Assembly: GCF_963921235.1 (NCBI RefSeq)
Contig: NC_086097.1
Coordinates: 62,808,001 to 62,872,000, forward strand
Length of the DNA stretch: 64,000 nt
DNA from: Mobula hypostoma
Lineage: Eukaryota
Direction of reading: 5' to 3'
Below are positions 1-64,000 of the stretch, in pieces (within the stretch, counting starts at the first letter, position 1; every line of letters starts with the position of its first letter). The notes under the pieces are model-generated. The model had not been told where the DNA came from, did not search any database, and saw only the letters and a list, made by a program, of their open reading frames with translations. Made by a program: the position numbers and the translations under genes.

Positions 1-1401
1 AAACCCCAACAATATGTACTCATGAGGCTCCCACCTGTGTCCTGTTTACATAAAAAGAACTGATCTGGACAAGCACTTGAATTACCATGAAGGCTACAGA
101 CAAGCGTTGGTAATTTAGATTAGTGTGGTTTTGTGCTTCATGGCTTACGTGATCATAGTGGGCTGAAGTGCTTGTTTCTGCGCTATATGACTCTTTTGAA
201 CAATAGAGGAGCTTTGTGCATTGTTTGATCTAAATCTTATTCCACCTGATGTCTATTAGGCAGTATGATTCAGTTTGTTTCACCCTCTTAAGAATTTATT
301 GACAGTCAACCACCTCCATCACACAAAATGGTCATCAGTGCAACTTCCACAGTTCAATAAGGTATCCTTTCAAATGTGCTGTACGTTTCTTTTTAATGTT
401 ATATTTTAATTCAAAGAAAAGACAAGCAAAAATGTAAGAATTGCATCATTATGGAGCTGTTAGATTTTATTTCTAATACTAAATGCAACTCTGGCCTCAT
501 TTTAACAGGGCAATTCATGTTGGTAGCTGGTGTCAGAATAGCGATTAAGTACCTGTCTGTCCTAATGATGCACCCACTGTCAAACACTGATAACATCGAC
601 TCTGTTTCGAAAATTTGAGATGCAGAGCTAAACCACACATACACCAAGACATGGTTTTTCTATAAAGTACTTATCAATCAACTCTGTGGCATATATCAGT
701 GCCACAACAAACAGAAGATTGTAGAAATGTTCAGCCTCAAAGCTTGTCCGGCACAATTACTATCAATCAAACAAGAGCGCATGCTGCTTCAAAGAATATA
801 TTAAAGAATTCATATTAATCAATCATGTGCAGTTCTTATTTTTATGCACATAATGTTTTTTTCTTCACCTTCGCCTTTTCTGATCATAGAAAATATTAAA
901 TTTATATTGCAGCATAAATATTTAAAGCAGGATTAATAACATTGTAAAAGTAATGAACCAGCATTGATGCCACCAAACACTTAAGTGCTTCTAATGAAAA
1001 TTATGTTATGTGTAAAGATGCATGTGTTATTGTGTGGAATGGAGCTTTGCTTTCTATGCTGGTAATGAATGACCTGAATGAAATGAGTGAACCCCATTAT
1101 ACAAATGGTACAATAAATGAGAATGATCACGCTCAGCTGAATCCTCTGTTTCTAAAGTATGTACAACAGATGATACCTGACATTTTTCAAGTAATATTTC
1201 AATAATAGAAATAAAATAATAAAGAGCTTAACTAACCGTTAGTTTGCAAATTACAATCTGCTGGCAGCCATTTCACACTATCACAAAACTCATGGTCTAG
1301 TCCCCAGATTTCATCTTGAATATGCTGCACTTCAACTTGCCATCCAAAATGAATCTTTGACAAGAATGCTGCATTTTGCAGCACTGTAATTCTTTACTTA
1401 A

Positions 1402-2355
1402 GCCATAAGATATAAGAGCAGATATAGGCCATTTGGCCTGTCAAGACAATTCCAGTATTCAATAATGGCTGACTTATTATCCCTCCAAACCCAAATCCCC
1501 TGCCTTCCCCCCTTAACATTTGATGCCCTTACTAATCAAGAACCTATCAACTTCCACTATAAATATACCAATTTGATGGCCTCCATAGCCATCTGTAGCA
1601 ATGAATTTCACAAATTCTCAACCCTCTGGTGAAAGAAAATCCTCCTTATCTCTTTTCTAACGTGACGTCCTTCTATTCTGAGGTTGTGCCCTCTGTTCCT
1701 AGTTTCCCCCACTAATTTCCCTCTTCTCCACTCCTCATACACTACTCATACACTAACCCGAGAATCACGCTTGGGAATCCCCTCTGAATTGTCTCCAATG
1801 CCAGCGTATCCTTTCTATGATGAGGGGCCAAAAATTTCTCATTATACTCTAAGTCCGGTACGACCAATGCGTTATCAAGCCTTAGCATTACATCTGTATA
1901 TTCTAGTCCTCTCAAAAATCAATGCTAACATTGTATTTACTTTTCTTACCACTGACTCAACCTGCAAGTTAGCCTATAGGAAATCCTGCACAAGGACTTG
2001 CAAGTCCCTTTGTACCTCTGATTTCTGAATTGTCTCCCCATTTAGAAAACAGACTGTGCCTTTATTCCTTCTGCCCAAGTGCGTGATCATACACTTCCCG
2101 ACACTATACTCCATCTGCAACTTCGTTGCCCACCTTCCTAATCTGTGTAATCCTTCTACAGACTCCTTGCTTCCTCAACACTAGCTGTCCCTCCACCTAT
2201 CTTCATATCATCCACAAACTTGGCCACAAAGTCATCCAAATCCTTACCATATATTGTGAACAGAAGTGGTTCCAACACCAACTCATGAGGAATACCACTA
2301 GTAACCGGCAGCCAGCCAGAAAAGACTCCCATTATTCCCAAACTATGCCTCCTAC
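1402..2355 (-). mobile_element. CR1-type LINE, 5'-truncated 3' portion (RT C-terminus + 3' UTR), decayed
   Basis: Minus-strand translation resembles CR1 RT (SGIPHELVLEPLLFTIY..KFVDDMKIGG). CR1 3' tail 'ccataagatataagagcaga' at ~1403. Confidence 0.85.
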
Positions 2356-2941
2356 CACAAATCAAAAAAATTGGATCCATGGATCTATATACACATTTTG
2401 GCTAATGCCAAAATACCATATTCAAGTGGATTTATTTCAAATTGTACACAAAGCTCAAGATAGCATAATTTTTCCAATCAAAAAAACACTTCATGCACTC
2501 TTGCTTAATGTTTGGCCTACAGAAATCCTCTGGAGGTTAAAACAATATATAGCTATTGTTACATCTCCAAGGATGTTATAAAATACCACGAGTCAGAAAT
2601 TATCCAACAGCACAGGTGATTGATGATGCCAGATTTAACTTGTGTTACCGGGTTCCATTGATACCTCCATTTATCTTTCATGAATGGGCTGAGTCATTGA
2701 TTGTATCACAGCCTATTTCCAATCAGGTGTCCAGCAGGCAACTTTCCATTCTCATGAAACCTAACAGCAAGTACAGAGAAACATAACATTCTGAACATAA
2801 CTTCAGGGAAGTTATGTTAAAAGTCATTTCCAACAAGTGATGATACTTTAATTGTTCTTGAAATTTATTTCAAATCATTTTTAAATACCATCTATGCAAG
2901 ATGGCAGTCACTATGCAAAGTGATTGAACTCATTTGTTATT

Positions 2942-4458
2942 TGTAACAGAATCAGTTGGCAATGCTTCTCCCACTAACTTTGACCCTTTGTCTGGTTAGT
3001 CACTCCTCCTCGCTCTGTCCCTGGTCTAGTTTCCCCAGTAGTTCACACACTTTGCCCTCCCATTCTGCAGTTCTTGTGAGTTCAGCATTTATAAACCCCA
3101 ACAATAAAACAATTGCTAGCTTGGCTAATCAAAACAATCCCTTCAAAACATGCTCTACTGGTTTATAACTCATAAAAAATAAAGATTCTAGACACAGACA
3201 TTCCAAACTGTTTCATTTATTTTCACTCACACCGTTACATTGGTTTGTAGACTGCAGAACAGCCCCAAAAGACCCAAGGACAGCTTGGGGCGTCCTAAAA
3301 TAACGCCTGGGTTAGTGGGCAGGCGCAACACACTCTACGCAGGCAACACCACTGGGGGGCATTATACTTTTATATTCATCTGAACATGCAGACACTGATT
3401 TAGACCATAACCATAAGACAAAGGAGCAGAAGTTGGCCATTCGGCCCATCGAGTCTGCTCCGCCATTTTATCATGAGCTGATCCATTCTCCCATTTAGTC
3501 CCACTCCCCTGCCTTCTCACCATAACCTTTGATGCCCTGGCTACTCAGATACCTATCAATCTCTGCCTTAAATACACCCAATGACTTGGCCTCCACTGCT
3601 ACCCGTGGCAACAAATTCCATAGATTCACCACCCTCTGACTAAAAAAATTTCTTTGCATTTCTGTTCTGAATGGGCGCCCTTCAATCCTTAAGTCATGCC
3701 CTCTCATACTAGACTCCCCCATTATGGGAAACAATTTTGCCACATCCACTCTGTTCATGCCTTTCAACATTCGAAATGTTTCTATGAGGTCTCCCTTCAT
3801 TCTTCTAAACTCCAAGGAATACAGTCCAAGAGCGGACAAACGTTCCTCATATGTTAACCCTCTCATTCCCAGAATCATTCTCGTGAATCTTCTCTGTACC
3901 CTCTCCAACGTCAGCACATCTTTTCTTAAATAAGGAAACCAAAACTGCCCACAGTACTCCAAGTGAGGTCTCACCAGTGCCTTATAGAGCCTCAACATCA
4001 CATCCCTGCTCCTATACTCTATTCCTCTAGAAATGAATGTCAACATTGCATTCCCCTTCTTCACTACCGACTCAACCACGAGGTTAACTTTAGGGGCATC
4101 CCGCACGATGACTCCCAAGTCCCGCTGCATCTCCGACCTTTGAATCCTTTCCCCATTTCAATAATAGTCTGCCCATTTATTTTTTCTGCCAAAATGCATA
4201 ACCACATACTTTCCAACATTGTACTTCATTTGCCACTTCTCTGCCCATTCTTCCAATCTATCCAAGTCTCTCTGCAGATTCTCTGTTTTCTCAGCACTAC
4301 CGGCCCCTCCACCTATCTTCGTATCGTCAGCAAACTTAGCAAACTTAGATTTATGGGTATAACTAAGGTATTTGTTGTGGAATAAAACTGTAGGATGTTA
4401 GAATCCTTTTTAAAATGTTCCACTTCTGCATCTGACATAATTGCTACGTCTGGTCACA
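2942..4458 (-). repeat. Complete LTR (minus strand, TGTGAC...GTTACA, ~570 bp after removing the CR1 insert)
   Basis: Minus strand reads GGGGGTGAGGGGGAATCA-TGTGACC at 4458, i.e. a polypurine tract immediately before a TG LTR start, and ends ...TGTTACA at 2942. Confidence 0.7.
3403..4347 (-). mobile_element. CR1-type LINE, 5'-truncated, young; inserted in the left LTR with 6-bp TSD GATTTA
   Basis: ORF 3495-4130 (RLYKALVRPHLEYCGQFW...FFSQRVVNLWN). GATTTA at 3397-3402 and 4348-4353. The LTR alignment to the right arm is continuous once the insert is removed. Confidence 0.95.
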
Positions 4459-4488
4459 TGATTCCCCCTCACCCCCACCCCCCCACAC

Positions 4489-4605
4489 CCCAGGTTGTGC
4501 TTTGGAGAAGCACTGCAAGACTGCAGAAATACAGTCATCTCTCTCCTGTCACCTGGTGACTGAAGACCTGCAGTCTTGGAGTGCTTCTCCAAAGACCAGC
4601 CTGGG
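4489..4605. repeat. 117-nt inverted repeat/hairpin (38-bp arms plus an 8-bp inner stem)
   Basis: 4489-4526 vs reverse complement of 4568-4605: 34/38 identical. Inner CAGTCATC (4532-4539) pairs with GGTGACTG (4555-4562). Confidence 0.9.
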
Positions 4606-4783
4606 CCATCTGATCCCTCAACCAAGTCTTCCAGCAGTACCCCTTTCTCTTCCAGTCCGACTTGGCTGACCAACAATGCAAGCACACACCATTCGCTAAA
4701 AGGACAACAACCCCATCTGGCACCATCCTTACTGAGTGCCAGAGAAGTTGGTGGAACCACTCAAGGTTGAATTGGAGAATTTC
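4590..4783 (+). pseudogene. Gypsy pol remnant (linker immediately upstream of the RT domain)
   Basis: Frameshifted translation LNQVFQQYPFLFQ...AHTIR*KDNNPIWHHPY*VPEKLVEPLKVELE matches the Gypsy pre-RT motif H-x-I-x-L-x-D-xx-PIRQxPYRVP. The W and * at Arg positions are consistent with CpG decay. Confidence 0.7.
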
Positions 4784-5797
4784 AAACAGGGATTCTAACA
4801 CCCTACAGTTTTATTCCACAACAAATGCCTTAGTTAAACTCATAGATTAGTGTCTACATGCTCAGATGAATATAAAAAAAAATGCCCCCCCACCGTAGAG
4901 TTGCCTGTGTAGGGTGTAATGCACCTGCTCCCACTAACCCAGGCATTATTTTAGGACACCCCAAACTGTCCCTCAGGCCTTTTGTGGTTGTTCTGCAGTC
5001 TATAAACTAATGTAATGGTGTGAGTGAAAATAAATGAAACTGTTTGGAATGCCTGTGTCTAGAATCCTTATTTTTATGAGTTATAAACCAGTAGCACCCT
5101 TTATGAGGAGATTGTTTTGATTACTCAAGCTAGCAACTGTTTTACTTCAGGGATGTGTAAATACTGAACTGTCAAGAACTGCAGAATGGGAGGGCAAAGT
5201 GTGTGAACTACTGAGGAAACTAGACCAGGGACAGAGTGAGGAGGAATGACTAACCAGGCAAAGGCATAAGGTTAGTGGGAGAATTAGCATTGCCAACCTG
5301 TTCTGTCACAGTAATCAATGATGTTATAAGGACAGATGTCAAAATTATATTGTTTACAAGTAAGTTTAAACAAAACATTTTTTCTTAATTGCTGTCAGTT
5401 TATCCATTCTATTCTCTATTTTAAATACTTTGGAGCAAGAAATTATGTGAACAATAACCACCAATGTTCTTTCATTCAATTTCAAAAATGATTCCTTAAT
5501 CTTAAAAGTCTTGTAATGGGTTTTGCACTGTTTGCAGAAAGAACCACTGTCTCTAAATCAGTGAATCCAAATGAATCAAGGACCAGTGGAAGCAGACAGA
5601 TCAATTGCCTTTGTTCTTGCCATGAGGTTAAGGAATGAAGGCTGCCATTTGAGACGCTGCTTTTCATTCTCTATTTTGTGAACTACATTTGCTTGGCTGA
5701 ATTAATGTTTTAAAGTAGAGACGATGATGCTCCAGGTAATCTCCTGGACTAGAGATAATTTCCAAATAAGAAGATATTTGTGAGGAGTTCTTTGGTT

Positions 5798-6778
5798 TGT
5801 GACGGGGTCCTGAATTACCCCTATGAACTGTGCTCTTGAAAAGAGAGAGAGAGAGTTATTTAACACCGACATGTTGTTTTGAAAGAGAGAGAGAGAGACG
5901 AAGACTAACTGTTGGACTGTCACTTTAAGGCACTGGAAGTAACTTTTGGATTTCTGCTGAGTTGGGGAGAGAGATGGCACCGAGCAGCTCGTAAGTTGCT
6001 ATGGTAACCGAGCGCAGTTATTTGATGGACAATCAATGTTATGATTTTTTCGGCAGCATGTTGATACTTCCCAAGGACATGGCATGCTTGTATATTTCTT
6101 ACACAGACAGAGAAAGGAGAAGTTATTTGAGTGACAGTTGATGCTCAGCACGGGAAGATAAAATAGAAGGTCAGATGATAGACCCGGAGACACATGTTTT
6201 GGGACACTGAATGAGCTTTGTTGGGCCCACAGAAAAAGTAGGTTTTTGGAGGATTGATCAGGCAGATCGATCAGTGGCTCTTGCAGTGAGAAGGAAAGGG
6301 GTTGACTGGTGGGGAGTTGTCCATGTGTTCACCCTTGTCTGGGGGATAGCTCCACCACAGAAAACCGATCCCCTTTGTTGTGGTCACAGTCAGTGACTTT
6401 TAAAGGGTTTCGAAGGACAATGAGAAGATCAACGGCATCAGCTCACCTGAAGACTCAAATCTCTCCCTCTCTCTCTCTCTCCATCACTACTCAATTCAAT
6501 ACCATGAACTGAACTGAACCGAACTTTACTCATCATCATAAGACTGTATCTTTTTACCCTTAGACTTAAAGAAGCTTGGTTTTTCACATATATTTTCCAC
6601 ACTTACTGATTTACTTACTTATATATATATATAATCATTGCTAATCTGTTTGATTTATCTACAATTATATTACTGTATTGAGTAGTTACTAATAAATATT
6701 ATTAGTTAATAGCAATATGGACTCCAAGGTGTTTTCCATCTCTGCTGGTTGTTTATTCCCGTTACAGGGTACGTGACA
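5798..6778 (+). mobile_element. Solo LTR (981 bp), TG...CA, 4-bp TSD GGTT
   Basis: TGTGACG at 5798 and CGTGACA ending at 6778. GGTT at 5794-5797 and 6779-6782. AATAAA at ~6691 sets the orientation. Confidence 0.9.
5995..6008. promoter_or_regulatory. RFX X-box-like motif GTTGCTATGGTAAC inside the solo LTR
   Basis: Near-palindromic match to the RFX consensus GTTRCCATGGYAAC; function not shown. Confidence 0.4.
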
Positions 6779-7007
6779 GGTTATATATAGATTTGTGAAT
6801 GTTGGGGTCTATGTCTGCCCTGAGAGATTCAAGTTGGTTTACTGGTTTGGGAACTGGTTTGTTACAAGGAGCCATGAAATTACCAGCTGTCACTTGCAGA
6901 AAGAAAACAATAAATGGATGCTGGTTTGAACCAGAGCCAATAAGACGGTGTTATAGATCAATCAGATGACCCAGGGCCAATAACACTGAAATGCAACATT
7001 TGAACTA

Positions 7008-7412
7008 ATTATGATCAGAGATTAAGGGAACTAGGGCTTTATTCTTTGGAGAGAAGGAGGATGAGAGGAGACATGATAGAGGTGTACAAGATAATAAGAG
7101 AAATAGATAGAGTGGATAGCCAGCGCCTCTTCCCCAGTGGTACAAGAGGACATGGCTTTAAAGTAAGGAGTGGGAAGTTCAAGGGGGTTATTAGAGGAAG
7201 GTTTTTTACTCAGAGAGTGGTTGGTGCGTGGAATGCACTGCCTGAGTCAGTGGTGGAGGCAGATACACTAGTGAAGTTTAAGAGACTACTAGACAAGTAT
7301 ATGGAGGAATTTAAGGTGGGGGCTTATATTGGAGGCAGGGTTTGAGGATCAGCACAACATTGTGGGCCGAAGGGCCTGTACTGTGCTGTACTATTCTATG
7401 TTCTACGTTCTA
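7008..7412 (+). mobile_element. CR1 LINE 3' end (~400 bp), same subfamily as 57281-60480
   Basis: ERRRMRGDMIEVYKI..FFTQRVVGAWN. Near-identical to 60071-60480, with a TTCTA-repeat tail. Confidence 0.95.
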
Positions 7413-10117
7413 AAAGGCAAAAATAACAATAGCTTTGAGGATTAACCATTGCAGATACAAGTATGAGCAATCTTACGTGGAACACGTGAGGAGTGGATCG
7501 GGACTATGAGGAACACATAGACTCCTTTGACTGGGTATTACCTTTTCTATTCTTCGACTATTCAGGAGAGTTAGGGAAACATAGTGTGTGCATGCAGGTA
7601 CTTAGTGTCTGAATTCACATACTTATTAGTTTAGACAATAAGGTACTTGTCGGTAATCTCGGATTCTCTCTGTACCTTTCTGATCATTATTACTAAGGCC
7701 TGATCTTTGTAACAGTAATATGTTGTATTAACCATGGTACCAACTTTACTTTGATGTTGACATTTGACATTTAAGCCAATGGCACTGCTGTCCATCATTG
7801 TGATTCAAAGTCAGTACCATGAACTTGAAATGCTTTGTCTGATATTTATAGGTTTTTATACTTTGTCACTTCATAACCTGATCCAGGTATGTTTAAATGG
7901 ACATGTCTCTTCTTGAGATGATTTTCATTCTTGAGAAATTAAACTGAACATCAAGACTAGATTGATCAAGAGTAGATCAAAGCCTGAGTAGTAGCAGAAT
8001 TCATCTGAAACTCTATTCAGTGATGATTTTCAGTGACTAAGGATTATTGGCCAAATTTTTCCTGGCATTTGATTCAAGCTGAAATTTCCCCAGGCTTCAG
8101 AGTTTCATTAAAAATACATCTATTACAAATCTTATTTTAGATGTAGTTTTGGAGGAAGTTTTTGTTTAAAGCTGCAGTTTGAATTTATCCCTCTTGGAAA
8201 GTGCCCTTCCTGAATCCTCTTTAAAGGACTGTAAGGTTCTCTAAGTGATTTGCATGGAGGAAATACTGAATGAAGTGCAACTTGATACAGTAAAAAAATC
8301 AGCATTGTTACTCGGCCATCTTTTACACTCTGAACATAAAGTTAGTAACAAAAGCTAGGCAGTGGAAGTTAGAAATAGCTCCAATATTGTGCTGGTCAAC
8401 CTGAAATATGCCTTTTCATTGCAGGAGAATTATAAATGATGAATATAGGCTTCCCTGTGTCACCTAAAAAATAATCCCCGAGTCACATTTTCACCAAGCA
8501 AGCAGACCAAATTCTGCAAAGAAAGAAAGTTGAGCAACTTTGGATTTTATAGCAATAATTTTGCATTGTACTGGAATGCATGCAATTTGAAGATGACACT
8601 CATTCAACTGGGTTCAGTATTGGTTTCCATTTATTTTCCTGAAGCGTTTTCTCCACCATATTTGATTTCACCTTCTCAGCATAGCCTTCTATTCGCTTTT
8701 CAACTACTTGTTTTCTCAGCTGGTCCTCAAGTGCACCGTTGCTGCTGGTCTCATTCACTCCTTGTGATGCTCCACGTCACATTCTGACTGCAGTTACACC
8801 ATCAGCTACAGTGACAAGCAGAATCAGCAAATGCCCCCCCTCCAGACTTGCCTCAACTTGGCATCTTATCAATATCCCCACCTGAGACCTACCCATCAGC
8901 AAGAACTGGTGTCCCTGGGGATCAATGAGCCATAAGCAGTATCAAGAGACATGCTCAACAAATCACATGAAAAATCTCAACGTCTGATTCATTTCACAGT
9001 ATATTTCAGCTAAGTAGCTTATTAGACAATGGAACAGCATTAAGCTAATTGCCAAAACTAATAATATACTGATTGTACAGTTTCTACTGGGGGAGACAGG
9101 ATCAGTATGGAAGGTACAGAAAAGGCACCCTTGCTTTAATTGATATCATCAGAAAAGCAAAACATTTCTTACTGCAAAGCAAGTAGGAAACTTATTCATT
9201 CCATTTCACCTTGACCTGAACTGCATACATCTCAATATGCTTGGATTAAGCTTATGTTTTTTTTAAAGTTTCAAAACATTGTTGGAATTGATAATCACTG
9301 CAGCCAAACCTGTCGGAAACATAAATTCAGAGAACTAATACTACCTACCCATTGCATCCAGCTTAGGCACAGCAACAAAATATTTCAAACTCAAAAATGG
9401 CAAATGATCAACACCTATTATCCTCTCTAGTGCTGATGTACTTGTCATTAGTTTCAGTATGTGGTTCGATTGAATAAGATTTGGAACTTGAGCAGCAAGC
9501 TCTTCATTTTAATTTGCACCATTAAACTAATCTTATTAATCTAGTTTTAAATTATGACTGGCAAAACCTGTACATGAATAAATCCTTTTGAAATTAGCTC
9601 CAACGTTAGAATGAGATATGGACAATCAAATCAGGGAAGCATAACAAATTCAATGAATGTTCCAGAAAACTCATGTAACATATGCTGATTAGTCAGCATA
9701 GCATAAAGTATATAATAAAATATAATTAATTTTTTCATACTGTTGCAAAATCTGTTGGGATCCATGTTTAAAGCAATTGTCGTTTAAATTCTTTTTACTT
9801 CACTTCCAAAGCTTGAATGAAATACAGATAAGAAAGATGCAAATGCATGCCCATACCCTGGATTTTATTCATATTATAAATAGGCCTAATAGTTCAACTG
9901 TTACAAAGTTAAATTACATAATTCATATTTTCATTTTTGCATGAAAATAGAAAAGCCAAACTGCAGGAGCACTAGTAAATTCTACTTATAAAAACAGTTA
10001 CAGGACACAAGGACTTTGAAGGACATTCATTGCAACTCTAACAGTAACAAACTCTGACTGCATTGGTGCTTACATCACATGTACACACATCTCTGAACTA
10101 CATACAAGCACGTCACA

Positions 10118-10345
10118 AACACAATATATTCTGCAGATGCTGGACATCCAAAGCAACACATGAAATGCTGGAGGAATTCAGCAGGTCAGGCAGTATCTAT
10201 GAAGAACAATAAATAGCTGACGTTTTGGGCTGACTTCCTTCATTCAGTCCTGATGAAGGGTCTTGACCTGAAACGTTGATTGTCTATTCCCCTACATAGA
10301 CGCTGCCTGACCTGCTGAGTTTTGCCAGCATTTTGTGTGTTGTTG
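10118..10345. mobile_element. Penelope-derived palindromic mini-element (two inverted pLTR ends)
   Basis: 10153-10247 is an imperfect reverse complement of 10250-10343. Both arms match the 3' end of the Penelope at 14077-14177. Confidence 0.85.
10245..10282 (+). ncRNA. Minimal type I hammerhead ribozyme motif (PLE-associated)
   Basis: CAGTC-CTGATGA-AGGGTCTTGACCT-GAAAC-GTT-GATTG. Helix I CAGUC/GAUUG, intact CUGAUGA and GAAA boxes, helix II GGU/ACC, palindromic ACGU stem III, predicted NUH cleavage after 10277. Confidence 0.75.
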
Positions 10346-10814
10346 TTTCAGGTATATCACAATGCTTTCACTCTTTTGTGAAAATCTGGTAAATGCTTCA
10401 TCAGAGATCCTGTCTGTTAACTGACTTCCTTAACTAATTTCCCTCCTCTATCTGTGCTTGTCTCTAGTCTTGCAATTGCTCCTGGAACTCTACAGCCTCC
10501 AGACTTAATTCATGGATAGCTTGTGATTTTTTTTTTGTCAAAGTCAGAAATAGATTCATCCACAAACATTATATCAGTGATAATAGATATGTCTGTTTGT
10601 GGTTCTACACAGTTTTTGATCAAACTAAATGCCCTTTTTGGTCTACAGGCTATGTGACTGAGGAAGTGTGATAGAAGAAGAGATTATCACAGCATCTGCA
10701 GTAGGAAATATCTAACTGAATAACTGAATCACCAAGGCAGACAAAGTCAAGGGTGAAGTTCTGGAAGATTGGATAAGTCTAAGTGAATACTTAATGATCA
10801 GCATGAACTTGGAA

Positions 10815-13800
10815 GGTAGAAGGGCCTCTTCTCAAAGATCCTCTCTCTCACTTCTCCTTCACTGTGCTCTCTTTCACTGCTCCCCTGCTGCTCTCCAACT
10901 CTTTGACCACGTGCTTACCCAGACCCACTACTACAGCCACGTATCCTTTCTGGGAACATGTCTTCGCCACCAACTTGTACCACACGGTTTCCAGATTCGT
11001 TTTCAAGCTTCTCAATTTGGATCCTCTGAGGACCCCAGGTACTGTTTCTCCACCTGCTTCTCCCACTGCGTTCTACGCACCACACTTTCCGCCATGAAGT
11101 GGTACCTGGTGTCCCTGTCACAGTCACTTCCACAACTCCGGGATTCTCTCTTTGCCTGTAATGGACCTGTACACTAATTTATGCTCCGCCGGATCCACAC
11201 TTTCAATTGCCGGTTCTTTGACTTTCTCACGTCCTGCAAAGATTTGAAGATCACCTGTCCAGAGACACAGAACCTGCTGACTCCTACACCGGCAGGCTCA
11301 GACGTCTCCAGACCGCAATCCCTGCTGCTGATCTCAATGGCTCTAACAATCCTGAACAGACTCAAATCCCGGACTCCACAGCCATCAACGCGGGTTCCAA
11401 TGACCTCGGACACCTCCAAAGTGCCGATTGCACAACCTCCAACTCCGACTCCAGTCTTGACCTTCAGATGGGGTCTTTACACGCTGCCACTGGCACCCCC
11501 ATCTCCCCTTCCCCCACCGCCACTCCACAATCCTATCTCTCTCAGGTCCCACCATCACCACCCGGGTCCTCGGAAACTCTATCTTCCTCTCACCCCACCA
11601 TCCCTGAACACTCCAAACCTCCCTGCTCCTCAGACACCACCAACCCCATTCCCCCCTCTGATTGCAGCTCTCGTCCATGCTGGGTTTCCACCATTCCCTC
11701 TGACCTTCCCCTCTCTGAGACAGAACGTTCTGTCCTCAGTAAGGGCCTCACTATTGTTCTCCTGCCCACACCTCAGTGAGTTCCACTGAGATCTTCTTCC
11801 ACCACCTCCGTCTCTGAGTCTATTTCTTTGGCAAGGACTCCCCACCCTGCACCAATCACCCTTTCTCCCATCTTCAACCCTCCTCCTCTTCCTGGACAAT
11901 CTACCCTGGCCTTATGCCTGCTCTGGACCTTTTCATTGCTGACTGCCAATGGGACATTTACCATCTGGGCATCCTCTCTCCAGTTCCAACCTGACTCCTT
12001 CTGAACGCTCAGCTCTCCTCTCCCTTCGCACCAATCTTAACCTCACCCTCAAACCCACAGGTAGGGGAGGTGCTGTACTAGTCTGGCGTACTGACCTTCT
12101 CCTTGCTGAGGCCCAACACCAACTCTCAGACACCTCCTCTTACCCCTCAAGCAGGACCCCACTAAGAATCACCAGGCCATTGTCTCCCACAACATCACCA
12201 ATCTCACTGACCCTGGGGATCTCCCATCCACTGCCACCAACCTCATAGTTCCCACACCTGCCCCTCCTGTTTGTACCACCTACCCAAAACCCACAAACCT
12301 GCTTGTCCAGGTAGACCCATTGTTTCAGCTTGTTCCTGCCCCACTGAACTCATATCGGCATACCTCAACTCAGTTTTATCCCCCCCGACCCCGGTTCAGT
12401 CCCTTCCCACCTACATCTGTGACAGCTCATTTTCAAGGATTTCAGGCTCTTTGGCCCCCATCATCTTGTTTCTACTATGGGTGTCCAGTCCCTATACACC
12501 TCCAAACTCCACCAGGAAGGCCTCAAAGCTCTCCATTTCTTTCTGGACACAAACCAATTCCCCTCCTCCACTGAGCAGAACGTTCTCGCTCTAAATAAAT
12601 TCTCCTTTGGGTCCTCCCACTTCCTTCAAACAAAAGGGGTAGCCATGGGAACTCGCATGGCTCCCAGCTATGCCTGTCTGTTTGTTGGCTACGTGGAACG
12701 GTTTATGTTGCAAGACTGCATTGGTGACCATTCTGCTCTTTTCCTATCCTACATTGATGACTGCATTGGTGCTCTTTCCTGCACCCATGCTGAGCTTGTC
12801 GATTTCATCCACTTTGCCTCCAACTTCCACCCAGCCCTCAAATTCACCTGGTCCATTTTTGACACTTCCCTTCCTTTTCTAGATCTCACTGTCTCTATTT
12901 CCGGAGACAGCTTATCCACCACTAGGTATTATGAACCAACAGATTCTCACAGCTACCTGGACCATACCACATCCCACCCTGCTACTTGTAAAAACACCAT
13001 CCTCCTCTCTCATTTCCTCCATCTCTGCTGCATCTGCTCTCAGGGTGAAGTTTTTCATTCTAGAATGAAGGAGATGTCCTCCTTTTTCAAAGAGGCTTCC
13101 CTGCCTCCACCATCAGCGCTGCCCTCAACTGCATCTCTTTCATTTCACACACGTCTGCTCTTACCCCATCCTCCCTCCACGTTACCGGGGATAGGGTTCC
13201 TCTTGTCCTCACCTCCCACCCCACCAGCCTCGGCGTCCAGCACATAATTTTCCAAAACTTCCGCCACCTCCAACTGGATCCCACCACCAAACATGTCTTT
13301 CCCTCCCCAACCCTCACGTTCTCCTTTCCGCAGGGATCGGTTCCTATGCGACTCCCTTGCCCATTCATCACTCTCCACTGATTTCCCTCTTGGCACTTAT
13401 CCTTGCAAGCAGAACAAGAGCTTCTCCTGCCCCGACATCTCCTCCCTCACTAGGATTTAGGGTCAGAAACAGTCCTTCCAGGTGAGGTGGCACTTCACCT
13501 GTGAACCTGTTGTGGCCATTTACTGTGTTCAGTGCTCCTGTTGTGGCCTCTTGTATATAGGTGAGACCCGACGCAGATTGGGACTCCGCTTCACCGAGCA
13601 TCTGCGCTCCATCCGCCGGAGCAAGTGAGATCTCCTAGTGGTCACCCATTTTAATTCCACTTCCCATGTCCCATTCCCATTCCGATATGTCTATCCATGG
13701 CCTCCTCCACTGTCGGGACAAGGTCACATTTAGGTTGGAGGAACAACACCTTATATTCCGTTTGGATGGCATCCCACCTGATGGCATGGACATCAATTTC

Positions 13801-14177
13801 TCAAACTTCCAGTGATGCCTCCACCCACCCCCCACCCCTTCATTTCCCATCCCCTTGTCCCTCTCTCATGTTATGTCCTTGCCTGCCCATTGCCTCCCTC
13901 TGGTGCTCCTTCCCTGCGCCCCCCCTTTCTTCTTTCTTCCATGGCCTTCTGTCTCTTTTACCAATCAACTTCCTAGCTTTTTGCTTCATCCTTCCCCCTC
14001 CAAGTCTCACCTATCACCTGTCGTTTCTCTCTCCCCTCCCCCCATCTTTCAAATCTACTCCTCAGCGTTTTTTCTACAGACCTGCCGAAGGGTTTCAGCA
14101 CAAAAGGTTGACTGTACTTTATTCAATAGGTGCTGCCTGACCTGCTGAGTTCCTACAGCATTTTGTGTGTATTGCTC
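10815..14177 (+). mobile_element. Near full-length Penelope-like element, Neptune-type (RT + Cys-rich linker + GIY-YIG endonuclease), frameshifted
   Basis: N-terminal HVSFLGTCLRHQLVPHGF. RT motifs GRPIVS, VQSLYT, QTKGVAMGTRMAPSYA, YIDD. Linker GTYPCK..SCP at ~13392. GIY-YIG AIYCVQCSCCGLLYIGETRRRL at ~13515-13580. Decayed hammerhead at 14077-14114. Confidence 0.95.
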
Positions 14178-14529
14178 CTATTTTTAAGTCTTATACTTGT
14201 TCACTAATTTGGTGACTTTAACTCTCTTAAATAAAACTGATTCCCTCTTCCTAACATGTTGCATTTTCTGCCACTCTACTCTTCCTTCTCAGTTACACTA
14301 TTCCTACTCAATCTTGTATGAGGACAACAGCTCTATTAGAAGGCAAAAAATAAGATATAGAACAGAACAGTATTTAATCTATCATCAGTTCCACAAAATA
14401 CTAGGATCACTCTTGAAACATGGTTCTTCAATGTTGATTTAACACACAAACAGGTCTCTCCAATGCCCTCTGGACGAAGGCTAATACAAAGGAATGAATG
14501 GATACTTGTTGCCACTATATCACAGGTGG

Positions 14530-14782
14530 GGAGCCTTTGGTTTAGCAGTTAGTGTAACGCTAGTGCAGCTTCAGCGACCTGGGTTCAGATCTGCTGCTGT
14601 CTGTCTGTAAGCTTGTATGTTTCCCAGTGACTGTATGGCCTTCCTCTGACCGCTCCAGTTTTCTGCCACTTCCTAAAGACAGGTGGACAGGTCGGCTAAT
14701 TGATCACATGGGGGTAATTGGAGGATGTGGTCTCGTTGAACCAGAAGGATCTGTTATTACACTGCATCTCTAAATAAAATAA
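14530..14782 (+). mobile_element. tRNA-derived V-SINE (HE1-like), decayed
   Basis: B-box-like GGGTTCAGATC, V-domain-like 'tgtatgtttcccagtgactgtatggccttcctctgaccgctccagttttctgccacttcctaaagac', CR1-like tail ending in (TAAAA)n. Confidence 0.65.
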
Positions 14783-14789
14783 GATTCTG

Positions 14790-17700
14790 AAATCAATGCA
14801 AAATGAAGTGATGTCCGTTACTGGGCATTAACTCAGCTAATATTTTATGTGCTTCAAGGACCCATATTAACTTACAGCAGCCCATTATCCTGCAGAGCAA
14901 AAAAGGGAAGGCCGGAGCCATCTGCATATGTGGGGATTTCAAGGTGAGCATCAACCCTGTGCTGCGTACTGTGCAGTATCCTCTGCCACGAATAAAAGAC
15001 ATTTTTGCGTCTTTGGCAGGTGGGGAGAGGTTTTCAAAGTTTGACTTGTCGCACGCCTATTTGCAAATGGAGACTGAGGAGTCAAGTAGCAAGTTCCTCA
15101 CAATCCACATTCTCAAGAGACGGTTCCAGTATAATTGTCTCATCTTTGGTGTCGGATCAGCTCCAGCAATTTGGCAAAGAGCAATGGATCAAGTGCTCCA
15201 AGACATCTCAGGAACATAATGTTACATTGATGACATCAGTGTGACTGGAAGAAATGATGGCAAGCGCCTCCAGAACCTTGGTAAAGTGCTCACCAGGCTG
15301 AGTGAGTATAGTCTGCATGCAAAGAGAGACAAACGTGAGTTCTTCAAGAATTAAATCTCATATTGTGGACATGTTTTTGATAAGCATGGCTTACGTAACC
15401 TGCAAGAGAAGACTGAAGCAGTGCTACAGGCAGCCATTCTGGAAAATGTGTCACAACTCCACTCATACTTGGGCCTGGTAAATTACTACCATCAGTTTCT
15501 CCCAAACATTGCTACAGTGCTGCATCCATTTAATGCACTATTACATACAGAAGCAAAGCGGGGATGGTCAGAAAGATGAGAAAAAGCATTCAAGGAAACA
15601 GAGACTAATAACAATAAATGAACTGCTCACCCATTATGACCCATCCCTGCCCATCAAACTAGCGTGCGATACATCCCCTTATGGCATTGGAGCCATTTTG
15701 TCACATATTATGAAAGATGGATCTGAATGTCCAATTGCATTTGCTTCAAGATCACTAACGAGCACAGAACACAACAACACACGGATCGACTGAGAGGCTC
15801 TTAGTCTAGTATGGGGAGTAAAGAAGTTCTACCACTACCTCTATGGACAAAAGTTTACGCTAGTGACAGATCACCAGCCCCTTGTGTCAATTTTCAATTC
15901 CAGGATAGAATTCCATTGATGACTGCTACCTGGTTATGATGTTGGGCGTTATTTTATTGTCGCCAAACAATTGATACTAGAATGTACAATCATCACAGCG
16001 ATATTTGATTCTGCGCTTCCCACTCCCTGGAGTACAAATCAATAGTAAATATTAAACATTTAAATTATAAATCATAAATAGAAAATAGAAAATGGAAAGT
16101 AAGGTAGTGCAAAAAAAACCGAGAGGCAGGTCCGGATATTTGGAGGGTACGGCCCAGATCCGGGTCAGGATCCGTTCAGCAGTCTTATCACAGTTGGAAA
16201 GAAACTGTTCCCAAATCTGGCCGTACGAGTCTTCAAGCTCCTGAGCCTTCTCCCGGAGGGAAGAGGGACGAAAAGTGTGTTGGCTGGGTGGGTCGTGTCC
16301 TTGATTATCTTGGCAGCACTGCTCCGACAGTGTGCGGTGTAGAGTAAGTCCAAGGATGGAAGATTGGTTTGTGTGATGTGCTGTGCCGTGTTCACATAGA
16401 GTTCAAGGGTACTAAACAACACAGCAACACTGATGGCTTGTCACATCTTCCACTACTGGCAACTGAAGAAGAAAAGTCTTCACACAGCATTGGTGGACCA
16501 GTTGCTGGTAACAAATTCTGAAATCCAAATGGAAACAAGGAATGACCTGATATTGTCAAAAGTCTATGAAATCATCATGCAAGCTTGGCCAGCTCTTGGT
16601 AACCCTATTTTTCCGAAGTTTACAGTGAGATGAGACCAACAGTCTGTACATAAAAGAACACTTTGTGGATCTCATGTTGTGGTTCCCTCTAAATTGCGCA
16701 CCAGAGTGTTAGAAAATCTGCATGAAGGACCCCTGGGTACAGTCAAGATGAAGAGTCTCACCCAGAGCTATGTGTGGTGGCTGGGAATAGATGAACAGGT
16801 TGGAAACTTGGCAAAAGCTGTTCGGGAAGCCAAAACGTTCAAAATGCACCCCAAAGTTACTGTTACACCCGTGGGAGTGGCCGTCTTCACCATGGCAAAG
16901 AGTACATATTGACTTTGCTGGACCCCTCGTGGACTCCATGCTTCTGATTGCTGTGGATACTCATTCAAAGTAGCTGGAGGTCATACTAATGAAGTCATCC
17001 ACCTCAGCAAAGACTGTCTCCACTCTGAGGACTATCTTCACCAGAAATGGCTTACCCGAACAAATTGTGAGTGACAACAGACCACAATACAGGTCAGAAG
17101 AATTCCAACTGTTCATGAGGAAAAATGGAATCAGACATTTCAAGTCAGCTCCTCAGCACCCAGAAATGAATGAGTTAGCTGAAAGGTTTATCCAAACATT
17201 CAAGAAGTCATTAAAGCGATGGACAAGGAGGACATTCCTCTACGTCACAAGGTGGGCAACTTCCTTTCTGTGTATCAGAACTCTGTTCATACGACAAGAA
17301 ATCAAACACCTGCAATGCTGTTCATGAGCAGGAATCTGAGATTTCGCACAGACCTCCTGAAACCAGACCTCTGGAGGGAAGTGCAGAAAAAACAGTTCAA
17401 CCAGTTGCCAAGTGAAGCAGCAAGGATCTTTGAGGTTGGACAGGAAGTCCTTGCGTTTGATTACTGAGAAGAAAAGTGGACACAGGGTAGGATAGCTACA
17501 AGAATTGGACCACTGATGTACACAGTTGATGTTGGAGATCATACATGGAGATGTTATGTGGACTAGATACAGGATACTCAACCGAAGAACACACCAGAGT
17601 CGACTGCATCCAACAAGACGGACATATTACAGTCACTGGACTTACTTCCCAGTGATGATGTCACTGACAGCAGCAAGACACCTACCAAACTTGATACCTC

Positions 17701-18075
17701 TCTACAGGTCCAGAACCACTATCCTGAAAGAAACAGAGCACCACCCAAAAGATTGAACCTTTAAATGTGTGAAGTTAGTTATGGACTGTTACTGTGAAAG
17801 CATGTTTATTTGGAATATAGGCTTATGAAAGGGAAATTGAATATTTTGTACATATTTAGTTTTACGTTCCATTAATATAAAGGGGGAGGAAGTGTATTGT
17901 ATGGATCTATTTCTTTTAGAGCAATGAAACCCCCTGCCCTTAGCACTACATATAGATTGGTTGTCTGTGCATGTACATTGTTCTCTCTCTCACCACAATG
18001 TGAATACACCAGTTAAAACAATCCCCCCAAGCATGCTTTCATTTAATCAATATGTAGTTCTGCACAGACACAGCA
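14790..18075 (+). mobile_element. Gypsy LTR retrotransposon, 5'-truncated pol (RT-RNaseH-integrase) with PPT and 3' LTR; inactivated
   Basis: ICGDFKVSINP, FSKFDLSHAY, YIDDI, LACDTSPYGIGA, HPWEWPSSPWQRVHIDFAGP, IVSDN..SAPQHP. PPT AAGGGGGAGGAAG at ~17880-17892. LTR TGTATTGT...ACACAGCA at 17893-18075. Confidence 0.92.
15953..16396 (-). mobile_element. Rex1/Babar-type LINE 3' end inserted in Gypsy RNase H
   Basis: KIIKDTTHPANTLFVPLPSGRRLRSLKTRTARFGNSFFPTVIRLLN. Gypsy pol resumes at IEFKGTKQH. Confidence 0.9.
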
Positions 18076-18398
18076 AGTATGTTCTGCTGTTCTTGCCTGC
18101 CTTGAATTTCTAAAATTATTTTTTGAGTGTGTGTCAATGAGACTAGAGAAATGATTATTCTTTGTTATCAAAGATCAATATGTCTCATTGATATAGTTGT
18201 ACTGAAGTCCTAGATGATATTGTTCTGCATCACAGTCAGCTTTCTCCAACCTTTCATCAGTATTTAACTAATACACAGAAGTCATCTCAATGGGCACAAC
18301 ATCAGTGACTCTGGTGTATTTGACAAGAATCGTGTTTACAGTTCTTTTGCAGAGAACGTTAGATGAATATTCCCAATTACAATGTCTACCTATGGACC

Positions 18399-18587
18399 TG
18401 CTTTCATGCCTTACAAGGCGCAGATCGGAAGTCTGTGTGGGGCGCCACTCCTCACACAGGACACTAGGGCAATATGTGGTTAAGTGCCTTTCTCAAGGAC
18501 ACAAACACGCTGCCACAGCTGAGGCTAGAACTAGCGACCTTCAGGTCACTAGACGAATGCCTTAACCACTTAGCCACGTGCCCAACA
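18399..18587 (-). mobile_element. tRNA-derived SINE with a CORE-like segment
   Basis: A-box TGGCTAAGTGG, B-box-like GTTCTAGCC, 'gtgtccttgagaaaggcacttaacc'. A second copy lies at 22783-23681. Confidence 0.8.
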
Positions 18588-18721
18588 CAATAAACTATAA
18601 ATTTTTTAAACCACTCTCAATTTTCCTGTGAGAACACAATAAAAATAAACTCTAACACTGCAAGATGCTGCAACAGTGACTGTTTGCACTAGTTTATTTG
18701 AATGTGTGTCCAAATTTACAG

Positions 18722-19225
18722 TAAGTTCAAGTTCAAGCTTATTGTCAGCTGACTATATATACAACTAAATGGAACAGTGCTCCTCCGGAGTATGATGCAT
18801 CCACGCAACATATATCACACACAGCACATAAACTGAAAAATTATAATATAAATAAGTCAATAAAATATAATTCAGATAGTTCTAGTCCTGACGTTCCCGT
18901 ACCTCCTTCCTGACAGTAGTCGGCCAAAGAGACTGTGGGATGAGTGCCAGGAATTATCAACAATGCTTTCAGCCCTTCATCTGCAACACTCCAGTAAATG
19001 TCACAAGTGGGGGGAAGGGAGACCCAGTCATCATCGCGGTGGTTTTTACTGTTCTCTGTAGCGTCTTGCAGCCTGATCCCTCGCAGCTTCCGTACCAGAC
19101 AATGATGCGGCCAGTCACTGCACTGATGATGGTGCTCCCATGGAAAGATGCTAGAACAGGGCCGGTACCTTTGTGCAGCTCAGTCTCTTCAGAAAATGTA
19201 GATACGGCTGTGCCTTCTTGAGTAG
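18722..19225 (-). mobile_element. Rex1/Babar-type LINE 3' fragment
   Basis: Minus strand encodes RHSRIYIF.. and LLSGRRYG-like motifs; GAACTT-repeat tail at ~18723. Confidence 0.65.
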
Positions 19226-20487
19226 TGCTCTAATATCCCAAACAGCACAGGCAGAACTACCTCTGCAAATGAAATAGCTTTTTGTGATGCTACCAAATCT
19301 AGTAGTGTGCAACCCACCTTAGCAATATAATAAGAACATAAGAAATAGGAGCAAGAGTAGAACATCTGGCCTATCAAACTTGCTCCACCATTCAATAAGA
19401 TCATGGCTGATCAGCCCATGGACTCATCTCCACCTATCTGCCTTTTCCCCATAACCCTTAATTTCCCTACTATGCAACAATCTATCCAACCTTGTCTTAA
19501 ATATATTTACTGAAGTAGCCTCCGCTGCTTCACTGGGCAGAGAATTCTACAGATTCACCACTCTCTGGGAAAAGCAGTACCTCCTCATCTCCATCCTAAC
19601 AATAGTTCCCCGAATCTTGTGGCTATGTCCTCTAGTTCTAGTCTACCATACCAGTGGAAACAACTTTCCTGCCTCTATCTTATCTATCCCTTTCATAATT
19701 TTATATGTTTCTATAAGATCTTCTCTCGTTCTTCTGAATTCCTGCGATCACGGTCCCAGGCAACTCAATCTCTCCTCATAATCTAACCCCCTCTTCGCTG
19801 GTATCAACCTGATAAACCTCCTCTGTACCATCTCCAAAGCCAGTATATCATTCTTCAAGTAAGGAAACCAGAACTGCATGCAATACTCCAGGTGAGGCCT
19901 CACCACTACCCTGTACAGTTGCAGCATAACCTCCCTGCTCTTAAATTCAATCCCTCTAGCAATGAAGGCCAATGTTCCATTTGCCTTCTTGATAGCCTGC
20001 TGAACCTGCAAACCAACCTTTTGTGATTCATGCACAAGCACTCCCAATTCCCTCTGCACAACAGTTTGCTGCAATTTTTATCATTTAAATAATCTGTTCT
20101 TTCATTTTTCCTACCAAAGTGGATGACCTCGCATATACCAACATTGTGCTCCATCTGCCAGATCCTTGCCCATTCATTTAACCTATCTATACCTCTCTGC
20201 AGACTCTCCATATCTTCTGCACAATTTGTTTTTCCACTGAATTTAGTATCATCAGCAAACTAAGATACATTACACTCGGCCCCATCTTACTGATCGTTAA
20301 TGTATATTGTGAACAGTTACAGGCCCAGCACTGACCCCTACCTCATACCACTCACCACTGATTGCCAACCAGAGTAACACACATGTATCCCAGCAGTCTG
20401 GTTTCTATTATTTAACCAATCGTCTGTCCATGCTAATAAATCACCCCCTTATCTTGCTAATACATCACTCCCCTTTTTTTCTCCTGT

Positions 20488-21146
20488 TGGGAGAAGATCG
20501 CGGCGCGACACAGCTCGCTGCAGCCACTCCAGTGGTGATGTCTGTTAATTGTCAAGTAGGGTGCCATGCACAATCCTGATTTGATGGAGACAGACGTGAG
20601 GGCATGGAGGAACATCTGGTGAAACTTCTGAAATGCCTGCTTTGCTGCTGCTGCTACTGTGTAGTCCAGAATCTCTGGAAGAGAAGGCCCCGAGTCCTTG
20701 GCTTTGCTTGTTGCTCGGTGGCCAGGGCAGGGTCGAAGCGCTTGGCAGAGGATAGTTCTCGGAGAGGCTGTGTCAGACAGGCTGGTCAGAGGCTCGAAGT
20801 TTTCGGACATACTCAGAGTCCGCTGCAGTCAGGTACTTCCAATGGTGCTGCATCGGCAAGTTGGCGGCACTTGGAGGTTCATGGCAGGGAGAGTTCCTCC
20901 CTTCTGCCGCCTGCATGGGATGGTGAGTCTATCGGGAATTTGAAACTTTTTTTTACCATGCCCATGGTCTGCTCTTTATCAAATTATGGTATTGTTTTGC
21001 ACTGTTGTAACTATAAAATTATGTAGTTTTGTCAGTTTTAGTCTTGGTTTGTCTTGTGTTTTCTTGTGATATCTTTCTAGAGGAATGTTGTATCATTTTT
21101 TTAATGCATGCAATTCTAAATGACAGTAAATGAAACTGAACTGAAA
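20488..21146 (+). mobile_element. ~650-bp non-coding, non-autonomous retroposon (copy 1), (CTGAA)n tail
   Basis: Colinear similarity to 22885-23563 and 55205-55884; interrupts the CR1 RT. Confidence 0.8.
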
Positions 21147-22782
21147 TCTATATAATCCTTATCTTATGAATAAGTCTTTTATGTGGCACCTTATCGAACA
21201 CCTTCTGGAAATCCAAGTAAATAACGTCTATCTGTTTCCCTCTATCCACTGCACTTGTTATGTCCTCAGAGAACTTCAGTAAGTTTATTAAACAGGACCT
21301 GCCTTTGCTGAATCTATGTCGTGTCTGCCTGAGGGATCCATTTCTTTCTAGATGCCTCGCTATTTCTTCTTTAGTGATAACCTCAAGCACTTTCCCAACT
21401 ACAGATGTTAAGCTAACTGGCCTATAGTTACCTGCCTTTTGCCCACATCCTTTTTTGAACAGTGACATGACATTCGCTGTCATCCAATCTGCTGGTACCC
21501 ACCCAACTTCCAGAGAATTTTGGTAAATCATCACCGAAGCCTCTGCTATAACTTCTGCCATTTCATTCAGTATCTTGGGATGAATTCCATCAGGACCAGG
21601 GGACTTATCTATCTTCAGACCCACAAGTTTTCTCAGCACTGTCTCTTTAGTGATAGCTATTGTATCAAGGTCCTCACCTCCCATCGCATCCATAACATCT
21701 CTCTTTGTCATGTTAGATGTGTCCTCCACCGTGAAGACCAACACAAAATAGTCATTCAAAGCCTCAGCCATTTCCTCATTACCCAATATCAATTCCCCCT
21801 TCTCAGCCACAAGGGACTTACATTCACTTTAGCCACCCTTATCTGCTTTATATAATTATAAAATCTTTTACTATTCATTTTTATATTTTGTGCTAGTTTA
21901 TTTTCATAAGCGATCTTCCCTTTCTTTACTTCTCACTTAGTGGTACTTTGTTGCTTTTTAAAGTTTTCCCAATCTTCCAGTTTCCCACTACTGTTGGTGA
22001 CTTTGTATGCATGAGCTTTTAGCTTGATGCCTTCTTTAATTACCCGAGTTATCCAAGGCTGGCTCTCCCCACTCTCACTGCCCTTGCTTTTAACTGGAAT
22101 ATACTTTTGTTGAGCACCATGAAAAATCTCTTTGAAAGTCTTCCACTGATCCTCAACTGTCCTGCTATATAGCCTTTGTTCCCAGTCTATGCCAGCCAAA
22201 TCCTCGCTCATCCCATTGTAGTCTCCATTGTTTAGGCATAATACACAGGCTTTAGATTGAACTATTGTACCCTCCATTTGTATGAGAACTTCAGTCATAC
22301 TGTGATCACTGTTTCCAAGATGATCCCTAACTACAAGATCATGAATTTTACCTATTTTATTGCACAGGACCAGGTCTAAGATAGCACATTCCCTTGTAGG
22401 TTCAGTAACATGCTGTTCAAGAAAACCATCACGGATGCATTCTGTGAAGTCCTCCTCAAGACTGCCTCAACCAGTTTGATTCACCCAATCTATGTGCAAG
22501 TTAAACTCCCCCATGATAACTGTTGTTCCATTCTCATATGCTTCAGATATTTTTCTGATTATTGCCTGTACCACTGTATTGTTATTATTCGGTGTTCGAT
22601 AGACAATTCCCACCAGTGATTTTTTTCCCTTTACTGTCCCTAATCTCTTCTCAGATTGATTCAACATTCTGTTCCTTAGATCTTATATCGTGTCTCATTA
22701 TCACCCTGATCTCATCTTTGATTAAGAGCGCTACTCCACCTCCCTTACCTCCCTGCTTATCCTTCCATATTACTTGATATCC

Positions 22783-23681
22783 CTGTGGGCACATGGCCAA
22801 ATGGTTAAGGTGTTCGTCTAGCGATCTCAAGGTTGTTAGTTCGAGACTCAGCTGTGGCAGCATGTTTGTGTCCTTGAGCAAGGTGGAGGGAGGAGAAGAC
22901 AGCGGCGCGACGCAGCGCACGCGGCCGTTCCGAATGATATCGATATGTGTTAACTAGGGGGCCGTGCACAATCCTGATTTGATGGAGACAGCCATGAGAA
23001 GCACAGAGGAACACCTGGAGAAACTTCTGAAATGCCCGCTTCGCGGCCGCTGCTAATAGGCAATCGAGAATCTCCGGAGGGGAAGGCCCCAGATCCTTAG
23101 CTTTGCCTATTGCCTGTTGCCAGGGCCGGGGTCGAAGCACTCGGCAGAGATGGTGCTCAGTGCTTGGTGTCGGAGAGCTGGTCAGAGGCTCAGAGTTTTC
23201 GGTTGGGCTCGGAGTTTTCGGTTGGTCTCGGAGTCGGACTGTGGTCAGATGCTTCCAGGGTGCTGCATCGGCAAGTTTGCGGCGCTGGAGGTGTTCACCA
23301 TTTGCGTGAGATGATGGGACTTTTGAGAGACTTTGAGACTTTTACCGTGCCCATGGTCTGTTCTTATCAAATTACAGTATTGTTTTTCACTGTTGTAACT
23401 ATATGTTATAATTATGTGGGTTTTGTCAGTTTTTCAGTCCATTTGTCATGTGTTTCTGCGATATCATTCTGGAGAAACATTGTATCATTTCTTAATGCAT
23501 GCATTACTAAATGACAATAAAAAAGGACTGCGTGTCCTCATAATCTAATCTAATCTAATCTAATCACACATTGCTCTAGTGTCTGTGAGAGAGTGGCGCC
23601 CCACACAGACTTCCAATCTGTGCCTTGTAAGGCGTGAAAATGCCCGACGCAGGCCTCTCATGGAGTGAATCGATGTTCCCC
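22783..23681 (+). mobile_element. tRNA-derived SINE inserted in CR1 with 8-bp TSD TGATATCC; itself split by a ~680-bp insert
   Basis: TGATATCC at 22775-22782 and 23682-23689. The two halves match the uninterrupted copy at 18399-18587. Confidence 0.85.
22885..23563 (+). mobile_element. ~650-bp non-autonomous retroposon (copy 2), (CTAAT)n tail
   Basis: 5' GGAGGAGAAGACAGCGGCGCG; 3' TGACAATAAA-AGGACTGCGTGTCCT-(TAATC)n. Confidence 0.85.
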
Positions 23682-24419
23682 TGATATCCATGGTTATTTA
23701 ATTCCCAATCCTCTCCACCCTGCAACCACTTCTCTGTAATGGCCACTAAGTCATACTTCTTTGTACTGATTTGAGCCACAAGTTCACTGACCTTGTTTCA
23801 AATAATACAGACATTCAGATGAAGTCCCCTTATACTCATTGTGCTTTTAAAATCTTGTACTCTTTTGTACTTGGCTTTTCTTCACTGCACTCTTCCTTTT
23901 TTCTTTTTTATCTTTTGTTTTTCTTTAGCCTCATCTACACTCTTCTTTTTTACTTTATCCATACTTCTCCAATCTGTTGAAGCCACCCCCTACTATTTAG
24001 TTTAAAGCCCCATCCACAGCCCTAGTTATGCAATTCACGAGGATCCAGGTCCCCATCACGGTTCAGGTGGAGACCGTGCCATTGTTACAGCTCCCTCCTT
24101 CCTCAATACTGGTACCAATTTCCCAAGAATTCAAACCCACTTCTCCCGCACCAATCCTTGAGCCACGAATTTAGCTCTCTAATCATCTTGACCCTATGCC
24201 AATTTGCACATGGCACATGGGAAGCAAGAGATGAAATTCAGCCCCTTGTGCCTGTCGCATTATTCAATAATATTGTGGCTGAGGTATTGCATTCTGACAT
24301 TTTACTGCACTGAACCTACATCCTTTAATTCCCTAAATATATCTAAAATTCTATCAGTGTAAAGGGAATTATAGAATATGGGTTTAGTGCAGTAATACAC
24401 TTGGCTACAGATCTTCATT

Positions 24420-25510
24420 AAACTCAAAGTCAAGTTTAACGTTATATATACAAGTACATATAGTGGATGCACAGGTGCAATGAAAATCTTACTTGCAGCA
24501 GTATCATAGTCAAGTCAAATTTATTTATAAAGCACATTTAATATCACAGGCACAGACATCATTCAAAGAGCATTCACAAGAAATACATAAGCATAAATGA
24601 TGTGCAGTTTTTACAAGAAAGAGCACAATTAAAACAAAAAAAAGTCAATTTTAGTGTAAGGTGATCAAAGTGGTTGTGGTATGCTAAATTGTAATGATAA
24701 GGTTTTGCCAGGTTGTTCAAGAAAGTAGCTGTTCTTGAACCTGGTGGAGTGGAACTTCAGTATTCTGTATCTCTTCCCCAACAGTACGTGTGAGAAAATG
24801 GCAAGACACAAATCGTGGAGATCTTTGATGATTGGTGGTGCCTTCCTGATGTAGTGTCTTCTGCAGACACTGTTGTTTGTCCATCGTCGTCGTCAATGAA
24901 GACCTGGATACCATATGGTGATGAGATTAGCGCATGATTTGGACTTAAGTGAGAGAGAGTTGTGCAGCATCAGCCTCACTCTCTCTTCCCAATTCCCATC
25001 TGGATCCAATGGCAAGACAGAGTCGAGATGGCTGGAGATGGGACTAGGCACAGTGGGTGACCAGGACATCTTCTGTGTCTTGTCATGCTCTACGCATTCC
25101 ACGACGCTTGCAGAGACCGCCTTCTTGACCGTTGGACCTTCCATTGGTCTCGTCTGCTCAATCCACTGGAGTCTGCCTTCACATGCTGGGATAGATATCT
25201 CCCTATCTCACCAACGGTTTGAGACCCATCGGCTACCCTCACCTGGTTTAGCCGGCTTGTTGAAGCCATTGTCTGGGGTGTGGCTGCTGTCGCATGCAAA
25301 GAGCTACGAGGAGCCACAGGTGAGAGCTGAGTGCCAGGTGGGGACCAAAGGTGGACTAACTGCCTTGAAAAGGACGCGACATGTTCCCCCACCAGAGGTG
25401 CTACCCCTCCCTAACACCGCATACACCCCAAAACTGCAAATACTAATGACAGTGGAGAAGGCTGTACCTGTGTTATTCAGAGTTTACTAGTCTCTACAAC
25501 TTCTTCCCTT
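24420..25510 (-). mobile_element. Rex1/Babar-type 3' fragment, split by an RTE-like insertion
   Basis: Minus strand GKRYRILKFHSTRFKNSYFLEQ-like motif near 24720-24780. The host sequence resumes after 25433. Confidence 0.6.
24872..25433 (-). mobile_element. ~560-bp non-coding RTE-like non-autonomous element with ~11-bp TSD
   Basis: GC-rich head GGGGTGTATGCGGTGTTAGGGAGGGGTAGCACCTCTGG resembling RTE 5' UTRs (from memory), (GAC)n tail. TSD CTGCAGACACT (24861-24871) vs CTGCAAATACT (25434-25444). Confidence 0.65.
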
Positions 25511-26312
25511 CCTACTCATTTAGATCATAGAATATGTAAGACACAGCATAGGCCCTTTGGCCAACGATGTTGTGCTGTATGTATAACGCACTCAAGATCA
25601 ATCTTACCTTTCCCTCCTATATAGTCCTACATTTTTCTATCATCCATGTGTCTACTAAGAGTTTCTTAAATGCCTCTGATGTATCTGCCTCTACCACCAT
25701 CCATGGCAGGGTATTCAATGCACCCATCATCAATATGTAAATAACATTGCTGAAATACCTCCTATACTTTCCACTAATCACCTTAAAATAATACCCCATG
25801 TATTAGCCATTTCTGCCCTGGGAAAAGTTCTCTGACAATCCACTCTACATATATGCTTCTTATCATATTGTACACTTCTATTAAGTCACTGCTGATCCTC
25901 CTTTCCCTCTGAAGAGAATAGCCCTCGGTTACTAAATCTTTCCTCATAAGGCATGCCCTTATATCCAGGGAGGATCCTAGTAAATCTTCTCTGCACCCTC
26001 TCTAAAGCTCCTACATCCTTCCTATAATGAGGCGACCTGAACTTGAACACAATATTCTAAGTACAATCTAACCAGGGTTTTATAGAGCTGCAGTACTACC
26101 CCACTGCTCTTGAATTCAATCCTCTAATTAATGATGGACAACACACCATATACTTTCTTAACAACCCTATCAACTTGCACGACAACTTTAAGGGTTCTGT
26201 GGACATGGACTCCAGGATTCTACTGTTCCTCCACACTGCCAAGAATTATGCCATTAATCCTGTAGTCTTCCTTCAAATTTGACCTTCCAAAATGAATGAC
26301 CGCATATTTTTC

Positions 26313-26781
26313 CTACGAGGTGGGGAGAGGGGCCTCTCTCCCGGTACCCGTCCTTGGAAACAGGGCTTTGGGCCAGGGCTTTCCACAGAGTCAGGACCCC
26401 CCCCTTTGGAACAGGACCTAGGACCGGGACTCTTCTTTGATATGGACACTAAACACGGGGACACAAAGAGACAGATCCAGACTCAACAATAGACAGTTCC
26501 TTATCTTGGCGTGGCAAGGCTCCAGTCTCACTCCGGCAGTTGAACTTGACAAGGATGCAGGCGAGGCTTCAGTCAAGGCTTCAGGAGGAAGGGGAAGGAA
26601 GGGAACAGTCCGGAGACCAATCCCTGGTTTGCAGAGGAATTTATGTGCCAGCCCGAAATGAGAATCAAGTGCCTCAATTAAGGCACCCAACAAAACAAGG
26701 GAGAAACAGGGAAACCCAGAACAAGGATCGATGGACCCTACCTTGAACCGGAATGCAGACTTCACAGACCGGACCATGACA
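26313..26781 (-). mobile_element. Truncated LTR-like fragment
   Basis: Minus strand begins TGTCATGGTCCGG at 26781; GC-rich and non-coding; no CA end or TSD found. Confidence 0.5.
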
Positions 26782-27468
26782 TGCACAGCCTCTACTTCCT
26801 TAAGAGTTTGTGAAAATTTGGCATGATATGTAAAACATTGACAAACTTCTACAGATGTGTGATAGAGAATATATTGACTGGCTGCATCACAGCCTGGCAT
26901 GTAAACACCAATGCGCTTGAATAGAAAATCTTGCAAAAAGTAGTATATCTGGCCCAGACCATTACAGGTAAAGCCCACCCAACCGTTGTTCACATCTATA
27001 TGAAACACTGTGATGGTAAAGCAGCATCAATCAATTAGGGAATCCCCACCACCCAGGACATGCTGCTGCCATCAGGAATGAGGTACAAGTCCTCAGGACT
27101 CGCACCACGAGGTTAAGGAACAGGTATTACCCCTCAACCATCAGGCTCTTGAACAAAAGGGGATAACTTCACTCATCTTCACTTGTCCCATCACTGAAGT
27201 GCTCCCACAGCCAATGCACTCAATTTCAAGGACTCTTCAGCTCACATTCTCCATATTTATTTCTATTTACTTATATTAGCATTTGAGCAGTTTGCTGTCT
27301 TCTGCACTCTGGTTAAATGCCCCAGTTGGACAGTCTTTCATTGATTCTGTTATAGTTCCTATTCCATGGATTTGTTGACTATGCCCACAAGAAAATGAAT
27401 CTCAGGGTTGTAAATGGTGACAAATATGCACTTTGATAACAAATTTTACTTTGAACTTTGAACTTGAA
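26782..27468 (+). mobile_element. Rex1/Babar-type 3' end, (TTTGAAC)n tail
   Basis: LTNFYRCVIENILTGCITAW..PSGMRY..RLRNRYYPSTIRLLN. Confidence 0.85.
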
Positions 27469-28269
27469 ATTTGAACCTGACCTGTCACTTCTTAGTCAAG
27501 CTCTGTATTCTGTCCATATCCTGTTACAACCTACAAATAACCCTCAACACTATCCACAACCCCATAAACTTCTGTATCATCTGCAACCTTACTATTCCAC
27601 CCTTCCACTTCCTTATCAAATTCATTTATAAAAATCACAAAGAGCAGTGGTCCCAGAGCACTACTGATCACTGACCTCCAGACAGAATACACTTCATCTA
27701 CTACCACCCTCTGACTTTTATGGGCAAGCCAATTCTGTTTCCACACAGACAAGTTTCACTGGATCCCATGCCTCCTGACTTTCTGCATAAACCTACCATG
27801 AGGAACTTTATCAAACACCTTACTATAATCCATATACACCAAATCTAATGCTCTATATTCATCAATGTGTGTTTGGAACATCCTCAAATAATTTAATTAG
27901 GTTCATGGGGCATGAGTTGCATCTCACAAAGGCATGCTGACTATGCTTCTTCAAATGCTCATAAATCCTGTCTCTGAGAATTGTCTCTAGTAATTAGCCC
28001 ACCACTGAAATAAGACTTACTGGTCTATATTCCCAGGGTTATCCCTACTTCCTTTCTTGAAAAAATTAATATCATTTCCCCTCCCCTCAATCATTTAGTA
28101 CTATTCCTGTGGTCAGTGAGAACACAAACATCATCACCAAAGCTGCAGATACCTCTTCCCTCAATTCCTGTAGTAACCAAGGGTATATCTTGTCCAGCTC
28201 CAGGGATTTATCTATCCTGAAGTTTTTCAAAAGGTCCAGCATATTCTCTTTCTTAATGTTGACATGTTC

Positions 28270-29985
28270 AATCTATGCTTCAGTCCCTTTATTGAAAGTA
28301 TGCCCTTCCTTAGGTAGGAAAATCAGAATGTTATATAATATTGTAGATGTGGTCTCACCTAGGCTTAGAGCAATTTATCTTCATTCTTTTACACTGATCG
28401 TCTTGCAATAAAGTCTCTTTCCATTTTATTTGCTTGCTGAACTAGCAGATGAAGTAACAATGATTTCTGGTTCCTCTGAATATCAAAGCCTTTAAATCTC
28501 TCATATTTTAAAAATAACTTCCTATTTTTTCCACTAAAATAGATAATCACATATTCCATATCATATTCCTTTTTGTCTTATCATTTTTGTTTACTCTGCA
28601 TTCTTACCAAGTATCTAACCAGTCCATATTGTTCTGAAGTCTTTCTGTATAATCCTATCAGCCTATATTGCCAATTATCTTTGTAGTATTAGCAAAATAC
28701 TTGATCCTCAGATCCAAATCATTCATATAGATTGCTAACAAATGGACCTTTAGTTTCAATCTGTGTTATCCCACTAGACACTGCTGCACAAATGAAAAAA
28801 TATTCATTTGATTTTTAATCTATTTTCTGCTCATTAACTGATCCTTAATTTATGCCAATGCCAATGACTCATTCCTCCAAGATGCAGCACAGAGCGTCAT
28901 AGGAAGTCATTTCTGCCTGTGGCCATCAAACTTTACAACTCCTCCCTTGGAGGATCAGACACCCTGTGTCGATAGGCCGGTCCTGGACTTATTTCATAAT
29001 TTACTGGCATAATTTACATATTACTATTTAACTATTTATGGTTCTATTACTATTTATTATTTATGGTGCAACTGTAACGAAAACCAATTTCCCCCTGGGA
29101 TCAATTAAGTATGACTATGACTATGACTATTGAACTCTCAATCCCTCATGCACTTATTTTACTTAATAATATCTTATGTGGCAGCTTATCAAAGGCCAAA
29201 TATACCACTTCACTGAGCTTCCTTTCATTTATTGTGCCAGTTACAACCTTGAAAAACTCTGACAGATTTGTCATTCTCCTTCTCACATCAGGTTAATAAG
29301 TCTTTAGCTCTTCCTCATATCCTAAGTTAGTGTGCTTACATTTGCCAATTTTGAATCTATGGGACCTTTTCTAGCATCTGCGAAATTTTAGAAGATGGTA
29401 ACCAGTGCATATGTTATCTCTATAACAATCTTCTTCAAATTCCCAAGATGCAGGTCATCTGCTTCTGAAGATTTATTGTCTTTGAATCCCGCTCCAACAG
29501 TGGTTTCTATTAATGCTAGTTCTTTGAACTCCTCATTAACACTAGACTTGTGGCCTTCATCTTTTTCTAGGAAGTTTTCAACACCTTCTTCTGTGAATTT
29601 CTCTGCCCTCGCCTTACTCCCAGTATAATTTCCTTTGACTTAGCCAGTAAAGGATTCACATTAACTTGAGCTAATCATTACCTTTTTAGATATTCATAGA
29701 AGCTCTTATAAACTTTTTACATCATTCATTGGACAATTCTCATTTCCTTACAAATGCTTTAGTTCCCCTCTGCTGAATTTTGAAATTTCCCCAGTGCTGA
29801 GGCTGACTTCTCATTTTTTCAAATCATCATAAGGCTTTTCTTTGATCTCATGCTTTCTTTAACTTCCCCTCTTAGCCATAAGGAATGGTGCTTTCTTCTC
29901 TTTCCTCTGTACAGTATATAATGCCAGTACATTGTCAGCAATTTCTTCCCCTTCGAGAATATTATTGGCCATAAAGTTACCTCAA
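28270..29985 (-). mobile_element. Old, highly decayed CR1 ORF2 fragment
   Basis: Residual minus-strand motifs (AFDKLPHKILL, DDLHLGNLKK, KLRGEVK) only. Confidence 0.5.
28866..29130 (+). mobile_element. Rex1/Babar 3' end, (GACTAT)n tail; same subfamily as 34388-34903
   Basis: RHRKSFLPVAIKLYNSS; near-identical to 34630-34903. Confidence 0.9.
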
Positions 29986-30519
29986 ACCTCTGCTTATATG
30001 AAGTGAACAATGCCTGTCTATAAAGCCTGTTTGTACTTGAGCCGCTATTTTCTTTACTTTCATGTCAAAATGATGCTACAGTAGTCAAATCTGTATGTTG
30101 CCACTTCTATTCTCAGTCTGTGCCAATAGTTGCAGGCTCATTCCCCCTTCTTTACTTTACTTTCACTATAAAAATCATTTTGTGAAGCAATACCAATGAA
30201 TTCTCCTGTCTGGAGTTCTCCCAGGCTGCACCTGATCCACAAAACCCACATTTAAATCACTTACTGAGCATACAATTGGGAGAATTAATCTTCACTATTT
30301 TAACTTGCAATCACAAAGATTTCTTTCTGAATTTTCCCTTTTTTATTGTTAACTTTTCCCATTTGTGTTGCCAATTATAATGCAGCCTCAGGTGTGCCTT
30401 AGGTACTGTTGAAATTGTAGTGAGTTTCTAATGCGCTTTAGCACTCATGAGTTTTAAACGGTAGTGTTTATTCTATTTCTAACAAGATATGGTGCTTAGA
30501 TCATACATATGCAAGATGA

Positions 30520-31311
30520 TGTCTCTACACCATCAGAGGGTCAGGCACTTCAAATCTTTCAGTGTTACCATTTCAGAGGATCTGTCCTGAGCCCAGCACA
30601 CAAGTGTCATTACAAAAAAGGCACAGCGGTGCCTCTACTTTCTCAGAAGTTTGCAAAGATTCAGCATTTCATCTGGAATTTTGACAACCTTCTGTAGATG
30701 TGTGGTGGAGACCATACTGGTTGCATTATGCCCTGGTATGGAAACACCAATGTCCTTTAATGAAAAAACCCACAAAAAGTAGTGGATACGGCCCAGTCCA
30801 TCATGGGAAAAACCCTTGCCATCGTTGAGCAATGTTGCAGGAAAGCAGGATCCCTCGTCAGTGACTCCCACCATCCACATCATGTGCTCAACTACTGCTG
30901 CCATCAGGAAGAAGGTACAGGAGCCTCAGAACTCACACCACCAGGTTCAGGAACAGTTATTACCTCAATCATCAGGCACCTGAACTGAAGGAGATAGCTT
31001 CACTCAACCTCACTCACCCCATCACTGAAATGTTTGCACAACCCATGGACTCACTTTCAAGGCTTCTTCATCCAGTGTTCGTGATATTTATTGCATATTT
31101 ATTTATTAAATATATTGTTTATTTGCACAGTTTTCTGCCTCTTGCATGATGGTTCCTTGCCATCCGGTTAGATGCAGCCTTTCATTGATTCCGTACAGTT
31201 TCTTTTATTTATGGTGAATGCCTGCAAGAAAATGAATCTCAGGGTTGTATATGGTAACATATACCTGTATGTACTTTGGTAATAAATTTACTTCAAACTT
31301 TGAACTTTAAA
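30520..31311 (+). mobile_element. Rex1/Babar 3' fragment, (TTTGAAC)n tail
   Basis: KKAQRCLYFLRSLQRF..LLPSGRRYRSLRTHTTRFRNSYY. Confidence 0.85.
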
Positions 31312-31846
31312 CTTTTAAACCCTTCACTCAATTATCCTAAGACCCTAAGATATACAAGCAGAATTAGGCCATTTGGCCCATTGAGTCTGCACCGTCATCT
31401 CATCATGGCTGATCCATTTTCCCTCTCAGTCCCAATCTCCCGCCTTCTCCCTTTATCCCTCGTGCTCTGATTTATCAAAAATCTGCCAACCTCCACCTTA
31501 AGTATACCCAGTGGTGGCCTCCATAGCCACTCCAGGCAACAAATTCCACAGATTCACCACTTTGTGGCTCAAGAAATTTCTCCTCATCTCTATTCAAAAA
31601 GGGCGCCCCTCTATTCTGAGACTGTGTCTTCTAGTCTTAGACTCTCCCACCACAAGAGATATCCTCTTCACATCCACTCTAATTGGGCCTTTCAACATTC
31701 AATATGTTTCAATGAGGTCACTCTTTATTCTTCTGAATTCCAGTGAATAGAGGTCCAGAACCATCAAACGCTCCTCATATGACAAACCTTTCAATCCTGG
31801 AACCATATTCATGAACCTCCTTTCAACCCTCTCCAATGACAGCATA

Positions 31847-34800
31847 GTCTGGCCCTGTGGCTCAGAAGGGTAGCGTAAGGAAGAGGATAGCAACAGTGAT
31901 AAGGGACTCTATAGTTAGGGGGTCAGACAGTTGATTCTGTAGATGCAGGAAAGAAGCACAGATGGTAGCTTGCCTCCCAGGTGCCAGGGTCCAGGATGTT
32001 TCTGATCATTTCCACAATATTCTGAAGTGGAAAGGAGAACAGCCAAAGGTTGTGGTACATATTGGCACCAATGACGCAGGCAGGAAAAGGGGGGAGGTCC
32101 TGAAAGCAGACTGCAGGGAGTTAGGAAGGAAGTTGAGAAGCAGGATCACAAAGATTGTCATCCCGGGATTACTGCCTGTGCCACGTGACAGTGGGTACAG
32201 GAATAGAGTGAGATGGAGGATAAATGCGTGGCTGAGGAATTGGAGCAGGGGGCAGGGATTCAGATTTCTGGATCATTGGGACCTCTTTTAGGGCAGGCAT
32301 GACCTGTACAAAAAGGATGGCTTGCACTTAAATCTGAGGGGGACCAGTCTCCCAGCTGGGAAGTTTGCTAAGGCTACTGGGGAGAGTTTGAACTAGAATT
32401 GCTGGGGGGTGGGAAACAAACTGAAGAGATGGAGGAAGGGGCGGCTGGCTCACAAATAGAGAAATCTTGTAGACAGTACGAGAGGGAGGATAGGCAGGTG
32501 ATAGAGAAGGGATGCGCTCAGACCGATGGTTTGAGATATGTCTATTTTAATGCAAGGAGTATTATGAACAAAGCAGATGAGCTTAGAGCGTGGATCAGTA
32601 CTTGGCGCTATGATGTTGTGGCCATTACAGAGACTTGGATGGCTCAGGAGCAGGAATGGTTACTTCAAGTGCCAGGCTTTAGGTGTTTCAGAAAGGACAG
32701 GAAGGGTGGCAAAAGAGGTGGGGGCGTGGCACTGTTGATCAGAGATAGTGTCACGGCTGCAGAAAAGGAGGAAGACATGGAGGGATTGTCTACAGAGTCT
32801 CTGTGGGTGGAAGTTAGGAACAGGAAGGGGTCAATAACTCTACTGGGTGTTTTTTATAGACCACCCAATAGTAGCAGAGAAATCGAGCAGCAGATAGGGA
32901 AAGGTGTAATAATAACAGGGTTGTTGTGGTGGGAGATCGTAATTTCCCAAATATCAATTGGCATGTCCCTGGAGCGAGGGGTTTAGATGGGGTGAAGTTT
33001 GTTAGGTGTGTTCAAGAAGGTTTCTTGACACAATATGAGGATAAGCCTACAAGAGGAGAAGCTGTACTTGATCTGGTATTGGATAATGAACCTGGTCAGG
33101 TATCAGATCTCTCAATGGGAAAACATTTTGGAGATAGTGATCACAATTCTATCTCCTTTACCATAGCATTGGAGAGGGATTGGAACAGACAAGTTAGGAA
33201 AGCATTTAATTGGAGTAGGGGAAATATGAGGCTATCTGGCAAGAACTTAGAAGCATAAATTGGGAACAGATGTTCTCAGGGAAATGTACAGAAGAAATGT
33301 AGCAAATGTTCAGGGGATATTTGCATGGAGATCTGCATAGGTACGTTCCAATGAGACAGGGAAAGGATGGTAGGGTAAAGGAACCATGGTGTACAAAGGC
33401 TGTTGAAAATCTAGTCAAGAAGAAAAGAAGAGCTTATGAAAGATTCAAATAACCAGGTAATGATAGAGATCTAGAAGATTATAAGGCTAGCAGGAAGGAA
33501 TGTAAGAATGAAATTAGGAGAGCCAGAAGGGGCAATGAGAAGGCTTTGGCAGACAGGATTAAGGAAAGCTGCAAGGTGTTCTACAAGTATGTGAAGAGCA
33601 AGAGGATAAGATTTTAGAGAATAGGACCAATCAAATGTGACAGTGGAACCGGAGGAGATAGCAAAGATACTAAATGAGTACTTTGCTTTAGTATTCACTA
33701 CGGAAAAGGATCTTGGCAATTGTAGGGATGGCTTATAGCGGACTGAAAATCTTGAGCATGTAGATATTAAGAAAGAAGATGTGCTGGAGCTTTTGGAAAG
33801 CATCAGGTTGGGTAAGTCACCAAGACTGGACAAGATGTACCCCAGGCTAACGTGGGAGGTGAGGGAGGAGATTGTTAAGCCTCTGGTGATGACCTTTGCA
33901 TCATCAATAAGGACAGGAGAGGTTCTGGGGGATTGGAGGGTTGCGGATGTTGTTCCATTATTCAAGAAAGGGAGTAGAGATACCCAGGAAATTATAGACC
34001 AGAGAGTTTTATTTAAGTGGTTGGTAAGTTGAAGGAGAAGATCCTGAGAGGCATGATTTATGAACATTTGGAGAGACATAATATGATTAAGAATAGTCAG
34101 CATGGCTTTGTCAAAGGCAGGTTGTGCCTTATGAGCCTGACTGAATTTTTTGAGAATGTGACTAAACATGTTGATGAAGGTGGAGCAGTAGACGTAGTGT
34201 ATATGGATTTCAGCAAGGCATTTGACAAGGTACCGCATGCAAGGCTTATTGTGAAAGTAAGGAGGCATGGGATCCAAGGGGCATTGCTTTGTGGATCCAG
34301 AATTGGCTTGCCCACAGAAAGTAAACAGTGGCTATAGATGCGTCATATTCTGTGTGGAAGTCAGTGACCAGTGGTGTGCCTCAGGGAGTCTGTGGTGGCC
34401 AGTGCTATCATGTTTGCTGTTGTGTGCTGGGGCAGCAGGGTGAGGGTAGCAGACACCAACAGAATCAACAAACTCATTCGTAAGGCTAGTGATGTTGTGG
34501 GGATGGAACTGGACTCTCTCACGGTGGTGTCTGAAAAGAGGATGCTGTCCAAGTTGCATGCCATCTTGGTCAATGTTTCCCATCCACTACATAATGTATT
34601 GGGTGGGCACAGGAGTACATTCAGCCAGAGACTCATTCCACCAAGATGCAACACTGACTGTCATAGGAAGTCATTCCTGCCTGTGGCCATCAAACTTTAC
34701 AACTCCTCCCTTGGAGGGTCAGACACCCTGAGCCAATAGGCTGGTCCTGGACTTATTCATAATTTACTGGAATAATTTACATATTACTATTTAACTATTT

Positions 34801-35885
34801 ATGGTTCTTTTACTATTTATTATTTGTGGTGCAACTGTAATGAAAACCTATTTCCCCGAGGATCAATAAAGTATGACTATGATTATGAATATGACTATGA
34901 CTATCTGTTCTGGGAGCCCTGCTCTTTGTGATTTTTATAAATGACCCGGATGAGGAAGTGGAGGGATGGGTTAGTAAATTTGCTGATGACACAAAGGTTG
35001 GGGGTGTTGTGGATAGGTGCAGGGTTGTCAAAGGTTACAGCAGGACATTGATAGGATGCAAAACTGGGCTGAGAAGTGGCAGGTGGAGTTCATCCCAGAT
35101 ATGTGTGAGATGGTTCATTTTGGTAGGTCAAATATGATGGCAGAATATAGCATTAATGGCAAGACTCTTGGCAGTCTGGAGGATCAGAGGGATCTTCGGG
35201 TCTGAGTCCATAAGACACTCAAAGCTGCTGCACAGGTTGAACCTGTGGTTAAGAAAGCATATGGTGCATTGGCCTTCATCAGTCGTGGGATTGAGTTTAG
35301 GAGCCAAGAGGTAATGTTGTAGCTATATAGGACCCTGGTCAGACACCACTTCGAGTACTGTGCTCAGTTCTGGTCGCATCACTACAGGAAGGATGTGGAA
35401 ACTTAGAAAGGGTGAAGAGGAGATTTACAAGGATATTGCCTGGATTGGGGAGCATGTCTTAAGAGAATAGGTTGAGTGAACTTGGCCTTTTTTCCTTGGA
35501 GTGACGGACAATGAGAGGTGACCTGATAGAAGTGTATAAGATGATGAGAGGCATTGATTGTGCGGATAGTCAGAGGCTTTTCCCCAGGGCTGAAATGGCT
35601 AGCATGAAAGGGCACAGTTTTAAGATTCTTGAAAGTAGGTACAGAGGAGATGTCAGGGGTAAGTTTTTTACGCAGAGAGTGGTGAGTGCGTGGAATGGGC
35701 TGCCGGCGACGGTGGTGGAGTTGGATACGAAAGCGTCTTTTAAGAGACTCCTGGACAGGTACATAGAGCTCAGAAAAATAGAGGGCTATGGGTAACCCTA
35801 GATAATTGCAGAGGCAAGGACATGTTCGGCACAGCTTAGTGGGCTGGAGGGCCTGTATTGTGCTGTAGGTTTTCTATGTTTTCTA
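31847..35885 (+). mobile_element. CR1 LINE (ORF1 SGNH-esterase part + ORF2 EN-RT), frameshifted
   Basis: CLPGARVQDV..VVVHIGTND (ORF1), YFNARSI..VAITETW, YRPPN, GDSDHN, YMDFSKAFDKVPH, KFADD. TTTTCTATG-repeat tail. Confidence 0.95.
34388..34903 (+). mobile_element. Rex1/Babar 3' end inserted precisely within the CR1 GVPQG|SVLG motif
   Basis: ESVVASAIMFAVVCWGS..RKSFLPVAIKLYN with a (GACTAT)n tail. Flanks CCTCAGGGA|TCTGTTCTGGG rejoin in frame. Confidence 0.95.
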
Positions 35886-36689
35886 TCCTTTCTTAGATAA
35901 GGGGCCCAAAACTGCTCACAATACCCCAAGTAAGGCCTCACTAGTACTTTATAAAGCCTCAACATTACATCCTTGCTTATATACTCTAGTCCTCTCGAAA
36001 TGAATACTAACATTGCATTTGCCTTCCTCATCACAGACTCAACCTTCAAATTAAACTTCAGAAAATTCTGCACAAGTACTCTCAAGTCCCTTTGCACTGC
36101 ACATTTTTAAAAATTTTGTCTCCACTTAGAAAATAGTCTGCACTTTTATTTCTTCTACCGAAGTGCATGCTATACACTTCCCAACATAGCATTCCATCTG
36201 CCACTTTTTTGCCCATTCTCCTAATCTGTCCATGTCCTTCTGTACCCTATCTACTTCCTCAAAGCTCACCTTTCTTTGTATCCCTGCAAACTTGGCCATA
36301 ACGCCATCAATTCTGTCATCCAAATCATTGACGTATAATGTAAAAAGTAGTGGTCCCAAAACAACCCCTGTGGAGCCACCAGAAGTCTACCAGAAAATGT
36401 TCCCTTTATTCCTGCTCTTTGCCTCCTACCAATCAGGCATTGCTCTTGCCTTCTTCCACTTTGGTGGCTGTGTTGACTGTTTCACTGGGATACTTCCTGC
36501 ATGCTTCTACCTTCCAGCCATTGATCAGTTTCAATGCCATGAGGTCAGGTTAGCAAAAAGAATAGGATATTCTGAGTCTTCAAACATTCTGGGGATTTTC
36601 AGTCTTAAGCTCTAACTTGCAGGAGAAATGACCCACAATATGCTGCAGAATTAGTGGTCTTGCTCCTCATAGCACTGAGTAAGAACATC

Positions 36690-37107
36690 CACAAAAATGA
36701 AAGATGCACTGCAGGGTCCATTATTAAAGACCTCCAGCATGCAGGGCAAGCACTTTTCTCATTGTTACCATCGGGTAGGAGGTACAGAAGCCTGAAGGCA
36801 CATGCTCAGTGATTCAGGAACAGCTTCGTCCCCTCTGCCATCCAATTCCGAAATGGACCTTGAAGCTTTGGACACTACCTCACTTTTTTTAATATACAGT
36901 ATTTCTGCTTTTGCACATTTTGTTAATAATCTATTCAATATATGTAATTGATTTACTTGTTTATTTATTATGTTTTACTTAATTTATTACTATTATTTTC
37001 TCTCTCTCCCTCTCTCTGCTATTTTATGTATTGCATTGAACTGCTGCTACTAAGTTAACAAATTTCACGTCACATGCCGGTGATAATAAATCTGATTCTG
37101 ATTCTGA
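36690..37107 (+). mobile_element. Rex1/Babar 3' end, (ATTCTG)n tail; same subfamily as 60994-61456
   Basis: SIIKDLQH..LLPSGRRYRSLKAH..FRNSF; shares its 3' UTR with 60994-61456. Confidence 0.9.
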
Positions 37108-38991
37108 TATGGCAAATGCAGTAAAGCATCTGCGGGTGCTAGTCTCAATTTCCTTGCACAAAACTGACACCATTTCTACCATGCGAACTGAAGTTTTGAG
37201 TCATTTGCAAGCAAAATACTTCCTTCGCTTGAGCTCCTGCACTGATAATAAAAGCTTCAATGAGCAGCAGAAGCAAAACCCTGCCATCGAGCCAACAAGG
37301 AAGACCGAGGGACAGTTCAGGGTATAGAGTGAGATCAGGGAGTTTGAAAACTTTATTTAACTTATCTGTGGTGTACTAAAGCATGCAGAATTTTGTTTGT
37401 CCTGCTCTGGAGAGATATAAAAGTTGCAGTTGCGTGCAAAGTAAAACAGATAAACTAAAATATGTTGCATGCATAAAATATTGGACTGTACATTTTCCTA
37501 TTACAAATACTTACATGGTGAAAGGAGTTATGACTAACATTAGGCATTAATATTTTATGACTAACAGTCCTGTCAGCACTAATATATCAATGCACTACTC
37601 TGAAAGCATGTTTGCTCAATACACTTCTGAAAAATTATCTTTATTGTCAATATTTATGTATAATAATAGTGTCAAAATCAAGAGCAACGTTAACATTTGC
37701 GTGTCTTACTGTCACGTTAGACTAGTGCAAATGAGAAACACTTTGTGCTGCTGCCTTGTGGTAGATATCTCCGGGATAACTATTTCCAGCAAATCGCTGC
37801 CTGAATCCTCCAGTGCCTGCTTCCTAAATCAGTCTAAGTCTCTAGAGCCTCATTAGTCTCCTAATCTTCTACAGCCTTTAACAGCTGGGATCTATGATCA
37901 TTATCATTGGTCACAAACTGTGCCATTTTAAAAACCTGGGGGAACTTCACTTTAACACTCAAATATATCATAATTGTGTAAATTTGCATAAAGAGATTTC
38001 TCACTGCTTCTCATGAGGTATGCACATTTAACTGAGCTTACCAATAAAAACTGAGTGGTAGGTTTAAACATAATCTGATCTAGAGGGGGCTAGGCGATCG
38101 TGGTAGGCAGCTAGGCACCAGGACCTGAAGACTAAGGGATTGAGGTCGAGGATTGGTCAGTAAATTAATCAGGGATTGGATCAGATGAATGATGGATGAT
38201 GACCTCTTCTGTCAGAAGAGGAATTGTGGGCCACAACTGGTAACTCAAAGAATTGATATTAGTAGGTGGCAGGTGGAGGACAGGAATGGGATTAGTTGAG
38301 TTGCATCGGACCAGGACTGGTGGGTTGAAGAGCTAAGGCCTGGAATGGAGGATAGATGGATTGGGACTAGGCTGGTAATGTGACCCCAATACCTACTACT
38401 GTAGCCACCATGTAATCAGGTAATCATTGGCCATCCAAAAATTTCCCTTTAACTTGCCCAAGCAGGCAATCCTCAGTATCAGATATGCTCACAATTTTCT
38501 AACACACTTTATATATCATGAACATTAAACCCATAACATTCCAATATTTTTGTCAAATATATTAGAAAATAGTCACATGGTTTACAAGGCATGGATAATT
38601 ACAGAGAATCTAGATGCATGAGTGAGTGTGTGGGGAGTTAAATGGATGACAAATAAGAGTAATAGTTTTAATTCTTTAAAATCCTGCCATACACATACTC
38701 AGCTTCAGCGTGTCATATTTATATTTTACAAGGTGATTAATGTTATGTTTTGTAGCTCCAGAAGCTAATCAAAAGTAAAACACCCAGGACCCGGGATGTC
38801 TTTTGGTCACTTGCAACTGTAGTTTTTCTTTAGTGAGACTCTGACATCTGACGTGGTGGCATGATGACGTGTGTCATTCACGTACTTCTTACATACAACC
38901 CGTAATGGATTATGTAAATAAAGAATGCTTAATCCAAAAAAAACTTACAATATTACTCAATTATTACTGAAATATTAAATACACTACACTC

Positions 38992-41140
38992 TTATTGGCT
39001 GAAGAAACTAACAGCATTACATACATACATGGCTGGCAGTTCAAATGAGCCAGCTGCTTGAAGCAGGCTCCTCCACCCCCTGACTAGCTAACTTAAGGAA
39101 GGACAGTACTCATAATGACGGATCCTCTCAAAGGAGCAACACCGTCAAACTACCAGCCTATAACCTGCCTGTCGGTGACATGGAAGCTCCTATCAAGCAT
39201 CATAGCCATCGAGCTGAAGAAAAGTGCGTAAATACCAGAAGCTCCAAGCACCAACTACCGGTAGACAAAGCAGTAATGCAAGAGCCCAAGACCAGACAAA
39301 CCAATCTAAGCACAGCCTGGATTGAATACCAGAAAGCATACAATGAAATGCCCACACATGGATCCTAGAATGCCTGTCTCTGTACAAGGTCAACAAGAAA
39401 CTAAGGACCTTCATCAAGAACTCAGTGGGCCATTGGAGAACAAAGCTAGCACAGGTCAACCTTTACTAATCCGACTACCTGTAATCCGGTTCCTTCGAAA
39501 TCTGGCACTGATTATGTTTAATGTGATCCTTCTGTAATTCGGCATTTTCACTAATCGGGCACTCCTCAGATCCCAATGGTGCCGGATTAATGAAGGTCGA
39601 CCTGTAGTTAACTCAAAGCCAACAACACAAGTGACGATCAGATGTGGAATATACCAGGGTGATGCACTATCCCCACTGCTGCTCTGCATAGGCTTGAACC
39701 CCCTCAGCCAGATCATCTCAGATGGGTGGATATGGATACAGGTTCAAGAGTGGAGTGACCATCAGCTACCTCCTGTACATGGACGACATCAAGCTGTATG
39801 CCAGAGATGAAAGAGACATTGACTCACTAATCCATCTGACAAGGGTGTACAGCAGAGACATCGGGATGTAATTTGGACTGTAGAAGTACAGCCGGGTGGT
39901 AGTGAAAAAGGCAAACCCATCAAGACTGAAGGAGTTGAGTTACCTGACAACCACATATCAGATGTACAGGACAGTTACAAATACCTGGGGATCCTGCAGA
40001 CGCATGGAAACCATGATGAGGACACAAAGAAGGCTGCAACATCCAAGTACCTCTAAAGAGTGAGACAGGTCCTCAAAAGCCAGATGAATGGGAAGAACGA
40101 GATCAGAGCTATCAACTGTGTCAAGGGCACAGTCCTGGAAGAAATGCAGAAGATCCATGGGTAGGTCAGGAAGATGGCCCCCAAGAACAACCTGCTAGAA
40201 GAATACCTCAGACGGTAGACAAGGGATCTGGAAATGGAAGTGGGTGAAGCAGAGCCAGAGGACCAGAGGCCATGGCAAGACAAGCCACTGCGCGGGATGT
40301 ACCATCACCAGATATCAGCGGTGCCTGACATAAGAAAGACCTACCAATGGCTGGAAATGGCAGGGCTGAGGGACAGCACAGAGGTGCTGCTCATGGCTGC
40401 ACAAGAATAGGCGTTGAGCACAAGAGTAATAGTAGCAGGGGTCTATCACGCCAGACAAGATCCAAGATGCAGATTATGCAAGGAATCCGCTGAACCATCC
40501 ATCACGTTGTAGCAGGGTGCAAGATGCAGACAGGGAAATCATACACTGAGCAGCACTACCAAGCTGCAGGAATTGTGTACAGGAACATCTGCACTGAGTA
40601 TGGATTGGACACTCACAAGTAGTGGAGAATAATAGCTAAGATCCTGTCGGACTTCCAAATACAAAATACAAAATACAAAAACAAATACAAATACAAATAC
40701 AAAAAGAAAAGCAGGTACTGGCAAACCAACCGGACATAGTAATACTGGATAAGGAACAGAAGAAAGCGATAGTAATAGACGGGGCAATCCCAATTGACAG
40801 TAACATCAGGAAGAAAGAATATGAGAAGCAAGAGAAATACCAGGGCTTGAAAGAGCAGGTAGAAAGGATGTGGAAGGTTAAAATCAGAATAATCCCAGTG
40901 TTGATAGGAGTAGTTGGAGCTGTGACATCTGGACTGGGAGAGTGACTCTAACAAATCCCAAGAACAACATCTGAGGTCTCGGTCCAGAAGAGCGCACTAC
41001 TAGGGGGAGCAAGGATTCTGCGCTGAGCCCTCAATCTCCCAGGCCTCTGGTAGAGGACCCAAGGCTGAGGGAAAATACACGTACACACCATAAGGGGGAG
41101 AAGAAATATAAAAAAAAATCATATATATAAATATATATAT
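38992..41140 (+). mobile_element. R4/Dong (Rex6-like) non-LTR element, 5'-truncated: RT + CCHC knuckle + restriction-like endonuclease
   Basis: YWLKKLTALH, NYQPITCL, GIYQGDALSPLL, LLYMDDIKLY, CRLCKES..HVVAGC, NQPDIVILDK..IVIDGAIP..KEYEKQEKY. (TA)n-rich tail. Confidence 0.92.
40657..40705 (+). repeat. (CAAATA/CAAAATA)n microsatellite inside the R4 endonuclease coding region
   Basis: caaatacaaaatacaaaatacaaaaacaaatacaaatacaaatacaaa follows DFQIQ codons. Confidence 0.85.
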
Positions 41141-43149
41141 TTAAATTGCTGTTGAGAATTTCATATTCTTGTGGGATACCAACTTTTCTGACACGGGAGG
41201 TTGTCACTCTGCTAGGCAGGTAAGACTGGCAGCTGGGGTTCTGGGGCCTGCTCTATGGTGGTTGCAGGAATTGACTCTGGGACTATAGGAAGTGGTTCTG
41301 ACAGTTCTGACCACTTCTGCTTTCCTCAATGATCGATGTGTCCTTCTCCAGATGACATCAAATACAATCTCCACCGATGAGGAGAGTGGTTGAGTTTTGT
41401 CCTTAATCTTTCCAAGTACCCACTTTTGATTACCCCTGTAGTCTCACTCCAGGACTGTCTGGGAGTGAAACATCGAACCTCCTTGTTTGAGAAGCCCTCA
41501 ATTTGACTCAGCTATTTGTCCTGCATTATCCTTCTGAGACTGGATTTGAGGAGATCCAAGTGTGAGCACAAGGGATGACCCAGGAACAGCTGATTTGTAG
41601 AGTGTACTGCATTGCGACATGCAAGGAAGAAAACTGGCAGATTTCTGATTCAGTGTCAGTGTAGTGTGTTCTGCTGACAGTGCTCGCAGTGTGTTCCTTA
41701 AACTTTGGACGGGTGGGGTGAATCAGATTGGGTCTAGTCCTGCTCTGCGTTCTCTGAAAAGTAGCCATACAGAAGACTATGCCACCTAGGTAGGGGGATA
41801 GGCACTTTGGCTTTAAATAACAGTCTGTTTAAAAGTGTCTATTATAGTATAAATAGGGAACTTGGAAATAACTTCTGAGAGTTTACTACACAGTGAAAGT
41901 CTAGGTATGAGGAAAGTGTTTGTAACTTGCTGCTTTGCCCATTTATCTGATGTAGTGCAATGCCGATGAATCATACTTTACAACTCATTCTCCCTGCATT
42001 TGCAGTAAAGGATAAAGCATGTCCTTTTAATGAGGAGCTATAGTCTAATGACACTGAGATCTCAAGTGCCAACCAGATCTGAGCCAGATGCCAGCTTTAA
42101 ATGGTTTAAAATTCCCATGATAACAGCCCAGCATTTCTTTGGTGAATGCTCTTCTCAATGTCCCAAGGTCTGGCCCCTTTAGCAACAAAATTCTGAGGAA
42201 GTCTGCCCTTAGGCTATTCAAGATCAGTAAACTGCTTGTCCTGCACTTCAAACAGTCATGATAGCTTGCTATTGCCCTAACCCACAGTAGTTCTCAATCT
42301 CACAATAGCTTCCGACAGGAGGAATGCTGAACAAATCACAAACTGAAATACTTGTATAACCTTTAAAGGAGCCACATTTACACATGACTGAGAAGCAATA
42401 TCACACCCACTAGAATCACTACAGCCACAAATGTTTAAGTTTTGGTTTTAAGGGCAGTGAATCTTTTTCTTCATCCTTTATATTTAGATTTTTGCTACAA
42501 TTTTCTTACAAGCCCCTTTTTGAGATCAATCATTTGAAAGCTCAAAGACATGTACTTTTTTTATATCAGGGAACGCATCTCAAATTTTTGCCAATTTTTT
42601 ACAAGCATGGGTAAAATCAATATGGATAAGTATAGCTTCCTGCTCTGAATTTCATTCTCATCATTGTAATGCCTGTGTGTTTTAAGGAAAAAATATTGGA
42701 CAATTCAAATGGTTGGCATTCAGGAGTTACTGTAGGAATAGTTTATTAGTGAGGATGGGTTTTGATTTGATTTCTTACAAGATATACTACTGATTTTGCT
42801 CTCACTGCAGTGGAGAAGATTTGGAGGGTAATTTTCAACCTGCCAATAATACTCTTTAATAATTTATGGAAAACATGATAAATGTCTGCATTAAGTTGCA
42901 AGTTGGTGTGTTCTTACAGTTCAATGGCAAATATGGCATATATAGCAGAATGACGCACAGGATTAATCTTACCAATAAACTGCTGCATCAGTTTGTGACT
43001 GCTGCAGAGACAATGCAGCTGAATTATACTTACATTGAACTTTGGTTAGAAAAACAAAGCTTTTGTTCATTGAGACATCACCACCGGAAACATCGTCGTC
43101 CGTCTCCTCTCATCCCTCAATGACTCCTTGACTCACTCTTTCATATCAA

Positions 43150-43350
43150 CCACCCACTCATCTTCTCATGAAACCTTCCCATTGCAACCCCAGCAGGTTC
43201 AGCTCTCCTTTTGGCTTCCTCTTTTCCCAACATTCCAAGACCTAAATGTTCTTTTCAGGTGAAGCAGTGATTCACATGTAGCTCTTCCAATCTACTGAAC
43301 TGCATTTGGAGCTGACAGTCTGTTTTCCCTACATTGGAGAAACCAAATGA
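43150..43350 (+). mobile_element. Penelope GIY-YIG region fragment
   Basis: FQVKQ*FTC...FPYIGETK, homologous to 13470-13570. Confidence 0.7.
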
Positions 43351-43439
43351 GCTTCATTCGCCCCATCACTGAACTGGACTCACTTTCAAGGACTGTTCAA
43401 CTCATGTTCTCAATACTTATTGCTTATACATTTACTTTT

Positions 43440-44600
43440 ATTTATAAAAGCACTCAGCTCAAGCAGGTAAAACCTGAAGTGCGGGCATAACTAAACATGA
43501 TCATTCCTCGATTGCTAGGATCTTTTGGACTATTCTGGTGGCATTTAGTATTGTGGCTTTCTGAAAATTTACATGGATATTGCTGTGTAGCACTAATTGT
43601 TTAATGCTATTGTGTAGTGCTTTTGTGGTGATACCAGTTGTAGATATTATATTGGGACAATGTATACCCTGTTCATGTTCTAAAGTCCTTCAATTTCCTC
43701 TTTAAATTCAGCATATTTCCAGTGTTTTTCAATTGTTGGTTTCTGTAAGTTATGTATGTTTGTACTAGCTATGTCTATTAAGTAAGTTGTTCTTGCTTGT
43801 TTCTCCTGTATTATTATATCAGGACGGTTATTATGGATTTTCCTATCTGTAATAACAGATCAGTCATAACATTATTTGTAATATTCTGACTCTAAAACTA
43901 CATCAGGCTCGTATTTATAGTAAAGTGTGATTTCTTTTATGAGTTTGTATTTTAAAGCAAGATTTTGACGAATGATGTTTGCCACTTGATTATGACTGTG
44001 TAAGTAATCAGATTGTCTTAAACTGCTACAGGATTCTGGAATGTGTTGAATTGCTTCTGGTTTTCCTTGGTATTTTCTACACTCATCATCTTGAATTTGA
44101 TGGTCTTTTCTGCAGTTTTGATCATTTTTTTTGTTAACCTCCTGGTCCCGTATTGCCACAGGGAACTTTTCTGCTTCTGGGAAGAGGTCTCCAACTCTGA
44201 GCCAGGTGCTCGACACATCCTTGTCAACATTTAGTCTGCTCAGATCATGGGGGTGTCTTCGATGGAGGGTCATGCACTTCCATTGGTTAACTTTTTTCTT
44301 TAATAGTGATAATTTCTTCATTTTTCTGCGTTGATCTCTCTTTTAAATTCAGTGGTGCTTACATCTTATCAGAATCATATATGCTCATGAGAAGTGCTGA
44401 ATCCTGTTTTCGTTGATGAAAATATATCCTCAGAAATTTTATCTGACTGTTGTGTAGATTTTTAATGTCTGCTGTTCCTTTTCCTCCTTCTGTCCTCAGT
44501 AATATTAGTCTAAGCGCATTCAAGTGTATGCAATGTTTTCTGAAATTTGTCACTTCAGTTCCTATTTTCTTTATAAATTTTCCAGATCAATTTCAGATCA
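43440..44600 (-). mobile_element. Second, AT-rich R4/Dong-clade element 3' fragment (CCHC + RLE)
   Basis: LFPEAEKFPVAIRDQ, CRKY..EAIQHIPESC..DYLHSHNQVA, YKYEPDVVLESEYYKL, HNNRPDIII..LIDIA, QKATILN. Confidence 0.88.
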
Positions 44601-44869
44601 TGATAATATGTCTAAAGAATACATTCATGTTCTATGTTACGTCTATTTCTGTCTCTGCAGATGCTGCTTAATGTTCTGGGTGTTTGTGAGTTGCAGTGAC
44701 TGTAGTATTCTCCATTTCACAGTTCTAGAATTGATGGTTCTCTTCGTCATGTGTACCTATTAATATCCAATCAGATCACTGATGACTAACAAGCTTTCTG
44801 CACCCTCATTCTGCTAATACCATTTACATCATATTCCCTTTTGGTCTCCTCCACAATTCAGATATGTGT

Positions 44870-45530
44870 TTATTCTCTCCATTCCTCCTCCTTCATTATA
44901 AATTAATGCATGCTTCTTTGCCAGCTTTGCCAAGTTCATCAACATGAAGCATTAACCAACACTGCCCCCTTCTCTTCTAGCTGTAATGAATGGTCTCAGC
45001 CCAAAACATTGACTATTTATCCCCCCTCCCCCAGATGCTACCTGACCAGCTTAACTCCTCCAGCATTTTGTGTCTTTCAAGATTTCCAACATCTACAGAA
45101 TCTCTCTAGTGGTGATTTACCAGCATTTTCTAGTTTTTTTCCAGTTCTCTTGATTGAAACTAGATTGGGGGGCTCATCTACAACTCATACAATCCAATGG
45201 AATTTCAATCCAAGCAGAGGAAATTAAAATCCTTCCTAAATAATGAAAAATCACTTCAGACCAGTTACAGTTAGATTTGCAACAAATGAGAGTCTGGATA
45301 TTCTGGGAATATATCCTCATTGAATTATCTTATTACACTGCAAAATATTCAAATTCAAGAGAAACAACCTACTGGAAGAACTTAGCAGGTCAAGTAGCTT
45401 CTATGAGGGGAAAGAAATAGTTAGTGTTTAGGGTCAACCTCTGCTTCAGGATCACAGTTGCTCCTCAGCCTAGTGAGATCCTCCAGCAGATTACATGTTG
45501 TTCCATCTCCAGCATCTGCAATCTCATGTG
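44870..45530. mobile_element. Two decayed Penelope pLTR-end fragments (one + end at ~44870-45110, one palindromic at ~45360-45530)
   Basis: Similarity to the 'gatgctgcctgacctgctgagttcctccagcatttt' end and to the 'tttccagcatctgcagaat' extension. Confidence 0.6.
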
Positions 45531-45624
45531 TTCACATGTTTAGATTCTATTTTCATCCAAAAAGTTGCATTATTATCATTCCCTATAATGATAAGCTGAC
45601 ATAATCATAAATAAATAGAATCCC

Positions 45625-46517
45625 AACATAAGAGATTCCGTAGATTTTGGAAATCCAGAGCAGCACACACAAAATAGAGAAAGGTGAGTTTCTTCCCCAT
45701 TAATCTCCCTCCTGGCACTTATCCCTGCAAATAGAACAAGTTCTTTGCCTACCTATTGACCTCCTCCCTTACCTCCATTCAGGGCCCCAAACAGTCCTTC
45801 CAGGTGAGGCAACACTTCACCTGTTAATCTATTGGGGTCTTCGACTGTATCCAGTGCTCCCAACTTGGCCTCCTCTTCATTGATGAGGTCCGTCTTAGTT
45901 TGGGAGACTGCTTTATCGACCACCTTCACTCCACCTGTAATAAGCAGGATTTCCCAGTGACCAACCATTTTAATTCCAATCCATTCCCATTCTGACATGT
46001 TGGTCTATAGCTCCCTCTACTGCCACAATAAGGCCACTCTCAGACTGCAAAGCAACACTTCATATTCCATCTGGATAGCCTCCAACATGATGGCATGAAC
46101 GTCGATTTCTCTAACTTTCAGTAATTTTTCCCACTCTGCTTCCCTCTTCATCCATTCTCCACTCTGGCTGCCCTCTCACCTCTCCTCTTCCCCTCACCTG
46201 CTAATCACATCGCCCTAGTGCCCTTCCTCCTTCCCTTTCTTCCATGGTCCACTTTCCTCTCTTATCAAAAGCCTTTTTCTACAGCCCTTTACCTTTTTCA
46301 CCTGTCACCTCTCTGCTTCCTGTTTCCTCCCCCACCCACCTGGCTTCAACCATTATCTTCTAGCTTGTACTACTTCCTTTCCCCTCACATTCTTATTCTG
46401 GCTCCTTCTCCTTTCCAGTCCTGCTGAAAGGTCTCAGCCCAGAATGTCAATTATTCATTCATTTCCATAGATGCTGCTTGCCCTGCTGAGTTCCTCCAGC
46501 ATTTTGTGCATGTTGCT
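45625..46517 (+). mobile_element. Penelope 3' part (Cys linker + GIY-YIG + pLTR) preceded by a short inverted end
   Basis: GTYPCK*NK, FQVRQHFTC; decayed hammerhead at 46416-46453; inverted tail at 45625-45675. Confidence 0.85.
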
Positions 46518-46651
46518 AAGAATCCCAGCAACTTTCTTCTTCTGGGACCTTGTACCAAATTAGACAGAACACAATTTATTCACAGAAGTTACTATGTTAG
46601 CAACCCTGCAAGATTTTTCATTTATAAAGTTAATTGCTGCAATCAACGTGG

Positions 46652-46822
46652 AGACACAAGAGATTCTACAGATGCTGGAAATGTAGAGCAACACACACAA
46701 AATGCTGGAGGAATTCAGCAGGTCCAGTCCTGCAGAAGAGTCTCGGCCCAGAATGCCGACTGTTCGTCTCCCTCCATAGATGCTGCATGATCCACTGAAT
46801 TGCTCCACCATTTTGTGCAACG
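46652..46822. mobile_element. Penelope-derived palindromic mini-element with a decayed hammerhead (46725-46762)
   Basis: CACAAAATGCTGGAGGAATTCAG ... CTGAATTGCTCCACCATTTTGTG inverted arms. Confidence 0.8.
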
Positions 46823-47060
46823 ATATTGAGATAAAGAGTGAACATGAACTACCAACAGGATTGGTCATAATCATATTGAATGCTCATGCAGATTCAAGAT
46901 ACTGTGTGGCCTACTCCAGATCTTTCTTCTGTTGCCTTCTCTACTTTTGTTCTACAATTGGCTGTCAGTATATACTGCCAGATCGCCATTCAGATAGTGA
47001 AGGGAAAATGACGATATTACCTTCAGAAAGGAGACTTTTGGAATTATCTGAAAGACTTAC

Positions 47061-47177
47061 GTTCTGTTTTCCAGAATCACAAGATGTTCCAAGCGCCTTA
47101 TACCAAGAGAGTATTTATGACATAGAGTTATTGTTGAATTAAAGGGAACGAGAAGTAAATTTATAAATGATGAATTT
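47061..47177 (-). other. Candidate internal exon (117 nt, symmetric phase 2) of an unidentified transcript
   Basis: Acceptor TTTTCTGGCCTCTTTTTGGTTCTTACAG, donor AAC|GTAAGT, exactly one open frame (NSSFINLLLVPFNSTITLCHKYSLGIRRLEHLVILENR). No homology recognised. Confidence 0.35.
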
Positions 47178-47784
47178 CTGTAAGAACCAAAAAGAGGCCA
47201 GAAAATAAGCATTAGAGACTTAAAACTGATTGGTATCCTGGATCTACTAGCCCTCACTCTGGCTCTTAAATAATATAGTGGTGGTAATGTTGGATGTGTT
47301 ATTTGTAATTACCAAAATTTCCTCAGTTCTAGTGAAATCCGAAGATCAGAAAACCCTAAAGATAACACCACTATGCAAGACCAGAAGGAAGAAATTACAA
47401 GGCAGTTAAGTCTGACTGTGAAAATATACTGTAATACCAATATATTGATAGGGTAGATGCTGAGGGGTTGGTTCATCCCATTTGGGGTATTTAGAACCAA
47501 GAGCCATAGTTTCAGACTAATTTTCTTCCCAAGTTTTTTGTAGGTGGAGTCTTCAAATATATTCAAGGTGGAGATTAGCATATCTAAACATTTGTTTAAA
47601 ACGGCACTTATGACAGGAAGGACAAGCAAAAGAGCAAAGAGGAGAAAAGTGATGTTGAGGCCAACTTTTTGTCAGCCATCATCTTACTGAATAGTTGAAC
47701 AGGCTCGAGAAGGCATCTCCCTCTCATGTTTCTTTTGACTACAGGACGAATGCTGTCCAGCAAACTGGAAACCAATCTCGTCTC

Positions 47785-47985
47785 CTTTGAACAATGTCAT
47801 GGGGATTTTTCACAATGACTGAAATGAGCAAGCATGAGCCTCTGGTTACTATCTCATTTTCACTTCTGACATTGAAGCTCTACCTCAAAACTGCACCATG
47901 AAGTACATCTTCATTATACACTCCAATTCCACAACACAACATTCTAACATGGAAGTGAGAATGATACCACTGTGTCACAACTGGC
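47785..47985 (-). mobile_element. Ancient DeuSINE-like (SacSINE1/AmnSINE-like) relic
   Basis: Degenerate similarity by eye: 'aatgtcatggggattttt', 'gagcctctggttactatctcat', 'ctacctcaaaactgcac', 'gagaatgataccactg'. Confidence 0.4.
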
Positions 47986-48251
47986 AAAGTGTACATAATT
48001 CCACCCTCTGGAAATGAGTCTCAAAAATGGAGATGTTCATTGTTCACTGCTTTTGTATATAATTACATCTAGGTCATTTCTTAAGAGATATGGAAACATT
48101 TGACTCTTAATCAGATTGTGAACTACTGAAGTGTCATAATGCAGTGTTATTCACTTACACACAAAGCAAGTCTGAAATTCTCTGACCTGCATCAAAATCC
48201 ACACAGTAATTAATGAGATTGCACAGCCTGACATTATTGGTTGAATGCTTT

Positions 48252-48264
48252 GTTGCTTAGCAAC
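48252..48264. promoter_or_regulatory. RFX X-box-like palindrome GTTGCTTAGCAAC in unique sequence
   Basis: Palindromic RFX-type motif with nearby TAATTAAT (~48208) and CACCTG (~48272). Confidence 0.35.
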
Positions 48265-50259
48265 CTGAAGACACCTGAGTATCTCTTCAGTTTTAAAATA
48301 GTTGATCAAAGTTAAAAGGAAAATCCAGAATCTTCAGCATGTAGATTTTTGACTCATTCTGAAATTGCAGGATTTTGGAAGGGGAAATTACACATTTAAA
48401 ATGAGATGTTATTGATTTTTAATATAAAGGAGGTACAATATATTATGTGTCTCTCTGTGCATGGTACTTGTTATCTTCATCAAGTGCATTTTGTGCATTC
48501 TTTAAAGAAATCTATTAAAGTTGAAGCTAGTTATAGACATGAGAGTAGGGACAGAGGAAGTAAGAAGGTACTTATTATCTCTTATGAAAAACACAAGCAC
48601 ACTCAGTGGCTTCTCAGTGTTGCCATGATTTGGCATGTGAATCTTTATCGCAATGGCCTTTTGTACTTGAGATCATGAATCTAAGGGTACTCCGGAGACT
48701 ATTAACATGAAAAATAGAGGACATGTCGAAGGAAGGGAAGCAAATAGCTAATGATAATTAAATGAAAGCCACAGGTTTTTTTCAGTTACATTTTAATTTG
48801 GATTTTCTAAAGATTGAAATAAGCATCACTGTGAAAGCTTCAAACATCTTCAGGAATTAGTAGTGATGTCATTTGATTTCTGTACTTAAAAATGAACGAG
48901 ATAAATTTGCAAAAGCCTTCATTCTATTGAGAGGAGGATTCCCTGGAGTAGTTGGCAATATAAATATTAATATTTAATCAAGTTTTGAAATGTAAAAGCA
49001 TTTGAAAATTAAAACTTAGATAAGATTTTAATACAGCATTTCAGTACAACTTTCCTCACATTAATTAACAACTAGGCAAACCAGATTAGATAACTTGAAA
49101 TGAATACACAGGAGAATTTCCTATTATTTCACAAAAATTATACCAGGAAGTTTGGACCTTGGAATGATTTTGCTTCAAGTAATTTTTGAGCACCTGTGGT
49201 CAACCATGTAATTCAACAAACAGCTGTTACGATAATAAATGCTTCATCACTGTCACCACAAATTCATAGCAGAGAGGCATAATAAAAAAATGACAGTCAT
49301 ATATTCAACTTAGTACTTTGGTTCAAAACACAATACTGTTCTAATTATTTAGATATGCATAATGCACTTTTGTGCATATTGGTTTCTGCTGCAAGCTGTT
49401 TTATAATTTGTTTTGAGGTTTAAATTCAATATGCATATAAAGGCTGTAATTTGTACCTTCATCCTGTAGTTAGTAGATTATATGATTGTTTACAGGCTTT
49501 ATAGACCAATGAGTTATCTCCATTTTTGCATGTTTGATCAAGCATTTCTTTCCCCAAGAACTCATTAGTGTTTTTACCTGATCAGATACTTGTAGGATGT
49601 TGCTTGACCATCATCTAAGCTTTCAGGTTCATTAATTAACAAAGGTCTTAATTATCTCTCAATAAGGGTTAAGGAGTGTTGGCTTGCAATGGAAATCAGA
49701 GGATCTGCTCAACCTTCTCTATTTCTAGATAAAGATACTCCCTAACAGGTTTAGGTCTTGATTTGTAGGATACATATATAGCTCTGGTGCTCCAAGAGAT
49801 GGATTTCAAGAAACTCAAGCTTGCATAAGTGTTACTGTCAGGCAAGTGAGGGTGACGTTGACAATCTTCAATTCCATAGGAATGACTAGAATGTATGGAG
49901 ATTCAAAGCTGATTAAATCCTTCCTGAATCAGTATCTGTTGCTTTCTTTTTTCATACTTACCTAATATTCTGGCATCTCTGTGTGAGATAAGTGAGAACA
50001 CACGAAGCTTTCAGAAGACTACTGGGGGTGAGGACAGTCTGATTACAGTGGACAGAAATTTCCATAAATTTGCCAAGAAAAGGAAAATGGAAAGTTTGGA
50101 GTTAGGCAGTAAAACAGACATGGGAAAAAAGAGTGAACTGAGATTATTTTCATCCGCGATTACCTCAACCTAACTACCCAAATGCATCCCTTCATCATGG
50201 CCTCTCCAGGGTGAGGCAAGGTGTGCCGACTGCACCAGTCACCTTATTTGCTGTTGCTA

Positions 50260-52830
50260 TAATACCTGTATTATACAGGTATATGCACCAACACCAGATG
50301 GAATAAATGAGGATATAGATAAATTCTATGAAGAGCTTGAACAAGCAAAAAATGGATGCAAATCTCAAGATATTGTTATTGTCATGGGAGATCTAAATGC
50401 TAAAGTTGGACAAGGTGCTGATGGAAATACCATAGGAAAATTTGGACTAGGGGAAAGAAATGAAAGAGGTGAGAAATGGGTAGAATGGTGCAAGATGAAT
50501 AATCAGGTCATTCTGAATACCTACTTTAAAAAACATCCAAGACGCTTGTCGATCTGGAAAAGTCCAGGTAATAACACTAGAAATCAGATTGATTTTATTA
50601 CTATAAACCAAAGATTTAGAAACTCAATGACTCAATGCAAAACATATCCAGGTGCAGACTGTAATAGTGACCATAACCCAATAATATGTCATGTAAAAGT
50701 AAAACTTAAAAAACTAAAGAAGCAAAAACCTGAACAATCCCTTGACTACTCACAATTAATTAAAGAAGAGAACTTGAGACAAAAATTTACAATTGAAGTA
50801 AGGAATAGATTTCAAAGTTTAGAAATAGAATCTGTTGAAGATGATAACAATCATGTAGAAATGAAGTTTAACTCTCTAAAGGATGCCTTGGTAGAATCAG
50901 CAAAGTCAGCGATTCCTAAAAAAGAAAAAAAGCACAAAGAATAAATGGATGACAGATGAAATCAAAAATCTAATGGAAGAAAGGAGATGGAAGAAAGCAA
51001 ATCCTATAGAATATACATCCTTAGATAAAAAAGTTAAAAGATGTGTCAAAAAGCCAAAGAATAATGGTTAAACCAGCAATGTGAGCAAATAGAAAGAATC
51101 CTTATTACTGATTCAAAAAGGTTACATCAACAAATCAAGAATATCACTGGTAAAAAGCTCCTCTGTTCTTCAGGTGGATGTTTGAAAGCAAAGAGTGGTA
51201 CCATTATCATGGAAAAAGATGAGATTATGAACAGATGAACTGAATATATTCAGGAATTGTTTGAAGATGATCAAGGCGAAAAACCAGAAATTAAGAAAAA
51301 CATTGACGGTCCAAGTAGTTTAAAAGCTGAAGTTCATAATGCAATAAATAAGATGAAGAAAGGAAAGGCAGCAGGTCCTGATGAATTAGTAATAGAACAA
51401 ATTATCGCCCTTGAAGATTATGGAATTGAAAAACTTACTGATTTAATCAATGACATTTATGAGACAGGAATGATACCAGAAGAGATGGAAAAAATCAGTA
51501 TTTATCACTCTTCCTAAGAAACCTGGAGCAATAGAATACGAATTACATAGGACCATAAGTTTAATGAGTCATATCACCAAGATTCTTCTAAGAATTTTGA
51601 TGACAAGAGCTAAAAGTAAGATACAAGCTGAAATAGGTAAAGAACAATGTGGTTTTGTGAAAGACAAAGGTACAAGAAAAGCAATATTGATGTTAAGGAT
51701 ACTATCAGAACAGGTTATTTAAGTGCAAAAGATTTGTTTGTTTGTTTTATCGACTACACAAAAGCATTTGATAAAGTGAAGCACAATAAGTTATCTGAAA
51801 TATTAAAGGAAACTCTAGATCTAGATTCGAAAGACCTCTGCCTGATCAGAAATCTGTACTGGGAACAAACTGCCGCTGTAAGAATAGATGGAGAAGTGAG
51901 TCAGTTTACAAAAATCAGAAGAGGCGTTAGACAAGGGTATGTTTTCTCCCTTGATTTATTTAATATGTACAGTGAAACAATATTACAAAAAATAAGAGAC
52001 ATCTTGGGAATCAAAATTGGCAGTGAAAACATCAATAATTTCAGATATGCGTATACACTGTGTTAATTGCAAGTACGGAGGAAGAACTACAAAACTTAAT
52101 TGATATAGTTGTTGAAGAAAGTGCAAAAATGGATCTACCTATCAATTGCAAAAAGGCAAAATGTATGGTGATATCCAAAAAGAAGGAGAATCTTATCTGC
52201 AGGCTGAGAATAAATGGGGAAGACATAAAACAATTACAGAATTTTTGCTACTTAGGAAGCTGGGTGACATCAGATGGCAGGTGCGACATGGACATCAAAA
52301 GAAGAATAGGGATGGCAAAAGACACCTTTACAAGAATGGAGAGTATACTGACCAATACTAAACTAGGCATGACAACCTGCCTCAGAGTACTGAAATGTTA
52401 CTTTTATCCTGTTATGTTATGTTTGCTCAGAATGTTGGACGATATCTAGAAACATGACGAAACGAATTGAAGCAGCAGAGATGTGGTTTTTGAGGAGGAT
52501 GCAAAGAATATCATGGATGAAACGAATATCTATTGAGGATGTCATGAACAGAGCAAATACAAAAATAGAAATAATGTATGAGATCATGAAAAGGCAACGT
52601 AACTTCATTGGACATGTGATTAGGAAAGAGGCGTTAGAATGCACGGTAATTATGGGGAAGATTGAAGGGAAGAAAGCAAGAGGAAGACAAAGACAAATGA
52701 TGATGGAGACAGCAGCCAGAGAACTGGAAATGAATGCCAATGAATTGATCCACTTGACCTGAAACAGGAGTGTGTGGGCCATGGCAGTCAAAGCTCAAAC
52801 TGGGCACGGCACTCGATGATGATGATGATG
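50260..52830 (+). mobile_element. RTE-clade LINE (APE + RT), 5'-truncated, frameshifted, (GAT)n tail
   Basis: IIQVYAPT, MGDLNAKVG, RNQIDFI, YPGADCNSDH, KAAGPDE, CFIDYTKAFDKV, GVRQG, INNFRYA, IMGKIEGKKARGRQR. Confidence 0.95.
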
Positions 52831-54671
52831 AGTAACAGTATATCCACAATGAGAGGAAGAATTGTGTTGGAGAATGTACTACAGCTTTAGAGTGATGCAC
52901 CAGTCATGGTTAAAACATCTAACATTGATCATAATAGTAAATGAGTATATGTGGCGGTGCGTATATTGTTCAGTACCAGTCCTAGTTGATGGAGACTCTC
53001 AGTGAGCGTATGGATTGAGTGTGGTGCTTTCAGCACTGTCTTAAACATTGTGTTGTTACTGGGGTGCAGAGAATTGAGTTCAAACTCTACCTCAGCAGCT
53101 GTAGGATTTACACTCAAGTAATTAAATGAATCCGGAGAAAAATCCTAACATCAGCAAATATATCCATGAAATGACTGGTTTGTGATAAAAGAACATCTGG
53201 TTTACTATATCCTCAGGGAAAGAAGTTACTGAGGAGCAAAGTACTGGTGCATCAAGCACGTGAGATGGCAAATGGCTTTTGTTATTAGAAAACAGCAGTA
53301 AGGAAATCCTATTTCAGCTGTATAGTGGCTTTGTCATAACACACCTGAAATATTGTCTACTAAGCAAAGACCCATTAGGTTGGTTCTAGCAATAGTGAGC
53401 TTGCCAAAGGAGGAGATGTAGTTATTTATATATTGAGATAGAATGTGGAACAGATCCTTTCAGCCCTTTGAGCCACGCTGCCCAGCAACCCCCTGACTGA
53501 ATCATAGGACAATTTACAATGACCAATTAACCTTCTAGGGTCAACTGGTACTGTATTCTCCAGACTTCTGGAGAATGAGAAGAAATCTCATTAAAACTTA
53601 TGTAAGGCTTAGTAGTCTGGATCTTTGTCCAGAACTTATCAACAAGTGCATCTCAAATGCTTTCCTTTTTCCTGAATCATGGTTTCCATTCTACATAGTT
53701 AACAGAACCCTTGACTACACCTCATCTGCTTCCCACACCTCTGCACTCAGCCCAGTGCCTTCTGGAAAAAGTGAGAGTAGATTATTTTCTTTGTGTGTCC
53801 TCACTTACTGTAGGATTTGAAACTCTTCTATTCTGCAATGATACAGAAACATGGACAAAGTCATTTTTATACAACTTTTCACTTGTATTATTCATTTTCA
53901 TTGAATATGCTTCCTTAATTATTTTCCAAACTTATGCCTTATTATTAATGAGGCTCATCATGTTTTTATAACATGACTTCATTATATAATAGTTGTTTAC
54001 AGCTGCAGACATTTTAAATAAGTAATAAGCATTTTACTTTCTATGTTTGGTGCCAGAAAATGGCATTTATTTCAGCAATCAATTTAGTATTTTAATAGTT
54101 TATAAGTAATGTAGTCCCATATCAGATACCTTGGTGCATAAAGGCTGTTTCATTATTTGAATCATCTATGCTGAAATACCAAAATAACTATTCACATACT
54201 TCCACTAAGCATAATAACCTAACATATGGGTTTGTCTACAATAAGTGAAGGCAATGGCACAATAAGCTGTATTCTCAAAAATGAAAGCGTTTGGTAAAAA
54301 AAAAGTACATAACTCTTTCATGCTTTATTTATGGAAGAAAATTCTTTGTCTAAATGGAACAGTAGTGAACTAATACGTAAAGAATAAATAATCCAGATAA
54401 CATTCTCTGCAATCAATGGATTATGAATGCATCATGAAAATACAGTATATCCATAGTTTTGGTTTAGCTCAATAAAATGTTCTTTAATAAGGTAAAACAA
54501 GAAAAATGCTGGAAACACTCAATATTATTTGCATGAATTATTTGGATGTCAATACTGGAGGAACAGTCCACCGGACTGTGGATGATTTTTGTAAGTTCCC
54601 TAACAGATACAAAGTAAGTTGCTGCAGATTTTGAAGGGGCAAAGAGCCTCACATTGGGAAAATGACAGTTA

Positions 54672-55030
54672 AGTGGCCAGCATGTTAGTGCAACAGGTAG
54701 TCCGTATCCCTCTATGAACCAGCAATCCAAGTTCAATCCTGATCTCCGGTTCTGCTTCTGTAAAACAGGATTATCTCACTGTGAATGCATGGGTGTCCTG
54801 TGGGTAGTCTGATTTTGCCCCACATCCGTAAGACACACTAGCTGGTAGTTTAATTTGCTATTCTAAATTACCCCTGGTGTAGGGGCATAGTGCAAGTATC
54901 AGGGTGAGTTGATGGGCATGTGAGGAAGGATAGAATACAGGGAATTCAATGGGGAAATAGGATTGATGGAATTGCTCTGAGAGCTGACATGGAATTGCAA
55001 GGCCGAATGCCCTCTTTATGAGCAAATGCC
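54672..55030 (+). mobile_element. Decayed V-SINE-like element
   Basis: AAGTTCAATCC B-box-like motif, V-domain-like 'gcatgggtgtcctgtgggtagtctgattttgccccacatcc', CR1-like tail 'ggccgaatgccctc'. Confidence 0.5.
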
Positions 55031-55204
55031 ATAATGTGATAGATAAATCTTCCATTGTCCTATCACTATTAAACATATAGTGACTCAACTTTGCTGACAT
55101 TACTACACAATTCAGTTCACATTCATAACTAGTGCTGTAAAGTGATAGATAAGGCAAGTAAAATATAGGTTGCATTGCAGGATTATTTGACATAATAATC
55201 AAAG

Positions 55205-55884
55205 AGAGGAGGAGAAGATGGCGGCGCCACGCAGCACACGCGGCCGCTCCGGATTGATATCATATTTGTGAAGTAAGATGCCGTGCACAGTCCTGATATT
55301 ATGGAGACAGCCATGAGAAGCACAGAGGATCATCTGGAGAAACTTCTGAAATGCCTGCTTCGCTGCCGCTGCTACTGTGCAATCAAGAATCTCTGGAGTG
55401 GAAGGCCTCAAATCCTCGGCTTTGCCTATTGTCTGTTGCCGGGGCTGGGGTCAAAGTGCTCGGCAGAGATGGTGCTCAGTGCTTGGTGTTGGAGGGCTGG
55501 TCAGAGGCTCGAAGTTTTCGGATGGACTCGGAGTCGGACTGTGGTCAGGTGCTTCCAGGATGCTGCACCGGCAAGTTTGCGACGCTGGAAGCTCATGGCA
55601 GGAAGAATTTTCTTCCTTCTACCGTCTGCGTGGGATGATGGGACTTTCGAGAGACTTTGAGACTTTTTTTTAACGTATCCATGGTCTGTTCTTCTATCAA
55701 ATTACGGTATTGCTTGCACTGTTGTAACTATATGTTATAAGTATGTGGTTTTTGTCAGTTTTTTTTAGTCTTGGTTTGTCTTGTGTTCCTGAGATATCAT
55801 TCTGGAGGAACAAATTGTATCATTTCTTAATGCGTGCTTTATTAAATGACAATAAAAGAGGTCTGCATGTCCTCATAATCTAAT
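55205..55884 (+). mobile_element. ~650-bp non-autonomous retroposon (copy 3) with an intact YY1-like head AAGATGGCGGC
   Basis: Colinear with 22885-23563; AAGATGGCGGC at 55215-55225; TGACAATAAA..CATAATCTAAT end. Confidence 0.85.
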
Positions 55885-55889
55885 GGTAA

Positions 55890-57240
55890 GAAAAGTCATT
55901 TTCTCCTTGTGCAAGACTTTAGCTAAGCCTCATTCAGATTCGATCCCCTCACACAGCAAATGATAAAAGGGTATCTTTATAGATTCATCAAGGGCCACAA
56001 AAATTATATCCAACTTAAAGACACAAAACCTATGATGATTTACTTTTAAATGCTCAGACCCAGGTGAATAACACAGACATTAAGATTATGAAGATTCCAG
56101 TTTGTATTAATTTTAACATGATTAAACCAAATTAATGATCGTATCCAAGTTTAAGGCAGTGCTGGAGAGAGAGTACAAAGATCACATGGTAGCTGGGAAC
56201 AAAATCAATGCAGGAGAATAGGAATGGAGCTAGGGAGGAAAACTGGAGAAAAAAGTATTGACAGAAATAATAGAACAACTGTGGACAGTACATAAAGGAG
56301 GTATTGGCATTGTTTGGACAAATATATATTCCATTAATTCAATAACAAACAAGTCATGGATCAATAATGAGAATAAAACTGAATGTTGTGAAGTAGACCA
56401 CTATAATTTGTATGGGCAAGAGAGGAGTGGAGGTCAAAGGGGAATATGTGTTTAGGGAAGGGACAATGGGAAAGTATCAGAGAATATAATACAGTAAGAG
56501 GTTATATATACTATAAGTATAGACATAACACAAATCAATGCAAGATAAGTTCAAAGAGAGTGATGTTTGAATAGCAGAAACATTGCATGATTAATCATCC
56601 CCCAGCAATTAATTAAAGATATTAATACAGGGCAAATGGCAATACCGGATTCATACAAAGTTAAGGTAGATTTTATAATAGTTCAGATCAAAAGAAAGGG
56701 ATATTTGACGAATAGGTTAAAATTAAACAGAGCAAAACTCTAGGACCAAATGGCTTGAACCATGAATACTCAAAGACCTTGGCAGGAAGATAAACATACA
56801 GATTAAAGTTCCCCTATTTAAATAGCACTGTGAAATTGAAAGTTACAGATAATTCTAGTTTATGACCATGGTACAAAATATATAATAACTCCATCAGGAC
56901 TCTAAATGACAGATGGACAAAAATACCAATAAGTGAAAAAAATGACACCAGAGTAAAACATGCTATTGAAATAGTCCCAGCAAATTGGTTCATAACAAAT
57001 GTTATTTTCATCTTCAGATTTGCAGATGATCAAAATTAGGGGCGTAGTGGACAGCGAGGAAGGAAACACAGCTTGGTGTGGGATCTGGACCCATTGGGAA
57101 AACGGCTGTGTAATGACAGATAGAATTTAATGCGGACACGTGTGAGGTGCCTCACTTTGGCAGGCCAAGCTGGGGTAAGACTGACACAGTGAGTGGTAGA
57201 ACCCCAGGGAGAGCAGCACAGCAAAAAGATCAAGGAAAGC
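55890..57240 (+). mobile_element. Very old CR1-like fragments
   Basis: Residual IFRFADDQN.G.VVDSEEG at ~57010-57065 and scattered CR1-like words. Confidence 0.4.
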
Positions 57241-57280
57241 ATAACTCGTGGCATTGAGCACATAATAAGCACAACAGATT

Positions 57281-60200
57281 GAAGAACAGGACCTCAAGGG
57301 TGGCATTCTCAGGATTACTGCCAGTGCTATGTGATAGTGATGGTAAGAATTGGAGGAGATGGCAGTTGAATGCGTGGCTGAGGAGTTGGTGCAGGGAGCA
57401 GGGTTTTAGATTTTTGGATCATTGGGATCTCTTCTGGGGAAGGTGGGACCTGTACAGATTGGATGGGTTGCACCTGAACTCAAGGGGGAGCAATATCCTT
57501 GCAGGTAGGTTTGCTAGCATGGTTCGGGAGGGTTTAAACTAATTTGCAAGGGGGGTGGGACCTGGAGCGATAGAGCAGTGAAAAAAGTGCATGGAATAAA
57601 GCCAGATCTAACATATAGAGAGGCTTTGAGGAAAGAGAAGCAGAATAAACGGTGTAAAGGTAGAAAGGTAGTAAGGCAAAAGGGCTGAAATGTGTGTACC
57701 TCAAAGCAAGAAGCATCAGGAGCAAAGGTGATGAACTGAGAGCTTGGATACATACATGGAATTATGATGTAGTGGCCATCACAGAGACTTGGCTGGCACC
57801 AGGGCAGGAATGGATTCTCAATATTCCTGGATATCAGTGCTTTAAAAGGGATAGAGAGGGCGGAAAAAGGGGAGGTCAGGGATACTATTACAGCTACAGA
57901 AAGGGTAGGTAATGTAGCAGGATCCTCTTTTGAGTCAGTATGGGTGGAAGTCAGGAACAGGGAGCAGTTACTCTACTGGGGGTATTCTATAGGCCCCCTG
58001 GTAGCAGCAGAAATACAGAGATACAGAGGGGCAGATTGGGAGGCAGATTTTGGAGAGGTGCAAAAATAACAGGGTTGTTATCATGGGTGACTTTAACTTC
58101 CCTAATATTGATTGGCACCTGATTAGTTCCAAGGGTTTAGATGGGGCAGAGTTTGTTAAGTGTGTCCAGGACAGATTCCTGTCACAGTATGTGGACAGGC
58201 CAACTAGAGGGAATGCCATACTGGATCTAGTACTAGGTAATGAACCGGGTCAGGTCACAGATCTCTCAGTGGGTGAGCATCTGGGGGACAGTGACCACCG
58301 CTCCCTGGCCTATAGCATTATCATGGAAAAGGATAGAATCAGAGAGGACAGGAAAATTTTTAATTGGGGAAGGGCAAATTATGAGGCTATAAGGCTGGAA
58401 CTAGCGGGTGTGTATTGGGATGATGTTTTTGCAGGGAAATGTGCTGCGGACATGTGGTCGATGTTTAGAGATCTCTTGCAGGATGTTAGGGATAAAATTG
58501 TCCCGGTGAGGAAGGTAAAGAATGGTAGGGTGAAGGAACCATGGGTGACAAGTGAGGTGAAAAATCTAGTCAGGTGGAAGAAGGCAGCATACATGAGGTT
58601 TAGGAAACAAGGATCAGATGGGTCTATTGAGAAATATAGGGAAGCAAGAAAGGAGCTTAAGAAGGGGCTGAGAAGAGCAAGAAGGGGGCATGAGAAGGCC
58701 TTGGCGAGTAGGATAAAGGAAAACCCCAAGGCATTCTTCAATTATGTGAAGAACAAAAGGGTGACAGGAGTGAAGGTAGGACTGATTAGAGATAAAGGTT
58801 GGAAGATGTGCCTGGAGGCTGTGGAAGTGAGCGAGGTCCTCAATGAATACTTCTGTTCGGTATTCACCAATGAGAGGGAACTTGGTGATGGTGAGGACAA
58901 TGTGAGTGAGGTTGATGTTCTGGAGCATGTTGATATTAAGGGAGAGAAGGTGTTGGAGTTGTTAAAACACATTAGGACAGATAAGTCCCCGGGGCCTGAC
59001 GGAATATTCCCCAGGCTGCTCCATGAGGCAAGGGAAGAGATTGCTGAGCCTCTGGCTAGGATCTTTATGTCCTCGTTGTCCACGGGAATGGTACCGGAGG
59101 ATTGGAGGGAGGTGAATTATAGACCAGTGAGCCTTAAGTCTGTGGTGAGAAAGCTGTTGGAAAAGATTCTTAGAGATAGGATCTATAGGCATTTAGAGAA
59201 TCATGGTCTGATCAGGGACAGTCAGCATGGCTTTGTGAAGGGTAGATCATATCTAACAAGCCTGATAGAGTTCTTTGAGGAGGTGACCAGACATATAGAT
59301 GAGGGTAGTGCAGTGGATGTGATCTATATGGATTTTAGTAAGGCATTTGACAAGATTCCACACGGCAGGCCTATTCAGAAAGTCAGAAGGCATGGGATCC
59401 AGGGAAGTTTGGCCAGGTGGATTCAGAATTGGCTTGCCTGCGGAAGGCAGAGGGTCGTGGTGGAGGGAGTGCATTCAGATCGGAGGATTGTGACTAGTGG
59501 TGTCCCACAAGCATCTGGTCTGGGACCTCTACTTTTCGTGATTTTTATTAAGAACCTGGATGTGGGGGTAGAGGGGTGGGTTGGCAAGTTTGCAGACGAC
59601 ACAGAGGTTGGTGGTGTTGTAGATAATGTAGAGGATTGTCAAAGATTGCAGAGAGACATTGATAGGATGCAGAAGTGGGCTGAGAAGTGGCAGATGGAGT
59701 TCAAATCGGAGAAGTGTGAGGTGGTACACTTTGGAAGGACAAACTCCAAGGCAGAGTACAAAGTAAATGGCAGGATACTTGGTAGTGTGGAGGAGCAGAG
59801 GGATCTGGGGGTGCATGTCCACAGATCCCTGAAAGTTGCCTCACAGGTGGATAGGGTAGTTAAGAAAGCTTATGGGGTATTAGCTTTCATAAGTCGAGGG
59901 ATAGAGTTTAAGAGTCGCAATGTAATCATGCAGCTCTATAAAACTCTGGTTAGGCTACAATTGGAGTACTGTGTCCAGTTCTGGTCGCCTCACTATAGGA
60001 AGGATGTGGAAGCATTGGAAAGGGTACAGAGGAGATTTACCAGGATGCTGCCTGGTTTAGAGAGTATGCATTATGATCAGAGATTAAGGGAGCTAGGGCT
60101 TTACTCTTTGGAGAGAAGGAGGATGAGAGGAGATATGATAGAGTTGTACAAGATAATAAGAGGAATAGATAGAGTGGATAGCCAGCGCCTCTTCCCCAGG

Positions 60201-60480
60201 GCACCGCTGCTCAATACAAGAGGACATGGCTTTAAGGTAAGGGGTGGGAAGTTCAAGGGGGACATTAGAGGAAGGTTTTTTACTCAGAGAGTGGTTGGTG
60301 CGTAGAATGTACTGCCTGAGTCAGTGGTGGAGGCAGATACACTCGTGAAGTATAAGAGACTACTAGACAGGTATATGGAGGAATTTAATGTGGGGGTTAT
60401 ACGGGAGGCAGGGTTTGAGGGTCGGCACAACATTGTGAGCCGAAGGGCCTGTAATGTGCTGTACTATTCTATTCTATTCT
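57281..60480 (+). mobile_element. CR1 LINE, 5'-truncated in ORF1, young; 5-bp TSD AGATT
   Basis: ORF1 end (LNAWLRSWC..DGLHLN), ORF2 EN-RT, (CTATT)n tail. AGATT at 57276-57280 and 60481-60485. Confidence 0.97.
58050..60305 (+). pseudogene. CR1 ORF2 (endonuclease C-half + reverse transcriptase), 751-aa open stretch; 5' frameshifts, internal deletion and premature stop
   Basis: GDFNFPNIDW, GDSDH, KSPGPDG, YMDFSKAFD, KFADD. The stop at 60303-60305 replaces the conserved W of VVGAWN. Confidence 0.9.
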
Positions 60481-60993
60481 AGATTCTGCAGATGCTGGAA
60501 ACCCAGAAGAACAAAATATTGGAGGAACTCTGCAGATCAGGCAGCATCTATGAAGAAGAATAAACAGTTGATGTTTTGGGCTGAAACTTTTCATCAGGAT
60601 TGGAAAAGAAGGGGGAAGAAGCCAGAGTAAGAAGATGGAGGAAGGGGAAGCTGTACAAGCTGGCAAGTGATAGGTGAAATCAGGTGGGGTGGAAAATAGG
60701 TGGATGGGGGAAGGAAGGATGAAGAGAAGATGAAGGGTGATAGGTGGAAGAGGTAAAGGGTTGAATAGGAGAGGAGAGTGGAACATGGGAGAAATGGAAG
60801 GAGGAGGGGCACCAGAAGGATATGATAGGCAGGTGAGGAGACAAGGAGGCATATGAGAGGAGCCAGAATGGGGACTGCAAAAAGAGAGAAAGGGAAGAAG
60901 GAGGAAATTACCAGAAGTTAGAGAAGGAAATGATCATGCTATCAGGTTTGTGACTACAAGGACAGTATATGAAATGTTGTCCCTTCAACCTGA

Positions 60994-61456
60994 AGGGGCA
61001 AAACCTAGTCAGCTCCATCTTGGGTACTAACCTACAAAGTACCCAGGACATCTTTAGGGAGCGGTGCTCCAGAAAGGCAGCGTCCATTATTAAGAACCTC
61101 CAGCACCCAGGACTTGCCCTTTTCTCACTGTTACCATCAGGTAGGAGATACAGAAGCCTGAAGGCACACACTCAGTGATTCAGGAACAGCTTCTTCCCCT
61201 CTGCCATTCGATTCCTATATGGACATTGAATCTTCGGACACTACCTCACTTTTTTTTAATACACAGTATTTCTGTTTTTGCACTTTTTTTTTACTTCTAA
61301 TCAATATACGTAATTGATTTTCTTATTTATTTATTACTATTATCAATTTTATTTTTTTCTCTCTCTGCTATATTATGTATTGCATTGAACTGCTGCTGCT
61401 AAGTTAACAAATTTCACGACACATGCCGGTGATAATAAATCTGATTTGGATTCTGA
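60994..61456 (+). mobile_element. Rex1/Babar 3' end in Penelope
   Basis: ILGTNLQSTQDIFRERCSRKAASIIKNLQHPG..LLPSGRRYRSLKAH; CTGA shared at both junctions. Confidence 0.9.
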
Positions 61457-62290
61457 GGTTGACCTTACTGTGGCATGAGAGGGGGCAATGGACCAACATG
61501 TCAGAAAGGGACTAGGAAGTAACACTAAAATGAGTGGTCACTGGGAAAACCCACCTTTTGCGGCGGACAGGGTGAAGGTGCTTGACAAAGTGGTCCCCCA
61601 CACTATGTTGGATCTCTCCTATGCAGAGGAGGCAGCCGCACTGGGAGCAACAGATATAGTAGATAATCCCAACAGACTTGCATGCAACTAAAGTGTCATT
61701 TCACCTGGAAGGACTGTTTGGGGCCCTGCATGGTGTTGAGGAAGGAGCTGTCTGGGCAGGTGTGGCACTAATCCTGCTTACAGGGTCAAGTACCCAGAGA
61801 AAGATCAGTGGGAAGGGATGAGTGAACCTGGGACCTGTGGAAAGTGGAAAGGGAAAGACGTGTAAGATCACATTGAAGGTGGCAGAAGTTACAAAGAATG
61901 ATGTGCTGGATGCAGAGGCTCATGGACTGGTAGGTAAAGGACAAGTGGAACCTTATCCCTATTATGGGAGCAAGGAGACGAAGACCCCAGGAAATGGGGA
62001 GATACAGGTGAGGACACATTGATGGTAGAGGAGGGGCCCTGTTCCTTGAAGGAGGACATTTCAAATGTCCTGGAATGGAAAACCTAATCTTGAGAACAGA
62101 TGCAGTGATGACGGAGGAACTGAGGCAAGAGAATTACATTTTTACAAGTGATAGGGTGGGAAGAGTATAGTCAAGATACATTAGCTGTGAGAATCAGATA
62201 ACAAAAGATATCAGTAGACCGTCTGTCTGCAGAGATGTAGAAGTGAGATTGAGAAAGGGGAGAGAGGTGTTCAAGAGGGACCGACTAAAT

Positions 62291-62660
62291 GGAGAATCAG
62301 CATCATTTTATTGCCAATATGTGAAACATACCATAACTGATTGTGGTTCAGTGCCAAACATAAAACACAGGGCAATACCATAACAAACAACACAAAAGCA
62401 ACCAATCAATAGTGCAAACAGCCATGAGCATTCAACAGTTAGCAGAACAGTCACATGCACAAATGTCAATAATCAGACTTAAATATCTATGAACACATAC
62501 TGTAAATAGGCTCAATAATTGTCAACAAGGAGAGCTGGAAAGACCATTTGGACCATTTAATGGATGTTGTGCAGGGACAGTTAGGATATTATACCTGTAT
62601 GAGTTTTCTTGAGAAGCTGGACAGTTACAGGGAAAAAAAAGCTTCAGAGATGATGATGAT
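62291..62660 (-). mobile_element. Rex1/Babar-like 3' end in Penelope RT
   Basis: Minus strand SFFFPVTVQLLK-like end plus AATAAA tail; the host RT rejoins across it. Confidence 0.6.
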
Positions 62661-62889
62661 TTGAGGGCAGGGTGGAGGTTAAAGGCAAAGTTGATCAATT
62701 TGACAAAATCAGCATGGGTTCAGGAAGCAGCACCAATGCAGTCATCAATGTAGCACAGAAAGAGTTTTGAAGCATTCCTAGTGTAGGCTTGAACATGGAC
62801 TGTTTCACGTAGCTGACGAAAATATAGGCGTAGCTGGGGCCATGCAGGTGCCCACAGCTACACCTAGGGTTTGGGGAAAGTTGGTGGGG

Positions 62890-63500
62890 GGAGAGAGAAC
62901 TAACCATTTATGTACTTAATGAGTACAGAAGTTGTGATGTTAAGTTAGATTTCTGTAAGATGTTAGTGAGGCCGCATTGGATTATTGTGTGCAATTCTGT
63001 CCGCCTACCTATAGAAAAGATATCAATAAGCTTCAAAGAGTACGGAGAATATTTACAAAGATGTTGTTGGGACTTAAGGATCTGAGTTATAGGTAAAGGT
63101 TGAATAGGTTAGACTTTATTCCCTCGATTGTAGGAAAATGAGGGGAAATCTTATGAGAAAAAGTGCACAAAATTATTAGGGATATAGATAGGATAAGTAC
63201 ATACAGTATCGGCTTTTTTCTCCTCGGGTTGGGTAACACTAAAGGTCATAGATTTGGAGTGAAAGATGAAATATTTAAGTGGGACTTGATGGGGAATCTT
63301 CAGAGGCTGATGTGAATGTGGAATGAGATGCCAGTGAAAGTGGTTGACGTGGGTTCAATTGAAAAATTTAGAGAAATATGCACAGGTACGAGTATGGAGA
63401 AAAGTGGCCCAGGAGTGGGTAGATGGAACTGGGAAGAAACAGGACTCCACAGACTAGATGAAGGTCCTGTTTCTGTACTGTAATGCTGTATTACTCTATG
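62890..63500 (+). mobile_element. Decayed CR1 3' end
   Basis: LVRPHWIIVC/YCVQF..YRKDINKLQRVRRIFTKM; CR1 tail 'cctgtttctgtactgtaatgctgtattactctatg'. Confidence 0.8.
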
Positions 63501-64000
63501 ACTTCAGGAGGGAATGTAGAAAATTAGCCTAATTTTAAACATGGAAATATACTTGTAACTTTGTTACTGCCTCAAAGTTCACACATGGTGAATATCCTAA
63601 CCATCTTCATCTGCTTTATAAATGGCCTTCCTTCCATCAGAAAGAGAGAAGTGGAGATGTTTGTTGATGACTGTATAATGTTCAATTTTATCTGTAGCTT
63701 CTCAGCAAGAAGTAGTAATCTTCATTGACTATTCAGATATTGTATATAAAGATTCTGTTAAGACTGATATGTTAGAGACAAAATTTATTTCAACTTCATG
63801 GTAAAAATATGTACTTAAAGGAATGTCTGAAACGGTCAGTTAGTATTGGTAGCACAAAATTGCATATTCTGGCTCCCAAACAACTAAATGAGTAAATAAT
63901 TTCTGTCTTGATTGGGTTTGGCAGCTGTTCCTTTAAATCAGCCACAATATATGAGATCTTAAAAAGGTATTTATAAACTTCAACTCACTTCACAGAACAT

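Follow-up and report, generated by a model that had tools for sequence, protein, structure and literature searches.

Positions 2942-5310 of the window, the whole 64-kb stretch of DNA that was analysed, carry two copies of one LTR in inverted, not direct, orientation on either side of a hairpin. The inverted structure is real; it is ancient, confined to a single locus, and dead, having undergone no later multiplication. The copy is a derivative of an LTR element, not a canonical LTR retrotransposon. The origin that we favour, at a probability of about one half, is a single old foldback of the 3' half of a Gypsy-type element, likely in the course of reverse transcription; the product would have been inserted through two U5-type ends and then trimmed by deletion.

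Layout of the inverted element

The element starts with TGTAAC at 2942 and terminates with GTCACA at 5310, both termini having the form TGTNR (TGTAA at 2942, TGTGA at 5310 on the minus strand). The left LTR copy lies on the minus strand, runs from TGTGAC at 4458 to 2942 and measures 566 nt once a LINE insert is excluded; the insert divides it into an outer part, 2942-3402 (3', putative R-U5), and an inner part, 4348-4458 (5', putative U3). Directly before the LTR start, on the same strand, is a polypurine tract (4459-4488) with 24 purines in 30 positions. Next comes a 117-nt hairpin, 4489-4605, whose left arm (4489-4537, minus strand) is an inverted copy, seen at this locus only, of 4557-4605: 41 of the 49 positions pair across a 19-nt loop (4538-4556) that marks the fold point, and as DNA the sequence folds with z = -8.8, none of 200 shuffles folding equally well. 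The plus-strand internal piece, 4557-4768, is made up of the right inner arm and 163 nt more, and abuts the right LTR copy (4769-5310, plus strand, ending GTCACA), which is without the purine tract and its own first ~32 nt; other family copies have those ~32 nt. The LTR start TGTGAC and the right end GTCACA are perfect 6-bp inverted repeats. The earlier note had described a complete minus-strand LTR preceded by its polypurine tract, the 117-nt hairpin, a second, slightly 5'-truncated LTR on the plus strand and ~540-bp inverted repeats with TGT...ACA ends, and all of these hold.

Identity is 84.7% between the outer arms (2942-3402 against 5310-4843; 470 columns, E 6e-145) and 86% between the inner LTR blocks (4349-4426 against 4847-4769; 79 columns). 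Gap-free identity is ~87%; the K2P distance is 0.146 for the outer blocks, 0.142 for the 4349-4426 block and, on 49 bp only, 0.184 for the hairpin block. Without the LINE the unit is ~1.4 kb long, with arms of ~540 bp that form terminal inverted repeats (TIRs) without coding capacity; no second copy of the arms was found elsewhere in the 64-kb window. A different inverted repeat, of 90 nt with a 9-nt spacer and 71% complementary, lies at 10154-10342 and is built of a repeat present elsewhere in the window.

In the right LTR a TATA-like site at 4871 and AATAAA at 5029 occur in the expected order, and from this order together with the purine tract at the inner end we infer that the outer ends are U5. 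The earlier note had called both outer ends U5: 5310 is the family terminus, and the U5 identity stays at the level of this deduction, no primer-binding site having been seen at the locus and the loose ends at 5310, of which 24 of 754 were listed, having shown no predominant sequence. A candidate tRNA primer site at 4554 was dropped, as its 7 leading nucleotides alone resemble a primer site and no joint from 5310 to 4554 occurs among the 15 of 102 listed. ARAGORN found no tRNA, and a search of the hairpin against Rfam gave four microRNA-type matches, each far under the gathering score.

The insert in the left LTR, at 3403-4347 on the minus strand, is a 5'-truncated non-LTR retrotransposon (LINE), presumably a CR1, bordered by a 6-bp target duplication (3397-3402 and 4348-4353). 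It gives 66-75% matches to copies in the window and is 68% alike over 407 nt to the open reading frame at 58005-60302, which has RVT_1 and endonuclease domains. It inserted into the left LTR after the inverted structure arose. The LINE frame itself (58005-60305, plus strand; 766 codons, endonuclease and RT domains) is the longest ORF in the window.

No target-site duplication of 4-6 bp is demonstrable in the flanks of 2942-5310, whose direct comparison matches at 0 of 4, 3 of 5 and 4 of 6 letters. At 13% decay, likelihoods for a duplication versus chance are 0.0003 vs 0.25 for 4 bp, 0.11 vs 0.12 for 5 bp and 0.15 vs 0.05 for 6 bp: a 4-bp duplication, at the short end of the range proposed for this search by the earlier note, is very unlikely and is set aside, and at 5 or 6 bp the figures are near chance or above. 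The available part of PMC11117352 gives no target-duplication lengths. The two flanks resemble each other in inverted form across ~16 nt; this was rejected as not significant, 124 of up to 2000 random pairs (~6%) having reached the score. Some 490 bp to the right of the element lies a solo LTR of another family (5798-6778), with TGTGAC...GTGACA ends and a perfect 4-bp target duplication, GGTT. Three dispersed copies of a ~660-bp repeat (20490-21133, 22889-23549 and 55208-55884), 73-82% alike and with no Pfam match in the ORFs scanned, are possibly solo LTRs of a further family.

A dispersed family and one inverted locus

Contigs from four public runs (X1, X5, X9 and X10, of organisms A-D; chosen from 24 runs) were placed on 4330-5530 at 80% likeness, a range that covers the right end and the inner junctions, the left outer end at 2942 lying outside it. 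Between 934 and 1158 contigs were placed per run, chiefly on the LTR; X1 may be the source sample. Summed contig depth does not equal copy number and is therefore used here solely as a contrast. Depth on the LTR runs from hundreds to thousands (528-1689 at 4371-4411, in the left inner part), and on the unique right flank it is 8.85, 4.0, 13.5 and 0 in X1, X5, X9 and X10. At 5310 contigs leave for unrelated flanks (56, 51, 38 and 37 per run, with agreement of 0.34-0.39), and because they diverge there 5310 is the family's 3' end. Fifteen X1 contigs with loose ends before 4769 continue into sequence like the start of the left arm (4456-4427), and eight X10 contigs extend from the LTR start into a similar purine tract, so ordinary family copies carry the full LTR and the tract; depth over the tract, at 4453-4493, is 305, 29, 830 and 8. 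The arms belong to a high-copy LTR family: its end repeat has the form TG...CA (TGTGAC...GTCACA) and is dispersed in many copies among unrelated flanks. All four runs share loose ends (at 4900-4902 and 5094) and indels (at 4877-4894 and 5095-5103), which point to several LTR subfamilies. Exact LTR motifs gave 0 matches in metagenome and viral contigs.

The inverted form presents a different picture. Depth on the left inner arm, at 4494-4534, is 10.6, 8.69, 9.16 and 0 in the same order of runs, or 1.2, 2.2 and 0.7 times that of the unique flank in X1, X5 and X9, as against ~125-1050 times for the two LTR bins computed; total depth at 4515-4527 is 7.7, 4.56, 11.7 and 0, the X9 value coming from one contig. 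A further copy folded at this point would raise the depth over 4494-4534, and no such rise is seen, so the reading of the locus as a multi-copy MITE-like element, put forward in the earlier note, is unsupported. In place of the many dispersed copies of one structure that define a MITE, the inverted inner arm stands at single-locus depth in three of the four runs and at zero in the fourth. The earlier note had itself held that a single inverted locus would speak against its reading, and one locus only is what these contigs show. In X10 depth is zero on both the unique flank and the left inner arm, with 934 contigs placed, so that the locus is unseen in this run and not proven absent. One strand-changing joint occurs among the 15 of 102 listed (5018 to 5177, in one X9 contig), away from the fold point. 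Contig assembly loses rare variants and may break where a hairpin is young and perfect; of 4357 pieces, 32 were listed.

The junction at 4768/4769 is bridged by X1 record 1 (4565-4819, 0 differences) and X5 record 16 (4563-4824, 6 differences); organisms A and B also have cover on the left inner arm. Since two organisms bridge it, an assembly artefact is excluded for the inner junction. The right end and flank differ at 4 of 248 letters in X5 and 25 of 248 in X9, on pieces with 28 letters on the LTR side, below the 31-letter bar for a counted bridge; this is a strong hint that the right end is shared with organism C (X9). An event older than a split of ~10% is compatible with arms 14-15% apart. 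The inverted structure is present once in each related genome showing it.

Origin of the inverted form

The internal piece is repeated sequence: depth is 123-325 over 4576-4616 and 12-68 over 4617-4739, in line with a family that has more LTRs than interiors. Within 4535-4575, the rise to multi-copy depth seems to start close to 4557 and not at 4538. As 4557-4768 is joined to the LTR in both halves, it is probably internal to the LTR element, and the mechanism proposed below needs just this internal origin in the same element, not pol identity; no listed contig joins the internal piece to the LTR in an ordinary copy.

The earlier note had named the piece a Gypsy pol remnant. By eye 4557-4790 resembles the stretch just upstream of the Gypsy RT core, with a likeness, as we take it, to Gmr1-type elements. 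Protein search gave no candidate for its pol identity, and a second candidate test gave 0 of 20; against 1.84 billion protein representatives there were three matches, all repetitive and unrelated, and against Pfam and PDB there were none. Five ORFs from 4161-4847 matched no Pfam family, and no integrase, transposase or tyrosine recombinase was found in them; of the 593 metagenome matches to a pol-like pattern, not one was confirmed. Nor did the piece match the Gypsy pol that the window itself contains near 14000-18600 (best E 0.35). A profile was built from those 79 of 120 K02A2.6-like proteins that have the region, fetched with the window's decayed Gypsy RT as query and possibly of the wrong subclade: its best domain in the piece scored -0.6 bits, with controls reaching 3.9 (shuffles) and 4.9 (random stretches). 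Two matches, both sub-threshold, lay collinearly on the profile, at 77-91 and 98-133, in the part that immediately precedes the RT core. The frameshift-aware comparison gave 28.3, a value attained by 15 shuffles and 10 random stretches out of 150 each; for the positive control it gave 136.5. The pol label is thus plausible and unproven: the piece is repeated and pol-like by eye, and no protein test rose above its controls. A decayed remnant of Gypsy pol that includes RT, RNase H and integrase domains lies at ~14800-17760 on the plus strand, with up to 79% identity over part of RT to fish K02A2.6-like proteins.

The sequence of events that we favour begins with a growing minus strand that would have snapped back at 4538-4556 and gone on to copy the interior, the purine tract and the LTR; the resulting palindrome would carry a CA end of U5 type at each extremity. 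Two U5 ends would suffice for integrase; with a second strand made by strand displacement, the family integrase could have inserted the unit through them, and each half would subsequently have lost most of its internal sequence by separate deletion.

Several features are consistent with this course. The two halves begin 19 nt from each other at one and the same internal position, and the three paired blocks are similarly diverged, as expected if they were born identical together; a one-step foldback would account for both observations. The outer ends both fall on the family's 3' terminus, the left one by mirror position, which would be expected if the retrotransposition machinery made them. 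The snap-back or template-switch origin from an LTR element that the earlier note proposed is in keeping with this, the mirror centre lying inside the internal piece and the outer ends on the family's terminus. The left half retains the purine tract and the LTR start, the right half 163 nt more of internal sequence: since each keeps something absent from the other, neither half in its present form copies the other, and one deletion or more postdates the fold. The onset of multi-copy depth near 4557 hints that the 19-nt loop is what naturally lies upstream of the left (minus-strand) half; the right half would then be the one folded back. At the deletion border, 4769-4790, 6 of 23 positions differ vs 4 of 51 (P = 0.06), and a homeology-driven deletion is only suggested.

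Minority letters offer a weak hint that one template may have served both arms: of 10 sites at which most contigs differ from the right arm, the left arm agrees with the right arm at 3, where 0.67 would be expected (P ~0.02), the ten being the LTR sites at 4840-5236 among 40 of 352 differences listed and the expectation depth-weighted. At the other 7 of the 10 informative sites the letters are unshared, and the likeness between the arms (87%) does not clearly exceed that of the right arm to the five long X1 family contigs listed (81-87%). The extra steps demanded, the opening of the hairpin and two deletions, count against the foldback route. Errors of template in reverse transcription that yield integrated complex elements are known for direct-repeat forms (available part of PMC1950507), and HIV-1 integrase, assayed on mimics of the U5 end, joins two oligonucleotide ends in concert (PMC4005685, likewise in part). 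The outer ends of the present element may be of the integrase-competent, U5 type; with no target-site duplication demonstrable, this competence is something we infer.

The same mirror centre, and arms identical at birth, would also result if an element already inserted in the chromosome had broken internally, its end had folded back and copied through the 3' LTR, and the new strand had rejoined at the 5' LTR start through the terminal inverted repeat TGTGAC...GTCACA. The 6-bp inverted repeats at the LTR start and the right end suffice for a microhomology join exactly at the terminus, and inverted Ty1-Ty1 fusions do arise in yeast through chromosome breakage (PMC3102749, part available). This course would, however, require kilobases of repair synthesis followed by a precise return on 6-10 bp, and the flanks are not inverted duplicates beyond chance (the 124 of up to 2000 random pairs given above). 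We consider it unlikely, and at this age hard to separate from a foldback in reverse transcription. Quite unlikely, too, is an origin in two separate, oppositely oriented insertions of one family, either adjacent or nested, that were joined later by deletion: it would agree with the want of a clear target duplication, with arms about as distant from each other as from other family copies and with a separate deletion in each half, and it is near to the route proposed for Ginger1 in the available text of Bao et al. (PMC2836005), but the two copies would need to have been cut by the deletion less than 20 nt apart, within 19 nt of one internal position, the arms share 3 of 10 minority letters (P ~0.02), and the family has no other copy in the 64-kb window.

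The TGT...ACA ends and long TIRs are also what a multi-copy, non-autonomous TIR element derived from an LTR and moved again by integrase would show. Siblings of such an element might escape contigs, which lose rare variants, may break at young perfect hairpins and were seen here through 15 of the 102 joints, 24 of the 754 loose ends and 32 of the 4357 pieces; yet no extra depth appears at 4494-4534 in any of the four runs, X10 having zero with 934 contigs, and we give this reading little credence. Equally doubtful is its combination with the favoured origin, in which a foldback cDNA with two U5 ends, inserted by integrase, would have gone on to act as a TIR element, its few siblings, either diverged or hairpin-collapsed, being missed by the contigs. 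That the locus is a Ginger DNA transposon or a DIRS element, and no LTR derivative at all, is highly improbable in spite of its TGT termini and inverted terminal repeats: the arms are the end repeat of a family with a purine tract that is mostly found without the mirror centre, they are twice the longest Ginger1 TIR (40-270 bp) and adjoin no CCGG or CCGT target (PMC2836005, part available), there is no internal complementary region (best match 9 nt), and the ORFs scanned hold no transposase or recombinase. An assembly artefact, finally, is barely conceivable. Among the contigs listed none spans the whole stretch, but the arms differ by 13%, the LINE is in one of them alone and 4768/4769 is bridged in organisms A and B, so the earlier note was right to doubt a palindrome made in assembly.

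Relation to known systems

Among the systems compared, the element has a counterpart in the complex LTR-retrotransposon insertions of Sabot and Schulman (2007; PMC1950507, available in part), which are also malformed cDNAs of an ordinary family, inserted in one piece as a rare by-product. Those insertions have three LTRs and clear target duplications, whereas the present element has two LTR copies, opposed across a hairpin, and no demonstrable target duplication; inversion is not mentioned in the available parts of that paper or of bioRxiv 10.1101/452573. In the yeast Ty1-Ty1 fusions produced by breakage-fusion-bridge cycles (PMC3102749, in part), as here, two inverted copies of one LTR element are fused centrally, but there chromosome flanks are duplicated on both sides, and here the flanks are not inverted copies beyond chance. 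DIRS-1 (PMC7192593, in part) is likewise a retroelement with inverted terminal repeats; the present element differs from it in having LTR-type ends and a purine tract, no internal complementary region (best matches 7-9 nt) and no tyrosine recombinase in the ORFs scanned. Our literature search, outside which most subscription papers lay, found no description of U5/U5 inverted-LTR foldback insertions.

Ginger1 elements, as described in the available text of Bao et al. (2010; PMC2836005), are 2.6-7 kb long with TIRs of 40-270 bp and a 4-bp target, CCGG or CCGT, and Ginger2/Tdd TIRs reach ~300 bp; the Ginger1 TIRs possibly derive from two LTRs in opposite orientation, by way of a second inserted element. 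Shared with the present locus are the TGT termini and TIRs from two opposed LTRs. Unlike Ginger1, the unit here is ~1.4 kb, its TIRs are ~540 bp, no integrase was found between the arms, there is no CCGG/CCGT target, and there is one locus; foldback fits it better than the second-insertion route of that paper. If the unit did behave as a TIR element with siblings, it would be a natural intermediate of a Ginger1-type conversion from LTR to TIR, reached by snap-back and not by a second insertion. Because the copy is single and old and no integrase was found, it shows the raw material for that conversion rather than the conversion itself: the locus is a readable fossil of an LTR element turned into a unit with TGT...ACA TIRs, the geometry that has been proposed for the origin of Ginger1.

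Follow-up and report, generated by a model that had tools for sequence, protein, structure and literature searches.

What is the inverted repeat at 10118-10345, a ribozyme-bearing unit that propagates or acts as RNA in its own right, or a broken product of ordinary retrotransposition? The window analysed here, i.e. the whole stretch of 64 kb in which the repeat lies, had been read from its letters in a first-pass annotation, which took the repeat for two inverted pLTR ends of a Penelope-like element (PLE) meeting back to back at a hammerhead ribozyme, and offered extreme truncation and a self-propagating mini-family as alternative origins. Our results argue that the unit, with its bounds placed at 10119-10348, is very probably an ordinary short head-to-head PLE insertion, which would have been produced from two cDNAs, each primed at a cut target strand. 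Element identity, abundance, unequal ends, single-copy flanks, junction variety and decay are all directly observed. The parts of the unit are:

10119..10243, minus strand: inverted arm, a Penelope-like pLTR 3′ end that is cut short within the hammerhead core
10244..10348, plus strand: direct arm, a pLTR that begins at the helix I 5′ edge of the hammerhead and runs to the short end without a tail
10119..10151, minus strand: tail extension of 33 nt, in the inverted arm only, aligning with the long ends of other copies
10243..10247, no strand: central junction, where the arms overlap by 2-3 nt in a by-eye reading against other copies

The description as two inverted pLTR ends was borne out, since the arms are complementary and both are 3′ ends of a PLE. 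The inverted repeat arms at 10154-10243 and 10253-10342 (90 nt each) have a complementarity of 71%, and a gapless global alignment of the arms gave 65 Watson-Crick pairs in 92 positions, with 16 G.U pairs in the plus-strand RNA, 6 A.C mismatches and 5 transversions. Folding of 10100-10360 gave -113.9 kcal/mol (z -10.3), which was equalled by none of 200 shuffles. Instead of the single dsRNA helix of ~95 bp that had been proposed, the fold has ~82 arm-to-arm pairs, with 20 and 22 bp as the longest unbroken helices. The arms are unequal, as the left one carries the 33-nt tail at 10119-10151 and the right one does not; this tail aligns with the ends of 44967-45111, 45448-45532, 45626-45676, 46654-46727 and 60478-60614.

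Other inverted repeats occur in the window. An unrelated AT-rich hairpin of ~95 nt at 24301-24396, which three Rfam microRNA models match far under their gathering scores, could be a small fold-back transposon remnant. Nested inverted repeats at 2966-3279/4971-5283 and 4349-4411/4785-4847 (86-90% complementary) enclose an RT frame at 3495-4157 that is LINE-like, a label given by eye.

To which element do the arms belong? Local search found the same pLTR sequence in 11 pieces within the 64-kb window, and it terminates three bodies with RT and GIY-YIG remnants, at 10875-14182 (plus strand), 45677-46517 (plus strand) and ~63000-60478 (minus strand). Because these three RT/GIY-YIG bodies share the terminal sequence, the arms of the palindrome can be assigned to a Penelope-like element as its pLTR ends. 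With an nhmmer profile made from the window's 11 arms, own arm included, the left arm was matched at 10252-10118 on the minus strand (E 6e-34) and the right arm at 10240-10346 (E 2e-28). Exact-pattern scans for a 24-nt pLTR motif matched nothing in viral or in metagenome contigs (0 each). The first of the three bodies is:

10875..14182, plus strand: decayed, nearly full-length Penelope-like body with RT, linker cysteine motif, GIY-YIG and the same pLTR end

In this body Pfam detected RVT_1 (E 0.0065) and GIY-YIG (E 0.0028), both under the gathering score. By tblastn, a homologue with RT and GIY-YIG (P0012) aligned over 11970-13667 (E 2.5e-80), and residues 25-149 of another (P0023) matched 10884-11249. 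The RT stretch has 26 longer homologues, the best of which, from bamboo shark, shows 56% identity; a C-x4-C-x2-C motif precedes the GIY-YIG region in 17 of the 26, and partial remnants of it are present in the window's bodies. Such a linker cysteine motif is common to the Neptune and Nematis clades (PMC8557442), and it points to one of these two for the present element. The parent of the palindrome is an endonuclease-bearing PLE, probably of Neptune type. The body lies 530 bp downstream of the palindrome in the same sense, and at least its left edge is found in relatives. On its minus strand, 11693-11750 gave a weak Rfam match to an antizyme frameshift element (E 0.55), probably by chance. The third PLE end, near 60478, adjoins a stop-free frame of 766 codons at 58005-60305 that resembles, by eye, ORF2 of a CR1-type LINE.

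Copy number and flanks were assessed with contigs of four sequencing runs from four organisms, aligned to 9700-11100 at 80% likeness; one of the runs, X1, is possibly the window's own source and does not count as independent. Between 35,237 and 46,082 contigs per run were placed on this 1.4-kb stretch, and the element took up the bulk of the depth. In the four runs, summed depth was 1e5-2e6 over 10123-10357 versus 5-40 over 10358-10874, and due to this contrast we read the element as very abundant and the 530-bp spacer before the next body as single-copy. In organisms B and G (both outer arms) and C (right arm), contigs anchored in unique flank reach 37-57 bases into the element. Relative to the window, 8-9% of letters are changed in the right-flank contigs of C and G. 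Neither a contig across the element centre nor an empty site was seen in the four runs. Compared with the majority of the other local arms, the left arm differs at 21 of 127 positions (16.5%) and the right arm at 23 of 106 (21.7%). The unit at 10119-10348 is one stand-alone, old, dead insertion with single-copy flanks. No host exon was identified: 40 of 99 listed candidates were compared with Pfam, of which 39 had no match and one a sub-threshold match.

The outer ends of the unit, and comparable structures in the window, are as follows:

10105..10118, plus strand: probable target-site duplication, left copy, decayed, 14 bp
10349..10362, plus strand: probable target-site duplication, right copy
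45356..45532, no strand: second two-armed unit, in opposite orientation, with another junction, a broken core and the hammerhead arm on the left
46654..46822, no strand: third two-armed unit, with a shorter inverted arm, another junction and a broken core
45626..46517, plus strand: long-armed version, in which an inverted tailed arm (45626-45676) is joined to an 840-bp body

The two further units had been anticipated near 45360-45530 and 46652-46822 and are indeed present, at the bounds listed. Around 10119-10348, the sequences 10105-10118 and 10349-10362 are identical at 10 of 14 positions, all four differences being transitions, and 10 of 1473 random flank pairs did equally well. A target-site duplication is an optional feature in PLEs. 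The body of the long-armed version, with a GIY-YIG remnant and a short pLTR end, lies within a 12-bp target duplication (45617-45628 and 46519-46530, 11/12 identical), for which only one of 1473 random pairs was equally good; 45617-46530 as a whole is a textbook PLE insertion. For 45356-45532 the duplication is marginal (equalled by 25 of 1473 pairs), and none was found at 46654-46822, where 318 of 1473 were equally good. In all four two-armed structures of the window, one outer end is tailed and the other short, and the tailed arm is always the more truncated one.

The preferred route would run as follows. The element's GIY-YIG nuclease would make a staggered cut in the target, and each exposed 3′ end would prime reverse transcription within the element RNA, downstream of the hammerhead, with one start site yielding the tailed end and the other the short end. 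Both cDNAs would halt after ~100-125 nt and would then be joined together via 2-3 complementary bases, resulting in two element 3′ ends that point outward within the target duplication. Such joining of two cDNAs resembles L1 twin priming. Since the hammerhead lies ~100 nt from the priming sites, it would be a passenger in any arm that is long enough.

We infer both the two-primer route and the microhomology joining. The PLE protein of the anole has been found to cut and extend both target strands, and its RT initiates at two neighbouring internal positions, between which the tail lies (PMC11167929). Of the two origins offered in the first-pass annotation, truncation is the one that the data favour, by the one-sided tail, the probable target duplication, the long-armed analogue at 45627-46517 and the heterogeneous junctions. 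The proposal preferred by Arkhipova et al. 2013 for junctions of this kind is that an antisense template serves for self-priming (PMC3846280), and this, with a template switch, is a possible alternative route. An origin by simple fold-back, with one arm copied from its partner, was rejected, as each includes element sequence missing from the other.

One observation counts against separately primed and randomly truncated cDNAs. In all three mini-units the hammerhead arm starts at a place equivalent to 10243-10248 (10243-10248, 45446-45451 and 46723-46727), and a shared start within ~5 nt is not predicted by random truncation. This place is the 5′ edge of helix I, with a pyrimidine tract followed by CAG that resembles a splice acceptor; it is not the ribozyme cleavage site, which is 32 nt downstream. 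Among 12 of the 280 rows of joints with known in-between letters, 6 have the join at 10245-10249 and lack a long run of pyrimidines, a count that is biased as the reference's own sense sequence begins there. Microhomology as the sole cause of the start at 10245 was considered and rejected: this position has 6 partners of at least 3 nt, a local peak, but several other positions have 7.

Hence a non-random stop of the hammerhead arm at the helix I edge, by a defined 5′ end of the template or a programmed RT stop, may be entertained as a tentative and rather unlikely addition to the two-cDNA reading. If it applied, the stop would be set by splicing or by a protein-bound ribozyme fold, not by ribozyme cleavage; in Drosophila virilis, the 5′ side of helix I is where the intron of Penelope ends (PMC4209133). 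The family's many two-armed insertions would then be an in vivo record of PLE two-strand priming and of cDNA stops.

How do other origins fare against the short two-cDNA insertion? The unit might be the 5′ end of a larger insertion, consisting of inverted pLTR plus pLTR, a captured piece of host DNA (~530 bp) and the body at 10875-14182. The unit and the body are in the same sense, the ORF remnant of the body nears the N-terminus at 10884, and captured-DNA spacers adjoining a pLTR have been reported for Pen1_Av (PMC3846280). However, the duplication surrounds the small unit alone (score 9.0, 10/1473) rather than the combined block (score 2.25), the right arm terminates at the standard short end and the spacer is single-copy in the four runs, so that we regard this origin as improbable.

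An even less likely origin, in our judgement highly unlikely, is a non-autonomous hairpin mini-family whose members are transcribed and re-inserted whole by PLE protein. It draws on the presence of three such units within 64 kb, on the nearly identical beginning of the direct arm in 3/3 of them, on rotifers, where pLTRs alone suffice in cis for mobilisation (PMC3846280), and on known PLE-derived non-autonomous retrozymes, one chondrichthyan genome included (bioRxiv 2026.07.22.740005). Differing central junctions had been named beforehand as the observation that would speak against a family of palindromes, and this is what was found for the inverted arm: its inner end has a different position in each of the four local two-armed structures, and the joints of the four runs are diverse. 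Genome-wide, 572 joint rows were obtained, and among the best 15 of the 572 none exceeded 5 contigs per run (range 1-5); the table is blind to copies with the unit's own junction, and many of its joints reflect the divergence of that copy. In run X1, 440 contigs depart at 10245 into ordinary pyrimidine-rich element sequence. Moreover, the hammerhead arm of 10119-10348 is no nearer to the other units (identity 0.67 and 0.69) than to the ends of long bodies (0.69, 0.69 and 0.69), and head-to-head arms differ from the head-to-tail tandems of retrozymes. With arms decayed by 17-22%, differing inner ends and diverse joints, the idea of a self-propagating, ribozyme-bearing mini-family is not supported.

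Could the locus instead be kept as a functional RNA, either a long hairpin serving as a dsRNA signal or a hairpin-gated ribozyme on a plus-strand transcript? The ribozyme at issue is:

10245..10282, plus strand: minimal type I hammerhead motif, core intact, GUU site, helix III absent

It is located exactly as had been claimed, with CUGAUGA, GAAA, helices I/II and GUU on the plus strand. Helix I is formed by 10245-10249 and 10278-10282 with one G.U pair, the core CUGAUGA occupies 10250-10256, A10257 is bulged, helix II pairs 10258-10261 with 10266-10269, GAAA follows at 10270-10273, and a palindromic ACGU replaces helix III; the predicted cut is after 10277, at GUU. The conserved G10.1-C11.1 pair is missing, as G10258 stands opposite T10269 and gives a G.U as the first pair of helix II; because the other local copies have C, we read this as decay of the present copy. 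Both the GUU site and a G.U at 10.1-11.1 reduce hammerhead activity. The consensus features that are present are the CUGANGA core, GAAA, NUH, helices I/II and a palindromic 15.2-16.2 (core consensus as in PMC7151607). Rfam at E<=1 gave four matches in the whole window, no hammerhead among them and none at the palindrome.

Only the right arm has a complete motif. The description of two hammerhead ends back to back stands for that arm and fails for the left one, which is cut off at the junction; the minus-strand mirror, described earlier as decayed, is mutated as stated and is also truncated, lacking the 5′ strand of its helix I and the opening bases of the core. Since the left ribozyme is truncated at the junction, the unit does not hold two hammerheads.

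In folding calculations, the isolated 38-mer pairs helices I and II with P 0.67-0.91, and P falls to <0.0001 once the left arm is included. For the full unit, keeping both helices paired and the core free of pairing costs 18.4 kcal/mol; for RNAs ending at 10283-10300, as snapshots of the nascent transcript, it costs 12.0-16.3 kcal/mol, and without the left arm 1.3-2.4 kcal/mol. The left arm is made first on the plus-strand RNA, and therefore the core would be sequestered as soon as it emerged. Thus a read-through RNA, if made, would form a hairpin that buries the ribozyme core, and the alternation between hairpin and self-cleaving fold, which had been suggested earlier, finds no support in folding, with a penalty of 12-18 kcal/mol whenever the left arm is present. 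As to a dimer, no second intact core on the same strand was found in the 64-kb window, and a co-fold of two motif copies, uninformative on this point, ended in a swapped-helix duplex instead of the active dimer. In vitro, cleavage was absent with single minimal hammerheads and slight with dimers (PMC4209133), and the anole motif was cleaved only with its protein (PMC11167929).

Substitution patterns add a weak hint in the other direction. Across both arms, the changes as read on the plus strand comprise 11 C>T versus 2 G>A (p 0.022, post hoc), an excess that preserves G.U pairs in the plus-strand RNA, whereas the other copies have 27 versus 25. One non-palindromic copy, however, shows 7:2 in the same direction, and the divergence of the arms is like that of other copies. 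Polarised arm changes of 3 A>G versus 3 T>C leave no germline editing footprint. A functional RNA could further appeal to the core scan, which was passed by the copy at 10245-10282 only, one of seven local family copies covering the core, and to the presence of the unit in relatives. Set against the folding cost and the lack of an intact same-strand partner, these points leave a functional RNA very improbable.

We return to the short head-to-head insertion, and to its significance. The single locus matters little, being a decayed repeat copy whose architecture and ribozyme motif have both been published already; for the PLE insertion cycle, which is unsolved, it supplies a single case. The local rule of ends and truncation fits two separately primed cDNAs, and it ties the RT start sites seen in vitro with the anole protein to inverted structures in genomes. 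Moreover, the abundance of the family could allow junction counts that test the priming model and the possible stop at the hammerhead edge. The literature searched on Penelope structure and on repeats of sharks and rays contained neither this family in rays nor ORF-less two-armed units.

Among known systems, an inverted 5′-truncated copy with a tail of 30-40 bp at one end is an established PLE pattern (PMC8557442, PMC3846280, PMC2377424), general for PLEs according to Craig et al. 2021 (PMC8557442), and rotifer Penelopes show the same tailed and short ends with duplications of 8-10 bp (PMC3846280). The unit resembles Pen2a_Av of Adineta vaga in its inverted 5′-truncated copy beside a direct pLTR and its one-ended tail of 30-40 nt (PMC3846280), as well as in the probable short target duplication and the microhomology or short palindrome at the junction (PMC3846280, PMC8557442). 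Unlike Pen2a_Av, 10119-10348 has arms too short for coding sequence, a cartilaginous-fish host and a very high copy number. With PAc, a Poseidon element of Anolis carolinensis (Frangieh et al. 2024, PMC11167929), it shares what two RT start sites would explain, i.e. the one-sided tail. PAc belongs to another clade, whereas homologues of the 10875-14182 body carry the linker cysteine motif; the ATG in its hammerhead core opens the ORF (PMC11167929), a frame that in most local copies here meets a stop ~22 codons on; and, in the available text on PAc, no inverted products are described (PMC11167929).

Like the minimal PLE hammerheads (PMC4209133), the motif is of type I, with a 5-bp helix I, one additional unpaired base ahead of helix II, a missing helix III and a palindromic 15.2-16.2; it differs from them in the G.U at 10.1-11.1, in being overlapped by its own antisense arm and in being missed by Rfam models. 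Cervera and De la Pena describe motif pairs 100-700 bp apart on opposite strands; in their account, single motifs stem mostly from truncated PLEs (PMC4209133). Non-LTR retrozymes (Li, Clavereau and Pollet 2026, bioRxiv 10.64898/2026.07.22.740005) are likewise non-coding, derived from pLTRs and equipped with a type I hammerhead. A retrozyme identity was rejected, as those elements are head-to-tail tandems in which two or more complete motifs share a strand (bioRxiv 10.64898/2026.07.22.740005), and the present unit is head-to-head with one complete motif. In summary, the features tested identify the unit at 10119-10348, in kind and in mode of working, as a head-to-head PLE insertion that carries a minimal hammerhead.
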